The notes under the pieces: model-generated
Databases searched by the model: none
What the model saw: only the letters and a program-made list of their open reading frames with translations
Told to the model about the DNA's origin: nothing
Shown: positions 1 to 46,792 of the stretch, in pieces
Layout of the letters: every line of letters starts with the position of its first letter
Numbering within the stretch: the stretch's first letter is position 1
Source of the DNA: a virus
Strand: one strand, 5' to 3'
Length of the DNA: 46,792 nt
IMG/VR virus record: IMGVR_UViG_3300045988_109821
Location: 1-46,792 of that record
Position numbers and translations under genes: made by a program

Positions 1-119
1 ATTTTTTTTTCAAATTTGATTTTGATATTTTTTTTAATTATATAAATATATTATTGTAATTATATAATATAACTGTATAATGAAAACCAATTAAACAAAA
101 TACGACAAAAAATCGTAAA
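1..119. repeat. Left copy of a direct terminal repeat (identical to 46674-46792). True length is at least 119 bp because the window edge truncates it.
   Basis: Exact sequence identity between the first and last 119 nt of the window. Confidence 0.9.
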
Positions 120-455
120 ATTTTAAAAAAATTGATGTTAAACAGAAAGTAAAAATGAATTTTCAATGTATAAGTTTTCTATATAGTTTTTACCAATGTG
201 TCATAATTCGACAATGTAAAAATATGTAATATATGTAATAATGTGTGTAACTGGTTGTGTCTGCATCTTGTGTAATAATGTGAATTTTACAAATTGAAAG
301 GTCATAAATAAGAGAAAGAGAGAAAATATTTTAGTGTATGTGTAATTGTTACGCATACCTGGGGGTGGGTTTGAAATGATGTCTATATGCGTCCTTGCCT
401 GTGCGTGATATATTATATTAAGATTTTTCTCCCTCTAACCTCATAAAATAAAAAA

Positions 456-484
456 TTTACAAAAAACCAAAAGTGTGCTATAAT
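456..484 (+). promoter_or_regulatory. Sigma-A-type promoter: -35 TTTACA, 17-bp spacer, extended -10 TGTGCTATAAT.
   Basis: Consensus hexamers read directly. The same TGTGCTATAAT element recurs at 20849-20859. Confidence 0.6.
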
Positions 485-499
485 GTAACTGGTGATAAT

Positions 500-1009
500 A
501 TGACAGAACAGGAACTAGATGCCATCTTTGGTACCAGTGCTTTATTTGATAAGGATTCTTCAGAATATAAGGAAGCAAACATATATTCGAGTATTGAGAA
601 AGAGAAAAGGAAACTCACTTTAGAGGACCCTTTATCTGTAGCACTATCTCAGGCTACACATTTAGATGACAATAAGAAAGAAAGATATAACTATTTAGCC
701 AGTCTGTATACAGCTGACATGGCGAAGAATATATTTAAGAATCAGTTTGATTTAGCTGAGAAGTATAGTAATACTACAGTTGATGAGTGGAATGACTTTT
801 TAGCTGATAGAATCGTAAGTGTATATATACAGAAGCACAAAAGAACACTTTTAAAAGCTGCAGCTGAGGATAACTTAGCCAACCCCACAGCTAAAAATAA
901 GCGTGATAACTTACAACTTATTAAGAATCTAGAGGAACAAGAGCAGCTAGAGAATAATAGAAACATATGTATTATAAGAATACCTGATATCTATGACGAT
1001 GCCTCATAG
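500..1009 (+). CDS. Hypothetical protein, possible terminase small subunit (first gene of the packaging module, upstream of terL).
   Basis: 169-aa ORF starting at ATG 500 with a GGTGA RBS. Called by position only, no recognisable motif. Confidence 0.35.
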   Translation: MTEQELDAIFGTSALFDKDSSEYKEANIYSSIEKEKRKLTLEDPLSVALSQATHLDDNKKERYNYLASLYTADMAKNIFKNQFDLAEKYSNTTVDEWNDFLADRIVSVYIQKHKRTLLKAAAEDNLANPTAKNKRDNLQLIKNLEEQEQLENNRNICIIRIPDIYDDAS

Positions 1010-1499
1010 GTAGCATAGAGTATATAATCAACAGACAGAAGTTATCAGGACGTCAGCATTATAGCCACAGCTTTGGAAACTATAATGTGAAACACTATGT
1101 GAGATTACATATTCTATGGTGCCTATAAGGTGCCAGGTAAAGCCACTTTTTCATTTACTTTAGTGCTACCCTCGTAGGTAGCATAGATTAGATATTCCAT
1201 ATTAACTATGGTCGATTAAAAAGTTGGTGAAAGTCCAGGTAATATCTATTCTATGGTGCTTATAAGGCACTAGAACTGATTTATTAGATTAGTTCTTCAA
1301 ATATTTTAAAGTGTTTGTTTATTCCCTATTGGTACGGGAATGAACTATCTCTAGTAGATAGTGATACTGAATAATAAAGGAACGCAATTAGACGTATTCT
1401 AATTAAAGGTAACTCAGACGAACATATTTTATTGAACTCGAGATAACAATAAAAACAATTCTAGGGAGAGAAGTGACGAAAGATTTTATTATTTAGTAT

Positions 1500-1521
1500 C
1501 AGTATCTATTAAGGATACTAA
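1500..1521. repeat. 22-bp element CAGTATCTATTAAGGATACTAA, which contains the palindrome AGTATC...GATACT. This is copy 1.
   Basis: Exact second copy at 1893-1914. Confidence 0.7.
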
Positions 1522-1892
1522 CAGGAGTTGTAAATAAATATTTTCCTGTTCCATATAGTTTACTTTTAGTAGTAACTATATTGTTTGATGTTTTTATATG
1601 TAACGCCAATTACATATAAAGAAATGCCTAGAAATAGTGGAGTAGCTTATACGCTGTATTTGTTATTCGAGATTGTTATATAACAATTGCATTACCTTTA
1701 ACAGGTAGTGTCTAGTGATATATAAATTGGGTATGCTGGGAAATGAAAGGGTGCAATATTAATTAAAAACTTGCAAGATTGATTAATATTCCTAGTGAAG
1801 AAATATAGGTTTGCAATCGACCAAATATTTAATCATGACTAATGAAGTAAGAATTGCTATATTAGTATGTAAAAAGCCTTTATATCATTAGA

Positions 1893-1914
1893 CAGTATCT
1901 ATTAAGGATACTAA
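1893..1914. repeat. Copy 2 of the 22-bp palindromic element.
   Basis: Identical to 1500-1521. Confidence 0.7.
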
Positions 1915-2067
1915 AATCTCCAATCTAATTATATACTGCTTTTTAGCAGTATGCTGACACTGAATTATACTTAAAACTTTTTAACCATCCTTATTTTAAA
2001 GCTATTTGTAATAGTTCGTTCAAAAACCATTTTGGTGTCAGCATAGTGTTAAAAAGGAGGTGAAACT

Positions 2068-2271
2068 GTGGAAAAGTTATCGGAAGATAAGACTTTTTTA
2101 GTATACAAATGTCCATGTTGTGGAGTTGGTAAGATTACTATTAATAAAACAAGTAATCATAAGTATGGTTATTGTGACACATGTGATGCAGCTTACATAC
2201 ATTATGTTCCATTACCTCATCAATTAGCTATGCACAAAGATAAACATAAGATAAAATTACAAATTGGAGGT
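2068..2271 (+). CDS. terL: Terminase large subunit, exon 1. It has an N-terminal CxxC...CxxC zinc ribbon and ends in ...KLQIGG, the first half of a GGxGS(A)KS Walker A motif. Translation may instead start at ATG 2230.
   Basis: GTG start after an AAGGAGG RBS. The ORF stops at TAA 2272-2274, immediately after a U that pairs with an intron guide sequence. Joining to 2951 gives QIGG-MGSAKS. Confidence 0.6.
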
Positions 2272-2950
2272 TAAATGCCCCTAGCCTCATAATTGGGTGA
2301 ATTGCTGGAAAACCTAGGGATAGGCAATCAGCAGCCAAGCTATTTAGGGATAAATAGAAGGTTCAACGACTAGTAGCATACCACTAGAACAGTGATGAAG
2401 CTGCCACGAGTGCCCAACACAAAAATGTGAAGATATAGTCTAAACTGTAACAATAATCCTTGACACAACACCCTACTTCCTATATAATTAGGGTAGGAGG
2501 TGTTGTAAATGAATAATGATAGTATTTGGATACTAATGAATGAAATAGGAAATAAGCCAATAAAAGGTCAATATTTTATATCTGATAAAGGTGAAGTTTA
2601 CAGTACTTTTACAAGAAAAATACTTAAACCTCAAACAGACCATAAAGGATATCAGTATATAGAAATTGGTAGTAAAAAATTTAAAATACATAGACTTGTT
2701 GGTAAATATTTTATACCTAATCCAAATAATTTACCCCAAATTAATCATATCGATTTGAATAAGGCAAATAATCATAAAGAAAATTTAGAGTGGGTTTCTA
2801 ATAGAGAAAATTATGAGTATTCCTTAAAAATGGGAACTTTTAGCAAATCTTTTTTAGAATATAAAGGGAATCCTAAAAAAATTTGGGAAAAACATTATGA
2901 AAAGAAATTACAGAACTAAAGGATAAAGAGCCTTTAGGTTAATATTATTG
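2272..2950 (+). mobile_element. Group I self-splicing intron carrying an HNH homing endonuclease ORF.
   Basis: P-like GAATTGCTGGAAAA (2299-2312); Q-like AATCAGCAGCC (2326-2336); R-like GTTCAACGACTAGT (2361-2374); S-like AAGATATAGTC (2430-2440); P7 pairing GACUA/UAGUC. The 5' exon ends ...GGAGGU (2266-2271), which pairs with GCCUC (2284-2288). The intron ends with G 2950. Confidence 0.7.
2509..2919 (+). CDS. HNH homing endonuclease (NUMOD4-like N-terminal domain plus HNH_3), intron-encoded.
   Basis: Motifs HRLVGKYFIPNP...INHIDLNKANNHKENLEWVSNREN. RBS GGTAGGAGG. Confidence 0.85.
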   Translation: MNNDSIWILMNEIGNKPIKGQYFISDKGEVYSTFTRKILKPQTDHKGYQYIEIGSKKFKIHRLVGKYFIPNPNNLPQINHIDLNKANNHKENLEWVSNRENYEYSLKMGTFSKSFLEYKGNPKKIWEKHYEKKLQN

Positions 2951-3664
2951 ATGGGCTCAGCTAAATCAAACTCAAGTGTTATGGAGATTATAAACCATGC
3001 ACTTACTGTACCATATGGGCAGACAATTATGTTAGCACAAACCCTAAAGCAACTTTCTAAGGCAATTATGCCTATTTTTGATGAATATTTACCACGTAAA
3101 TTTGTGGAAAAGTGGACTGATACTAAAGCTGAAATTGAAATAGTCCTTACTAATGGACACAAAATAACAGGATTTGCCAGTGATGATGAAGAAAAGTTTC
3201 GTTCTATGAATATAACAGCTTTCTATATAGAAGAAGCATCAGGTATAAGTCCTAAAATCTACCAGGAGTGTGTTAGACGTTTAAGAAACACACATGGTAT
3301 TATAGATGGTGTTGAACACTTTGTTGGTATTATATGTTCAAACCCAGCTCAAGGACCTATAAGAGATTTACTGTTTACAGCAGACCACATAGAAGGAAGT
3401 AAGTCTATTGCAGAAACTGTAAAAATGTATGAGAAGAGAATTACAAATAGAAACCCAGATTTGGCTGCATTTCTATCTAGTAGTAGAGATAATCCTTACT
3501 TACCACCTGGATTTGTACAATCTGTTGTAAATTCACTAACTCCAGAACAAGTAAGACTTTATGTAGACTGTATTATAGAGTATGCAGAGGGTGCTGTTTA
3601 TCCTGATATATTAAGTCATACATGTGAGCCATTTCCAATACCAGATGATTGGACTAGATATATT
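2951..3664 (+). CDS. terL: Terminase large subunit, exon 2 (ATPase domain; GSAKS Walker A remainder and AFYIEEAS Walker B-like). The 3' boundary is uncertain, somewhere in 3664-3679.
   Basis: Reading frame is open from 2927, with no start codon context of its own. It is continuous in frame with exon 1 after intron removal. Confidence 0.6.
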
Positions 3665-4637
3665 GCACATGACCCTGGTGAACATATAAAAATGTGCTAT
3701 ATTTAGTTTGTAATATAAGGAAATAATCTTTACATTATCCTGTGTATATGTTAAAATTATACCAGGGAGATGATAGAATGTTAGAAAATTATTTAATAAC
3801 TAAAGAAGGATTCATAATATCTTACAAAAATAAAGAACCTAGAGTGCTTAAAGGACAACTTGATAGAGATGGTTATTATAGGGTTGAAATAAGAGAAAAT
3901 AAAAAACGTAAATGGTGCTATTTACATAGGTTAGTAGCTATGCAGTATATACCTAATCCTGAAAATAAACCTGAAGTCAACCATATAAACGGAATAAAAA
4001 CTGATAACAGAGTTGAAAATTTAGAATGGGTTACGAGAAGTGAAAACGCAAAACATGCTGTTTTAAATGATATGTGTAAACAACCCAAAAAAGTTAATCA
4101 GTACAACACAAATGGTGAATTTATCAGACAATGGAATAGTATAAAAGAAGCTAAAAAGTGTCTAAATATAAAAAATGCACATATAAGTCAAGTCTGTCAG
4201 GGGCAAAGAAAAACAGCAGGTGGTTATATTTGGAGATATGATACTAATAAATCAAAATTAAATAAAGAAAAGGTTAGAGAAATAAGAGAAAATAAAGAGA
4301 ATCTTAACCGAGTCGCTTTAGCAAAGAAATATGGGGTATCATGCAGTTGTATACAACATATTCGTAGAGGAAGAACTTGGAAAGATGTAATGCCAGGTGA
4401 GTTTGGTGACAAACTCTAAGAAAACCGAAGAAAAAAACTGGAAGGCTAAGTCAGAAATGATATGCTAATCAGAGGTGAAGGACTTACTAAGTAAGCCCAG
4501 CCACAACGCATAGGAACTGAAAAGATATAATGTTCCCACGAGGCTTCGGCTCTCAGTCTTGCTGAGATGAAAAGATATGCTGGACTTATAGGAAACTATA
4601 AGAAGTAGAGGATAAAAAGCCTTTACGTTAACAAACG
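3665..4637 (+). mobile_element. Second intervening sequence in terL, a putative group I intron with a 5'-located HNH endonuclease ORF. Boundaries are approximate.
   Basis: The terL frame is interrupted. The region 4420-4640 is non-coding and structured, with Q/R/S-like elements (AATCAGAGG, CCACAACGCATAGGAAC, AAGATATAATGTTCC). The 9-nt ATGACCCTG occurs in frame at both 3669-3677 and 4642-4650. Confidence 0.45.
3742..4419 (+). CDS. HNH homing endonuclease (NUMOD4 plus HNH_3 plus C-terminal DNA-binding module).
   Basis: Motifs HRLVAMQYIPNP...VNHINGIKTDNRVENLEWVTRSEN. The C-terminal NAHISQVCQG motif is shared with the HNH at 37258-37836. Confidence 0.85.
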   Translation: MYMLKLYQGDDRMLENYLITKEGFIISYKNKEPRVLKGQLDRDGYYRVEIRENKKRKWCYLHRLVAMQYIPNPENKPEVNHINGIKTDNRVENLEWVTRSENAKHAVLNDMCKQPKKVNQYNTNGEFIRQWNSIKEAKKCLNIKNAHISQVCQGQRKTAGGYIWRYDTNKSKLNKEKVREIRENKENLNRVALAKKYGVSCSCIQHIRRGRTWKDVMPGEFGDKL

Positions 4638-5306
4638 ATTAATGACCCTGCAGCTATTTTATTAGGAGCACAAGACCCAAATACAGGTATAATCTATTTC
4701 TATAGAGAATATTATAAGACAAATCAGGTGCTAGCACAGGTTGCTCCTGAGTTTAAGAAAATGATAAGTGATATACCACAGGGTTGCTTGCATATGCCCC
4801 TTATAGACCCATCTGCAGATAAGAGAAGTAAGACAACAGGTCGTACATATAAACAACAACTACAACTTGAACATGGTATAGTGACAAAATGTGCTATAAA
4901 TAATATTGAGGATGGTATTCAGAGGGTTAAAAATATGATGTATGCAGGTTTACTTGTATTCTTTAATAACTTGACATACACTTTACGTGAGGGTTGTGAG
5001 TATAGATATCCTACACAAGAAGAAAGAAATAAGAATAAAAATCTAGGTGAGAAGCCTATAGATAAGAATAACCACTTAATGGACTGTTTAAGATATATTT
5101 GTCAAGAAGTCCCTTATGACTATATAGATATGAAACGTGTTGCATATTCAAATTACATAGAATTTTTTGATAAGCAAAGAAGAGGAAGTGCAGACATAAA
5201 GAAATCATTGTCTTTTAGGGAAATAATTGATATAATAAATAGGGATAATATAGAAGAGAGCATGAACACAAGACAGTGTTGTGCGGGAGGTTATAGTATA
5301 TGCTAA
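4638..5306 (+). CDS. terL: Terminase large subunit, exon 3 (RNaseH-like nuclease domain). The 5' boundary is uncertain, somewhere in 4638-4651.
   Basis: The frame opens at 4632 with (I)NDPAAILLGAQDPNTGIIYFY, and contains NHLMDCLRY (a typical terminase nuclease-domain motif). No start codon or RBS of its own. Confidence 0.6.
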   Translation: MNDPAAILLGAQDPNTGIIYFYREYYKTNQVLAQVAPEFKKMISDIPQGCLHMPLIDPSADKRSKTTGRTYKQQLQLEHGIVTKCAINNIEDGIQRVKNMMYAGLLVFFNNLTYTLREGCEYRYPTQEERNKNKNLGEKPIDKNNHLMDCLRYICQEVPYDYIDMKRVAYSNYIEFFDKQRRGSADIKKSLSFREIIDIINRDNIEESMNTRQCCAGGYSIC

Positions 5307-5470
5307 AATTTTTTAGAAAGTTAAAATGGTTGATTAAAAATCAAGACAAGATTGAAAAATTATTACAAACTACAGAAAAGAAAAAAGACACAAAAAATTA
5401 TTCGATACTAGGTGTTCCTAATTATCAATTAGACTATATTAATGATATTTTAGAAACAGATAAGAAGTAG
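5300..5470 (+). CDS. Small hypothetical protein (56 aa) between terL and portal.
   Basis: ATG overlaps the terL stop (ATGCTAA). The ORF fills the gap exactly. It is below the cutoff of the ORF track. Confidence 0.35.
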   Translation: MLKFFRKLKWLIKNQDKIEKLLQTTEKKKDTKNYSILGVPNYQLDYINDILETDKK

Positions 5471-5484
5471 AAAGGTGATGAAAT

Positions 5485-7476
5485 ATGGAAGAAGAAAACA
5501 AATTAGAACAACAGTTAATTAAACTTATTAATGAGGCTGTTGACTTCAGAAGTAGCAACAGAGATGAAGAATATCTTACAAATATGGCACATTATGAAGG
5601 TTTGCAATGGAATCTAGCTGAAAATAAAGATAATTCTCCATTTATGTTAAAAAGTGACATAAACCACTTAAAAAATGCTGTTGATTTACGATTGGGCAGC
5701 TTATTTGCGGAAAGCTACTATGGTGAATTAGAACCTTTAAGTCCAAATGACATAGAATCTATAAATACTTTAAATAATTTGTATAGAAATGAATGGTCTA
5801 GACTTAATGCAGATGATAGAGTTGAAGCAGCCATAAAAAACGGATGCTTACAAGACAATGGTTACACCGAAATAACATTTGACGAAGGTGCTATCTTTGG
5901 TGGAACAGGAACTCGTAGAGAAGGTTCTATAGTTCTTAGGGATTTGAGTACAAGTAATGTATATTTAGACCCAAAAGCTGAAAACATTGATGAGTGTGAA
6001 TATATTGTAGTAAAATCTCAAAAGTCAAAGAACTGGATAAAGAGAAATAGACCTGATTGGTTAGATAAAATAAAAGAGAGACAAATTAAACCTGCTGGTT
6101 ATACTAGTAATGATAATGGAAACATCTATATAGGACGTGATTATACAAAAAGTTCTGCTGAAGAGTATACTCTTGATACAGTATATAGAAAATATGTAGA
6201 AGATATGGACATTGACGTTATTGATGATAATGGAAATCCTGTCATTATTGATAAGGAAACAGGCGAAACACAAAAAGAAACAATTAAAGTAACACGTATA
6301 AAAGTACATTACTTAATTTCTGATATGCTTTTAGACACAGATGAAGACTATCCATTTGATGAATTCCCTATAATTCCATTTCAATGGCAACCTATTCCAC
6401 AAAGTCCATATGGTATACCTCTAATAAGAGGACTTACTACTCCTCAAAAAGTAGCCAACTTAATTGAAAGTGCTGCTAATAATGTTGCTATGCACTACTC
6501 AACACCTACATGGATAGTAAGTGAAGAAAGTGGACTCGATATTAATAAAGTTGCAAAACTTGCTAATGCTGTTGGTATGGTATGGAAAGTATCTGGGGAT
6601 GCTTCAAAAGCTATTAAGCAAATGGATTATCCAGATGTAAATGAACAATTAATAGGTATTAAGAATAGCTTTGTTGATAATATTCAGACTTATTCAGGTA
6701 TTTCACAAACTTACATAGGTAATATAGGAACAGCAGGTTCAACAGCAGAAGGTACTAATACAGCTGTTAATAGAGCCACTGTTATAGATAATCCTGTTCT
6801 TAAACAAATTGAGAAATATGTTGAGAAATTATCTCGCATGATTATTAGATTTATGACTAGATATTATAAAAATCAAACAATCTATATAAGAGATACTAAA
6901 AAGACTGAACAAGGTGAATATACATTTAAGCAATTTTTCATGAAAGATACTTATGAAAATATTAATTATGATTTTACAGTTAAATTAGCTGGACGTAGTA
7001 AATCTGATAAGAATAGACAATATAACTTAATGAAAGATTTATATACTATTCAAAATCAATATAAAGATGCAAATAGAGTTATTAACATACCTGATTTAGT
7101 TAAAGCTGCTCAATTAGACAACTACGATGAAATGTTTAAGAGATTTAGTGATATGACAGAAGAAGCATTTAATGAAAAAGCTGATATGATTGTTCAAATT
7201 ATGAATATAGGTGGTACAATTACACCAAATGGGCAACCTCTAATAACAGCAGAAGAAATGCAACAAGGTATCATAGATGTATTAAATGATGATGGTGACC
7301 TAACAACTGTTGAAAATATCTTTAATACATATAAAGAATATCAAACACAAATCACAGAAATGAAGAATGCTTTAGCTGCACAAGGACAACAAAAAGCTAT
7401 TAATAATGTAAATGCACAAAACAATGCTTTAGAAGGACAACTTACAGAACGTCTACAATCTATAAATAACAATTAA
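5485..7476 (+). CDS. Probable portal protein (663 aa).
   Basis: Size and position directly after terL; RBS AAAGGTGATG. No motif-level proof. Confidence 0.5.
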   Translation: MEEENKLEQQLIKLINEAVDFRSSNRDEEYLTNMAHYEGLQWNLAENKDNSPFMLKSDINHLKNAVDLRLGSLFAESYYGELEPLSPNDIESINTLNNLYRNEWSRLNADDRVEAAIKNGCLQDNGYTEITFDEGAIFGGTGTRREGSIVLRDLSTSNVYLDPKAENIDECEYIVVKSQKSKNWIKRNRPDWLDKIKERQIKPAGYTSNDNGNIYIGRDYTKSSAEEYTLDTVYRKYVEDMDIDVIDDNGNPVIIDKETGETQKETIKVTRIKVHYLISDMLLDTDEDYPFDEFPIIPFQWQPIPQSPYGIPLIRGLTTPQKVANLIESAANNVAMHYSTPTWIVSEESGLDINKVAKLANAVGMVWKVSGDASKAIKQMDYPDVNEQLIGIKNSFVDNIQTYSGISQTYIGNIGTAGSTAEGTNTAVNRATVIDNPVLKQIEKYVEKLSRMIIRFMTRYYKNQTIYIRDTKKTEQGEYTFKQFFMKDTYENINYDFTVKLAGRSKSDKNRQYNLMKDLYTIQNQYKDANRVINIPDLVKAAQLDNYDEMFKRFSDMTEEAFNEKADMIVQIMNIGGTITPNGQPLITAEEMQQGIIDVLNDDGDLTTVENIFNTYKEYQTQITEMKNALAAQGQQKAINNVNAQNNALEGQLTERLQSINNN

Positions 7477-7506
7477 AGAATTTATAAATAAGAGGAGGTG
7501 TAAGAT

Positions 7507-7713
7507 ATGAAAATGAGTGATAAAACATATAATAAACTAAAATATTTCTTAATGATATTCTATCCAGCATTAACATTATTGATTAGTACTTTAGGTTCTA
7601 TTTATAATTTTGATGTGGAAAAAATATTATTAACAATTAGTGCAATAGTAACATTTATAGGTACTATAACAGGTATTTCAAATATCAAATATAATAAAGA
7701 AAAAGGAGAGTAA
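7507..7713 (+). CDS. Putative holin (68 aa, two hydrophobic segments, charged C-terminus).
   Basis: Strong RBS AAGAGGAGGTG. It immediately precedes the endolysin. Confidence 0.55.
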   Translation: MKMSDKTYNKLKYFLMIFYPALTLLISTLGSIYNFDVEKILLTISAIVTFIGTITGISNIKYNKEKGE

Positions 7714-7715
7714 TT

Positions 7716-8615
7716 ATGGAAAGATATGGTTTAGATATTTCAGCATATCAAAAAGGAATTAGTTTTAATGCTATTAAAAATGCAGGAATTGAGTTTTTAA
7801 TAGTAAGAGCAGGTTTCACTGGGTGGGGAACAGGTGTAAGTTATAATGTTGATGAATGCTTTGAAACATTTTATAAACAAGCAAAAGACACAGGAATACC
7901 TGTAGGAGCTTACTGGTATAGTTGTGCTAACACTTATGATAAGGGTGTTGCAGAAGCCAACTATATGTATGATAAGTGTTTGAAAGGTAAACAGTTTGAA
8001 TACCCTATCTATATAGATGTAGAAGACAACCATCATCAAGTTGGCAATAAAGCGGGTGTTACAGAGGCTGTTAAGGGCTTTTGTGAAACACTTGAAAATA
8101 AAGGCTACTATGTGGGTGTATATGGAAGTGATATAAGTGGTTTTAAAGAAAAGATGAATTTATCTGATTTAGATGCTTACGACAAATGGGTTGCTATCTA
8201 TGGTGCAAAACCAGATTATATTAAATCATATGGTATGTGGCAACATACATCTAAAGGTAAAATAAATGGTTACAATGGTTATTTAGATACAAATATTGCA
8301 TACAAAGATTATCCTACAATTATGAAGAATGCAGGGTTGAATGGATATTCTAAAACATCAGATACACCAGAACCAGCACCTGCTATTAAACAAACATTAT
8401 ATTTACCAGCTTCTGCAAAATCATGGAATGTTTACCCTATGGATAAACAACCTGTTGTTGGTAATGAGTGTGGTAAATTATTACCTAGTAAGTTTGGTGG
8501 TCTTACATATGATATTTTAGGCTGGACTACTAAAAATACTGCTATTATTAAAACAAGAGATTTTGGTAAAGTTCAAATCTATGTTGCACCATCAACTGGA
8601 GCTGTTATAAAATAG
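7716..8615 (+). CDS. Endolysin: GH25 muramidase domain plus a C-terminal cell-wall-binding domain (SH3-like).
   Basis: N-terminal GLDISAYQKGISFNAIKNAGIEFLIVRAG...GAYWYS pattern of GH25 lysozymes. Confidence 0.8.
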   Translation: MERYGLDISAYQKGISFNAIKNAGIEFLIVRAGFTGWGTGVSYNVDECFETFYKQAKDTGIPVGAYWYSCANTYDKGVAEANYMYDKCLKGKQFEYPIYIDVEDNHHQVGNKAGVTEAVKGFCETLENKGYYVGVYGSDISGFKEKMNLSDLDAYDKWVAIYGAKPDYIKSYGMWQHTSKGKINGYNGYLDTNIAYKDYPTIMKNAGLNGYSKTSDTPEPAPAIKQTLYLPASAKSWNVYPMDKQPVVGNECGKLLPSKFGGLTYDILGWTTKNTAIIKTRDFGKVQIYVAPSTGAVIK

Positions 8616-8640
8616 TGTATTAATTACACTATTTTTATTT
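8613..8640 (+). terminator. Rho-independent terminator after the endolysin.
   Basis: Palindrome TAGTGTATTAATTACACTA followed by a T-run. Confidence 0.6.
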
Positions 8641-8752
8641 GACTTTTTAGTTAAAATATGGTAAATTATATTTAGAGTTATGATACTGACTCCCATAATA
8701 CTAAGGTCTGACCGAAAAGACATTAAAAAAGAGCGAGAAAGGAAGGTATAAT

Positions 8753-9502
8753 ATGGAAAATGTATTTGAAGAATTATTGACAGGAGGTACAACTGTTGAT
8801 GATGAGGCTGGTACTGATGAACTAGATTTTGACCACTCATTTGATTTGTCTGATGATGACATAGCAGATGAAGGCGAAGAAGCTGGGGATGAAGGAGAGC
8901 AAGTGGCAGAAGATGAAGGAGAAGGTACACCAAATGAACCTACTAATAATGCTTTTGCACAAATGCGAACTCAAAACAAAGAGTTTCAAAACAAGCTTCA
9001 AGAATTTGATGATTTAGCTAAACAACTTGGTATGAAAGATGCCGATGAGTTTATTAAAAAAGCTAAAGAAGCTCAAATAAAAAGAGATGCTGCTAAAAAA
9101 GGTATTCCTTTAGAAGTTGCACAAGAACTTGAAGAAATGAGAAGTTTAAAAGACTCTATTATTGCTGAAAGACAAAATGCAGCAGCAGAGTTGAAAACAA
9201 GAAATTTTGTATCTAATCTGCAAGAGTTTGTAGATGCTAACAAGCTATCAGACCAAGCAGTAGATAAATTAAGCCAAGATTTAGAGAAGGATGGATTTGA
9301 ATTAGATTCACTTATGGCTATGCCTAAGACAGCTCTAAATAAAATCCTAAGTGCCTACGTTGGTACTAATTATCAAAAAAATCTGGAAAGAAAAAATACT
9401 ATCAGAAAAGAGTTACCTATTAATCAATCTTCAAAAATTGACACTGTGTCTTTAAATAAAGATATAGACACATTAGCTAAACAATTAGCAGGAAAATTTT
9501 AA
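8753..9502 (+). CDS. Putative scaffolding protein (very acidic N-terminus, helical remainder).
   Basis: Position before the capsid gene. Composition D/E-rich then coiled-coil-like. Confidence 0.4.
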   Translation: MENVFEELLTGGTTVDDEAGTDELDFDHSFDLSDDDIADEGEEAGDEGEQVAEDEGEGTPNEPTNNAFAQMRTQNKEFQNKLQEFDDLAKQLGMKDADEFIKKAKEAQIKRDAAKKGIPLEVAQELEEMRSLKDSIIAERQNAAAELKTRNFVSNLQEFVDANKLSDQAVDKLSQDLEKDGFELDSLMAMPKTALNKILSAYVGTNYQKNLERKNTIRKELPINQSSKIDTVSLNKDIDTLAKQLAGKF

Positions 9503-9515
9503 TTAAATAAAGGAG

Positions 9516-10544
9516 TTGATTATTATGTTAAATACTTTAACAACAGTTAGAGCAAATGCTTCAGGATTACAAAATTCTAAAATAGACAATAACGTCTTAT
9601 TAAGAGCATTAGCTTATAGCATGTCAGATCATGTATTATACAATTTAGGTGAAAAACAAAAAGTTAAAAGAAATGCAGGAACTAACACAGTTCAATGGAG
9701 AGGTTATAAACCACTTCCTGTTGCTGATAACAGACACGTTATCACTGAAGGTGTTAACCCTGAAGGATTAAAAGTAGGTGCTAGAACAGTTACAGGAACT
9801 GTAGCAGTTTATGGTGCTTACATTGAAGTTACTAGACAAGTTGAAACTTATAACTTAGACCAATTATTAGTTGAATATGGACCATTAGTTGTAAATCATG
9901 CTAGTGAAACATTAGAATTAGTTACAAGAGATGCTATTGAAGAAGATGGTGGTGTGTTCTACGTTGTAGATGAAGGAACAGAATCTCCAAATGCTGATAA
10001 AATCAAAGCAACTAACATCTTAACTTTAGATGTTTGTCGTCAAGTAGCTAATCAAATGAAAGTTTCACGTCGTAAAGGACATAAAAAAGCAGGATTCAGT
10101 AAGTATCTTATCGTTACTCCTACTGAAGGAATGCAAGATTTATTAGATGATGAAGCTCTATTAAAGAGAGCAATGGTTCCAGGTAACACTAACAAACCTG
10201 TTATGGATAATGGTTTAGAAACTTATGATGTTTATAACTTAAGATTTATTGAATATAACTACCCAGTTATTACAAATAACACAGGTGATGTAGCAATTTA
10301 CCATACTTATGTATTTGGTGAAAATGCATACGCAGTTATGGACTTAACTTCAGCTGGTATTGAAATGAAAAGATTTGGGTTTGAAGCTAAAAAAGGTGAT
10401 AACTTAGGTCAAATCGCTTCATTAGGATGGATTACAATGGGATTTGGTGCACAAGTATTAGACCCTGTTGCATGTACAATTATTAACCATGCAGTTGCTC
10501 ATCCATTAACAAGACCAACTGACATTTATGCGTCACAAGAATAG
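9516..10544 (+). CDS. Probable major capsid protein (342 aa).
   Basis: Size and position. Strong RBS AAAGGAG. Followed by an operon terminator. Confidence 0.55.
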   Translation: MIIMLNTLTTVRANASGLQNSKIDNNVLLRALAYSMSDHVLYNLGEKQKVKRNAGTNTVQWRGYKPLPVADNRHVITEGVNPEGLKVGARTVTGTVAVYGAYIEVTRQVETYNLDQLLVEYGPLVVNHASETLELVTRDAIEEDGGVFYVVDEGTESPNADKIKATNILTLDVCRQVANQMKVSRRKGHKKAGFSKYLIVTPTEGMQDLLDDEALLKRAMVPGNTNKPVMDNGLETYDVYNLRFIEYNYPVITNNTGDVAIYHTYVFGENAYAVMDLTSAGIEMKRFGFEAKKGDNLGQIASLGWITMGFGAQVLDPVACTIINHAVAHPLTRPTDIYASQE

Positions 10545-10567
10545 TAACAAATTAAGGAGGAATTAAT

Positions 10568-10915
10568 ATGGCAACCAATGTAAATACTACAACATCGGTA
10601 TTTAAAGATAGTAAAGCCACTGATGCTGAATTATCAGCTAAGGCTATGAAAGAAAATAAAAATTTGGTAAGTAAAAAAAGAGTACCATTTAAATGTGAGG
10701 TAGCATACAATGCCTTATATCCAAATGGGTTTGAATCTACATGTCAAGGTATTTATATATTTTTGATATTTGATGGCAGAACAGTAGAGCTTCCAGAATT
10801 TATAGCTGATTATGTAAAAGCGAAAATTGAAAAGAAAGCTTTAGCAACTTTGGATAAAAAGCATAGAAACACTACTAAAAAACAAGACTATCTTGGTATG
10901 GAATATGTAGGATAA
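10568..10915 (+). CDS. Hypothetical head-associated protein (115 aa).
   Basis: RBS AAGGAGG; capsid operon. Confidence 0.4.
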   Translation: MATNVNTTTSVFKDSKATDAELSAKAMKENKNLVSKKRVPFKCEVAYNALYPNGFESTCQGIYIFLIFDGRTVELPEFIADYVKAKIEKKALATLDKKHRNTTKKQDYLGMEYVG

Positions 10916-10916
10916 T

Positions 10917-10950
10917 AAAAGGCTATCTTTGGATAGCCTTTATTTTTTAA
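10917..10950 (+). terminator. Rho-independent terminator.
   Basis: Stem AAAGGCTATC/GATAGCCTTT followed by ATTTTTTAAA. Confidence 0.75.
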
Positions 10951-10964
10951 AGGAGGTTATAAAT

Positions 10965-11396
10965 ATGATATTAAATGATATTGTTCAGAACTCTAACTAT
11001 GTCACAGATGAAGAATTAAATGATGAAAACATTGTGGGTATGGCAAATACAGGTATTGCAGAAGTTAATTCTAAATGCTCTACTAATTTACCACTATTTG
11101 TTGATGCCAATTTAGATGAAACACCTTATAAGGCTCTTTTAGGAACATGGTGTTTAAGGCTTATGGAGCCTTACTTAGCATATAGTATTGCTGCAAATGA
11201 CACGGATACTAATAATAGAGATTTCCATTATAATAGATTTTTACAAGCTATAAGTGAGTTTAAAGATAATTTAGATAATGCAATTTTACTAGTTGACCCA
11301 GAAACAGGAGAAGACACAGGTTATGGTGGAACATCTGCACGTATGGTGGCTGTTGATGCAACTGATGTAACAATACATTGGAGAGGGTGGATTTAA
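10965..11396 (+). CDS. Hypothetical structural protein (possible head-tail adaptor or tail tubular A-like).
   Basis: ATG 10965 after an AAAGGAGG RBS. The track start at 10929 lies inside the terminator hairpin. Confidence 0.35.
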   Translation: MILNDIVQNSNYVTDEELNDENIVGMANTGIAEVNSKCSTNLPLFVDANLDETPYKALLGTWCLRLMEPYLAYSIAANDTDTNNRDFHYNRFLQAISEFKDNLDNAILLVDPETGEDTGYGGTSARMVAVDATDVTIHWRGWI

Positions 11397-14194
11397 TGGC
11401 AACTACACAACCACTTAAAGGTGGAACAAATAAAATATATAGTGTTATAAACAATTTCAATAAAGGTATTGATAGAAGGACAGCAGATGATGTCGCTGTT
11501 GATTCTACATTTAAAGAATTAAAAAACTTCTATGATGCTAAGGAAGGGGTGTTATCCAAAAGACCTGGTATTTATGATGCTAATCTTACTTCTTTCTTAG
11601 AAAAGTTACCCACACTTTTAAGAAGTAAAGGTAGTCATGATGGTACATGGGGTTCAAATTTTGAAGGTGTTACAAATAAATTTAATGAAAGTGCAGAAAC
11701 ACTGGCTACAAGGCTAGAAGCCTTTAATGATTGTTTTATTGATGGTAATGCAAAAATAGGGGAAGAATATACTTATTCCGTTACTGCAGGAGAAGATGAA
11801 TGGACATGGCATGAGAAACGTACATTTAAACCCCATAATATTATAGGATTTCAAGTAATACAAAATAATAATTTTTTTGAGTTTTTGAAAGTATATAACA
11901 ATGTAGCTCTTGGTAATCAAGCTTTTGGGAACATTGGTTCCCCTATAGTTTTTTCTTGTATAGTTCTTTTGGGAGGCTATACTTCAAGAGAAATGACTAT
12001 TAAAGATGACACTAAAGATACTATTATCATAGGACCTAACACAAGTTTAGGTGTGGAAAGTATGTTATTAGCACGTATACTTATAAAAATAACACCGACA
12101 TACATAGATACAACATCTAATATTGTCTATGTTACAACTTTGGAACTAGATAGTGTAGACCCAACAACAAGTGCAGATAGTGTAGCTAGATATTATTTAA
12201 AAAGAAGAACAACAACGATAGATGGAACAAATTTGCAGGATGGTGAAGAAGTTTTTGTACCTAATGAAGATTATGATTCTTTTTCAAAAAAATACACAAA
12301 GACTATGATACCTTCTTTAGATATGGTATCATATAACGGTTATACTTATTTGCCTACAGGTAAAAATTGCATAATAAGAGTAAAACAAGAACCAACTACA
12401 AAGAAAGCCAAAACTGATTACCCAAATGAAGTTGATATTTTTGAAGTCATAGGCTTACGCAATGAAAACTTGTATAAACCAACAGCTTTAGAGCTTACAC
12501 AAATAGGATTTAATGTACTTGCATCTAATCCCCTAAATTATTATCAAACAACTGGTACAACTTCAAAAGTAAAAGGTGTTTTCTATAGTCGTAATGTACA
12601 AAAAAGCAGTAGTACAAGCGTACAACCTATAAGTAAAGTACCTTACAATGACCCATTCAATATACACATTATTTATACAGGTTCTGCAACGTCTTTATCT
12701 GTAAACTATAGACCTAATAATGGTGACACTGACACAACTACAAACCCTTTTAAAATTTTACCAGGTACATGGGATTCAAATAGTAATATATTTGTATGTT
12801 CAGGACTAGATAGTGAACAGTCTTTTGAAATTCAAATAAATTTAGGTGATGATGTTTTCTTAACTTATCTGAATACAACATCAAGTGTTATTGATGAGAC
12901 AGCAGATATAAACCAAATACATAAATTAATATTATCTTCTGAACGCATGAAACTTGTAGGTAATCAATTAGTTCTTTATGGAGGACATGGTTACATATTC
13001 TTTAGTGAGTATGATGAATTTACATATTTCCCTAACTACTATTATCTGTATCTAGGAAATGGTGGAGCAGAAGAGCAGGTTGTAGGAATAAGTTATTTTA
13101 GACAATATTATGCTATATTTACAAATAAACAAATAAAAAGAATGACAGGTACATTTGGAGCAGATAACTTCGGAGTTTATCCTTTAAATGACTTTGTTGG
13201 ATGTTCTAATGGGAATACTATAAGAGCTGTTGGTAACAACCTATTCTTTTTAGGAAGTGATGGTATATATACTTTAAAACAAGGTTATTTAGGTGAGGGT
13301 ACTGAAAATGTTGAAAAGGTAGATGTATTACTTGGTGATGAGTTAAACTCTAGTAATGTCTTAGAATCATTTACTATGAATAATAACTATATCATTGTAA
13401 AGAATGATGGTAAGACTTGGTTTATTTATGATACAGAAACAGGTGCTTTTTATGAATATGACCTTGAAGCTTTGACACAAGAGGTGTATAATGGAGATAG
13501 TAAAGATGCTATAAACGAAAAGATTTTTCCTTTCTTTTCACTATTTGAAACTAAAATATATGATAAATATGGTAATTTCTTTGTTGTTCCTATGTATAAT
13601 TACACATATAACAGTGATTACACTGAAGCCACATTCAGTAAGATGGACTTACGTTTATTTAGATTTTCTAATTTAGAGTTTTTAGATGAAGACGAAAGAC
13701 ATCAAGATGGTGCAGGTTTTATATCTGAATTAGAAACTCATAATTTACATTTAGGTTATCCAACAAACAATAAGAAATTTAAAGACATTTATATAAAATT
13801 ATTTAATGATACAGAGTATGCTGTTCCTCTTTATATAACTGTTTGGGTTGATGATAGGATAGTTGTTAATCCTGTAGAATATCAGGTAAAATATAATGAA
13901 GAAACAGATACTTACTACTATGTTAGTACATTACAACCTAGTAAGGTTTTAGGTGAATTTATCTTAGGTAAAGATACTTTAGGTAATAAAACAGTTCAAC
14001 AAATAAAAATAAGAGTTGGTCAAAAAGGAAAAGCTATAAAAATAAAAATAACAGATGGTTTTGATGATACAAGTGCACTTATGATAGATGGTGCTCCTAA
14101 GAAAGGTGTTGCAATAAGAAATAGAAATACACATAATTTTGCTATAGCATCTATAGGAATATCATATAAAGTTAAGAAAGTTAAGGAGGGGTAA
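11396..14194 (+). CDS. Large tail or nozzle protein (932 aa).
   Basis: TAATG overlap with the upstream gene. Called by position only. Confidence 0.35.
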   Translation: MATTQPLKGGTNKIYSVINNFNKGIDRRTADDVAVDSTFKELKNFYDAKEGVLSKRPGIYDANLTSFLEKLPTLLRSKGSHDGTWGSNFEGVTNKFNESAETLATRLEAFNDCFIDGNAKIGEEYTYSVTAGEDEWTWHEKRTFKPHNIIGFQVIQNNNFFEFLKVYNNVALGNQAFGNIGSPIVFSCIVLLGGYTSREMTIKDDTKDTIIIGPNTSLGVESMLLARILIKITPTYIDTTSNIVYVTTLELDSVDPTTSADSVARYYLKRRTTTIDGTNLQDGEEVFVPNEDYDSFSKKYTKTMIPSLDMVSYNGYTYLPTGKNCIIRVKQEPTTKKAKTDYPNEVDIFEVIGLRNENLYKPTALELTQIGFNVLASNPLNYYQTTGTTSKVKGVFYSRNVQKSSSTSVQPISKVPYNDPFNIHIIYTGSATSLSVNYRPNNGDTDTTTNPFKILPGTWDSNSNIFVCSGLDSEQSFEIQINLGDDVFLTYLNTTSSVIDETADINQIHKLILSSERMKLVGNQLVLYGGHGYIFFSEYDEFTYFPNYYYLYLGNGGAEEQVVGISYFRQYYAIFTNKQIKRMTGTFGADNFGVYPLNDFVGCSNGNTIRAVGNNLFFLGSDGIYTLKQGYLGEGTENVEKVDVLLGDELNSSNVLESFTMNNNYIIVKNDGKTWFIYDTETGAFYEYDLEALTQEVYNGDSKDAINEKIFPFFSLFETKIYDKYGNFFVVPMYNYTYNSDYTEATFSKMDLRLFRFSNLEFLDEDERHQDGAGFISELETHNLHLGYPTNNKKFKDIYIKLFNDTEYAVPLYITVWVDDRIVVNPVEYQVKYNEETDTYYYVSTLQPSKVLGEFILGKDTLGNKTVQQIKIRVGQKGKAIKIKITDGFDDTSALMIDGAPKKGVAIRNRNTHNFAIASIGISYKVKKVKEG

Positions 14195-14195
14195 T

Positions 14196-15248
14196 ATGCC
14201 AAATGTCAGTTTAAAAATCAATTTTAAAGATGGTGATAAACTGTTTGCTAAAGAGCTTAATAATAATTTTAATGTAATTAAAGAAGCTTTTAAAGACTTA
14301 TCATCAGTTACTATCTTAGGTTCTTATGAAACTGAAGAAGAGCTAAAAGCAGCACACCCAACAGGTGAAGCTGATGATGGATATTTAGTAGGTTCTGATT
14401 TCTATACTTGGTTAAATGATAACTGGGTTAACGTTGGACCTTTAGGTCCTAAAGGTGACACAGGAAATCCTGGTGCTGCAGGTCCTTCTAACGTATTAAC
14501 TATTGGAACAGTCACAAGTGGTGCAGTAGCAGATGCAGCCATTGTTGGTGATTCACCTAATCAGGTACTTAATTTAGTGTTACCACAAGGTCCGCAAGGA
14601 GAAAGGGGACCCCAAGGTAGTCAAGGAGAACAAGGACAAATAGGACCTCAAGGCAATCCTGGACCTGCTAATACTCTATCTATAGGTACTGTTGAAGCAG
14701 GTAGTACAGCAAGTGCAACGATAGAAGGAGAATCACCTACACAGACTCTTAACTTAGTACTCCCAAAGGGTGATAAAGGTGATACAGGAGCAACTGGTCC
14801 TCAAGGAGAACCTGGCTCTACAGGCGACACTCTTCCAATAGGTGCAATCGTAGAATACGATGGAACGACTGTTCCAACAGGATATGAAAAAGTTAGTGAT
14901 GGTAATTTTTCAAACATATATTCAACAGATGAAAGAGTTATTGGAAAGTGGATAAATGGAAAACCTTTATATGAAAAAACGATAACATTTACAGATTTTG
15001 AAAGAACTGGAGGCGACACTTATAAAGAACATAATATACCAAATGTTGATTTAGCATTTATAAATTTTTCAAAGTCTTTTGGCACACAACCATCGGGAGA
15101 AACTGTATTAGGTAATTATGCTTATAATACTGTCTATGCTTTTCAAATTAATGGAGTTAATAAGAATGCAATTTTATATAGTGTTGGTAGTTCTATTGCA
15201 ATGTCGTCAATTACAGTAACTTTAGACTATACAAAAACAACTGATTAA
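14196..15248 (+). CDS. Collagen-like tail fibre protein with a C-terminal receptor-binding-type domain.
   Basis: Gly-X-Y tracts (GPKGDTGNPGAAGP; GPQGERGPQGSQGEQGQIGPQGNPGP; GDKGDTGATGPQGEPGSTGD). Two ~45-aa internal repeats (...IGTV..G...A.I.G.SP.Q.LNLVLP.G). Confidence 0.7.
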   Translation: MPNVSLKINFKDGDKLFAKELNNNFNVIKEAFKDLSSVTILGSYETEEELKAAHPTGEADDGYLVGSDFYTWLNDNWVNVGPLGPKGDTGNPGAAGPSNVLTIGTVTSGAVADAAIVGDSPNQVLNLVLPQGPQGERGPQGSQGEQGQIGPQGNPGPANTLSIGTVEAGSTASATIEGESPTQTLNLVLPKGDKGDTGATGPQGEPGSTGDTLPIGAIVEYDGTTVPTGYEKVSDGNFSNIYSTDERVIGKWINGKPLYEKTITFTDFERTGGDTYKEHNIPNVDLAFINFSKSFGTQPSGETVLGNYAYNTVYAFQINGVNKNAILYSVGSSIAMSSITVTLDYTKTTD

Positions 15249-15262
15249 AAGGAGGTAGAAAT

Positions 15263-15721
15263 ATGATATTAAGAAAAATACAGCAACCATCAGAGTTTGC
15301 TGATAATCAAATACATGATGCTTACAATACAAGCACAACTGATACCTATAGTTGTAACTACATTAACAATATTGTTCAAAGTGGGAGTAATGCTAATGGA
15401 AGTTATGTTAAATATGCAGATGGAACAATGATTTGTTATGGAACATGGAATATAGGAAATGTTGCATTTAGTTCTGCTGTGGGTGCAGTATATAATGTTC
15501 CAATAGACTTAAGACATACGTTTCCAGTTTCTTTTATAAACAAACCTGTAATGACTTTTTCTGCATATGAAAACGTAGAGTCCTATGGTTTGTTTTTACA
15601 AGTATGCCCTAAAAGGGACAGCGTTACATCACAAGATTTTGGAAGTCTTAATGTTATGTCTATCACTCAAGTATCTGCACACCTTGCAATAGATTATATA
15701 GCAATAGGTAAATGGAAATAG
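15263..15721 (+). CDS. Hypothetical beta-rich protein, possibly fibre-associated.
   Basis: RBS AAAGGAGG. Confidence 0.35.
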   Translation: MILRKIQQPSEFADNQIHDAYNTSTTDTYSCNYINNIVQSGSNANGSYVKYADGTMICYGTWNIGNVAFSSAVGAVYNVPIDLRHTFPVSFINKPVMTFSAYENVESYGLFLQVCPKRDSVTSQDFGSLNVMSITQVSAHLAIDYIAIGKWK

Positions 15722-15736
15722 AAAGGAATAAAAAGG

Positions 15737-16066
15737 ATGAAAACAATATTAATAACAGCAATAACTTGTATAACAACCTTTTGGATAACCACTTTTTTAA
15801 ATATAATTGTAAGTAAATGTAAAGAAAAAAATAAGAAAAAGAGTTCACATCTTTCAGAAGATGTTTTACAACATGATGCTCTAATCTGCCTTCTTAGAAG
15901 TAACATTACAAGCAAGTACTATGTGTACAATAGTGTTGGTTCTGTTCCTATATATGAGAAGGAAAATGTTAATTACATGTATCAACAATATAAAAAGATG
16001 GGTGGAAACAGTTATATAGAAGAATTAGTTATAAAATTTAATAAAATACCAGTAAAGGAGAATTAG
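15737..16066 (+). CDS. Small membrane protein (N-terminal transmembrane segment).
   Basis: Hydrophobic N-terminus ILITAITCITTFWITTFLNIIV. Confidence 0.4.
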   Translation: MKTILITAITCITTFWITTFLNIIVSKCKEKNKKKSSHLSEDVLQHDALICLLRSNITSKYYVYNSVGSVPIYEKENVNYMYQQYKKMGGNSYIEELVIKFNKIPVKEN

Positions 16067-16067
16067 G

Positions 16068-16328
16068 ATGGAAAAGAAAAGTATGGTAAATGTGCCTTTT
16101 ATAGCTTATGAAAAGGACATAGAACACAGAAATAGTATTATAAAATTTATGTTTGCAATAATAATAGTCTTAGTGATTATACTTGGTTTATCGTTTTATA
16201 TGTTTATGTCTTTCATAAATAATTTTGAATTTTCTAAATATTACCAAGAAGGTCACGGAGTAAACAACATAAATGAAGGAACGCAAGGAGATGTTATAAA
16301 TGAGTCAACAACTAGCAAAAATGACTAG
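16068..16328 (+). CDS. Small membrane protein (central transmembrane segment).
   Basis: FMFAIIIVLVIILGLSFYMFMSF. Confidence 0.4.
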   Translation: MEKKSMVNVPFIAYEKDIEHRNSIIKFMFAIIIVLVIILGLSFYMFMSFINNFEFSKYYQEGHGVNNINEGTQGDVINESTTSKND

Positions 16329-16450
16329 AAAAGATGGGAAGGCTGTATGACGTGGCGTTGGAATTAACAATGGTCATAATAATCTTACTATAGCAGACAT
16401 ATTTAAGTTTGTATTCCTTGGAAAACCCATACAGAATAAGGTGACCTACA

Positions 16451-16708
16451 ATGGGCAAAGCAAGAATAAAAATAGATAGTGCTTTAATTGATAAGCCTAG
16501 GTCTAGCTGGGAACATATTATTGATGAGTATATCAAAGATGAAGACGACAGATATATTGCTACAAGATATTATCTAGATGGTATAGCCCAATTAGACATT
16601 GCAGAAGAACTTGTAGGAGAAAATGATAAACCAAAATCAATGAGTTATATGAAAAGACATATAGCTAAAATAAGACAAATTATACTAAAACATAAAAATG
16701 AACTATAA
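16451..16708 (+). CDS. Small HTH protein resembling sigma-70 region 4 (85 aa); putative late transcription regulator.
   Basis: RYIATRYYLDGIAQLDIAEELV resembles region 4.2 HTH. RBS AAGGTGA. Confidence 0.45.
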   Translation: MGKARIKIDSALIDKPRSSWEHIIDEYIKDEDDRYIATRYYLDGIAQLDIAEELVGENDKPKSMSYMKRHIAKIRQIILKHKNEL

Positions 16709-16742
16709 AAGAACCTTAAGAGAACATCAAGGTTCTTTTTTA
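16708..16742 (+). terminator. Rho-independent terminator.
   Basis: GAACCTT...AAGGTTC stem followed by TTTTTTA. Confidence 0.7.
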
Positions 16743-16835
16743 TGTGAGAAAATATAATCAGAAAGGAGATAAAGCATGATGAGTATTCAATCAATAAGAC
16801 TTTGTCTCCTTTTGTTTAGTTAAGGAGATGGTAAA

Positions 16836-17225
16836 ATGTACGGAAATAATTATTTTAATCAAAATCAACGTTATCAGCCTATCAACATGATGACACAACC
16901 TAACTTGGCACAGCCATATATACCACCTATGCAACAAACAAGTATACTTGGTAAAGTGGTAGATAGTCTGGATGTTGTTAAAGCTATTGACATACCTTTA
17001 GATGGTTCTATTAGTTACTTCCCTTTAACAAATGGTAGTGCTATAGTTACTAAACAATTACAACCTAATGGTATGAGTAAAATAACACTATACAAACCAG
17101 TAATTGAAAAGGAAGAAACATTAGATAAGAACGAGGACTTTGATAAATTAAAAGAAGATTTAGATAATTTAAGAAAAGAATTTGAAGACATCAAGACTAA
17201 AATAAATGTTGAAAAGGAGGCTTAA
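16836..17225 (+). CDS. Hypothetical protein (Q/P-rich N-terminus).
   Basis: RBS TAAGGAGATGG. Confidence 0.4.
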   Translation: MYGNNYFNQNQRYQPINMMTQPNLAQPYIPPMQQTSILGKVVDSLDVVKAIDIPLDGSISYFPLTNGSAIVTKQLQPNGMSKITLYKPVIEKEETLDKNEDFDKLKEDLDNLRKEFEDIKTKINVEKEA

Positions 17226-17228
17226 TAT

Positions 17229-17465
17229 ATGAATCCTATTCAGATGATAAAAGGAATGATGGGCATCAACAATCCTAAAGAAATGGTTATGCAGATGCTT
17301 GGTCAAAACAATAACAATCCCATATTTAAAAATTTAATTGATATGGCAAACAAAGGCGACACTAAAGGTGTTGAAAATTTTGCTAGAAATTATATGAAAG
17401 AACAAGGGCGGAATTATGACGAGGAATTTAATAAATTTATAAATAATTTTGGTTTAAAAAAATAA
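17229..17465 (+). CDS. Hypothetical protein (78 aa).
   Basis: RBS AAGGAGG. Confidence 0.4.
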   Translation: MNPIQMIKGMMGINNPKEMVMQMLGQNNNNPIFKNLIDMANKGDTKGVENFARNYMKEQGRNYDEEFNKFINNFGLKK

Positions 17466-17475
17466 AGGTATATTG

Positions 17476-18069
17476 TTAATCAATATACTTCCATTTAAAA
17501 CCATAAGCGCTTTGTGTTTTGCCATAACAACATAAACTGATACCACTATGAGCATATTTAGGTAAATGTAAATTATTTATAGCATCTATGACACAGTGCC
17601 ATTCTTTTATGAGATTTCCATTTAAGTCATATTGCAATACTTTTTTACTATTAGGATGTACCGCACCTTTTTTACTTAAACCTAATCTAAAAGCTTCTTT
17701 AACATTATATGAACCATCACACCATTCTAAATTAGAAACACAATTATTGGTTTTGTTTCCATCTATATGGTTAACTTGGGGCAAATCATTTGGATTTGGC
17801 ATAAATGACTCAGCTACTAATCTATGTATTTTATAATTTTTTCTTGATTTATGGTTTTGCAACGTTACAAACAAATATTTTTTTCCATCAAATGATTGTT
17901 TTAATAACTTTTCTTTATTTACAACTATCATTCTTTGAAGTCTATAATTAAATCTATTTCTTTTTAAACTTTTTACATTTCCTAAATTGCTAACTTGATA
18001 TAATCCTTCATAGCCAACTATATCTTTCCATATTTCTTTCATAATAACTTCCTTTCTTTGAGAAAACAA
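17476..18069 (-). CDS. Free-standing HNH homing endonuclease (NUMOD4 plus HNH_3) on the opposite strand within the late arm.
   Basis: YEGLYQVSNLGNVKS...HRLVAESFMPNP...VNHIDGNKTNNCVSNLEW. Confidence 0.85.
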   Translation of the reverse strand: MFSQRKEVIMKEIWKDIVGYEGLYQVSNLGNVKSLKRNRFNYRLQRMIVVNKEKLLKQSFDGKKYLFVTLQNHKSRKNYKIHRLVAESFMPNPNDLPQVNHIDGNKTNNCVSNLEWCDGSYNVKEAFRLGLSKKGAVHPNSKKVLQYDLNGNLIKEWHCVIDAINNLHLPKYAHSGISLCCYGKTQSAYGFKWKYID

Positions 18070-18093
18070 AAAGACTTATACAAGCACAAGAGT

Positions 18094-18148
18094 TTATTGT
18101 CGAGATAAGTTCTCGTGCTTATATAAATCTTCTTGCTTATCTCGACAT
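18094..18148. terminator. Long inverted repeat (GTCGAGATAAG...CTTATCTCGAC with a nested AGCAC..GTGCT), a probable bidirectional terminator.
   Basis: Perfect 10-11-bp arms read directly. Confidence 0.5.
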
Positions 18149-18211
18149 ATATATTATACCGCGGATTTATATATTAATCAAGTTGATTTAAAAAAGAAAG
18201 GAGAAATATAA

Positions 18212-26815: not shown

Positions 26816-28983
26816 AGATTACACTCCCTTTTATCTGCCCAAGTTGTTTCAGTAGCTTCTATTTCTGCTACCATTGGGACATATTTTATAACATTACCAA
26901 TACTTTGCATAATTTCTTGAATCTTTTTAGGAACAAACGATTCTTCATCAGGGTGAACCTCAATAGCAAGTTCATCATGTATAGGTAATATAAATCTAGA
27001 TTTCTTGTCTTTTAGATAATCACATATCCTTATTTCAACTTCTTTTAAGGCATCAGCACCTGTTCCTTGAATAAGATAGTTATTTGCTTTATAGAAGTTT
27101 GTACTATTCTCTAGGTAATAACGTCTACCATATAAGTTAGTTACATAACCTTTCATATTTAATTCAGTTTGTACTGCTTTTTGATACTCTATAACGCCAG
27201 GGTACGCACTGTTATAAGCATCAGACAATTTTGTGGCTGTTTCTAAGTCTATGTTCAAATTAGATGCTAATGTTTTAGCCCCACAACCATAATTTTTGGC
27301 GAAATTTGTCGATTTTCCCAAATATCGCCATTTCTTTTTGAACTCTTTTGTATCTGTTTTATCTTTAAACTCAGGGAATGCTGTAAGAGTTGTTTTCGTA
27401 TGTAAATCTGTTGGTTCCCATTCTGTTCCATCGTGGTTAAACCATTCCCAATCATAAGCATGCTTTATATGCTCTGGATTTTTGTAATCAAACAATGTAC
27501 CATCTTTTAGTTTACAATCATAAGGCATATATGCTCTACATAGATTATAATCTGTATGGCCTACTAAAATAGTGTAATATGCTTGTATTCTTAACTCCAT
27601 TTGTGAATAATCCTCAAAATATAATTTATAACCCGTTCTAGGTATAACAAACTTTCTAGGGTGAAATAATTCTACACCATCATCATCTGTAATAGATTCA
27701 TCTAAAAGTAGCTCATTATCGTCATCAGTTTCATTTATGGCATACTTGGGCATCTGTTGTAGGTCACAACTTACACGACCACTTACAGCACCATTATTAT
27801 TGATAGATGTGTACAATCTCCATTCACCATCAACTTCAATTATTTTATTTAAAACACCATCAATATACGTAGATAACCATTTATCAACAGTTCTTAATTT
27901 TATGATTAGTTTGGCTATTTCAGAAATACGAACATCTTCATGATGTGTAAGTTGTTGTATAGCTTTCTTATCACTCTTTTCAAGGTCTAAACCAAACTCA
28001 TTGTGAAAGAACTTCTTAATCTCTATGTGTTGTCCTACTTTCCATGTACTATGTGTAAGTTCATGCAATTTATCGTATAATAACTCTCTAAACTTTTCTA
28101 TTCTATAATGAGAATTAACAAGGTAGTCTACATCTACTTTGAAACCATTACGTTCCATAGTAGCAATACCTCTAATTAGCTTATTTTCTCTTTTCCATGT
28201 TCTTGTATCTATACCGTCTTTACTCCAGTATTTTTTAGCATAGATAGCACCTGCTTTGTTTAAAAATTCAAGTATTATAACAACATCATCAATAGCATAC
28301 ATTTTTACTAATTCAGGATTTTCTAGATAAACATCATAGTAACCTGGTTCTTTATAATCGTCAAAGCACTCATGATATTTTGTTATAAATCTTACTTTAT
28401 TAGTAAATGTTTCCCAAGCATTTGTATATGACTTTTCTCCTGTTAATGCTTTATAGTTATTACATACCATCTTTTTACGTTCAGCTTTCATATGCTCTAT
28501 TCTCTTTTTGATTTCATGTCCTGCAAATTTTGCACTAGGGTCTACATATTTTTCTCCTAGCTTCTCAAGACGCATACTTTGGAAATCATCATCACAACTA
28601 CTTATTAATCTAAATAGTGTAATACTGTCTGACAATTCAATATCATCTGGTATAGGTGTTCCTATATTATGTAGCATATGATAGTCATATTTAGCATTAT
28701 GAGCAAACAACATTTTATCTGTTTTTTGTACTATCTTAAACATTGCATAAGTAGCCTCTTTGTAATTTGCATCCCAATAGTATATATTCTTATCAAAACC
28801 AAATATTATTAGGAAAGGTATATCTTTTATAAAATTTAAACCTGTTGTTTCTGTATCATATGCAAAATATCGTGTATTGCTAAAAGCAAAATCCCATTCC
28901 ATCTCTTCAATATCTTTTTGATTTTTTATTTCTAGTGTTTTATAATTATATTTCTTGAATAGAAATTGAGTATCATTATACAT
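26812..28983 (-). CDS. Family A DNA polymerase with 3'-5' proofreading exonuclease.
   Basis: Exo I YDTETTGL, Exo II HNAKYDYHML. Pol motif A DYSQMELRIQAY, motif B RYLGKSTNFAKNYG, motif C IHDELAIEV. Confidence 0.9.
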   Translation of the reverse strand: MYNDTQFLFKKYNYKTLEIKNQKDIEEMEWDFAFSNTRYFAYDTETTGLNFIKDIPFLIIFGFDKNIYYWDANYKEATYAMFKIVQKTDKMLFAHNAKYDYHMLHNIGTPIPDDIELSDSITLFRLISSCDDDFQSMRLEKLGEKYVDPSAKFAGHEIKKRIEHMKAERKKMVCNNYKALTGEKSYTNAWETFTNKVRFITKYHECFDDYKEPGYYDVYLENPELVKMYAIDDVVIILEFLNKAGAIYAKKYWSKDGIDTRTWKRENKLIRGIATMERNGFKVDVDYLVNSHYRIEKFRELLYDKLHELTHSTWKVGQHIEIKKFFHNEFGLDLEKSDKKAIQQLTHHEDVRISEIAKLIIKLRTVDKWLSTYIDGVLNKIIEVDGEWRLYTSINNNGAVSGRVSCDLQQMPKYAINETDDDNELLLDESITDDDGVELFHPRKFVIPRTGYKLYFEDYSQMELRIQAYYTILVGHTDYNLCRAYMPYDCKLKDGTLFDYKNPEHIKHAYDWEWFNHDGTEWEPTDLHTKTTLTAFPEFKDKTDTKEFKKKWRYLGKSTNFAKNYGCGAKTLASNLNIDLETATKLSDAYNSAYPGVIEYQKAVQTELNMKGYVTNLYGRRYYLENSTNFYKANNYLIQGTGADALKEVEIRICDYLKDKKSRFILPIHDELAIEVHPDEESFVPKKIQEIMQSIGNVIKYVPMVAEIEATETTWADKRECNL

Positions 28984-29881
28984 CGTACATCACCCATGAA
29001 TGAAACAACTCTATAAATTTCATAACATCACCCCTTTGTATATGTTCCCAGTCAAGTGTAGGAACATATTGCCATTCCACATTATCACTATCTATTAAGT
29101 CATTATATTTCTTATTAGTACCTCTATACAAGAATGAAAAGTCTTTACCAAGTACTCTAGAACTTATTGCACTTTTATTTAAGCCTTTCTTGGTATATAA
29201 GTATACTAATTCTTGCATAAAATATCTATTATTGTATCTGAAATTAGGGTAAGACCTATTTATCAGATGTATACTATTTTTTAAATGTGCTATAGACCCA
29301 TAGTCAATTTCAAATATATTACATATATTAAATATGAATTTATCAAAAACTATACTGTTTTGCAAAATTCCCATGACTTTGTCATATATTAACCAGAATT
29401 CTATCTCTAAGGTTCTTTCTTTGTCTTTTAATTCTGTGTCATAATGTCCCACGTCATACTTAAAATTCTCAATAAAACTTAGTAGAAAATCTATAACAAA
29501 TTGTTCCTCTTGTGTTTCAAACATAGGATGTAAAGACTCAACAAATTCTTCGGTTATGAAGTCCCTGTCTAATAAATCTCTATATCTGTTATAAAAAGAC
29601 GAATTAGTTATACCTATCTTCTCAGCTGCTTTTTTGTTTGAAAAGAAGGTTCTGCAAGTTGCTACAAGTTCTTTAGGAGATGCCTTTAGAAAATTCTCTC
29701 CTATACTATATTCTACTATCTTGGAAAATGTATTATGTGCATCTTTTCCAAGTGTAGCAACTAAGCAACTTAATAATTTCATTAATCTACTGTACAATAG
29801 TTTGTCTTTTGCCTTATCAATATGATTGATGTACATAGATAATTTAATCTCTTTAAGTCTTTCATTTTCTTTTAAATTCAT
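28976..29881 (-). CDS. Hypothetical HTH protein, possibly replication-associated.
   Basis: KKAAEKIGITNSSFYNRYRDLL HTH-like segment. Position between the primase-helicase and the polymerase. Confidence 0.35.
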   Translation of the reverse strand: MNLKENERLKEIKLSMYINHIDKAKDKLLYSRLMKLLSCLVATLGKDAHNTFSKIVEYSIGENFLKASPKELVATCRTFFSNKKAAEKIGITNSSFYNRYRDLLDRDFITEEFVESLHPMFETQEEQFVIDFLLSFIENFKYDVGHYDTELKDKERTLEIEFWLIYDKVMGILQNSIVFDKFIFNICNIFEIDYGSIAHLKNSIHLINRSYPNFRYNNRYFMQELVYLYTKKGLNKSAISSRVLGKDFSFLYRGTNKKYNDLIDSDNVEWQYVPTLDWEHIQRGDVMKFIELFHSWVMYDV

Positions 29882-29890
29882 AATAACCTC

Positions 29891-32737
29891 CTAAAAGATA
29901 TTAGTGGAAGTATCTATGTTGGAACTGTCTGCTAAATTAAATGATTTATTCATTATTCTATAAGTTTCCCTAAATTTAACAGTTGGTGCCACTAAGTCTT
30001 TATTTAATTTAATAAATTTTCTTGCTACTAATAAGTTAAAAATCTTACTAAAATCATCTTTACTTAACCCTGAAACAGTCATCAATTCATTTCTATTTAC
30101 TTTAGATGTATTAGATAAGAAATCAATAAATGTTACATTTTTAGGGTATATCTTTTCTAAGTCTGCTGTGTCTTTTTCTACAACAGTACTGTAAGATTTT
30201 TCTTCGTTAGCAAATTCACGTAATCTGAATATATTATTATCATAAATTCTTTTTAAGAAATTGATAATATAATCCACATGTTCTTTTGTAACAATAACGT
30301 GTTTATAATCAGTTGTAGAACATAACATACAAGCTAAAGATGCAGACATTCTTGCTATCTTCTTATCAGTTTCACTTCCGAAAACTGTAAAACTACACTC
30401 AAATATATTATTTAACTCCAAACTCTTTTCAAATATGTAACTTCCTAAATCATTAGGTATTACTACATTTTCATGTGTAAGTGCTTTAATCCATCTACTC
30501 TTAACTTGATAATGTTTACTGTCTATTTTTAAATCATTATTTACTTTTGTTCCGAAAGGATTTGATAGGGTATGTACTCTAGGAAAAAGTATAAAAGCAT
30601 CGTACCTGGCAATGTCCTCAGGAGATTTTATTAGTTCATTAATAGGCTCTATTCCGTTTGGGTAAGATGACAATGTCATTAGTTGTCCATTCTCACTTAT
30701 AGGGTTAGATATAGTTATCATTCTTAATTTACAAGGTGTTTGTATATCTCCTGCAACACGGTAGATTTTAACCATATTACTAGAACGTATTTCTGTTAAA
30801 GTTTTTATAAAGTCCATAGGAGCTCCACTAAATTCTTCCATTACAATCAATTCTTTATGATGTCTTGGTATTACGCCTAATTTAGTCTTTTTTATTTTAT
30901 CATCAGTACCGCCAATTAGAGATGCAACTGTTGCTGTTTTTAAAGGTACTATTTCACCAAAATCATAAAGTTGTTTTAGAGCTTTAGAAGTTTCGGATTT
31001 ACCTGTTCTTGTATCTCCTAATACAAATATATCTAAAGCACCCCTCATAACATTTTTATAAGTTATATCTAAAGGTGAATTAAATACAAGGTCCATAGCA
31101 AACCAAATATCTTTATTTAAGTAAGGTGCTATATGACATTTGGCACTCTCATACAACTCATTTATTTTGTTTTCTATAGAGCCATGACTTTTAAATCTAT
31201 TTAGACTGTCTATATACTCCATATTATTTGTATCAAACGCATAACTTGTTTCTTTTACATCATTTGCAATGGCTATTATCTTTCTACCTTGTTTAGGATG
31301 TGGATATAATTTATAAGTTATCTCGTAAATATTTCCTATCTCTAAAGGTGTTTTTGAATACATATCTATAACAAACTCTGAAGCTTTATCATCGTTTTCT
31401 AGAGCAACATCGGCTACAGTTACTTTGTAAATAGTTTGTAGAGTTCCCATATCAACTTTATAAAGATTTCTCCATTTAGGGTTTAATCCTAATAGACTTG
31501 CTATGATGTCTGGTATTTCTCTTGTTTTTACAGTACCTTCTATTAATTCTAGAAAGTTTTCATGCGTACTTGATAAATACCACGATTTTGTTTCTATACT
31601 GTCATCTTCTACATCATGTAAAGGTTTAAATATAGCATATTCAGGCACAGCATAAGTTTCAGTACAAGTTGCTATTATTTGTAGAGTTGATTTAGAAGCT
31701 TTTTTGAAGATGCTATTTCTTATGTTATCTTCTATCTTACTACTTTTTATTTCATTTTTGGCTTTAACTTCTCTTAACTCTTCTTCACTAGGTTTTCTAG
31801 AATGTTCATTTAATAACTGTATAAAATCTTGTGCATTTTTATTATACTTAATAAAGAAATCAGTTACATCTTCTTTATTTAGAACACAGACACTTCCTAT
31901 ATTAGTGACACATACATTACATTTTTCTCTTAATTCTTTATATCTTTTTAGAGAACCCTGTCTCCCTGCGTCATCGTTATCATAACATATAAATACATTT
32001 CTTCCTTCAAAGTAAGGCAGATAATCATTTTGTAAAGCTGCTTGTGCTCCTCCAGTTAAAGTAATAGCATTGAATCCTTGACTTCGTGCAACAAGCATAT
32101 CTTTTTCGCCTTCACAAATAATAGTATCTCTAAAATCATTTTTCCAAATATCAAATGGAATTATATCACCCATGTTAGCATTCTTATTGTATTCATTCTT
32201 TGGTTTATCAGGAATTTTATTTATATTGTATCTTGCAATGTTAATAAGAGACCCATTTTTAAAAACAGGTGTAGCAAGACAATTTGTAATATAACCTAGT
32301 TTAAGTTCACTTATAGTCTCAGGGGTTATTTTTAGTTCATAAAGTTTATTTAGGACATCTTTATTTTCTAATAAAAATTTATGTTGACTTTCAGACCAGT
32401 TTAAAGTGTCATTTTGTAGAGCTTCTTTAGTTGTATACTCTCTTATAATACTTTCTTTATCTTTTTTAAGAACTTCTTGTGCAAACTCTAATTCTTTATA
32501 GGTACGGTTACACGTGAAACAATGGAAAACTCTCATATTTAAGTTTATACTAGAACTAGGAACACTTTCGTAGTATTCTACTTCTTTTTCTTCCCAAGTA
32601 TTACTATCAAATTCTTTTTTGGTGTGAATGAAAGGGCAACACATTGGTATGTTGCCCTTATCATCAGGGAACATAGTATCTATTTTATTTTTATCAAACA
32701 TATCTTTGATGTAATCCTCAAAAAAATGTAATTGCAT
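29891..32737 (-). CDS. Bifunctional primase-helicase (zinc-binding primase N-terminus, TOPRIM, C-terminal P-loop NTPase).
   Basis: CHC2-like CCPFIH...CFTCNRTY. TOPRIM ICEGEKDMLV and FICYDNDDAGRQG. Walker A GDTRTGKS. Confidence 0.8.
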   Translation of the reverse strand: MQLHFFEDYIKDMFDKNKIDTMFPDDKGNIPMCCPFIHTKKEFDSNTWEEKEVEYYESVPSSSINLNMRVFHCFTCNRTYKELEFAQEVLKKDKESIIREYTTKEALQNDTLNWSESQHKFLLENKDVLNKLYELKITPETISELKLGYITNCLATPVFKNGSLINIARYNINKIPDKPKNEYNKNANMGDIIPFDIWKNDFRDTIICEGEKDMLVARSQGFNAITLTGGAQAALQNDYLPYFEGRNVFICYDNDDAGRQGSLKRYKELREKCNVCVTNIGSVCVLNKEDVTDFFIKYNKNAQDFIQLLNEHSRKPSEEELREVKAKNEIKSSKIEDNIRNSIFKKASKSTLQIIATCTETYAVPEYAIFKPLHDVEDDSIETKSWYLSSTHENFLELIEGTVKTREIPDIIASLLGLNPKWRNLYKVDMGTLQTIYKVTVADVALENDDKASEFVIDMYSKTPLEIGNIYEITYKLYPHPKQGRKIIAIANDVKETSYAFDTNNMEYIDSLNRFKSHGSIENKINELYESAKCHIAPYLNKDIWFAMDLVFNSPLDITYKNVMRGALDIFVLGDTRTGKSETSKALKQLYDFGEIVPLKTATVASLIGGTDDKIKKTKLGVIPRHHKELIVMEEFSGAPMDFIKTLTEIRSSNMVKIYRVAGDIQTPCKLRMITISNPISENGQLMTLSSYPNGIEPINELIKSPEDIARYDAFILFPRVHTLSNPFGTKVNNDLKIDSKHYQVKSRWIKALTHENVVIPNDLGSYIFEKSLELNNIFECSFTVFGSETDKKIARMSASLACMLCSTTDYKHVIVTKEHVDYIINFLKRIYDNNIFRLREFANEEKSYSTVVEKDTADLEKIYPKNVTFIDFLSNTSKVNRNELMTVSGLSKDDFSKIFNLLVARKFIKLNKDLVAPTVKFRETYRIMNKSFNLADSSNIDTSTNIF

Positions 32738-32755
32738 AAAGTTCCCTTCTTTCTT

Positions 32756-33400
32756 TTATTTTAATAAATCATGACACACCACAATTTCTCTAATATTTTC
32801 TTCTAAATATTTAGTTTTAGATTCACCTTTTAGATAACTAGGTGCTACTCTAAATTTAAAAGGTTTAAAAATTGTATAAGCTCTGTTTATATTTATTCTT
32901 TTGTCTTTGCTTACAATCTTTTCTTCTTTAACCATTACGATATTTACAATACCCATTTTTCTTTCAGGTGTTTCATCGTTACTACAGTAAAGAATTTTAA
33001 ATCCATCTTTCTTATATTTTTTATAACTATCAGAATTTTTGATTTCATTAGGTACTACAGAATTAAATTGTTTAAGCATACCCTCTTTTTGTTTTTCAGT
33101 GAAATCTTTGTAAGTTGTTTCTAAAACATTTTTAACAAATGATGCAGTATCTATATAGGTTACATCATTTATAAGATTATATAGATAGTTAGACATAAAA
33201 GCATCTATTATTTTAACAGAAGTTCCTGCTCCTATTTCTGGCTTTTTAGAGCCTTCTAGCATACATTCCATTAATTCAAAATTATCTCTAGGTAATGCTT
33301 TATAATAATAGCAAGCATTACCATAGTCTTTATGATAACCTATAAATTTAAAATTTCTAAATTTAATAGGTTCTTTCTTTTCAGTCTTAAATATTTCCAT
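32756..33400 (-). CDS. Hypothetical protein (214 aa).
   Basis: ORF with RBS. No recognisable motif. Confidence 0.4.
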   Translation of the reverse strand: MEIFKTEKKEPIKFRNFKFIGYHKDYGNACYYYKALPRDNFELMECMLEGSKKPEIGAGTSVKIIDAFMSNYLYNLINDVTYIDTASFVKNVLETTYKDFTEKQKEGMLKQFNSVVPNEIKNSDSYKKYKKDGFKILYCSNDETPERKMGIVNIVMVKEEKIVSKDKRININRAYTIFKPFKFRVAPSYLKGESKTKYLEENIREIVVCHDLLK

Positions 33401-33410
33401 AATTTACCTC

Positions 33411-33869
33411 CTATTGTGCAAATGGGTCCGTATTTCCATATTGTGATGCTTGTCCTGTTGGATAACTATAACTTGGTGCCTGATTATATGTTGGTAGATT
33501 TGTTACACTTGCTTGTACATTTTGAATAGGCACTTGTTGTACATTTTGTGTAGGTCTTACAGAAACAACAACATCATCACATATAATTCTTTTATTCACA
33601 TAAGTTTGTCCGTTAGTTTGAGAAACTGATTTATCTTCTTCTAAACGTCCTGAAACTGTAACAGGTGTCCCTTTATCTGTATTATCTCTAAGAAGTTCTG
33701 CACTTCTTCCAAATGCAGAGATATCAAAGAACATTGAGTCACGTTGTTGCCCATCTCTGTTCTTACCATTATAAACTCCTATTTTTCCAAAAGCACTTGT
33801 TTTTCCATCTTGTGTATTTCCTACACGTACTCTGTCAACTAAGTGACCACTTATAACAATATGATTCAT
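33411..33869 (-). CDS. ssb: Single-stranded DNA-binding protein (OB fold).
   Basis: N-terminal MNHIVISGHLVDRVRVGNT... OB-fold pattern, Gln/Pro/Tyr-rich linker, C-terminal DPF tail. Confidence 0.65.
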   Translation of the reverse strand: MNHIVISGHLVDRVRVGNTQDGKTSAFGKIGVYNGKNRDGQQRDSMFFDISAFGRSAELLRDNTDKGTPVTVSGRLEEDKSVSQTNGQTYVNKRIICDDVVVSVRPTQNVQQVPIQNVQASVTNLPTYNQAPSYSYPTGQASQYGNTDPFAQ

Positions 33870-33870
33870 A

Positions 33871-34179
33871 TTAGATATCCTCCTTTTCCATTAATTCTTT
33901 TAAAGATGTTAATACATTCATTAATTTATCAAGTTTTTCCACATCTTTATTAGAATGTGTCCATTCTCTCATACCCATCTCAAAGGCATATTTAATAAGG
34001 TCTTCATCAACACCTTTTAAATTATTTATCTTTTCTGTAATTGAAGCATACACTTCTAGAAGACTAGCTGTAGCTCCCATAAATACAACTTTTGAACTTG
34101 TTGCAAGTATTACAGATTCATTTTCATCTTGTAAAACTTTAATTAATTCTTCTTTTTGTTCTTTAGGTATTCTTTTCAT
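33871..34179 (-). CDS. Hypothetical protein (102 aa).
   Basis: ORF. ATGA overlap with the neighbouring gene. Confidence 0.4.
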   Translation of the reverse strand: MKRIPKEQKEELIKVLQDENESVILATSSKVVFMGATASLLEVYASITEKINNLKGVDEDLIKYAFEMGMREWTHSNKDVEKLDKLMNVLTSLKELMEKEDI

Positions 34180-34180
34180 A

Positions 34181-35023
34181 TTATTTACCTGCCTTTCTCT
34201 TTATTATTTCTAATATTTTTGGTTTATCTGATTCTTTTAAGAATGGTACATCTGTTCCCAATTCTTTAGCAATTTCTACAATTTCTGTTCTAGGGTCTAA
34301 CCCATTTTCTTTAATTACGTTTGCTAATTCTATTTTAGTTTCCATAGACATTAACTCTTCTGTATTTACAGTAGCTTGTTCTTCTTTTACTTCTGTATCA
34401 CTTTGTGGTAATTGTGGTGCAACACTAGGTGCTACAGGAATTTCCACAGTACTAACTGGTACTTCTGGCACAACTGTTTTTACTGGTTTAACTGCAGGTT
34501 TTTTAGCTGCTTTTACTTCCTTTACTTCAACTTTTACAGGGGCTCCTGTTTCATCTTCCACTTTATCATTTTCATTAATTTCAAACACGTCCATATACAT
34601 GTATCTTTTCATGTATGTGCTTTTTCCACCTAAGTTTTGAATAGGTTGTGATGCTTGCAGATTTACTTCTCTAGTTTCTTTTTTGAATAACATATCTGTA
34701 CCATCTTCTACATCAACAACTAATAAGTAAGCATATTCTACATATTGAAAATTATGTTCTTCTGTAACAACTTCTCCTGTTGGTTCACCTGCTTCATTGT
34801 ATGTATATTGTGTAACCTTTTTACTTGGAAGTTCTTTTGCTTCTTTATCAATCCAGAACTTTGTAAAAAGACCTTGTTTGTTACACTCTTCAATAGCCTT
34901 TGGCATAAAGTCTTTTAATTGGAAGTAGTCATATTTGCTATAACTGTTCTTTCCACTTTTGTTTAAGTCCTTGCTTAATTCAAGTCTTATACTATTAAGT
35001 TTTGCATAAATATTATTCTCCAT
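34181..35023 (-). CDS. ERF-family single-strand annealing protein.
   Basis: N-terminal KSGKNSYSKYDYFQLKDFMP pattern as in P22 Erf-like proteins. Confidence 0.55.
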   Translation of the reverse strand: MENNIYAKLNSIRLELSKDLNKSGKNSYSKYDYFQLKDFMPKAIEECNKQGLFTKFWIDKEAKELPSKKVTQYTYNEAGEPTGEVVTEEHNFQYVEYAYLLVVDVEDGTDMLFKKETREVNLQASQPIQNLGGKSTYMKRYMYMDVFEINENDKVEDETGAPVKVEVKEVKAAKKPAVKPVKTVVPEVPVSTVEIPVAPSVAPQLPQSDTEVKEEQATVNTEELMSMETKIELANVIKENGLDPRTEIVEIAKELGTDVPFLKESDKPKILEIIKRKAGK

Positions 35024-35897
35024 CTTTCATAACCTCCATCTTCATATTATTTACTTTTGCAAAATCTATTAACAAATTCATCTTGTCCTCAGGGACTTCT
35101 AATTTAACACTAACCTTTTTTACTTCAGGTGTGCTTATAGATAATCCTGCAAAAGGGTCAATCTGAACTGTTTCCTTTTTTACAGATGCTTCTTTATTTT
35201 TAGCATCTAAATCATTCTTAATACTTTCCAAGATACCATTAACATCTCTTGTGTATTTATATCTTTCTATGTAAACATCTTTATTTAAAACATGATTCAC
35301 ATCTAAAGCATTGAAATAATTTGATATTGTTTCAGCATCTTTCTTATATACGTCTAATTCTTTTATATATGTAAGAAACTGTTCTTTTATAGCTGTAACT
35401 ATATCACTATCTTTAAACGTCTTATTAAACCATCTGTTGTCAAACTCAATATCAAAAACCTTAAGTATTTTTTCATATTGTGAATAACTAGCAATAAATT
35501 CTTCTCTTTCTTTTTCAATGATTTCATTAATATGTTCTCTTTTAATTTCTTGTTGTTTAAACTCAAACTTTTTAACAGAATCATCTATTAATGATGCTGA
35601 CTCTCCTAATAATTTCTCTATTCTTTTAGAGGTCTGCTCAAAGTCAGAAATAGGTTCATTGTATTGCTTCATAAGGTCTTTACGATTATCAGCGATTTTC
35701 TTTATAAGACCATTAACCTTAGCCCTCTCATCTTTGGCTTGTTTATATTGTGTATCATCAAACACAAGTGCTGCATAGAAATTTTTAAGCTGTAAAGCAT
35801 AATCTTCAATAACATTTAGATTATGTTTAATAGGTTCCACTTTAGGTATTTCTACATCTAAGTCAACTTGTAGTGTAGGTTTTACTAATTCGTTCAT
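35013..35897 (-). CDS. Hypothetical protein associated with the recombination module (DUF1351-like).
   Basis: Size and position beside the ERF and exonuclease genes. Coiled-coil rich. Confidence 0.35.
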   Translation of the reverse strand: MNELVKPTLQVDLDVEIPKVEPIKHNLNVIEDYALQLKNFYAALVFDDTQYKQAKDERAKVNGLIKKIADNRKDLMKQYNEPISDFEQTSKRIEKLLGESASLIDDSVKKFEFKQQEIKREHINEIIEKEREEFIASYSQYEKILKVFDIEFDNRWFNKTFKDSDIVTAIKEQFLTYIKELDVYKKDAETISNYFNALDVNHVLNKDVYIERYKYTRDVNGILESIKNDLDAKNKEASVKKETVQIDPFAGLSISTPEVKKVSVKLEVPEDKMNLLIDFAKVNNMKMEVMKDGE

Positions 35898-35916
35898 ATT
35901 TACATCTCCTTTTCTA

Positions 35917-36615
35917 TTAAAATACTATTCTATTTTTAGGAACTTCACCTTTTTTAACGTAATTTTCCCAGAAGTCTATACATTCCCGTTCAACTTCTTT
36001 CATATACTCTTTTACATCTTCCCTATTTATTCTTCTAGGTTTTAGAAATTCCATATCTCTATCAATGTCATCTCTGTCATAGTTAATAAGTGTATAGAAT
36101 ACAACAAACTCTGCATTAGTTGTATTAAAATAATGTATAGCCTGGTCAATATATTCCTGTGGTACTCCTTTTGAACCATCTTCATAGTACCATTTTGATT
36201 TTTTATTTTGTGCTGTTTTTATTTCTAAGATACCAACTTTATTAGTTGCTTTTTCTACAAGCACACCATCTAAAGATGCTTGAAAGTAAGGAATGAAAAT
36301 GTTTCTGAACATAGTGTTTTTGTAATCTAAGGTTGCAAATACATTTTTGTATTTATATGAGAATGATTGAAATATCAAGTTTTCAAAATGATTTCCAAAA
36401 TCTATAGCATCATTAGATACTTCAGGTTCTAGCACTTGTTTACTGTGAAATATATCTTTTCTAGTTCTCCAATTATTGTGTCCCATGATACAACTTACAT
36501 CAGAACCACCTATACCTTGCTGCCTTAATTTTAACCATTCCTCTCGTGAATCAAAAGTTATTAAATCACAAGTGACACTAAAAAAGCTATTTGCAATTTC
36601 TCTGTATTCGTTCAT
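35917..36615 (-). CDS. YqaJ-like (lambda-exonuclease-fold) recombination exonuclease.
   Basis: GIGGSDVSCIMGHNNW motif of YqaJ viral recombinase exonucleases. Confidence 0.7.
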   Translation of the reverse strand: MNEYREIANSFFSVTCDLITFDSREEWLKLRQQGIGGSDVSCIMGHNNWRTRKDIFHSKQVLEPEVSNDAIDFGNHFENLIFQSFSYKYKNVFATLDYKNTMFRNIFIPYFQASLDGVLVEKATNKVGILEIKTAQNKKSKWYYEDGSKGVPQEYIDQAIHYFNTTNAEFVVFYTLINYDRDDIDRDMEFLKPRRINREDVKEYMKEVERECIDFWENYVKKGEVPKNRIVF

Positions 36616-36652
36616 AAACCACCTCCTAGTATCTTAATATTAACACAATTTT

Positions 36653-36871
36653 TTAATTTTTACAACTCAATTCTAAATAATCATAAGCATTTTTTAAATC
36701 ACTATATTCTAACTCTAATTGTGTATTAATTACAGTTTGTCTGTCTAATTCATTCTGTATATCTGCCTTATCCATCACATATCCTGCAGCAAAACCTATT
36801 AAAGTTACATATATAAGTGCTACAAATATTACTAAGTATTTTTTCAATTCTTTTAAGTTTAGCATAATCAT
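36653..36871 (-). CDS. Small membrane protein (72 aa).
   Basis: Transmembrane segment YLVIFVALIYVTLIGFAAGYV. Confidence 0.4.
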   Translation of the reverse strand: MIMLNLKELKKYLVIFVALIYVTLIGFAAGYVMDKADIQNELDRQTVINTQLELEYSDLKNAYDYLELSCKN

Positions 36872-37012
36872 TTCTCCTTTTTCTTTTTACTATTCATTTG
36901 GTTAAGTTCTAATCTTAATTGTTTAACTTCTTTTTTAGTTTCTTTTATTAATTGGCTTTTAACATACATCAATCTTTTTATTTCTTTTTCTCTTTCTCTA
37001 CTTTTTTTATTC
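36869..37012 (-). CDS. Small basic hypothetical protein (~47 aa), not in the ORF track.
   Basis: Reverse-strand ATG at 37012. Its stop overlaps the start of the 36871 gene. K/E/R-rich. Confidence 0.3.
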
Positions 37013-37019
37013 ATATTTA

Positions 37020-37265
37020 TTAATCCTTTGGCATTCTGTATACAAGTCTATTTGAATTTCCAGTATAAGCATTTTCTAATAATTCTTGTATTTCATCTAA
37101 TATTTCTAATGCTCTATTCTTTGTTCTATAAGTTCCCAAAGTTTGGGCTTCATCTAAATTGATGTTATTAACTATGTACCACATCTTTCCTGTAACACTG
37201 TGTTCTACTTTTTCTATACTTAAAGATGGTTGAGGTATTAAATATTCTCTATTTTGACTACGCAC
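37020..37265 (-). CDS. Hypothetical protein (81 aa).
   Basis: ORF overlapping the HNH gene stop. Confidence 0.4.
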   Translation of the reverse strand: MRSQNREYLIPQPSLSIEKVEHSVTGKMWYIVNNINLDEAQTLGTYRTKNRALEILDEIQELLENAYTGNSNRLVYRMPKD

Positions 37266-37836
37266 CCAAAGTTCGATAAGTCATCTCCTCGCTTTCTAAA
37301 TATCTAAAAGAATAACCACAAGTATTTTTTAATTTACCTTGACATACTTCTGTTATATGTGCATTTTTATTTTTTAAATCTTGTTTTGCTTCTAATAAAG
37401 AATTATATATTTTTCCATCACTTCTTATAATTTTCTTTTTGTTTGCTTCGTGGCACTTTTTACAATCACTATAAGGAACTTTTAAAACCTTATGTCTATG
37501 AATTGCTTGTTCTTTTTCAGTTGCCCATTCCAAATTATCTACTTTATTGTTTAACTTATTTCCATCAATATGATTTACTGTTTCTTTATTTAAAGGATTT
37601 TCTATAAAAGTTAGTGCTATTAATCTATTAACTCTATATGTTTTAGAAATACCATTTTTAGATAATCTTACTTGTAAATATCCGCTATTATTTTTATTGA
37701 ATTTTAATATTTTACCTTTTTGTATATATTCGTTAGTTCCATTTTTTCTTATATGGTCCAAACTTCTTATTTCTCCATTTATATTTGCTTGATATAAACC
37801 TTCGAAATTTGGTATATCTTTCCATAATTGCATCAT
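37258..37836 (-). CDS. HNH homing endonuclease (NUMOD4 plus HNH_3 plus C-terminal module) embedded in the early operon.
   Basis: FEGLYQANINGEIRS...NRLIALTFIENP...VNHIDGNKLNNKVDNLEWAT. C-terminal NAHITEVCQG motif. Confidence 0.85.
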   Translation of the reverse strand: MMQLWKDIPNFEGLYQANINGEIRSLDHIRKNGTNEYIQKGKILKFNKNNSGYLQVRLSKNGISKTYRVNRLIALTFIENPLNKETVNHIDGNKLNNKVDNLEWATEKEQAIHRHKVLKVPYSDCKKCHEANKKKIIRSDGKIYNSLLEAKQDLKNKNAHITEVCQGKLKNTCGYSFRYLESEEMTYRTLGA

Positions 37837-38249
37837 TCATCACCTACCTTATATGCCATTTGTTCCATTTGCTCGTGTGTTACTATTGATTTAATATCTT
37901 TTTCAGTAAAAGTTTCAATTAAATAACCTTTTCTATCTTCTGCATATACAATTCTTTTATAACAATTAGCCATTGAAGGTTCATTTATCAAAGTAACTTT
38001 TAACCCATTAACAAAATCTCCTACTTCAATTAAATCAATTATGTTATAACTGGCTTTAATTACATTTTCTTTTGTATATTCTCCTTGATAGATACTGCCA
38101 TCATTTTCAGTTAATATAGAATTTTCAAATACATTTGCAATTTTATTTATAATAACTATATCTTCAACATCATTTACTAGCCTTACATACATTCCAATTT
38201 CTAATTTCATTATTTGCCTCCTAATTTTCAATTTTATATGTATTTTCAA
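37833..38249 (-). CDS. Hypothetical protein (138 aa).
   Basis: ORF. ATGA overlap. Confidence 0.4.
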   Translation of the reverse strand: MKIHIKLKIRRQIMKLEIGMYVRLVNDVEDIVIINKIANVFENSILTENDGSIYQGEYTKENVIKASYNIIDLIEVGDFVNGLKVTLINEPSMANCYKRIVYAEDRKGYLIETFTEKDIKSIVTHEQMEQMAYKVGDE

Positions 38250-38457
38250 CAGTTATTAAATATCTAGGAATATGGTCTATTGTTTGTTGTTCACTAAATA
38301 TCCTAATACTCTTCATTAACTCTGCTATATAGTTATCCTTTTTAGACAACAATTCTCTATTGAATTGATTAACTTTTTCTCTAATCATTTTTTCAATTTC
38401 ATCATTAGCAATTTGTTCTATTTGCTTTTTCATAATTGTTTCAAAGTCTATATTCAT
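38221..38457 (-). CDS. Hypothetical protein (78 aa).
   Basis: ORF. Confidence 0.35.
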   Translation of the reverse strand: MNIDFETIMKKQIEQIANDEIEKMIREKVNQFNRELLSKKDNYIAELMKSIRIFSEQQTIDHIPRYLITVENTYKIEN

Positions 38458-38879
38458 TATTTATCATCTCCTATTATATCTTTGTATTTTTGTAAAACAT
38501 CATTTATTGCATTGAATATATCTTCATTTACAAGTCTTGTTTTACCTAAACTATCTTCATATAATTGACTACATTCTTTTGCTAGTCTATCTTTTTCATT
38601 TTTTAAATAATTTATAAACTCTTTTTGTTGTCCTCTTAACTCTAATATTCTACCTAATAAAGTTTCAGTGTTTTCTTGAAGTTTTTTCTTTAATTGTTCT
38701 TTTTCAGCCATTGTAGTTTCATAATCTGATACTGCGTTTAGATATTTTTGTTTTAATTCTTTATTTTGTTTCAATAAACATTTAATGGCATCTATATCAG
38801 TCTGATTTAAACAAGCTTCATTTAATTCCCAAGCTTCTATTAATTCATTAATTTGTTGTATACTTTCTTCAATATTCAT
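38457..38879 (-). CDS. Hypothetical coiled-coil protein (140 aa).
   Basis: ORF with stop/start overlaps. Confidence 0.4.
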   Translation of the reverse strand: MNIEESIQQINELIEAWELNEACLNQTDIDAIKCLLKQNKELKQKYLNAVSDYETTMAEKEQLKKKLQENTETLLGRILELRGQQKEFINYLKNEKDRLAKECSQLYEDSLGKTRLVNEDIFNAINDVLQKYKDIIGDDK

Positions 38880-39119
38880 TTACTCATCACTCTCTACTTT
38901 CTCTAACAATTCTATTTGCGTGTTTTTTATATTATTAAATTGTATTAAAGCATCATTAAATGTTGTTTTTAATCTTGCAATATATAAATCTTTTTGTAAT
39001 TCATCATTAGGTGGATACATTTCTATTTCATCAATAAGATTTAATAGTTTTGTATAATATTTTACAAATTGTTTTATAGGTCTTATCATTCTTAAATGTA
39101 CTCTACTCATTACTATCAC
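38880..39119 (-). CDS. Hypothetical protein (79 aa).
   Basis: ORF. Confidence 0.35.
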   Translation of the reverse strand: MIVMSRVHLRMIRPIKQFVKYYTKLLNLIDEIEMYPPNDELQKDLYIARLKTTFNDALIQFNNIKNTQIELLEKVESDE

Positions 39120-39525
39120 TTTCTTCTAGTTCTTGCAATTTTTTAAAATATTTTAACCAACAATCTTTGTAATTATCATTGCAATTATTCTCACACCACT
39201 CATCTTCATAAAAAATACTTTGTGATTTATCTTCATTAGTACTATTCTCAAATCCAAAATTCAAAGGACATTCTTCTTTAAAAAACGAAAAGTTTAATAT
39301 AGTATCAATTAAATCTTTTAATTCTTTATTTTCCTTTTTTAACAACATATTTTCCCAATTAACTTTATCAACTACTTTGTCATTATTTTCTGCATTTTCT
39401 TTTAAGATTTTGTTTTCTTGTTGCAATTGTTTAATCGCTTTTTGAACATCTTTTGTTTCTTCTTCACTCAATACAATAGGATTATTAACTAATAAAAATG
39501 CACCTAATACCTCTTTTACATTCAT
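39103..39525 (-). CDS. Hypothetical protein (140 aa), coiled coil plus Cys-rich C-terminus.
   Basis: ORF. Confidence 0.4.
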   Translation of the reverse strand: MNVKEVLGAFLLVNNPIVLSEEETKDVQKAIKQLQQENKILKENAENNDKVVDKVNWENMLLKKENKELKDLIDTILNFSFFKEECPLNFGFENSTNEDKSQSIFYEDEWCENNCNDNYKDCWLKYFKKLQELEESDSNE

Positions 39526-40043
39526 TCTGATACCTCTTTTAAAATATCTAATAATTCATCTAAAACTTTATTAAATTCTATACTTATATCTTCCATTTTT
39601 AAAAGTGTTATTCTACTGAATATTTTATCAATAACTTCTTTTTGCTTTTTACATTGTTGTTCTAATTGTTCTATATAATTTTGAATGCTTTGACTTGCTA
39701 TTCTTATTGTTTCTACTGTTTGATAATAATTTAATGCTCCGTTTTCTAATATTCCTAAATAATATAATATTCTTTCATTATTCATATTCTTATTTCTCCT
39801 TTCTCCTTTCTCCTTTCTTTTATCTAATTCGTATTGTAATTCTTCTATTTTCTTGTCAACTAACTCTGAATTATCTTCATACTCATACCCAAACCAATTA
39901 TCTCCAAAACATTCATCATAAAAATCTTCATGTCTTTGTAAATATTTAATTGTATTTTCTATATGTGAAATTTTCATATCACTTATTTTAATTTTTTTAT
40001 GGTCTTTAGTTTCCCACCAATCTTTTTTGTAAGGATATTCCAT
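39522..40043 (-). CDS. Hypothetical protein. It contains an in-frame internal restart signal (three SD repeats followed by ATG at 39785).
   Basis: RBS GAGGAG before ATG 40043. AAAGGAG x3 at 39796-39816 on the coding strand, followed by ATGAATAAT. Confidence 0.45.
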   Translation of the reverse strand: MEYPYKKDWWETKDHKKIKISDMKISHIENTIKYLQRHEDFYDECFGDNWFGYEYEDNSELVDKKIEELQYELDKRKEKGERRNKNMNNERILYYLGILENGALNYYQTVETIRIASQSIQNYIEQLEQQCKKQKEVIDKIFSRITLLKMEDISIEFNKVLDELLDILKEVSE

Positions 40044-40045
40044 AA

Positions 40046-40339
40046 TCATTTCTCCTCTAAATAACAATCACTATCTTTTAAACACTGGTCACATACATAA
40101 CCTATATCTCCGTTTACTAAACCTTCAGTATCATTTAATTCTTCAAACCATTCTTCACAACAATCACATTGTTCTAATTCTGTTAAATTTATACTCCCAC
40201 AATTAGGGCAACAATCAACTTTTGTGTTTGTTCTAGTATTAAATAAATCACTAACTCCGAATTCTTCTTCAAAGCATATTGTTTTTTGATTTAAATCTTC
40301 TTCATCATAACAATTATGACACTCTTCACATTTAAACAT
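40046..40339 (-). CDS. Cys-rich zinc-ribbon protein (97 aa, at least 4 CxxC pairs).
   Basis: CEECHNC...CCPNCG...CDCC...CDQC. Confidence 0.45.
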   Translation of the reverse strand: MFKCEECHNCYDEEDLNQKTICFEEEFGVSDLFNTRTNTKVDCCPNCGSINLTELEQCDCCEEWFEELNDTEGLVNGDIGYVCDQCLKDSDCYLEEK

Positions 40340-40488
40340 AATTATTACCTCTTTTCTAACAAACTATCTAATTGTTTATCAGTTAATTTTATAAGACCAT
40401 TTACATATAAACATTTAATTTTTAAACTTGTATGCTTTTTCTTTAATTCTTCAAAATCTTTTATTCTCATTCTTTATTTTCCTTTCTC

Positions 40489-40710
40489 CTACTTTCTTAA
40501 AGCTAACTCCTTTTTAACATCTTCAAGAGTTTTTAATCTTGTTTTCAAAGTTATTATTGTACTTTGATTATATTTGTTATCAGCTAGCATTCTTCTAACA
40601 ATAATTATTTGATTGTTTACATAACTTGTTATGTGTTTTCTATTAGAAAGTATTTCTTGCAAGTCTAATCCATTGACATAATATTTACCATTTTCTTTTT
40701 TAATCTCCAT
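40489..40710 (-). CDS. Hypothetical protein (73 aa).
   Basis: ORF. Confidence 0.35.
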   Translation of the reverse strand: MEIKKENGKYYVNGLDLQEILSNRKHITSYVNNQIIIVRRMLADNKYNQSTIITLKTRLKTLEDVKKELALRK

Positions 40711-40712
40711 TT

Positions 40713-40901
40713 TTACCCTCCTATTTTGTTGGCATAGTATACCATATTTCTTTTTATATACCTATCAAGTTGACTGTACTGCAGATTACTCCACCAACCA
40801 TAGTGCCAGATTTTATCATTAATATAGATAAAACCTTTGTAATTACTTAATTCTGCAATATTTACAACTCTAACCCCCTTGCAATACTTACGTTTTGTCA
40901 T
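40713..40901 (-). CDS. Hypothetical protein (62 aa).
   Basis: ORF. Confidence 0.35.
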   Translation of the reverse strand: MTKRKYCKGVRVVNIAELSNYKGFIYINDKIWHYGWWSNLQYSQLDRYIKRNMVYYANKIGG

Positions 40902-41353
40902 TTATTTTGTCGCCCCTTTATATATTTCCACATATCTTTAAAATCAATGTTATTTAATATTTCCAACGATTTATTAAGATATTCAATATCAAACCAGCCA
41001 AAATGCGTTTCCCTTAAATGCAATCCTAATTTATATGCTAAATAACCATAGCAATCAGTTCTTTTAAAGTTATACTTTTTCCATAATGGGTCAAATTTTC
41101 GATGACATTCCATTTTTAACTTTTTCATATCATCAGTCGCTAATCTTCCTAAAGGTTTTTTGCTTTTAGTATTATGAACACCAACACTAGCACCACAATT
41201 ATCACACAAATAGCAATAACCATTTCCATATTGCTTGCCATGGTATATTTCAGCATTACTTGTATATCTTACTTTGTCACTACCACAAACATCACACTTT
41301 GTAGGTATTTCTCTAAAATCAAATATACATTCTTTCCAAATCTCATCATTCAT
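40898..41353 (-). CDS. Zinc-finger protein (CxxC...CxxC then a HFGWFD motif), helicase-associated.
   Basis: CDVCGS...CYLCDNCG; a conserved-looking C-terminal motif. ATGA-coupled to the upstream helicase. Confidence 0.45.
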   Translation of the reverse strand: MNDEIWKECIFDFREIPTKCDVCGSDKVRYTSNAEIYHGKQYGNGYCYLCDNCGASVGVHNTKSKKPLGRLATDDMKKLKMECHRKFDPLWKKYNFKRTDCYGYLAYKLGLHLRETHFGWFDIEYLNKSLEILNNIDFKDMWKYIKGRQNK

Positions 41354-41355
41354 AA

Positions 41356-42699
41356 TTACACCTCTTCAAAATTTTGAGAAAACCACTCATCATTAAAATC
41401 TTGATTACTCTTCAATGCTAAATAATTTATATAATCTGCACTCTGTTTGCCCTTTGTTACAAGTAAATAGTATATAGGTTTTTTAGTTTGTCCTACACGA
41501 TTAAGTCTTCCTTTTGCTTGGTAGAATTCTATATAAGAATCAGGCAAACAATAGAATATAGAAACATATGCTTGTTTTAACCAATCAATCCCTGTAGAAC
41601 CACTTTTATATTGTACTAATACAACTGCATTATCATTATTGTTAAATACCTCTTCTTCTTTAAAAGCAGAGCAATAACGTGCACAAGGTCTTTTCATTTT
41701 TGTTATCATGTTATAAAGTTGGTCTCTTTGGTGGTCATACATATAAAATATAACAACTCTCTCCTTAAAATCTTCTAGGAAAGTCTTAACCCAGTCCAAC
41801 TTATCAGTATTAAGTTGATATTCTCTTTTAGCCTCTTCTCCATTCCCTAAAAGGGCTTTACCTATTAGAGTACCACTACATAATGATTTTAAACCTATTC
41901 TTTTAGAACTTACCTTATTAAGTACAATGTCCTCATATACACGTTCTCGTGCTATTCTACTGTAGTTTTTATCAAGTTCAAATGGAACAACTATCTCACT
42001 AGGAACAAGGCTATCATCAATCTTTCTTTCATAATATCTAGCATATTTATTTACAAGTAAATCAAGATAATCAGTATTTTTATAACCTACTATCTTTTTA
42101 AATGGCTTCATACCTGGAAAGAATACAAGTTGTTCATAACAAAACTTTTCTTTAAACAGTTCCAAACTCATGTCCATAAGTCCTAAAAAGTATAATTGAT
42201 TATAAAGGTCAATATAACCATTCCCCATAGGGGTAGCGGTTAAAATACATTTGTAGGGAGTTAACATTCCAAGTTGTTTCATGAACTTCCCTACTTTTGT
42301 TGTACTTTCTTTTATTCTATGTGACTCATCTATGATAATATAGAAGTTCTTATCTAACATGAACAAATCATTATTTCTCCAAGTTCTCTCAAAGTTTATA
42401 ATTGCAATATCATATTCTCCCCTATCAAACATTTGTTTGGTTTTCTTTTTACCATCAAGAATAATTGTTTTACTAAAGGGAAACCATTTCTCACAATCTT
42501 CTTTCCATTCTTGCAATTTTGCACATAAACAAACTATAAGTAACTTGTTACATTTCTTTTGTAAAACTTTTTGTTCATACATTGCTAATGATGTTATAGA
42601 TTTTCCACAACCTACATCATAAAACAATGCACAACTATCTAAATCTTTTAACTCATCAACTGTTTTCTTTTGATAAGGGTATAGTAAATCATATAACAT
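41356..42699 (-). CDS. SF2 (SNF2/DEAH-like) helicase.
   Basis: Motif I DVGCGKS, motif II IIIDESH, C-terminal helicase domain. Confidence 0.75.
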   Translation of the reverse strand: MLYDLLYPYQKKTVDELKDLDSCALFYDVGCGKSITSLAMYEQKVLQKKCNKLLIVCLCAKLQEWKEDCEKWFPFSKTIILDGKKKTKQMFDRGEYDIAIINFERTWRNNDLFMLDKNFYIIIDESHRIKESTTKVGKFMKQLGMLTPYKCILTATPMGNGYIDLYNQLYFLGLMDMSLELFKEKFCYEQLVFFPGMKPFKKIVGYKNTDYLDLLVNKYARYYERKIDDSLVPSEIVVPFELDKNYSRIARERVYEDIVLNKVSSKRIGLKSLCSGTLIGKALLGNGEEAKREYQLNTDKLDWVKTFLEDFKERVVIFYMYDHQRDQLYNMITKMKRPCARYCSAFKEEEVFNNNDNAVVLVQYKSGSTGIDWLKQAYVSIFYCLPDSYIEFYQAKGRLNRVGQTKKPIYYLLVTKGKQSADYINYLALKSNQDFNDEWFSQNFEEV

Positions 42700-42710
42700 A
42701 TTATCATCTC

Positions 42711-43040
42711 CTAATCACAATTATAGCATTTGAATGTATCATCTGAGGCTAAAAATAAATTTTCCCCACATTTGTAACATTTGTTTTCACTTTGTTTAGT
42801 TATTTTAGCCATTAATTTTGTATAATAACTATCTAAAATACCAGTGCTTTTTAACATTATAAATAATTTTCTTAAGGCTATCATATCAGCATCATCAATT
42901 TGATGTTTTGTGATTGCTGGTATTAACTTGATAGTTTCCCCATCTGTAATAATGTTAAAGTCACACCCATCTTGCATATTTAAACGTTCTCTTATATCTT
43001 TTGGGATAGTTAAACGTCCCATGCTGTCCATAGTTTTCAT
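42711..43040 (-). CDS. AbrB/MazE-type (SpoVT-AbrB) DNA-binding domain fused to a C-terminal zinc ribbon; putative early regulator.
   Basis: MGRLTIPKDIRERL swapped-hairpin motif; CYKCGEN...CYNCD. Confidence 0.55.
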   Translation of the reverse strand: MKTMDSMGRLTIPKDIRERLNMQDGCDFNIITDGETIKLIPAITKHQIDDADMIALRKLFIMLKSTGILDSYYTKLMAKITKQSENKCYKCGENLFLASDDTFKCYNCD

Positions 43041-43094
43041 TCAAAAACACCTCCTATCTTTTTCATAATATCACACATTTTCCTATAAATCAAA

Positions 43095-43298
43095 CTAAAG
43101 TAGACTAGAAATTGTGTAGTTTACATTTAAAGTGTCAAGTTCTACCTTTAAACGTTCTTTTGAGAAGTTTTTTCCATATTCCTTTTCTAATTTTTTAATT
43201 AAATCTTGAAAAGTCTTTTGTTCTACTTCTTCACTAAAGTTAATAACTATAGTATATAAATCATTTTTATAAAAGTAATGCTTCATAGTACACCTCAC
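43095..43298 (-). CDS. Hypothetical protein (67 aa).
   Basis: ORF. Confidence 0.35.
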   Translation of the reverse strand: MRCTMKHYFYKNDLYTIVINFSEEVEQKTFQDLIKKLEKEYGKNFSKERLKVELDTLNVNYTISSLL

Positions 43299-43301
43299 TT
43301 T

Positions 43302-43457
43302 CTAGTCAAAAAGATAACTATTATTTATTATATGTAATACTGTTAAACTTTTACCTTTTTGAACCTTTATCAAAAACCTTTTCAGGGTTTTCTCACTATC
43401 AAATACCTTTGTAAACTCTTTTTTAGTTTTATTGTTTAAAAGCCCTACCTCATACAT
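43302..43457 (-). CDS. Small hypothetical protein (51 aa), not in the ORF track.
   Basis: TAATG overlap with the upstream stop. Fills the gap exactly. Confidence 0.35.
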   Translation of the reverse strand: MYEVGLLNNKTKKEFTKVFDSEKTLKRFLIKVQKGKSLTVLHIINNSYLFD

Positions 43458-43765
43458 TATAACACAACCTTTTCAATCACATAAACACGTGTCTCTCCAT
43501 CGCCAACTTTTTGTTTTAAATCAACATAACCAAATCTATTAAGTTGATATCTAATTTCTTGTGTAATGCTGTTATGTGTTGTTTTATGACTTTCAGTATA
43601 GATAACCTCCATGTCGTCATGTATTAGGTCTAAACAAACGTTTAAGGCTTGCTCCTCGGCACTATGTAAGTTTGTGAAGACACTATCAATGTCTGCATAA
43701 TTCATACTCCAATCTTCAAAATTATTAAATACTGACATAACTACATAAACTGTTTTAACTTTCAT
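43457..43765 (-). CDS. Hypothetical protein (102 aa).
   Basis: ORF. Confidence 0.4.
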   Translation of the reverse strand: MKVKTVYVVMSVFNNFEDWSMNYADIDSVFTNLHSAEEQALNVCLDLIHDDMEVIYTESHKTTHNSITQEIRYQLNRFGYVDLKQKVGDGETRVYVIEKVVL

Positions 43766-43767
43766 AC

Positions 43768-44181
43768 TTATAAACTCCTTTCTTTTTCATATTCAAAAGC
43801 CACTTTAAATATAAAGGCTTTATTTGAACGTGAAATATCATTAATGATACTAATTCTAAAATATCTTATAGCTCTTTCAACACCATATGCTGTAGTTTGA
43901 AAATGTGTTGCAACTTCTTCTTGTATATCTCTCATTTTTATTTTATTACCATTGAAGCAGTTATCTAAAATATAACAGATATAATCAACTGCTTTATATT
44001 TAAGGATGCGTTCCCCATATTTTTTAACAAGAAATTCCTTTGTATTTTCAGATTTTCCTCTTTTTTCTAGTATCTCATGATAAAGTCTATTATTTAGTTC
44101 TTTTGCTTTTTCTCCTTCAAGACAACCCAAATAGAACAAAATATCATCTAATAACTCAATCTGTTTTTCATCTAATATCAT
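43768..44181 (-). CDS. Putative HTH DNA-binding protein (137 aa).
   Basis: MRDIQEEVATHFQTTAYGVERAIRYF HTH-like segment. Confidence 0.4.
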   Translation of the reverse strand: MILDEKQIELLDDILFYLGCLEGEKAKELNNRLYHEILEKRGKSENTKEFLVKKYGERILKYKAVDYICYILDNCFNGNKIKMRDIQEEVATHFQTTAYGVERAIRYFRISIINDISRSNKAFIFKVAFEYEKERSL

Positions 44182-44184
44182 TTT

Positions 44185-44448
44185 TTAGACCTCTCTTTCT
44201 GTCACAAAATTACCCATTTCCATTTTAGATACTTTCATAGTTGTATAATCGGGATAAAGTTGTAAATCTTCTTCTAAAGTGTCTAATAAGTCACATATTT
44301 CACGTACTTCATTAGTAAAGCCCTCTTGTTCTTCTTCTCCAGTCATACACTTACTTGCTATTTGATATCTAAAATATGTTTTTAGGTCTTTTATTGTTCC
44401 TATAACATAATTATCTCTTTCTATAATTTTATCATTTCTATAAATCAT
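44185..44448 (-). CDS. Hypothetical acidic protein (87 aa).
   Basis: ORF. Confidence 0.35.
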   Translation of the reverse strand: MIYRNDKIIERDNYVIGTIKDLKTYFRYQIASKCMTGEEEQEGFTNEVREICDLLDTLEEDLQLYPDYTTMKVSKMEMGNFVTEREV

Positions 44449-44466
44449 TTTAATTATACCACCTTT

Positions 44467-44742
44467 CTAAATAAACAACCAACCTGTTAAAAATTCCGAT
44501 ATTGATATTTTATTAGTTAGTATTTGCTCTTTATGTTCTAAAGCCTTGTCACAGATATAACCTAAATCGGTATTGTTATTGTCTTTTAAGTATGCGTCAT
44601 GTATAAAACAGATTAGCCTTTCCATCTCTTTTTCTTTTAAGTTTTTGAAATCTTCGTTGCATTGTAAATTATAGTAAATAATCATAAATAACATGTCAAA
44701 CTTATGTTCTTTTATTATCTTATCATATTCTTTAAAATTCAT
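44467..44742 (-). CDS. Hypothetical protein, paralogue of 44745-44993 (MNFKEY... family).
   Basis: Start at ATG 44742 after a GGAGG RBS. Shares an N-terminus and a Tyr/Leu-rich pattern with its neighbour. Confidence 0.4.
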   Translation of the reverse strand: MNFKEYDKIIKEHKFDMLFMIIYYNLQCNEDFKNLKEKEMERLICFIHDAYLKDNNNTDLGYICDKALEHKEQILTNKISISEFLTGWLFI

Positions 44743-44744
44743 TT

Positions 44745-44993
44745 TTACACCTCCACACATTCATTTAATAAATTTAAAATATAATCATTTCTAGTATTTA
44801 TATAATCATTAATACTTTCAATTAGTGTTTTCTTGGTGTTGTCATAATTTAAGTAATCAACACATATTTCATAAACTTTAGAATAATATATATCTAGCAA
44901 AATGTTTTTATCTTTTAAGTATTTATCATATAACATTATAGATAAATAAAACATATATTCATTAAAATTTTCTTGAAATTCTTTAAAATTCAT
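44745..44993 (-). CDS. Hypothetical protein, paralogue of 44467-44742 (MNFKEF... family).
   Basis: ORF. Confidence 0.4.
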   Translation of the reverse strand: MNFKEFQENFNEYMFYLSIMLYDKYLKDKNILLDIYYSKVYEICVDYLNYDNTKKTLIESINDYINTRNDYILNLLNECVEV

Positions 44994-45266
44994 TTTTTTG
45001 ACTCCTTATTAATAAGCTTCTTTTAATCTTTTACAATCTAGGATAAAATTATCTAGCATACTATTTATAAAATCAAAATTGTTAACATCATAAAAATTTA
45101 TAAATGTATAAATCGTGTAAGTTTCATTAATTGCTGGAGCATATACATCATGTCCATATATAAACAAGCCATTTTTTGTTATTCTAGTCTTTTTTATATA
45201 TTCATTTTTTTCGCCATATTGTTTTTTATATAATTAATACAATATTGTTTTAAATCTTCTAATATT

Positions 45267-45572
45267 TTATTTTTCATATTCTAAACCTCCGTTATCTTTA
45301 TATGTGATTGTCCCTTTTTTCTTTAATAACTCCCAGTCTTTTTGATGCAAACCCTCTTGAAAAAAGAACTCTTTTTGATGTCTCGTTGTAGTTTGTGAAA
45401 AGTAACCATTATATGTAAATATAGTTTTATCATCTATAGTGTGTTTAACACGAGCCACTAAAGTATCATAACTATATAGTTCTTTAGTAACATTAACGCC
45501 ATCAATTAATTTAATTTGTGCTTTTCCATAAAAACTCTTTCTATTGTCATAAACTGAATATAATTCATACAT
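45267..45572 (-). CDS. Hypothetical protein (101 aa) with a YSYDTLVA...SQTTTRHQ motif.
   Basis: Start at ATG 45572 after an AAAGGGGA RBS. Confidence 0.4.
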   Translation of the reverse strand: MYELYSVYDNRKSFYGKAQIKLIDGVNVTKELYSYDTLVARVKHTIDDKTIFTYNGYFSQTTTRHQKEFFFQEGLHQKDWELLKKKGTITYKDNGGLEYEK

Positions 45573-45574
45573 AA

Positions 45575-45895
45575 TTAGTTCATCCCCTTTTTTATTTCTT
45601 CTAGTACTTGCCCTAAAATATAGCATCTAATAGTAACATCGCAAGCTTCAGGGTTATCAAGCTCATAATCAGCCCCAAACTCATCGCAAGCCTCTTTTAA
45701 TAAGTCCATGTTGTGACACAAGTTTTGCTCTGCTTCCCATGTGTTAAGTGTATAAGAACCACTCATGTTACCGGTAATACTGTCTTCATTAAATAAAGTA
45801 TCATATAAATCATCGGTTACTTCTGTAATATTGTTTTCTTCCATGTAGTTTTTGATATCTTCTTTGACTGCTTCTAAATAATTATACTTTTTCAT
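45575..45895 (-). CDS. Small strongly acidic protein (106 aa), a candidate DNA-mimic or anti-restriction protein.
   Basis: High D/E content. Second or third gene from the right genome end. Confidence 0.3.
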   Translation of the reverse strand: MKKYNYLEAVKEDIKNYMEENNITEVTDDLYDTLFNEDSITGNMSGSYTLNTWEAEQNLCHNMDLLKEACDEFGADYELDNPEACDVTIRCYILGQVLEEIKKGMN

Positions 45896-45896
45896 A

Positions 45897-46001
45897 TTAT
45901 TTTAGCCCCTTTCTATTTTCTATTGAGTTTTGTAAAACCCTTACTCTTTCCAATTCTAATCTAGTTAATATTAACTTTTTAATAAATTCTTGTTTTGTCA
46001 T
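45897..46001 (-). CDS. 34-aa peptide ORF with a good RBS.
   Basis: RBS GATAGGAGAAG 7 nt upstream of the reverse-strand ATG at 46001. Stop 1 nt before the next ATG. Confidence 0.3.
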   Translation of the reverse strand: MTKQEFIKKLILTRLELERVRVLQNSIENRKGLK

Positions 46002-46038
46002 CTTTTATCTTCTCCTATCTAATTATAATATTTTTAAT

Positions 46039-46389
46039 TTACTTTCCTAAAACTTCATTGATAAAGTTATCTAATAACTTATTAATTTTAACAATCTTTT
46101 TATCATATGCTAAATCACTATTATATATGTTTTTTGCTTTTTCATTATATTTATCTACAACACCCACTGCAGAATATTCACCAAATGGTCTATAACCTGT
46201 CACAATTACAGTATTATAGTTAACTTGGTAGATGTCGGCATTCCATCCATAGACACCTTTAGTATAATATCTTGCTTCTTGTCCTTTCAATAAATACCAT
46301 GCAGAGCAATAGCCCACACTTATCACATTTTTATAGTTTTTAATAATTTCCTTTTTAGTTGTTTTTGTTTTCATTTTAATTATCCCCAA
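46039..46389 (-). CDS. Hypothetical early protein (116 aa, Tyr/Gly/Trp-rich).
   Basis: ORF with RBS. First large gene of the early arm. Confidence 0.45.
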   Translation of the reverse strand: MGIIKMKTKTTKKEIIKNYKNVISVGYCSAWYLLKGQEARYYTKGVYGWNADIYQVNYNTVIVTGYRPFGEYSAVGVVDKYNEKAKNIYNSDLAYDKKIVKINKLLDNFINEVLGK

Positions 46390-46440
46390 TCTAATTATAT
46401 TGTGCCTATTTTTAGGGAACAGGCAAACCCTAAATAATTA

Positions 46441-46542
46441 TTATCTATGTAGTAAACAATCTATGAATAATAGTGCGTATGTAGCTAATATAAATAGTAT
46501 TATCATTTTATATTTAGCTATAAAACTTTTTAACTTTTTCAT
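46441..46542 (-). CDS. 33-aa hydrophobic peptide, the first ORF of the early transcript.
   Basis: Perfect SD AAGGAGGA 7 nt upstream of the reverse-strand ATG at 46542. Single transmembrane-like segment. Confidence 0.4.
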   Translation of the reverse strand: MKKLKSFIAKYKMIILFILATYALLFIDCLLHR

Positions 46543-46567
46543 ACTGTTTTCCTCCTTGTCTGCTTTA

Positions 46568-46596
46568 ATATTATCACCAATTTTTGGTTATGTCAA
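46568..46596 (-). promoter_or_regulatory. Strong early promoter on the reverse strand: -35 TTGACA, 17-bp spacer, -10 TAATAT with an upstream TG.
   Basis: Reverse complement of 46568-46596 reads TTGACATAACCAAAAATTGGTGATAATAT. Confidence 0.6.
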
Positions 46597-46673
46597 GGCT
46601 TTTCTGTGAATTTTTTTGTTTTTTGTGTTTTTTTGGAATATTTACAAGTTGTTTGAAAATCTAGTTAGTGAAA

Positions 46674-46792
46674 ATTTTTTTTTCAAATTTGATTTTGATA
46701 TTTTTTTTAATTATATAAATATATTATTGTAATTATATAATATAACTGTATAATGAAAACCAATTAAACAAAATACGACAAAAAATCGTAAA
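46674..46792. repeat. Right copy of the direct terminal repeat (or circular-assembly overlap).
   Basis: Identical to 1-119. Confidence 0.9.

Follow-up and report, generated by a model that had tools for sequence, protein, structure and literature searches.

The stretch of viral DNA analysed here, IMG/VR record IMGVR_UViG_3300045988_109821 (46,792 nt, referred to as the window, to which all coordinates apply), contains a gap of about 1 kb at 1010–2067 between two plus-strand genes. On its 5' side lies an ORF of 169 aa (500–1009, +), which is conserved in relatives. On its 3' side, terL begins with a GTG start codon at 2068. Its exon 1 (2068–2271, +) encodes a zinc-ribbon N-terminus up to ...LQIGG, and exons 2 and 3 follow on the same strand at 2951–3679 and 4638–5306, the gene being interrupted by two introns with HNH genes. 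The sequence-only reading had labelled the flanking genes terS and terL. The second label stands, whereas the upstream ORF matched no family among the Pfam, PHROG and PDB profiles. Its identification as TerS was therefore dropped, and the name terS-like used below is a positional guess. Just 5' of this ORF, a sigma-70-like promoter (TTTACA-17-TG-TATAAT; 456–484, +) matches 11 of 12 consensus positions and is, judging by its sequence, the likely source of a transcript crossing the gap. No intrinsic-terminator-like sites were found in 1–2300.

Further along, a hairpin that resembles a terminator and has a T-run lies inside the late operon of the window (about 10918–10950), and the only tRNA of the window is a tRNA-Cys (20704–20780). 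The genome encodes the recombination genes ERF and YqaJ as well as the phage's own primase, SSB and polymerase. Within the window, no transposase or integrase genes, no candidate RNA-binding regulator and no cas or Nop-domain genes were found. The ends of the window share an identical overlap of 119 nt, which may reflect circular permutation or terminal redundancy of the genome, but also an assembly artefact.

The gap had been described as non-coding and rich in repeats and hairpins, and the analysis bears this out. It holds no ORF of at least 60 aa in any frame or genetic code. Since TAA, TAG and TGA are all plentiful in all six frames, the rescue of a hidden ORF through an alternative genetic code with reassigned stop codons is ruled out. 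The repeats are real overall, with some of the positions first given for them being off by 1 to 7 nt. Exactly two copies of the 22-mer CAGTATCTATTAAGGATACTAA exist, located at 1500 and 1893 as reported, against a chance expectation from shuffles of 0.01 matches even at 3 mismatches. The sequence TATTCTATGGTGCYTATAAGG is located at 1110–1130 and 1247–1267, and both copies of TTCTATGG exist, the first at 1112 and the second at 1249 rather than 1248. The two copies of TAGGTAGCATAGA are likewise present, starting at 1007 and 1175 instead of 1008 and 1182, and the first includes the stop codon of the upstream ORF. The perfect hairpin TGCTACC-CTCGTA-GGTAGCA was confirmed at 1164–1183 rather than 1168–1187, and the hairpin ATTCCC-TATTGGTAC-GGGAAT at 1321–1341 rather than 1322–1342. 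What had to be given up is the treatment of these repeats as separate items, as they are arms and loops of one repeated unit. Another repeat, ATCyCCAATCTAATTATAT, is common to 1916 and 46382. At 46382 it forms the RBS or leader region for a gene on the minus strand, and a connection of this repeat with the unit was not established.

The gap is a head-to-tail array of five paralogous copies of one structured module, U0 to U4, together with decayed remains. All five copies are on the plus strand, co-oriented with the terS-like and terL genes, and cover about 78% of the gap at irregular spacing, each with a length of about 100 to 230 nt. The order of elements is constant: a P1 hairpin of 6–9 bp is directly followed by a P2 stem of 13–17 bp that closes an interior, and then by a P3 hairpin of 6–7 bp. 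The interiors are freely variable, ranging from 44 to 154 nt in the window and from 1 to 154 nt across the module family. Arm sequences, those of P2 included, vary from copy to copy in the same genome, and the basal stems of U0–U4 reach 25–33 bp in the predicted folds.

The individual copies differ in their preservation and in the evidence that defines them, which comprises folds, exact strings and two covariance models, R1 and R2. U0 (993–1142, +; R2 57.4 bits, E 2.5e-12; R1 43.9 bits; supported by fold and exact-string check) has a weak P1 overlapping the end of the terS-like ORF, whose TAG stop (1007–1009) lies within its 5' arm, a P2 formed by 1016–1030 and 1104–1118 around an interior of 73 nt, and TGGTGCCTATAAGGTGCCA as P3. 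U1 (1160–1279, +), also supported by its fold and exact strings, scores 75.8 bits with R2 on the plus strand (E 2.6e-17) and 28.5 bits on the minus strand. Its P1 is the perfect hairpin at 1164–1183, its P2 pairs 1184–1197 with 1241–1254, and its P3, GGTGCTTATAAGGCACT, represents a dead Shine-Dalgarno (SD) sequence; in L027 and L017, the orthologue of U1 is the live terL leader. It is followed by a linker (1270–1345, +) that folds into three small hairpins, including ATTCCC-TATTGGTAC-GGGAAT, and contains no recognisable module.

U2 (1340–1525, +) was delineated by an inverted repeat (I1; 33 nt, 85% complementary), by its fold, by exact strings and by a z score of -4.4. It comprises the P1 hairpin ACTATC-TCTAGTA-GATAGT, a P2 of about 17 bp with an interior of 104 nt, and the first 22-mer (1500–1521) as P3. 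As neither R1 nor R2 recovered it, U2 rests on manual curation. The adjacent hairpin-rich stretch (1526–1686, +) is possibly a decayed module: besides the inverted repeat I7 and its fold, it shows a P1-like TAGTTAC-TTTTAG-TAGTAACTA at about 1553–1581, a hairpin at 1588–1625 and a weak R2 match at 1582–1633 (16 bits). U3 (1686–1918, +; R2 25.1 bits, E 1.4e-3; fold and exact strings) consists of the P1 hairpin CATTACCT-TTAAC-AGGTAGTG, a P2 pairing 1709–1723 with 1880–1892 around an interior of 154 nt, and the second 22-mer (1893–1914) as P3. Its short-interior orthologue in L006 (4621–4714) scores 59.8 bits. A promoter role of P3 and the 22-mer was considered and not adopted, since only the U3 arm matches sigma-70 (10/12, 1889–1917) and this match is not conserved in relatives. 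The last copy, U4 (1930–2069, +; z = -6.0; R1 46.8 bits, R2 35.3 bits; folds), is the live terL leader, with the P1 hairpin ACTGC-TTTTTA-GCAGT, a P2 pairing 1951–1960 with 2035–2045, and covarying orthologues in L003, L007, L008, L016, L017, L022 and L027. A shared interior cargo was not found for the window units, as the interiors of U0–U3 were singletons among 133 interiors in 86 families.

Recovery of the modules does not depend on the sequence of the window itself. R2 was built solely from other phages, excluding any sequence of the window clade, and applied to the 46.8-kb window it recovered U1, U0, U4 and U3 and no other site. Half-motif nhmmer profiles likewise limited the motif to 1002–2059 (+) in the window. 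With its filters off, R1 matched only U1 and U4, because long interiors were penalised; default settings and R2 performed better. A pattern scan with GGTAGCATNG N{30,60} TCTATGGT yielded many chance matches, from which the true members were sorted out with R1. A home-made descriptor combining a hairpin with an adjacent long-range stem gave 79 and 87 matches on the two strands and, being too permissive, was replaced by the covariance models.

The plus strand of the gap is more structured than expected by chance, with z scores in 160-nt segments of -6.0 at 1920–2079, -4.4 at 1360–1519 and -3.4 at 1520–1679, compared with only -2.7 for the minus strand of the terL leader. From the same nucleotides that build the local hairpins, the module can alternatively form one irregular hairpin of about 30 bp. 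Within this long hairpin, one G.G mismatch is invariant and three G.U pairs are conserved; in the local hairpins P1 and P3, these very positions form Watson-Crick pairs. Among 21 curated units, pairing in P2 reaches 97%, with compensatory changes at 13 of 13 pairs, and the extended helix is 90% paired with a covariation of 0.73, compared to 0.28 for shuffled and at most 0.21 for slid alignments. The extended helix is 91–93% paired on sets of 65 and of 62 distinct units, a value reached in 0 of 500 shuffles, and RNAalifold predicts it unaided, with compensatory changes at 17 of 21 pairs. P1 is 86% paired, with compensatory changes at 9 of 9 pairs, and its 5' half is absent from the model structure. 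These covariation counts take in related sequences, and as P1 varies mostly between two subfamilies, part of the signal may be phylogenetic. P3 folds in 56 of 65 units, and the long hairpin is dominant in the predicted ensemble for 119 of 140.

Several features tie this structure to one strand. The G.G mismatch is found in 65/65 and 62/62 units, and the three wobble pairs are G.U in most of them. Among 1x1 mismatches inside Watson-Crick helices, G.T outnumbers A.C by 32 to 10 and G.G outnumbers C.C by 25 to 0. Covariance model scores on the sense strand are roughly double those on the antisense strand, and relative to the local coding strand 57 of 65 units have the same and 2 the opposite orientation. 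The earlier suggestion of a structured ncRNA is thus upheld as regards strand-specific, covarying helices of RNA type; it does not hold as regards a single ncRNA gene, the structures being cis modules in a terS-like-to-terL transcript.

U4 is the translation initiation region of terL, in which the SD and start codon take the place of the 3' half of P3. The SD (GGAGG, 2056–2060) is situated at the foot of the long hairpin, where its predicted partner within P1 is the pyrimidine-rich 5' half plus the loop, as part of an extended hairpin of about 30 bp that pairs CUGCUUUUU with AAAAAGGAG. According to the fold, opening the SD costs 6.7 kcal/mol. None of the eight distinct live leaders leaves its SD unpaired: the pairing is partial or complete, and the opening costs amount to 4.5–11.1 kcal/mol.

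The proposed comparison with related phages showed that the modules are conserved and covarying while their number is variable. Five copies in the window compare with six in L001, which is identical to L005, and three in L006, so that copy number and interiors vary even between near-identical genomes. Against a 99%-identical relative, the stem flanks are conserved and the interiors are unrelated, and the deletion joint in L006 falls inside a repeated GGTGCCTATAAGG motif. Both flanking ORFs are complete in the relatives, with 0 to 1070 nt between them, and L019 has no spacer at the terS-like/terL junction. Together with the three copies in L006, this indicates that most copies are dispensable at this junction.

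Outside this clade, the module family populates intergenic DNA of numerous unrelated phages, all uncultivated, and is found chiefly in operons of structural genes. It was found in about 100 viral contigs, between genes and co-oriented with them: 5' of terL, terS, scaffold, tape-measure and early genes, 3' of portal genes, and often beside tRNAs. The contigs are of both siphovirus and podovirus type, the adjoining TerL proteins belong to two unrelated PHROG families and the adjoining scaffold proteins to at least four families. Single contigs carry dispersed copies at several loci as well as tandem arrays. The module core is far better conserved than the flanking genes and includes an exact 20-mer common to 88 contig stretches. 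Placement is precise, as the unit starts 0–17 nt past the upstream stop codon in about 20 cases and the SD and start codon replace P3 at about eight independent junctions. In L153, one unit exactly spans the gap between the major-tail and tape-measure genes, and in L157 a tRNA is nested in a unit whose P2 forms the extended acceptor stem of that tRNA. About 12 units lie directly 5' of an intrinsic terminator, an arrangement that would suit processing and, just as well, a 3'-UTR function or antitermination.

Despite this distribution, the module is apparently undescribed to date, as searches of the available literature by sequence strings and by topic did not return it. None of the 4227 models of Rfam 15 matched the window at gathering thresholds, and scans of the window region and L001 at E<=10 gave only chance miRNA-like hairpins. 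In 12 other unit-bearing loci, Rfam detected only tRNAs. The Rfam and tRNA searches that had been suggested for 1010–2067 itself gave no Rfam family and no tRNA (ARAGORN, RF00005), and tmRNA and ribozyme searches of the region had no match. A hammerhead-like string, CUGACGAG...GAUAAG, in L001 and L006 was dropped for want of an Rfam match. Among cultured phages, megablast and blastn of the region, as well as blastn of a canonical unit against INPHARED, returned nothing or chance matches in Vibrio phage genes, and a TerL scan of genome contigs returned no real relative.

Taken together, the module is most likely a cis-acting mRNA element for translation control and for processing or stability, a role that we infer from sequence and predicted structure. 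As an explanation of the gap as a whole, an array of structured modules acting as RNA in cis is the best one available, and we give it an even chance of being correct. The array would be transcribed from the promoter at 456–484 within the terS-like-to-terL mRNA. In the long-hairpin fold, it would repress terL translation or render it conditional. The same hairpin could be a natural substrate of a double-strand-specific endonuclease, e.g. host RNase III. After a cut in P2 or the extended stem, P1 could close into a protective hairpin at the 3' end of the upstream fragment and P3 into a 5' hairpin of the downstream fragment, so that the late mRNA would be split into segments of unequal stability. 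The P2 stem may serve as a stalk accepting any apical cargo, once a real tRNA. Copies may be gained and lost by recombination between the conserved flanks of 20–30 nt, which the phage's own ERF/YqaJ system could catalyse. Two observations qualify this account. Four of the five window copies precede no gene, and a translational role cannot account for those four. In addition, an exact 20-mer in 88 stretches exceeds the need of a plain RNase III or stability hairpin; such conservation suggests that the module has a specific partner or has spread horizontally. A more far-reaching version, which we put forward tentatively, is that of a portable bistable RNA stalk that is swapped horizontally and combines coupling or gating of the following gene via its SD, punctuation of the late mRNA with self-capping hairpins on both products and the display of arbitrary apical cargo, ranging from a few nt up to a tRNA, to be expressed with the late mRNA.

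Horizontal spread is also the basis of a somewhat unlikely alternative, in which the module is a selfish palindromic repeat similar to MITE, REP or BIME DNA, multiplied by recombination or transposition with no benefit to the phage and tolerated between genes owing to its compact fold, and the live terL leader is merely a gene start that was invaded. The strong conservation of the core relative to the flanking genes, its presence beside unrelated TerL and scaffold families in sipho- and podovirus-type contigs, the dispersed and tandem copies and their differing number in near-identical genomes all favour it. So do the shape of the unit, a multi-copy, extragenic long terminal inverted repeat as in MITEs and REP/BIME elements, the lack of a following gene for most window copies and the presence of ERF and YqaJ. 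However, it has to contend with the sense-strand bias of 57 to 2, with G.U pairs and a G.G mismatch conserved on one strand alone, and with the precise placement between stop codon and SD, the SD being built in at about eight independent junctions. Moreover, the window encodes no transposase or integrase, and no target-site duplication was seen by eye at the array borders. Selfish spread and RNA function can coexist and are not mutually exclusive. It is unlikely that the module acts uncleaved as a binding site for a protein or RNA polymerase, i.e. as a put- or EAR-like antiterminator or the operator of a host or phage RNA-binding regulator, and in this way, read as RNA, modifies transcriptional read-through or translation. 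Loops of P1 and P3 and stem flanks conserved at the sequence level, together with an invariant mismatch and wobble pairs, are typical of recognition features, and tandem copies could raise occupancy. The position early in the late operon, about 0.5 kb 3' of the promoter, the roughly 12 units immediately 5' of a terminator and the terminator-like hairpin of the late operon would suit antitermination, which nevertheless does not account for the units that lie right at start codons, follow portal genes or enclose a tRNA. The window offers no candidate RNA-binding regulator, and neither the sequence nor the structure of the known put and EAR RNAs is related to that of the module; Rfam gave no match.

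The strand-specific signal can also be read at the DNA level, since G.U pairs and strand bias would fit hairpins in a single-stranded lagging-strand template too. Such an ssDNA signal, formed by the plus strand as lagging template or rolling-circle intermediate and used for ssi/sso-like priming, replication or recombination, equally predicts strand-specific hairpins with G.T pairs, and primase, SSB and polymerase are all encoded by the phage itself. The cumulative GC skew is lowest at the ends of the window and peaks at about 26 kb, which fits bidirectional replication from near 0, by which the plus strand would be the lagging template over 0–26 kb. Tandem stacks of three to six adjacent signals are unexpected for such a role, and the exact stop-to-SD/start fit and the embedded SD are RNA-level features; we regard it as quite improbable, noting that gene orientation is confounded with replication direction, so that sequence alone cannot separate this reading. 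The sequence-only reading had further proposed a pac or terminase-recognition region, in which the repeats would be TerS binding sites where packaging begins. The location between the presumed terS and terL, the repeated motifs and the 119-nt end overlap are in accordance with it, but the distribution of the module largely refutes it: units also occur at portal/scaffold and major-tail/tape-measure junctions, at early genes and tRNAs, with several loci per contig, and L019 has no spacer. Compensatory changes keep pairing rather than sequence, P2 arms differ between copies of one genome, and the identity of the terS-like ORF is itself putative, which leaves this role very improbable. The last proposal, a degenerate third intron without an ORF, and its variant of decayed gene remnants can practically be discounted, despite the two HNH introns of terL and an ORF of 94–95 aa in the corresponding interval of L002 and L003. 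No group I or II model matched 980–2100 at E<=10, while the true terL intron at 2216–2453, as a positive control, scored 66.5 bits with the group I model (RF00028). The gap lies between two genes, outside any coding sequence, tblastn with the 95-aa ORF found nothing in the window, all frames contain the three kinds of stop codon, and about 78% of the gap consists of modules.

Several known systems resemble the module in part. The RNase III processing hairpins of T7 (R0.3 ... R18.5) lie between genes, and base-paired processing stalks surround rRNA precursors. For the B. subtilis scRNA precursor, a base-paired processing stalk is described as well (PMC1935012). Like the T7 R-sites, the module is intercistronic in long polycistronic phage mRNA, within a co-transcribed operon, and present several times per genome. 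Both are irregular hairpins of at least 20 bp, corresponding to no fewer than about two helical turns, and have conserved interruptions and a stem whose structure is kept more than its sequence. The rRNA and scRNA stalks enclose a stable RNA, as the module in L157 encloses a tRNA. In contrast to these systems, with which it shares no sequence or model similarity, the module has two flanking hairpins that compete with the long stem, an interior of 1–154 nt, tandem stacking and a distribution over unrelated phages; its cleavage by RNase III is putative.

Among phage elements, the SAS/ESAS of Cluster K mycobacteriophages consist of a 13-bp SAS at the start codon and 17-bp inverted repeats with a spacer of 4–13 bp, and are suspected to have a translational function (PMC3203893). 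They share with the module the position 5' of the start codons of some phage genes, a nearly uniform orientation, imperfect inverted repeats flanking a variable spacer and conservation across related phages. They occur in high-GC actinophages, whereas the module has another sequence, other dimensions and another host range, so that the resemblance is functional only; tandem stacks, an alternative P1/P3 fold and large interiors are not reported for them (PMC3203893). The PeSL cassettes of T4-type phages are promoter-plus-terminator composites flanking protein-coding genes (PMC2839356, PMC4122927). Here too, short conserved intergenic stem-loop motifs flank variable segments and act as recombination points, and insertion, deletion or replacement between the motifs separates close relatives. 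The variable segments of the module, however, are non-coding hairpin interiors, and the unit has no conserved promoter.

The REP/BIME, Correia, RUP and BOX-type repeats of bacteria belong to the chromosome, where they are found either way round, and for several of them a transposase or target duplications have been identified; folded as hairpins in mRNA, these repeats can alter its stability or serve as RNase III cleavage sites. They are, like the module, multi-copy palindromes in transcribed intergenic DNA that form tandem arrays and vary in copy number by strain, while the module is found in phage genomes, almost always in sense orientation and with an integrated SD. HK022 put and B. subtilis EAR are cis-acting antiterminator RNAs with one or two copies per operon. 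They parallel the module as structured cis RNAs of long operons, in sense orientation and 5' of terminators, with no likeness in sequence or fold, and an effect of the module on termination is hypothetical. A CRISPR or TIGR guide-RNA array was rejected given units of 120–232 nt, irregular spacing, differing arms and the lack of a cas or Nop-domain gene.

Non-coding DNA in phages is usually waved off as promoters, terminators or junk, and this gap holds a conserved, covarying module that neither gene callers nor Rfam detect, which is relevant for genome annotation. Copy-number differences in near-identical genomes, the invariant G.G mismatch and the SD within the stem provide experimental handles. 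Given that a tRNA can be nested in a stalk, small RNAs that have so far escaped recognition may be present among the variable interiors. If the portable-stalk reading is true, the stack in the window is a five-cassette island, and its interiors of 44–154 nt could be small functional RNAs. The module marks junctions where expression must shift, such as terS/terL, portal/scaffold and major tail/tape measure. If it controls translation or mRNA processing there, it would be a general, transferable expression device of the phages of uncultured low-GC hosts and a ready-made part for phage engineering.

The 1058 nt between the stop codon of the upstream ORF (500-1009, + strand, 169 aa) and the GTG start of terL at 2068 contain no ORF, as the sequence-only reading had claimed, and the abundance of TAA, TAG and TGA in six of six frames excludes recoding for this gap. 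Its label for terL was likewise correct, whereas 'terS' for ORF 500-1009 comes from position only, as no family or structure match is recognisable. All repeats and hairpins it listed exist, although several coordinates were 1-7 nt off; the 22-mer repeat is exact at 1500 and 1893 (chance expectation 0.01). The direct and inverted repeats of the gap, among them CCTCRTAGGTAGCATAGA and its reverse-complement partner TCTATGGTGCYTATAAGG (inverted repeat I3), form one system. Folding gave five successive units on the + strand, each a long irregular hairpin with a basal stem of 25-33 bp: U0 (998-1142), U1 (1159-1278), U2 (1340-1525), U3 (1687-1918) and U4 (1930-2070), the terL leader. Their limits were set by exact strings, combined with our own curation for U2, and together they account for 824 of the 1058 nt. 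The rest of the gap (1279-1339 and 1526-1686) holds small hairpins that are possibly decayed units.

Each unit consists of a small hairpin (P1), a stem of 13-17 bp immediately 3' of it (P2), which encloses an interior of 44-154 nt, and a second small hairpin (P3). The perfect hairpin noticed earlier is P1 of U1, the 22-mers are P3 of U2 and of U3, and GGTGCYTATAAGGYRC is P3 in both U0 and U1. In U4, AAAAAGGAGG and the terL GTG start stand where the 3' half of P3 would be.

In an alignment of 21 curated units with trimmed interiors, 97% of P2 is paired and all 13 of its pairs show compensatory changes; for P1 the figures are 89% and five of six pairs. An alternative extended helix, in which the 3' half and loop of P1 pair with the 5' half and loop of P3, is 90% paired in the same alignment and has a covariation score of 0.73, compared to 0.28 for shuffled alignments and at most 0.21 when the partners were slid. 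A G.G mismatch occupies one fixed position in all but one of the 21 units. Two larger alignments gathered by covariance model, comprising 65 units and 62 distinct units of other phages, are 91-93% paired, carry the G.G in 65/65 and 62/62 units and show G.U at three pairs in the majority of units. RNAalifold predicts the extended helix unaided, with 17 of 21 pairs compensatory. Among model-gathered units, P1 is 86% paired and 9/9 of its pairs are compensatory despite its 5' half being modelled as unpaired, a count that, like all pairing and strand counts here, is inflated by related sequences, with P1 variation mainly between two subfamilies. P3 folds in 56/65 units and is absent where a Shine-Dalgarno sequence (SD) or terminator takes the place of its 3' half. 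The long hairpin prevails at equilibrium in 119/140 units. The best argument that both folds matter is that P1 and P3 place the mismatched Gs and wobble partners of the long hairpin in Watson-Crick pairs.

Four measures of strand asymmetry are consistent with each other. Within Watson-Crick helices, 1x1 mismatches are G.T rather than A.C (32 vs 10) and G.G rather than C.C (25 vs 0). Covariance models score the sense strand roughly twice as high as the other, and orientation matches the local coding strand in 57/65 units and opposes it in two.

Related units were gathered from IMG/VR contigs by a gapped pattern scan and the exact 20-mer of the 5' arm, TAGGTAGCATAGAGTAGATA, which is present in 88 stretches. 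With a first covariance model, about 90 loci yielded full-length units scoring 35-62 bits; these often came as two to three tandem copies, and some contigs carried them at sites far apart. A second model, built solely from foreign units, retrieved U1 (75.8 bits, E 3e-17), U0 (57.4), U4 (35.3) and U3 (25.1, E 1e-3) and nothing else in the 46.8 kb window, with at most 32 bits on the reverse strand; the hand-curated U2 was not retrieved. The units sit in intergenic DNA, starting 0-17 nt past the upstream stop codon in about 20 cases. SD and start codon replace P3 at about eight independent junctions, and an intrinsic terminator directly follows about 12 units. Downstream genes encode head scaffolding proteins (several PHROGs), the portal-adjacent phrog_14606, TerL of two unrelated families, a bona fide TerS and the tape-measure protein, while portal, major tail protein and RusA are among the upstream ones. 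A single unit exactly spans the gap between major-tail and tape-measure genes in one contig (L153), and units flank the terL-portal pair on both sides in two others (L205, L191). Neither Rfam 15, whose search the sequence-only reading had proposed, nor 50,697 cultured-phage records contain the family, and no description was found in the searchable literature.

In 12/56 loci, units have tRNA genes no more than about 270 nt away. In contig L157 (8908-9059), a unit encloses a genuine tRNA (RF00005, 44.5 bits), assigned by ARAGORN and RF00005 to tRNA-Arg(ACG) with 91-93 nt, and the top of P2 is the acceptor stem. T-arm boxes of GGTTCGAATCC type occur in the interiors of L164, L168 and L172. In L205 (9272-9764), L152 (6376-7548) and L073 (10248-10548), modules are interspersed with tRNA genes, either in the non-coding island that precedes terL or next to an array of nine tRNAs; the order in L205 is tRNA-Gln, 16 nt, unit, unit, 60 nt, tRNA-Arg, 13 nt, terL. 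The interiors are extremely diverse (133 in 86 families), and those of U0-U3 in the window are unique. An interior of about 56 nt (AACCTGTTCTATGAGGTTGACTATA..CAGTAGAACATTGGGAAAATATAGTTC) is common to units of at least seven contigs (L001 U1 at 6636-6691, L022 U4, L157 at 8742-8879, L163, L164, L167 and L179). It has no match in Rfam and may form a hairpin-loop pseudoknot (GUUCUA/UAGAAC).

Searching with the upstream ORF and the TerL N-terminus yielded about a dozen related contigs. The upstream protein is well conserved across all relatives (46-100% identity), and its gene invariably lies ahead of terL. The spacer between the two genes measures 183-370 nt in L016, L007, L017, L008 and L006, 425 nt in L027 and 1067 nt in L001 (identical to L005). 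In L003 and L002 it comprises an ORF of 94-95 aa plus 160-430 nt; this conserved basic ORF (MALARVKKRSENLTYGD...; L002 6513-6797, L003 6465-6752) precedes the terL leader and has no trace in the window, where modules take that interval. The comparison with related phages that had been suggested revealed a U4-type unit adjoining the terL SD in every relative with a spacer, with differing stem sequences and preserved pairing, whereas the genes overlap in L019 (spacer of about 0 nt). All eight distinct live leaders have the long hairpin as their minimum-energy fold, and the SD at its foot is partly or fully paired, with a computed opening cost of 4.5-11.1 kcal/mol.

U1 has its orthologue in the live leader that L027 and L017 carry (GCTACC..GGTAGC ATWGAGTAGATATAT ... 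ATATCTATTCTATGG TGCTTATAAGGGAGG..ATG). Therefore, TGCTTATAAGGCAC of U1 is a dead SD that has become a hairpin, and the window array stacks up different terL-leader alleles, with only the last one still serving a gene. The upstream ORF is 99-100% identical between the window, L001 and L006, yet the arrays differ sharply. L001 has six units with P3-linker-P1 segments near-identical to those of the window and unrelated P2 arms and interiors, and L006 has three units and a deletion joint inside the repeated GGTGCCTATAAGG motif. These differences indicate fast turnover via conserved flanks, which the ERF annealing protein and YqaJ exonuclease encoded in the genome could power.

The contig is complete, circularly assembled and phage-like, with a GC content of about 30%. 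Its ends (1-119 and 46674-46792) are 100% identical over 119 nt. Instead of a true terminal repeat, this may reflect the k-mer overlap that an assembler leaves on a circular or permuted genome, and the actual length would be 46,673 bp. As far as about 26 kb the + strand carries the structural genes; past that point, replication and early genes are on the - strand. The nearest cultured relative is the Paenibacillus podophage API480, with a portal identity of just 27%. Two introns with HNH genes divide terL into three + strand exons (2068-2271, 2951-3679, 4638-5306). The first matches a group I intron model with 66.5 bits at 2216-2453 in an E-value scan only, not in the whole-window gathering scan, and interrupts the Walker A motif (..LQIGG / MGSAKS). 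The second (3680-4637, 958 nt, HNH/NUMOD gene at 3778-4419) does not match this model even at E<=10. TerL residues 1-68 (2068-2271) and their counterparts in relatives form a conserved CxxC...CxxC zinc-ribbon segment (weak Lar_restr_allev match, E 0.0025), an unusual N-terminal extension of this clade's TerL ahead of Walker A. Elsewhere, a 31-mer (AAAAAGTCCACTTATAGGTGGAAAAATACAC) is perfectly duplicated in tandem at 19150-19211, each copy with the hairpin GTCCAC-TTAT-AGGTGGA. A 29-nt repeat (ATCYCCAATCTAATTATAT...), whose reverse complement has a TATAAT box, occurs at 1916-1944, between U3 and U4, and at 46382-46410, in the leader or ribosome-binding region of the first gene on the minus strand, which starts near 46374. 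Within the structural operon, a strong terminator-like hairpin (AAAGGCTATC-TTTG-GATAGCCTTT, then a T-run) occupies the short gap 3' of ORF 10568-10912 (10918-10950), which bears on a read-through or antitermination alternative.

Among the roles previously considered for the gap, a structured RNA agrees with the covarying, strand-asymmetric repeated units. A pac site was rejected since the units also occur at other junctions in other phages, and an intron was rejected by model tests. Alongside the observed anatomy, covariation, strand bias, SD embedding, distribution and copy-number turnover, a mechanism can be proposed. A strong promoter lies at 456-484 with no terminator between it and terL; the array would be transcribed from there and act in cis as RNA, and the long hairpin of U4 would limit or condition ribosome access to terL. 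TerL is required in much lower amounts than head proteins. The long hairpin would also be the type of substrate cut by RNase III-like enzymes, after which P1 and P3 might fold back into hairpins at the new ends, shielding both products. Such a scheme would account for why two competing folds are conserved, which is otherwise odd, and for why units are placed at junctions with a change in expression level. Both the nested tRNA and the freely varying interior fit a 'processing stalk'.

This cis-acting RNA model leaves unexplained why the sequence is so strongly conserved between unrelated phages and why four window copies serve no gene. Both observations point to horizontal spread or selfish multiplication of the unit, or to a specific trans-acting partner that binds it, and either is compatible with a role in cis. 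Judged from sequence alone, a single-stranded-DNA signal is a less likely alternative.

Functionally near are T7-type RNase III sites and rRNA/scRNA processing stalks, the SAS/ESAS motifs of Cluster K mycobacteriophages (PMC3203893), the PeSL cassettes of T4-type phages (PMC2839356, PMC4122927) and bacterial REP/BIME-like repeats, but the module is not a member of any of them. Broadly, it is an intercistronic structured element or repeat. Its novelty lies in bringing together a bistable three-hairpin/long-hairpin design with an invariant G.G mismatch, an SD-bearing variant, an apex that tolerates cargo, stacking in tandem and a wide horizontal distribution.

What the first reader, a model, noticed from the sequence alone, without database searches (positions are those of the whole stretch)
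2068..5306. Terminase large subunit split into three exons by two inserts that each carry an HNH homing endonuclease
The ATPase and nuclease motifs of one TerL are spread over three ORFs with no independent start signals. These are 2068-2271, 2951-~3664 and ~4638-5306. They are separated by two inserts, and each insert contains an HNH endonuclease gene (2509-2919 and 3742-4419). The first insert splits the Walker A motif. The second splits the catalytic DP motif of the nuclease domain. Self-splicing introns typically home into exactly such conserved sites. Packaging therefore depends on two RNA splicing events.
Basis: partly seen in the sequence, partly recalled or inferred. Interest (0 to 1): 0.75.

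Follow-up and report, generated by a model that had tools for sequence, protein, structure and literature searches.

The report
Phage terminase gene with two introns
The DNA-packaging enzyme gene of this uncultured 46.7-kb phage is interrupted by two self-splicing group I introns, each carrying its own homing-endonuclease gene; this is a well-supported but ordinary example of a known kind of selfish element.

Summary
A near-identical relative (L001, about 95% nt identity) encodes the same 533-aa large terminase as one uninterrupted ORF. Aligning it to the window fixes the inserts exactly: intron 1 = 2272-2950 (679 nt), intron 2 = 3680-4637 (958 nt). Both follow a U and end in G.

Intron 1 matches Rfam Intron_gpI at 65.6 bits (cut-off 50), but only when searched in a short stretch. 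Intron 2 has no Rfam match. I built a P1-P9.2 group I fold for it by hand. On five relatives, 91% of pair cells are paired and 32 of 61 pairs show compensatory changes. P1 and P10 also covary with the exon sequence in relatives.

Each intron holds an intact HNH_3 endonuclease gene with a promoter-like site. HNH1 sits in the P9 loop. HNH2 sits in the P1 loop, and its last codons form the internal guide sequence and P2.

Related phages carry these introns in some genomes only, and some also have an intein. The exons differ from intronless alleles almost only at synonymous sites.

Terminase genes split by two or three group I introns are already published (Bastillevirinae). This is therefore a new member of a known kind. 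Splicing itself is inferred, not shown.

The parts
2068..2271 (+). TerL exon 1: GTG start with AAGGAGG Shine-Dalgarno, zinc-ribbon N-terminus, first half of Walker A (..QIGG)
   Evidence: Colinear with the uninterrupted ORF of L001 3635-3838.
2272..2950 (+). Intron 1: group I, IA-like, 679 nt. Follows U2271 and ends in G2950.
   Evidence: Boundaries come from the nt alignment to intronless L001. Rfam Intron_gpI scores 65.6 bits, E 8.8e-17, at 2262-2453. RNAalifold on 4 homologues recovers P1 (U.G), P3-P8 and P7.1, with 12 compensatory pairs.
2284..2288 (+). Intron 1 internal guide sequence GCCUC, pairing with exon GAGGU 2267-2271 (U2271.G2284 wobble)
2460..2488 (+). Perfect sigma-70 consensus TTGACA-17-TATAAT inside intron 1, upstream of HNH1
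   Evidence: the only 12/12 match in 900-5500. The same motif stands in front of the ORF in L008, and a close variant in L020.
2509..2919 (+). HNH homing endonuclease 1 (136 aa; NUMOD4 + HNH_3), in the loop of P9 (CUGUAA 2445-2450 / UUACAG 2908-2913)
   Evidence: Pfam. It is 66-83% identical to the 136-aa ORFs of site-1 introns in L008, L018 and L020. P9 covaries: L018 CUGUAG/CUACAG, L020 CUGCAA/UUGCAG.
2916..2937 (+). Intron 1 terminal hairpin (P9.2-like) CUAAAGG-AUAAAGAG-CCUUUAG. The same element is in intron 2 at 4605-4626.
   Evidence: R1 hit 2823-2950, 27.4 bits
2951..3679 (+). TerL exon 2: rest of Walker A (MGSAKS), ATPase domain, start of nuclease domain (..AHDPG)
3680..4637 (+). Intron 2: group I, IA-like, 958 nt. 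Follows U3679 and ends in G4637.
   Evidence: Boundaries come from L001.
3729..3757 (+). Promoter-like site TTTACA-17-TAAAAT (TG-extended) upstream of HNH2
   Evidence: 10/12. The homologous position in L027 is TTGACA-17-TATAAT.
3778..4419 (+). HNH homing endonuclease 2 (213 aa from ATG 3778; HNH_3, NUMOD1, I-HmuI NUMOD-like), lying in the loop of P1. Its last 10 codons are the guide sequence and P2.
   Evidence: Pfam. It is 44% identical to the L021 intron HNH and 34% to the L014 intron HNH. The SD AGGGAG at 3764-3769 is read.
4388..4397 (+). Intron 2 internal guide sequence. UAAU (4388-4391) pairs with 3' exon AUUA 4638-4641 (P10). GCCAGG (4392-4397) pairs with 5' exon CCUGGU 3674-3679 (P1, U3679.G4392).
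   Evidence: Read from the sequence. It covaries with the exon in L027/L031 (CCGGGU/GCCCGG), L026 (CGGGU/GCCCG) and L028 (P10 AUACAU/AUGUAU).
4397..4637 (+). Intron 2 ribozyme core:
- P2 4399-4416
- P3 4425-4430 / 4544-4549
- P4 4438-4441 / 4469-4472
- P5 4444-4446 / 4464-4466
- P6 4474-4476 / 4500-4502
- P6a 4480-4498
- P7 4508-4512 / 4576-4580
- P7.1 4513-4517 / 4532-4536
- P8 4551-4567
- P9 4585-4602 (GAAA loop)
- P9.2 4605-4626
   Evidence: Model R1 scores 264.7 bits here. Independent family members score 155-256 bits in TerL relatives, and 70-85 bits in Staphylococcus and Clostridium phage introns.
4638..5306 (+). TerL exon 3: nuclease domain (INDPAAILL... NNHLMDC ...)

Best explanation
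One large-terminase (TerL) gene is interrupted by two mobile group I introns of the phage-typical IA kind.

**Splicing (inferred).** The gene is transcribed as a single pre-mRNA. Each intron folds into a ribozyme whose guide sequence pairs with the end of the upstream exon (P1, with a U.G wobble) and with the start of the downstream exon (P10). Two transesterifications, started by a free guanosine and finished at the terminal G, then join 2271 to 2951 and 3679 to 4638. The result is an mRNA for a 533-aa TerL. Without both events the Walker A loop and the first nuclease motif stay broken, so DNA packaging needs both.

**Homing (inferred).** Each intron also carries an HNH homing endonuclease with its own promoter-like site. 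In a mixed infection the enzyme should nick or cut intronless TerL alleles near the insertion site, and repair from the intron-bearing copy spreads the intron.

**Shown here:**
- exact boundaries;
- U at -1 and a terminal G in both introns;
- the ribozyme folds, by Rfam for intron 1 and by covariation for both;
- intact HNH domains;
- presence/absence polymorphism among relatives;
- purifying selection on the exons.

**Inferred:** splicing activity, endonuclease activity and target, and promoter use.
For: 1. **Uninterrupted allele.** P0001 is a 533-aa contiguous ORF 99.6% identical to the conceptual splice product. Its contig L001 is about 95% identical to the window and lacks exactly 2272-2950 and 3680-4637. 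L013 shows the same pattern.
2. **Splice-site bases.** The intronless alleles read GGG|ATG and CCA GGA|ATT. The window reads GGT|...G|ATG and CCT GGT|...G|ATT, so U stands at -1 and G at the intron 3' end in both introns.
3. **Intron 1 fold.** Rfam Intron_gpI scores 65.6 bits against a cut-off of 50. RNAalifold on 4 homologues gives P1 with U.G, plus P3-P8 and P7.1, with 12 compensatory pairs.
4. **Intron 2 fold.** It has 61 pairs in P2-P9.2, including the P3/P7 pseudoknot. 91.3% of cells are paired, against 35-46% when partners are slid. 32 pairs show double changes, and 0 of 500 shuffles reach the observed values.
5. **Intron 2 family.** Members not used to build model R1 score 155-256 bits. 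A family member in phiCP13O also hits Intron_gpI at E 3.5e-7. The intron 1 core hits R1 at E 5e-4.
6. **P1 and P10 of intron 2 covary with exon sequence** in L026, L027, L028 and L031.
7. **Endonuclease genes.** HNH_3 is above the Pfam cut-off in both ORFs. HNH1 keeps its 136-aa length at 66-83% identity in four genomes.
8. **Selection on exons.** Against L001, 34 differing codons are synonymous and 2 are not. Against L013 the counts are 51 and 5.
9. **Published precedent.** TerL genes with two or three group I introns are described, with splicing shown by cDNA for phage SIOphi (PMC11878797). Terminases are listed as typical intron targets (PMC3984707).
Against: - No RNA evidence for ligated exons exists for this phage.
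- Rfam's curated model does not detect intron 2 at all. It misses intron 1 unless the search is restricted to about 270 nt (against 6).
- The intron 2 structure was derived partly from the sequences on which it was then counted. The alignment has only five rows, and L008 is close to the window in P4-P6.
- P6a of the window carries one A.C mismatch.
- P4 and P5 of intron 2 are unusually short (4 and 3 bp).
- Endonuclease activity and target are untested.
- Overall, promoter-like sites are no more frequent than in shuffles (24 against 26.7). Only the 12/12 site stands out.
Confidence: 0.9

Rival explanations
1. A genuinely split, multi-chain terminase. Three polypeptides are translated separately and assemble, with free-standing HNH genes lying between them.
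For: Gene callers on related contigs do report separate fragments of about 319 aa and about 464 aa. Exon 2 happens to begin with ATG.
Against: - There is no Shine-Dalgarno before 2951. There is no start codon near 4638; the first is a GTG 30 codons in.
- The breaks fall inside the P-loop and inside the first nuclease motif.
- Both spacers fold as group I ribozymes with U.G and terminal G.
- Precise intronless alleles exist at about 95% nt identity.
- No split-intein sequence is present at the fragment ends.
Confidence: 0.02
2. The introns, or one of them, are decayed and no longer splice. The window would then be a defective phage genome with a TerL pseudogene.
For: There is no expression data. 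Intron 2 is not recognised by Rfam. P6a has one A.C mismatch. Relatives show stages of endonuclease-gene decay (L008, L024, L026, L031).
Against: - All core helices, the guide sequence, U.G and the terminal G are intact.
- Exons show 34 synonymous against 2 non-synonymous codon differences from the intronless allele, and identical length.
- The contig closes on itself with a 119-nt overlap, as a complete 46,673-bp genome.
- Both endonuclease ORFs are full length.
Confidence: 0.05
3. The inserts are removed at the protein level (inteins) or skipped by the ribosome (translational bypass), not by RNA splicing.
For: Relatives of this TerL do carry a true intein at a third site, DKNNH|C.
Against: Both inserts have in-frame stops at or soon after the junction: TAA at 2272-2274 and TAG at 3704-3706. 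They contain independent ORFs in other frames and have no intein blocks. At 679 and 958 nt they are far beyond known bypass gaps.
Confidence: 0.005

Closest known systems
Group I introns in terminase large subunit genes of Bastillevirinae Bacillus phages such as SIOphi (NAR 2025, PMC11878797)
   Same: - The same host gene class.
- Two or three introns per TerL are reported.
- The introns are mostly IA-like, and most have the ribozyme interrupted by a loop encoding an HNH or other homing nuclease.
- Rfam hits are often partial or absent on one side of the ORF.
- Splicing was shown by cDNA for SIOphi TerL.
   Different: - The phage lineage is different. Here it is an uncultured ~46.7-kb phage of 29.7% GC. 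Its TerL is only 33-34% identical to the nearest cultured phages, Paenibacillus phages API480 and SV21.
- The TerL family is different (PBSX/Terminase_3 with a zinc-ribbon N-terminus).
- The insertion sites are different.
- No experimental splicing data exist here.
Phage T4 td intron with I-TevI (subgroup IA2; from my own knowledge of the literature)
   Same: - A group I intron in an essential phage gene, with the endonuclease ORF looped out of the ribozyme.
- The ORF has its own promoter.
- A hairpin can hide its ribosome-binding site in read-through transcripts. The intron 1 hairpin 2465-2506 folds at -17.8 kcal/mol, z = -2.5. A transcript starting after the internal promoter is unstructured.
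   Different: - I-TevI is a GIY-YIG enzyme placed in P6a. Here the enzymes are HNH_3, placed in the loops of P9 and P1.
- The regulatory parallel is inferred from a fold prediction only.
Bacillus phage SPO1/SP82 DNA polymerase introns encoding I-HmuI/I-HmuII (from my own knowledge; the Pfam family PF22083 is named after I-HmuI)
   Same: An HNH_3-type intron endonuclease with NUMOD-like DNA-binding modules. HNH2 matches PF22083 at E 1.7e-7.
   Different: The host gene is different. Nicking activity and target are not tested here.
Unannotated introns in tail tape-measure genes of Clostridium phages phiCP13O and phiCD211 and Staphylococcus phages 6ec and PT1-1
   Same: The 3' 70 nt of intron 2 (4565-4635) is 82-93% identical to these. 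Whole cores score 70-85 bits with model R1. In phiCP13O the element ends exactly at the start of the downstream tape-measure fragment.
   Different: The host genes and guide sequences are different. PT1-1 carries a GIY-YIG-like ORF instead of an HNH ORF.

Membership tests
Group I intron (intron 1, 2272-2950) | Match to the curated covariance model Rfam RF00028 at or above its gathering score | tested here: met
   65.6 bits against 50, E 8.8e-17, full model 1-253 at 2262-2453. It was missed in the whole-window and 3.5-kb scans, apparently by the speed filters.
Group I intron (intron 1) | P1 with a U.G wobble at the 5' splice site, and G as the last intron base | tested here: met
   GAGGU|UA pairs with UAGCCUC, with U2271.G2284. 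G2950 precedes exon 2. The intronless allele has G instead of U at -1.
Group I intron (intron 2, 3680-4637) | Match to Rfam RF00028 | tested here: not met
   No Intron_gpI hit at E<=10 in 1900-5400, 4405-4665 or 3655-3790. A family member in phiCP13O reaches 33.7 bits, E 3.5e-7, which is below the gathering score.
Group I intron (intron 2) | Conserved core: P3-P4-P5-P6 and P7-P3'-P8-P7' with the P3/P7 pseudoknot, supported by covariation | tested here: met
   On 5 sequences, 91.3% of cells are paired and 32 of 61 pairs show compensatory change. P3 has 4 of 6 pairs with double changes and P7.1 has 4 of 5. P7 is invariant (GCAUA/UAUGC). The J8/7 sequence AAAAGAUAU is present.
Group I intron (intron 2) | Guide sequence forming P1 (U.G at the splice site) and P10, and a terminal G | tested here: met
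   P1 is CCUGGU/GCCAGG with U3679.G4392. P10 is AUUA/UAAU. G4637 is the last base. Both helices covary with exon changes in L026, L027, L028 and L031.
Group I intron (both) | Guanosine-initiated self-splicing | not testable with these tools
   Needs an in vitro transcription and splicing assay, or RNA-seq.
Subgroup IA (Michel-Westhof classification, from my own knowledge) | Extra helix or helices (P7.1/P7.2) between P7 and P3' | tested here: met
   Intron 2 has GGAAC/GUUCC, which covaries (GGAUU/AAUCC, GGAAA/UUUCC, GUGGG/CCCAC). Intron 1 has GUAGC/GCUGC with an inner hairpin. Assignment to IA2 against IA3 was not tested; no GISSD models were available.
HNH homing endonuclease (HNH_3 / I-HmuI-like) | HNH_3 domain above the Pfam cut-off, with DNA-binding NUMOD modules | tested here: met
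   ORF1: HNH_3 26.6 bits (cut-off 24.8) and NUMOD4 27.7 (23.4). ORF2: HNH_3 51.4, I-HmuI_NUMOD-like 31.1 (27) and NUMOD1 25.9 (22.8).
HNH homing endonuclease | Cleaves or nicks the intronless allele near the insertion site and promotes homing | not testable with these tools
   Only indirect support. There is presence/absence polymorphism at identical sites, and silent differences flank the sites.
Phage terminase large subunit (PBSX/Terminase_3 type) | N-terminal ATPase with a Walker A loop, and a C-terminal RNase H-like nuclease | tested here: met
   Terminase_3 scores 45.4 bits (cut-off 23.2). Terminase_3C scores 17.8 bits, below its cut-off. The nuclease region aligns to the P22 (4dkw) and G20c (5oea) terminases at E 0.002-0.009. 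A portal gene follows at 5485-7476.

The most novel reading that the evidence does not exclude
In intron 2 the endonuclease gene and the ribozyme are physically interlocked. The ORF fills the 712-nt loop of P1. Its last ten codons (V-M-P-G-E-F-G-D-K-L) are themselves the P10/P1 guide sequence and P2.

Its Shine-Dalgarno region (ACCAGGG 3761-3767) is complementary to the 5' splice-site exon sequence CCCUGGU. The predicted read-through fold is -25.3 kcal/mol, z = -2.4.

If this matters, ribosomes finishing the endonuclease ORF would unfold the guide sequence. Pairing of the splice site with the SD would also block both P1 and translation. Terminase splicing and endonuclease synthesis would then be mutually exclusive and timed by the internal promoter.

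Homologous endonuclease genes occupy three different loops (P1, P2, P8) of homologous ribozymes, at two insertion sites 3 nt apart. This would then record repeated re-engineering of that coupling.
Probability: 0.2. Interest if true: 0.45.

Novelty: new member of a known kind. Interest (0 to 1): 0.28.

Why it matters
- **Annotation.** Gene callers split this TerL into fragments. In public protein collections the family appears as ~319-aa and ~464-aa 'proteins'. The standard Rfam scan of the whole contig reports nothing, so introns of this family go unseen in gut-phage metagenomes.
- **A worked example.** The locus gives exact junctions, a covariation-supported model for an intron family that Rfam misses, and a natural series of homing-cycle stages: empty site, intron with endonuclease gene, intron with decayed gene.
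- **Limits.** It does not change what is known about group I introns or about terminases.

Tried and rejected
1. **Rfam scans.** The whole window at gathering threshold and 1900-5400 at E<=10 gave no intron hit. Only a ~270-nt window recovered intron 1. Intron 2 was never recovered.
2. **First guess for P7 of intron 2.** I tried CCAGC 4496-4500 / GCUGG 4579-4583. I dropped it because MT835481 has no complementary 5' strand. By analogy with the classical R/S elements, P7 is GCAUA/UAUGC.
3. **ACCAGGG (3761-3767) as the guide sequence.** I rejected this for three reasons. It gives U-A rather than U.G. It is deleted in L024, the ORF-less derivative that keeps GCCAGG. And GCCAGG/GCCCGG covaries with the exon and is preceded by the P10 partner.
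4. **The 9-nt direct repeat ATGACCCTG at both ends of insert 2.** I considered it as a target duplication or an alternative junction giving HDPAAILL. The intronless alleles read HDPGINDPAA, so the repeat is two DP dipeptides.
5. **A conserved 'anti-P1' element.** L027 has ACCCGG complementary to its exon, but at a different, non-homologous position. CCGG is palindromic, and L031 has a mismatch there. I judged this not established.
6. **Pattern scans for more P1-loop-ORF introns.** Scans of viral and JGI metagenome contigs returned only unrelated genes that share the coding motif WKDVMP or a chance match.
7. **Intein, translational bypass, group II intron, split-intein 'fractured gene'.** All were excluded by in-frame stops, the size of the inserts, and the absence of the relevant motifs.


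Full report
**1. What is in the sequence**

Between 2068 and 5306 the + strand carries five ORFs:
- a 68-aa ORF (2068-2274) with a GTG start behind AAGGAGG; it has a four-cysteine N-terminus and ends ..KLQIGG;
- a 136-aa ORF (2509-2919);
- an ORF beginning MGSAKS at 2951 and running to 3706;
- an ORF at 3742-4419;
- an open frame from 4632 to 5306.

Joining 2068-2271, 2951-3679 and 4638-5306 gives 533 aa. This product matches Pfam Terminase_3 at E 8.8e-12 over residues 59-260, so the match crosses the first junction. It matches Terminase_3C weakly over 313-465.

Both internal ORFs pass the curated cut-off for HNH_3. The first also has NUMOD4. The second also has NUMOD1 and the I-HmuI NUMOD-like domain. 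A P22/SU10-type portal gene follows at 5485-7476.

**2. The three pieces are one gene, and the boundaries are exact**

A search of public proteins returned P0001, a 533-aa contiguous ORF that differs from the conceptual product at two residues. Its contig, L001, is about 95% identical to the window in DNA. It aligns as three adjoining blocks that omit exactly window 2272-2950 and 3680-4637. A second near-identical genome, L013, is also uninterrupted.

The junction sequences compare as follows:

| | junction 1 | junction 2 |
|---|---|---|
| intronless allele (L001) | GGA GGG \| ATG GGC | CCA GGA \| ATT AAT |
| window | GGA GGT \| 679 nt ending in G \| ATG GGC | CCT GGT \| 958 nt ending in G \| ATT AAT |

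Both inserts therefore follow a U and end in a G, as group I introns require. The intronless alleles lack that U.

Across the 1602 nt of joined exons, the window differs from L001 at 34 synonymous and 2 non-synonymous codons. Against L013 the counts are 51 and 5. All three exons are thus under purifying selection as one reading frame.

**3. Intron 1 (2272-2950)**

Rfam found nothing in the whole window at gathering threshold, and nothing in 1900-5400 with relaxed thresholds. When only 2255-2520 was searched, Intron_gpI matched 2262-2453 over the full model at 65.6 bits (cut-off 50, E 8.8e-17). The earlier misses look like an effect of the speed filters.

Homologous introns sit at the same codon boundary in L008, L018 and L020. 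RNAalifold on the four 5' cores independently predicts these helices, with 12 pairs kept through double changes:
- P1: exon GAGGU plus intron UA against UAGCCUC, with the U.G wobble at the splice site;
- P3, P4, P5, P6, P7.1 and P8.

P9 is CUGUAA (2445-2450) against UUACAG (2908-2913). It covaries in L018 (CUGUAG/CUACAG) and L020 (CUGCAA/UUGCAG), so the endonuclease ORF lies in the P9 loop.

In front of the ORF stands the only perfect TTGACA-17-TATAAT in 900-5500, at 2460-2488. L008 has the same motif and L020 a close variant. In a read-through transcript, the Shine-Dalgarno sequence of the ORF is predicted to pair with 2465-2472 (-17.8 kcal/mol, z = -2.5). A transcript that begins after the promoter is unstructured. 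This resembles what is known for I-TevI in T4, but here it is only an inference.

The ORF is 136 aa in all four genomes, at 66-83% identity.

**4. Intron 2 (3680-4637)**

Rfam gives no match here. BLAST showed that its last 70 nt (4565-4635) are 82-93% identical to unannotated stretches in many phages of Firmicutes. In phiCP13O that stretch ends exactly where the downstream fragment of a split tape-measure gene begins.

Relatives of this TerL carry a homologous core in several forms:
- L008: a 283-nt ORF-less version;
- L014 and L021: versions carrying an ORF.

From these I derived a group I fold (full coordinates are in the parts list). It comprises P2, P3, short P4 and P5, P6/P6a, P7 (GCAUA/UAUGC), P7.1, P8, P9 with a GAAA loop, and a terminal hairpin at 4605-4626. 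That hairpin also occurs in intron 1 at 2916-2937.

I counted this fold on a MAFFT alignment of five sequences:

| measure | result |
|---|---|
| pair cells forming standard pairs | 91.3% |
| same, with 3' partners slid by 1-3 columns | 35-46% |
| pairs with changes on both sides | 32 of 61 |
| shuffles reaching any observed measure | 0 of 500 |

P3 changes from CCGAAG/CUUCGG to UCGGAG/CUCCGA, UCGCUG/CAGCGA and UCGCCGA/UCGGCGA. Two caveats apply. The alignment is small, and the structure was derived from these same sequences.

A covariance model built from this alignment (R1, with P7 omitted) gave these scores on sequences it had not seen:

| sequence | R1 score (bits) |
|---|---|
| TerL introns L024, L027, L021, L026 | 256, 242, 235, 210 |
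| TerL intron L028 (two pieces, split by its ORF) | 155 + 87 |
| Staphylococcus phage PT1-1 intron | 85 |
| Clostridium phage phiCP13O intron | 70 |

The phiCP13O intron also matches Rfam Intron_gpI at E 3.5e-7. The core of intron 1 matches R1 at E 5e-4. Both results tie this family to classical group I introns. R1 with filters off found no further copy in the window.

**5. Guide sequence of intron 2 and position of its endonuclease gene**

GCCAGG (4392-4397) pairs with the exon end CCUGGU (3674-3679), with U3679.G4392. The four bases before it, UAAU, pair with the first bases of exon 3, AUUA.

Relatives at the same insertion site show that both helices follow the exons:

| locus | P1 (exon / guide) | P10 (exon / guide) |
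|---|---|---|
| window | CCUGGU / GCCAGG | AUUA / UAAU |
| L024 | CCUGGU / GCCAGG | AUUA / UAGU |
| L028 | CCUGGU / GCCAGG | AUACAU / AUGUAU |
| L027 | CCGGGU / GCCCGG | AUU / AAU |
| L031 | CCGGGU / GCCCGG | AUCAA / UUGAU |
| L026 | CGGGU / GCCCG | AUAA / UUAU |

In the window and in L027 the guide sequence lies after the endonuclease ORF. The ORF (probable start ATG 3778, SD AGGGAG, promoter-like TTTACA-17-TAAAAT at 3729-3757) therefore occupies the loop of P1. Its last ten codons are the guide sequence and P2.

L024 and L031 are the same intron with most of the ORF deleted. In L021 a homologous ORF (44% identity) sits in the P2 loop. In L014 and L028 one (L014's is 34% identical) sits in the P8 loop. 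The L008, L014 and L021 introns are inserted 3 nt upstream, at DP|G.

**6. Where the introns sit in the protein**

- Junction 1 is GG|MGSAKS, inside the Walker A loop.
- Junction 2 is AHDPG|INDPAA.
- Weak but consistent alignments to solved terminase nuclease domains (P22 4dkw at E 0.002, G20c 5oea at E 0.009) place HDPGINDP on QDFGWNHP and CDYGTQNP. This is the first beta-strand, which carries a catalytic Asp in those enzymes by my knowledge of that literature.

**7. Distribution among relatives**

Among the 100 closest cluster representatives:

| form of the called protein | count |
|---|---|
| full length, crossing both junctions | about 60 |
| start at MGSAKS (insert at site 1) | 18 |
| stop within 5-17 residues after HDP or HDPG (insert at site 2) | 19 |
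| intein after DKNNH\|C | 3 |

L008 has two introns and the intein in one gene. This presence/absence pattern, together with the stages of ORF decay, is what the homing cycle of mobile introns predicts.

**8. Comparison with what is known**

Terminases are listed among the usual targets of phage group I introns (PMC3984707). A 2025 survey of Bastillevirinae found TerL genes split by two or three group I introns. These were mostly IA-like, most carried a nuclease-encoding loop, and splicing was confirmed by cDNA for SIOphi TerL. That survey also noted that covariance models often find only part of such introns (PMC11878797).

The present locus is a new member of that kind in a different, uncultured phage. 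The nearest cultured TerL is 33-34% identical, in Paenibacillus phages API480 and SV21.

The interlocking of the second endonuclease ORF with the guide sequence, and the complementarity between its SD region (ACCAGGG 3761-3767) and the 5' splice site, are the only features that might be of more than routine interest. I could not show that they are functional.

**9. Verdict**

Confidence is 0.9 that these are two functional, or very recently functional, mobile group I introns. Novelty is low and interest about 0.28. Splicing, endonuclease activity and promoter use remain to be shown experimentally.

Noticed in passing
window 1010-2067: About 1 kb between the 178-aa ORF (473-1009) and the TerL start has no ORF of 40 aa or more on either strand, and no Rfam hit at E<=1. 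It holds several direct repeats: 1002-1029/1170-1197, 1110-1130/1247-1267, and an exact 22-mer at 1500-1521/1893-1914. The intronless relative L001 has only 467 nt here. In other relatives the spacer ranges from about 3 nt (L011) to 1.9 kb with a NUMOD1 ORF (L021). It looks like a variable hotspot.
   Followed up: partly
window 1344-1512: An element of about 170 nt is bounded by 33-nt inverted repeats (1346-1378 / 1485-1517). It folds into one long stem (-43.3 kcal/mol, z = -5.4). A 96% identical copy lies directly upstream of TerL in pig-gut phage contigs L021 and L022, whose flanking TerL DNA is only about 77% identical. There is no match in cultured phages. It could be a small mobile element or a structured RNA; this is unexplained.
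   Followed up: partly
L008 4217-5214; proteins P0048, P0054, P0063: Relatives of this TerL carry an intein inserted after DKNNH|C, beside the last nuclease motif (NNHLMDC in the window). L008 combines two group I introns and the intein in one TerL gene.
   Followed up: partly
window 1-119 and 46674-46792: There is an exact 119-nt terminal overlap. The window is a circularly closed assembly of a 46,673-bp genome of 29.7% GC.
   Followed up: yes
window 3761-3767 and 3673-3679: ACCAGGG overlaps the Shine-Dalgarno sequence of HNH2 and is perfectly complementary to the 5' splice-site exon sequence CCCUGGU. The predicted read-through fold is -25.3 kcal/mol, z = -2.4. I did not find it conserved at a homologous position in L027 or L031.
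   Followed up: partly
L004 (phiCD211) 2380-2640 and 2649-2914: In the phiCD211 tape-measure region, a relative of intron 2 lies immediately upstream of a second, separately annotated Intron_gpI. These may be two tandem introns separated by a very short exon.
   Followed up: no
window 20704-20780: A single tRNA-Cys (GCA) gene.
   Followed up: no
window 2262-2453 (method note): A 65.6-bit Intron_gpI match, above the gathering score, was not reported when the whole window or a 3.5-kb stretch was scanned. It appeared only in a 266-nt scan. Negative Rfam scans of long phage contigs are therefore weak evidence against group I introns.
   Followed up: yes

Follow-up and report, generated by a model that had tools for sequence, protein, structure and literature searches.

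A probable mobile group I intron with an HNH endonuclease gene in the Walker A codons of a phage terminase gene

In this study we describe an insert in TerL, the gene for the DNA-packaging large terminase of a phage; with high confidence, the insert is a genuine mobile group I intron carrying a homing-endonuclease gene. It occupies positions 2272-2950 of the DNA stretch analyzed here (46,792 nt; 'the window') and lies within the Walker A codons of TerL. The phage itself is tailed, ∼47 kb in size and has 30% G+C. The boundaries of the insert are set independently by uninterrupted alleles, and the initial annotation had correctly placed the intron end at G 2950. Two near-identical phages (L001 and L009) have the same TerL gene without an interruption: the junction reads GGAGGG-ATGGGC in L001 versus GGAGGT-(679 nt)-ATGGGC in the window, and the intron-less site of L009 reads ...ATTGGTGGTATGGGCTCAGC... 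The DNA comparison by itself carries a boundary uncertainty of 1 nt (2271-2949 or 2272-2950). We chose 2272-2950 because of the group I rule that a U stands before the splice site and a G at the intron end; Gly-Gly-Met is encoded under either choice. When spliced in silico, the product reads ...KLQIGG-MGSAKS... across the junction and equals the L001 protein (P0001) save for 2 residues distant from the junction. Exon 1 is collinear with this uninterrupted homologue, and the full spliced TerL is continuous over 533 codons. The TerL exons of the window are under clear purifying selection: their nucleotide identity to L001 and L009 is 96-97%, while the amino acids hardly differ. Within 30 nt of junction 1 we counted 4-5 differences to L009/L001 where ∼1-2 would be expected, only a mild excess of the SNP clustering that co-conversion should produce. 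Exon 1 is directly followed by an in-frame TAA (2272-2274), the first three bases of the intron, which rules out a reading of the insert as an intein.

In an alignment of homologues GG-MGSAKS is placed over GGFGSGKT and GGYGTGKT, with G70 and K73 invariant and G67 and G68 at least 90% conserved. An AF2 (AlphaFold) model of the spliced TerL (pLDDT 86.9) has a strand at residues 62-67, a loop at 68-72 and a helix at 73-87, and a Foldseek search with this model returned the D6E TerL (1.5e-20) and also T4 gp17 and Sf6 gp2. By alignment and model, the junction lies within the Walker A P-loop, between its second and third codons, which bears out the earlier proposal of a Walker A encoded across the splice junction. 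Compared with the sequences in the PDB, the spliced TerL gave alignments over its nuclease domain alone, which did not place the Walker A. Exon 2 has Pfam matches to PF04466 and PF03237; exon 3 scores 19.3 bits against PF17288, below the cut-off of 26.7, and its assignment as nuclease domain comes from sequence matches to the TerL nuclease domains 5oea and 4dkw. With an N-terminal ASCE ATPase that bears the Walker A and a C-terminal RNase H-like nuclease, the protein is a large terminase of the Terminase_3/PBSX type. The N-terminal CxxC...CxxC zinc ribbon that had been called unusual is indeed present, but it is common to the whole TerL clade, across which C15, C18, C36 and C39 are invariant down to 36% identity.

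Table 1. Positions of the TerL exons, introns, predicted ribozyme helices and expression signals in the window
Feature	Position	Strand	Details
TerL exon 1	2068-2271	+	68 codons: zinc ribbon with four Cys, then strand beta-1 and the two Gly that open Walker A
P1	2267-2288	+	2267-2273 with 2282-2288; MFE fold; 7 pairs conserved, six in 14/14 copies
Group I intron 1	2272-2950	+	679 nt; empty-site alleles, RF00028, covariation on 14 copies
P10 guide (CCCCU)	2278-2282	+	pairs with exon 2 2951-2955 (AUGGG), 4/5 pairs in window
P3 5' strand	2293-2298	+	pairs with 2412-2417; UA/CG compensatory change in 6 copies
P4 and enclosed P5	2303-2333	+	P4 2303-2308/2328-2333; P5 2313-2316/2321-2324, GGGA loop; P and Q elements
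P6 and P6a	2334-2362	+	P6 2334-2336/2360-2362; P6a 2340-2346/2351-2357; MFE fold
P7 5' strand	2366-2372	+	A2366, bulged C2367, G2368-A2372; pairs with 2436-2441; Rfam alignment; inside R element
P7.1	2373-2404	+	2373-2377/2400-2404; inner helix 2382-2385/2391-2394; MFE fold
P3 3' strand	2412-2417	+	14-copy alignment
P8 hairpin	2418-2429	+	2418-2421/2426-2429; MFE fold; double changes in 2/4 pairs
J8/7 and P7 3' strand (2436-2441)	2430-2441	+	Rfam, 14-copy alignment; S element
P9 5' strand (CUGUAA)	2445-2450	+	pairs with 2908-2913 (UUACAG)
Promoter-like site TTGACA-17 nt-TATAAT	2460-2488	+	12/12 consensus; P9 loop, upstream of HNH ORF
Hairpin, 3' arm containing Shine-Dalgarno AGGAGG (2495-2500) of HNH ORF	2465-2506	+	MFE fold
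HNH homing-endonuclease ORF	2509-2919	+	136 aa; Pfam NUMOD4 and HNH_3
P9 3' strand	2908-2913	+	overlaps final codons of HNH ORF
P9.1 hairpin	2916-2937	+	2916-2922/2931-2937; invariant AUAAAGAG loop; double changes in 3/7 pairs
Omega-G, last intron nucleotide	2950	+	G in all 14 copies
TerL exon 2	2951-3679	+	243 codons, begins MGSAKS, ATPase domain; Pfam Terminase_3, Terminase_6N
TerL intron 2	3680-4637	+	divergent group I intron, HNH ORF 3778-4419
TerL exon 3	4638-5306	+	nuclease domain

The insert has the fold of a group I ribozyme (Table 1). As the initial annotation had it, the P, Q, R and S elements are found at the expected places: P and Q (GAATTGCTGGAAAA...AATCAGCAGCC) at 2299-2336, in a pattern matched by 0 of 100 shuffles, R (GTTCAACGACTAGT) at 2361-2374 and S (AAGATATAGTC) at 2430-2440. 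MFE folding without constraints yields P1 (with U2271.G2284), P3, P4, P5, P6/6a, P7.1 and P8, and the window sequence accommodates every helix with zero non-standard pairs. The P1 that had been foreseen pairs the exon 1 end GGAGGT at 2271 with GCCTC at 2284-2288, the internal guide GCCUC, and it is found in the MFE fold; its seven pairs are all conserved, six of them in 14 of 14 copies of the intron. Its U.G wobble at the 5' splice site, formed with the 13th intron base within a helix of 7 bp, is likewise U.G in 14/14 copies. The suggested P7 pairing GACUA/UAGUC was confirmed and refined to six pairs with a bulged C2367, invariant in all 14 copies; G2368-C2440 next to this bulge is the predicted guanosine-binding pair. 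P10 forms the 5 bp AUGGG/CCCAU in 12 of the 13 other aligned copies (L156 has one mismatch) and contains a single C2281.U2952 mismatch in the window.

The proposed check with the Rfam covariance model Intron_gpI (RF00028, gathering cut-off 50 bits) gave a divided result. In a 4-kb scan the intron scored 66.5 bits (E = 7.4e-16) at 2216-2453, above the cut-off, but scanning the whole window at gathering thresholds returned 0 matches, and a 21.7-kb scan missed the homologous intron copies in L004 and L147. We attribute these misses to the speed filters and not to the sequence, that is, they are false negatives: the whole-window miss is due to filters to which the RF00028 match is lost once the scan exceeds a few kb. 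The window matches the full length of the model (positions 1-253), although the P1/P2 region of the model is aligned to exon sequence and not to the true P1, the intron of the window has no P2, and P7.1 is handled as an insertion. Because of the missing P2 and the P7.1 insert, the predicted helix layout is subgroup IA-like.

There is a slim chance that intron 1 is a decaying or crippled copy, which self-splices inefficiently or needs a protein cofactor from host or phage and leaves the TerL allele partly or wholly defective. The mismatch in P10, missing from most other copies, would fit such a state, as would the lack of P2 and the fact that the sequence is a metagenome assembly. However, the core helices are fully paired in the window, the U.G wobble, omega-G and guanosine-binding pair are intact, and so is the intron ORF; moreover, TerL is essential and its exons are under purifying selection. 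We favor a self-splicing group I intron.

The fold gains further support from comparison. We tested a hand-built structure (P1, P3-P9.1 and the P7 pseudoknot) against 14 intron copies that occupy the same site in other phage contigs. Most of these copies came from contig look-ups that started from truncated ORFs; a scan of metagenome contigs with an IGS+P3+P4 pattern yielded 2 loci only. Pairing was kept in 98.3% of cells and compensatory changes occurred in 22 of 65 pairs (14 related copies, kinship ignored), a level of covariation matched by 0 of 500 shuffles, and slid controls reached 25-41% pairing. The covarying helices are P3, P5, P6, P6a, P7.1, P8, P9 and P9.1, with double changes in three of four P5 pairs and three of five outer P7.1 pairs and several compensatory changes in P6a. 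The strands of P9 occur as CUGUAA/UUACAG, CUGUAG/CUACAG and CUGCAA/UUGCAG, and the pairing is kept in all of them. P1, P4 and P7 never vary, P4 being invariant, and show conservation only, which is uninformative for covariation. The exon end that pairs in P1 is also related to the presence of the intron: GGAGGT was found in 16 of 16 intron-bearing versus 1 of 12 intron-less alleles (Fisher p = 5.6e-7 for related alleles, kinship ignored), the other intron-less alleles ending in GGTGGA, GGTGGT or GGAGGG.

Across diverged phages the intron is present or absent at one exact site. It is missing from L001, L009 and 10 further TerL loci, and among close relatives it is absent in 11 of the 14 IMG/VR loci that cover the junction. 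Where it is present its size varies. ORF-bearing introns in relatives measure 676-733 nt and ORF-less versions at the same site 241-294 nt; L142 and L144 contain introns with ORF remnants, and L146 and L147 have an identical TerL protein and intron core, the one with and the other without the ORF. The minimal ORF-less introns (241-261 nt) are predicted to be compact ribozymes, and comparison supports them well. With empty sites, introns that have the ORF, introns with a remnant of it and ORF-less ribozymes all at one P-loop position, the clade offers a clean natural example of the homing cycle. The same distribution weighs against the idea that the intron has been co-opted for timing or dosage control of TerL, with unspliced RNA yielding a 68-aa zinc-ribbon peptide that perhaps has a role of its own: it is true that the TAA after exon 1 makes unspliced RNA encode exactly the zinc-ribbon module and that two introns interrupt one essential late gene, but a required function would be at odds with so many intron-less loci, and we consider co-option highly improbable. 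That the gene is truly split, with an HNH cassette in TerL, no splicing, and assembly in trans of the 68-aa peptide and a protein starting at ATG 2951 (as is known for the products of the mobE-split nrdA of Aeromonas phage Aeh1), is barely credible: exon 2 does begin with ATG, MGSAKS-initiated ORFs are called in many assemblies and the in-frame TAA directly follows exon 1, yet there is a full group I core whose 22 covarying pairs are kept even in ORF-less, ribozyme-only copies, no Shine-Dalgarno stands at normal distance upstream of ATG 2951, an M69-initiated product would be without the conserved G67 and G68 of the P-loop, and the GGAGGT exon end is constrained in intron-bearing alleles only.

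The mobile intron favored here encodes an HNH endonuclease. Its ORF had been assigned to the P9 region, which proved right and can now be narrowed to the terminal loop of P9 (2445-2450/2908-2913), with the stop codon (2917-2919) inside the P9.1 stem. The protein matches HNH_3 (PF13392, E = 4.7e-6), NUMOD4 (PF07463, 27.7 bits versus a cut-off of 23.4) and the families PHROG 59 and 959, fitting the short PHROG 959 type (profile of 138 positions). Intact ORFs of 134-137 aa are found in 7 diverged copies at 64-83% identity, and H80, N88, N92 and N101 are invariant in the 8 HNH sequences. It is a clear homologue of I-HmuI (PDB 1U3E, E = 3.5e-12), with which it shares the N-terminal NUMOD4-type domain and the HNH catalytic domain, and the ORFs of both endonucleases lie within group I introns that interrupt essential phage genes. 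I-HmuI is a nicking enzyme. It differs in being longer (174 versus 136 aa), the match covering only its residues 7-109, and in its host gene, which is the DNA polymerase gene of Bacillus phage SPO1 instead of TerL. A search of the HNH protein for a C-terminal helical/HTH or NUMOD1 domain gave no Pfam match past residue 101. The cleavage activity and specificity of the enzyme are uncertain because it is without the C-terminal DNA-binding modules of I-HmuI.

In the P9 loop the ORF is preceded by a promoter-like site and by a hairpin that covers its ribosome-binding site. Of the 8 ORF-bearing copies, 7 retain TTGACA and all have a -10 hexamer resembling TATAAT, with one variant each in L014, L155 and L137; promoter-like matches overall are not in excess (22 versus 23.8 in shuffles). 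The hairpin is conserved in the 8 copies and shows double changes in 3 of 12 pairs with a covariation term of ∼0, so that its support from covariation appears modest. A promoter within a hairpin over the ribosome-binding site suggests expression control of the HNH ORF. A similar arrangement is known from T4, whose introns are likewise of phage subgroup IA, sit at codons of conserved residues and have the endonuclease ORF looped out of the ribozyme. In the T4 nrdD (sunY) intron, too, the core is 5' and is followed by the ORF in the P9 region at the 3' side. The T4 intron endonucleases have their own promoter, placed inside or beside a hairpin by which the ribosome-binding site is masked on read-through transcripts (PMC2988022). 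There are differences as well: I-TevI and I-TevII are GIY-YIG enzymes whereas the endonuclease of the window is of the HNH type, and T4 uses a late promoter whereas the site in the window is of the sigma-70 consensus type, with a regulation that we infer from sequence.

Taken together, the features of intron 1 are consistent with the following course of events. P1, with its U2271.G2284 wobble, would form in the pre-mRNA between GGAGGU at the end of exon 1 and the guide GCCUC, and an external guanosine at G2368-C2440 of P7 would attack after U2271, as in the established group I mechanism. P10 would align exon 2 (AUGGG), omega-G2950 would take the place of the external guanosine and the exons would be ligated. 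During mixed infection the HNH enzyme most likely nicks or cuts an intron-less TerL at the conserved P-loop codons, so that repair copies the intron into the cut allele. Read-through TerL pre-mRNA would give no endonuclease, which would be made solely from a shorter transcript of its own, as is known for the T4 enzymes. It would be a long shot to suppose that the short HNH enzyme, conserved and apparently mobile as it is, recognizes the P-loop site in an undescribed way, for example with help from intron RNA or a phage protein, or that the free 68-aa peptide has a part in packaging control.

Introns of this kind have been found in terminase genes before, and intron 1 is an ordinary example. 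Lactobacillus phage LL-H has a group I intron in its TerL gene. In phages, group I introns invade the genes for terminases, for polymerases and for ribonucleotide reductases, where they sit at codons of critical residues (PMC3984707), and TerL introns of Bastillevirinae such as SIOphi self-splice in vitro (PMC11878797). The introns of Bastillevirinae (SIOphi) and of the Bacillus phages AR9 and PBS1 resemble the one described here: they are group I introns, frequently more than one to a gene and frequently with an HNH protein of PHROG 59, and the core in the window is ∼76% identical over ∼90 nt to part of the sequence annotated as TerL gene in AR9. The known TerL introns (SIOphi, AR9, PBS1) occupy another site than the intron of the window, in another TerL family, and their host range differs as well. 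When positions 1900-5400 were compared by megablast with 50,697 phage records, neither the TerL gene nor intron 1 had a relative among them, and no annotated phage in this set carries intron 1; the sole matches were to a 67-nt segment of intron 2. The literature on phage-terminase introns that we examined does not describe an insertion within the Walker A codons for this clade of TerL. The current understanding of group I introns is unchanged by our findings. They do bear on annotation: gene callers fragment TerL, many database proteins beginning with MGSAKS or ending in ...AHDPG, and the default filters of Rfam miss the intron in genome-scale scans. Therefore phage taxonomy and completeness checks based on TerL can be misled.

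The second intron of the same gene is missed by Rfam. For its guide we rejected ACCAGGG (3761-3767), with which the splice site would have a U-A pair and so depart from the canonical form; with GCCAGG (4392-4397) the pair is U.G, P10 lies adjacent and there is a P2 hairpin. Unlike the enzyme of intron 1, the HNH protein of intron 2 has C-terminal modules (PF22083 and NUMOD1). In the same TerL clade, some relatives carry an intein.

In this AT-rich phage sequence (29.7% G+C) the large terminase (TerL) is encoded in three pieces within 2068-5306, with an HNH endonuclease ORF in both gaps. We found that removal of the insert in the first gap, intron 1, restores TerL. In a protein search the homologue P0001 (533 aa) differed from the in-silico spliced TerL at two residues, both far from the junctions, and its contig, L001, is 94-97% identical to the window on both sides of both gaps. 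Junction 1 reads GGAGGG/ATGGGC in L001 and GGAGGT(679 nt)ATGGGC in the window. The IMG/VR locus L009 is uninterrupted as well, with protein identities of 100% in exon 1 and 99.6% in exon 2. The DNA comparison alone leaves a one-base boundary ambiguity; the requirement for U just ahead of the splice site and for G as the last intron base places intron 1 at 2272-2950. The exon end GGAGGT at 2271, GCCTC at 2284-2288 and the final G2950 are all as the initial annotation had read them.

Features of the TerL gene, its two introns and the single tRNA gene (window coordinates)
Feature	Position	Remarks
TerL piece 1	2068-2271	68-codon ORF; weak match to zinc-ribbon
TerL piece 2	2951-3679	Pfam Terminase_3 and Terminase_6N
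TerL piece 3	4638-5306	Terminase_3C, weak
Intron 1 P1	2267-2273 / 2282-2288	U2271.G2284
Intron 1 P3	2293-2298 / 2412-2417	
Intron 1 P4	2303-2308 / 2328-2333	
Intron 1 P5	2313-2316 / 2321-2324	
Intron 1 P6	2334-2336 / 2360-2362	
Intron 1 P6a	2340-2346 / 2351-2357	
Intron 1 P7	A2366 + 2368-2372 / 2436-2441	C2367 bulged
Intron 1 P7.1	2373-2377 / 2400-2404	inner helix 2382-2385 / 2391-2394
Intron 1 P8	2418-2421 / 2426-2429	
Intron 1 P9	2445-2450 / 2908-2913	
Intron 1 P9.1	2916-2922 / 2931-2937	
Intron 1 omega-G	2950	
P and Q elements	2299-2336	matched by 0/100 shuffles
R element	2361-2374	
S element	2430-2440	
Promoter-like site	2460-2488	perfect TTGACA-17-TATAAT
Hairpin	2465-2506	3' arm contains AGGAGG Shine-Dalgarno
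Intron 1 HNH ORF	2509-2919	136 aa; NUMOD4 and HNH_3
Intron 2	3680-4637	boundaries set by L001 and L009
Intron 2 P1	CCUGGU 3674-3679 / GCCAGG 4392-4397	wobble U3679.G4392
Intron 2 P10	UAAU 4388-4391 / AUUA 4638-4641	
Intron 2 P2	4399-4416	hairpin
Intron 2 P7		A[C]GCAUA/UAUGCU
Intron 2 HNH ORF	3778-4419	HNH_3, NUMOD1, I-HmuI NUMOD-like
tRNA-Cys (GCA)	20704-20780	single in window

Intron 1 contains a group I ribozyme fold that is kept under selection at one exact site. The P, Q, R and S elements claimed earlier were all recovered, and the structure, hand-drawn from the window and ORF-less copies and then projected on a MAFFT alignment of 14 copies (A1), has 98.3% of cells paired and two-sided changes in 22 of 65 pairs; none of 500 column shuffles attained these values, and slid controls paired at 25-41%. 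Covariation is present in P3, P5, P6, P6a, P7.1, P8, P9 and P9.1; P1, P4 and P7 are invariant among the 14 copies and P2 is absent. Of the 13 other aligned copies, 12 have a 5-bp P10 (AUGGG/CCCAU); the window has one C.U mismatch there. An unconstrained MFE fold of 2260-2510 independently yields P1, P3, P4, P5, P6/6a, P7.1 and P8. The covariance-model search proposed in the initial annotation detected Intron_gpI (RF00028) over its full model length at 2216-2453 (66.5 bits, curated cut-off 50 bits; E = 7.4e-16) in a 4-kb scan of 1000-5000 with permissive filters. An Rfam scan of the entire 46.8-kb window at gathering thresholds gave no hits, and cmscan of 21.7 kb in E-value mode gave no intron hits despite the clearly homologous copies in L004 and L147. 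Because such copies were overlooked, we regard the long-stretch negatives as filter artefacts: cmscan overlooks this family unless the scanned stretch is short. Hence further introns could be hidden elsewhere in the window, the short-stretch scan having covered 1000-5000.

Many TerL homologues in the databases are ORFs beginning exactly at MGSAKS, and from their contigs, together with IMG/VR and metagenome matches, we gathered copies of intron 1 that sit at the identical TerL position in other phages. They occur as ORF-bearing forms of 676-733 nt (L004, identical to L138; L014, L016, L146, L155, L156 and the partial L137), forms with ORF remnants of 292-294 nt (L142, L144) and minimal forms of 241-261 nt (L145, L147, L148, L149, L150, L154). 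L146 and L147 share the same TerL protein and intron core, one with and the other without the ORF. No insert is found at junction 1 in 11 of the 14 junction-containing IMG/VR TerL loci; a 15th, L003, starts inside exon 2 and was left out of this count. Exon 1 ends in GGAGGT in 16/16 intron-bearing alleles, whereas the 12 intron-less alleles end in GGTGGA, GGTGGT or GGAGGG, with GGAGGT in one (Fisher p = 5.6e-7, kinship among alleles ignored). This polymorphism of empty site, ORF-bearing, decayed-ORF and ORF-less forms fits a homing element. SNP clustering near the insertion sites, as co-conversion would leave it, showed a mild excess relative to L009 and L001 (4-5 differences within 30 nt of junction 1, against about 1-2 expected).

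The initial annotation had placed the Walker A motif across the splice junction, in agreement with both homologue alignments and the structural model. Alignments of 22 and 38 homologues, the latter reaching down to 36% identity, show no variation at G70 and K73 and almost none at G67/G68, and GG/MGSAKS aligns with GGFGSGKT and GGYGTGKT of a more distant branch. In an AlphaFold model of the uninterrupted TerL (pLDDT 86.9) strand 62-67, loop 68-72 and helix 73-87 are predicted to be arranged as in a P-loop, the junction falling within the loop; the top Foldseek matches are TerL of phage D6E (1.5e-20), T4 gp17 and Sf6 gp2. Fused to the ATPase is an N-terminal four-Cys zinc ribbon (C15, C18, C36, C39; residues 1-48, 2068-2210), which the model shows with confidence as a small beta module. 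The ribbon is present as annotated, but its cysteines are invariant clade-wide, down to 36% identity, making it a clade feature rather than one particular to this phage. The best-matching solved terminases are shorter, about 400-450 residues.

It is conceivable that intron 1 has been co-opted for a regulatory role, but it is missing from most relatives. The fact that every helix and catalytic landmark is intact, together with purifying selection on the exons, makes a crippled intron unlikely. Three observations contradict a TerL truly split without splicing: the ribozyme is maintained even in ORF-less copies, ATG 2951 has no ribosome-binding site in front of it, and conserved P-loop glycines would be lost. 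By analogy with established group I introns, splicing of intron 1 would be two-step and guanosine-initiated, and, as with known HNH homing endonucleases, its endonuclease would drive the intron into the conserved P-loop codons.

The HNH ORF occupies the P9 loop, as had been noted; the P9 3' strand forms its last codons and the stop codon lies within P9.1. It matches PHROG 59, PHROG 959 and residues 7-109 of I-HmuI (PDB 1U3E; E = 3.5e-12), the HNH endonuclease of the SPO1 intron, but is without the C-terminal DNA-binding part of I-HmuI. The ORF is intact in seven other copies (134-137 aa, 64-83% identity, HNH His and Asn invariant). Upstream, a promoter-like site lies inside a hairpin. Of the 8 ORF-bearing copies, 7 retain the -35 hexamer and all 8 a TATAAT-like -10, apart from single variants; the hairpin is likewise kept in all 8, and its covariation is modest (double changes in 3/12 pairs). 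This is the arrangement described for T4 intron endonucleases, whose ribosome-binding site is free only on the transcript from an internal promoter (PMC2988022), and the ORF may be similarly regulated.

It is well established that group I introns of phages interrupt terminase, polymerase and reductase genes at positions encoding critical residues (PMC3984707). A recent catalogue for Bastillevirinae lists as many as three introns per TerL gene, with PHROG 59 HNH ORFs, and self-splicing was demonstrated for TerL introns of this group (PMC11878797). The core of intron 1 is locally 70-84% similar to introns from crAss-like phages, from Bacillus phages and from others, and in Bacillus phage AR9 the similar segment underlies the TerL gene. 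None of 50,697 annotated phage records searched carries intron 1. Given these precedents and its absence from annotated phages, intron 1 is new but belongs to a known type; the finding at 2272-2950 is real, precisely described and ordinary.

Intron 2, a divergent member of the group I introns, gave no RF00028 score even when 261 nt were scanned at E<=10. Its P3 covaries with relatives in L004 (3487-3772, ORF-less, 283 nt) and L010 (2378-3132, ORF in another loop), both inserted 3 nt upstream, and its 3' part (P9, P9.1) is similar to intron 1. P0082, P0085 and P0096 are interrupted one codon upstream (...AHDP/K...); therefore related introns use two neighbouring insertion sites. The HNH ORF lies in the P1 loop, overlapping the guide sequence and P2. 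ACCAGGG at 3761-3767, complementary at every base to CCCUGGU at the end of exon 2 (3673-3679), overlaps the Shine-Dalgarno region of this ORF and could form an alternative helix competing with P1 and/or masking the ribosome-binding site. The 3' ~67 nt (4568-4635; J8/7-P7'-P9-P9.1) match segments in Staphylococcus, Clostridioides, Arcanobacterium and Alicyclobacillus phages at 85-98% identity; in Staphylococcus phage BE20 the segment sits in an unannotated gap that directly follows an annotated HNH endonuclease gene. This suggests unannotated introns of this family in the phages with such segments. TerL homologues P0048 and P0063 carry an intein (PF14890) after ...DKNNH in the nuclease domain, and L004 has a ~1-kb insert in exon 3 (4217-5214) at the matching place; thus the TerL clade has been invaded at at least three sites by introns and inteins.

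The non-coding gap between ORF 473-1009 and TerL (1010-2067) is unusually long at ~1 kb and contains dispersed direct repeats (1002/1170, 1110/1247, 1500/1893) as well as several inverted repeats. It had no Rfam match in the scan of 1000-5000 and may serve in packaging initiation or encode an RNA. L144 and L145 have a gap of similar length, whereas the counterpart in L001 is 260 nt and mostly unrelated. L001 aligns through its left part with 45287-46792 and then continues at 1-1026; because this alignment runs from the window end into its start, the window probably represents an entire phage genome of ~46.8 kb that is circularly permuted. Related contigs measure 44-48 kb.
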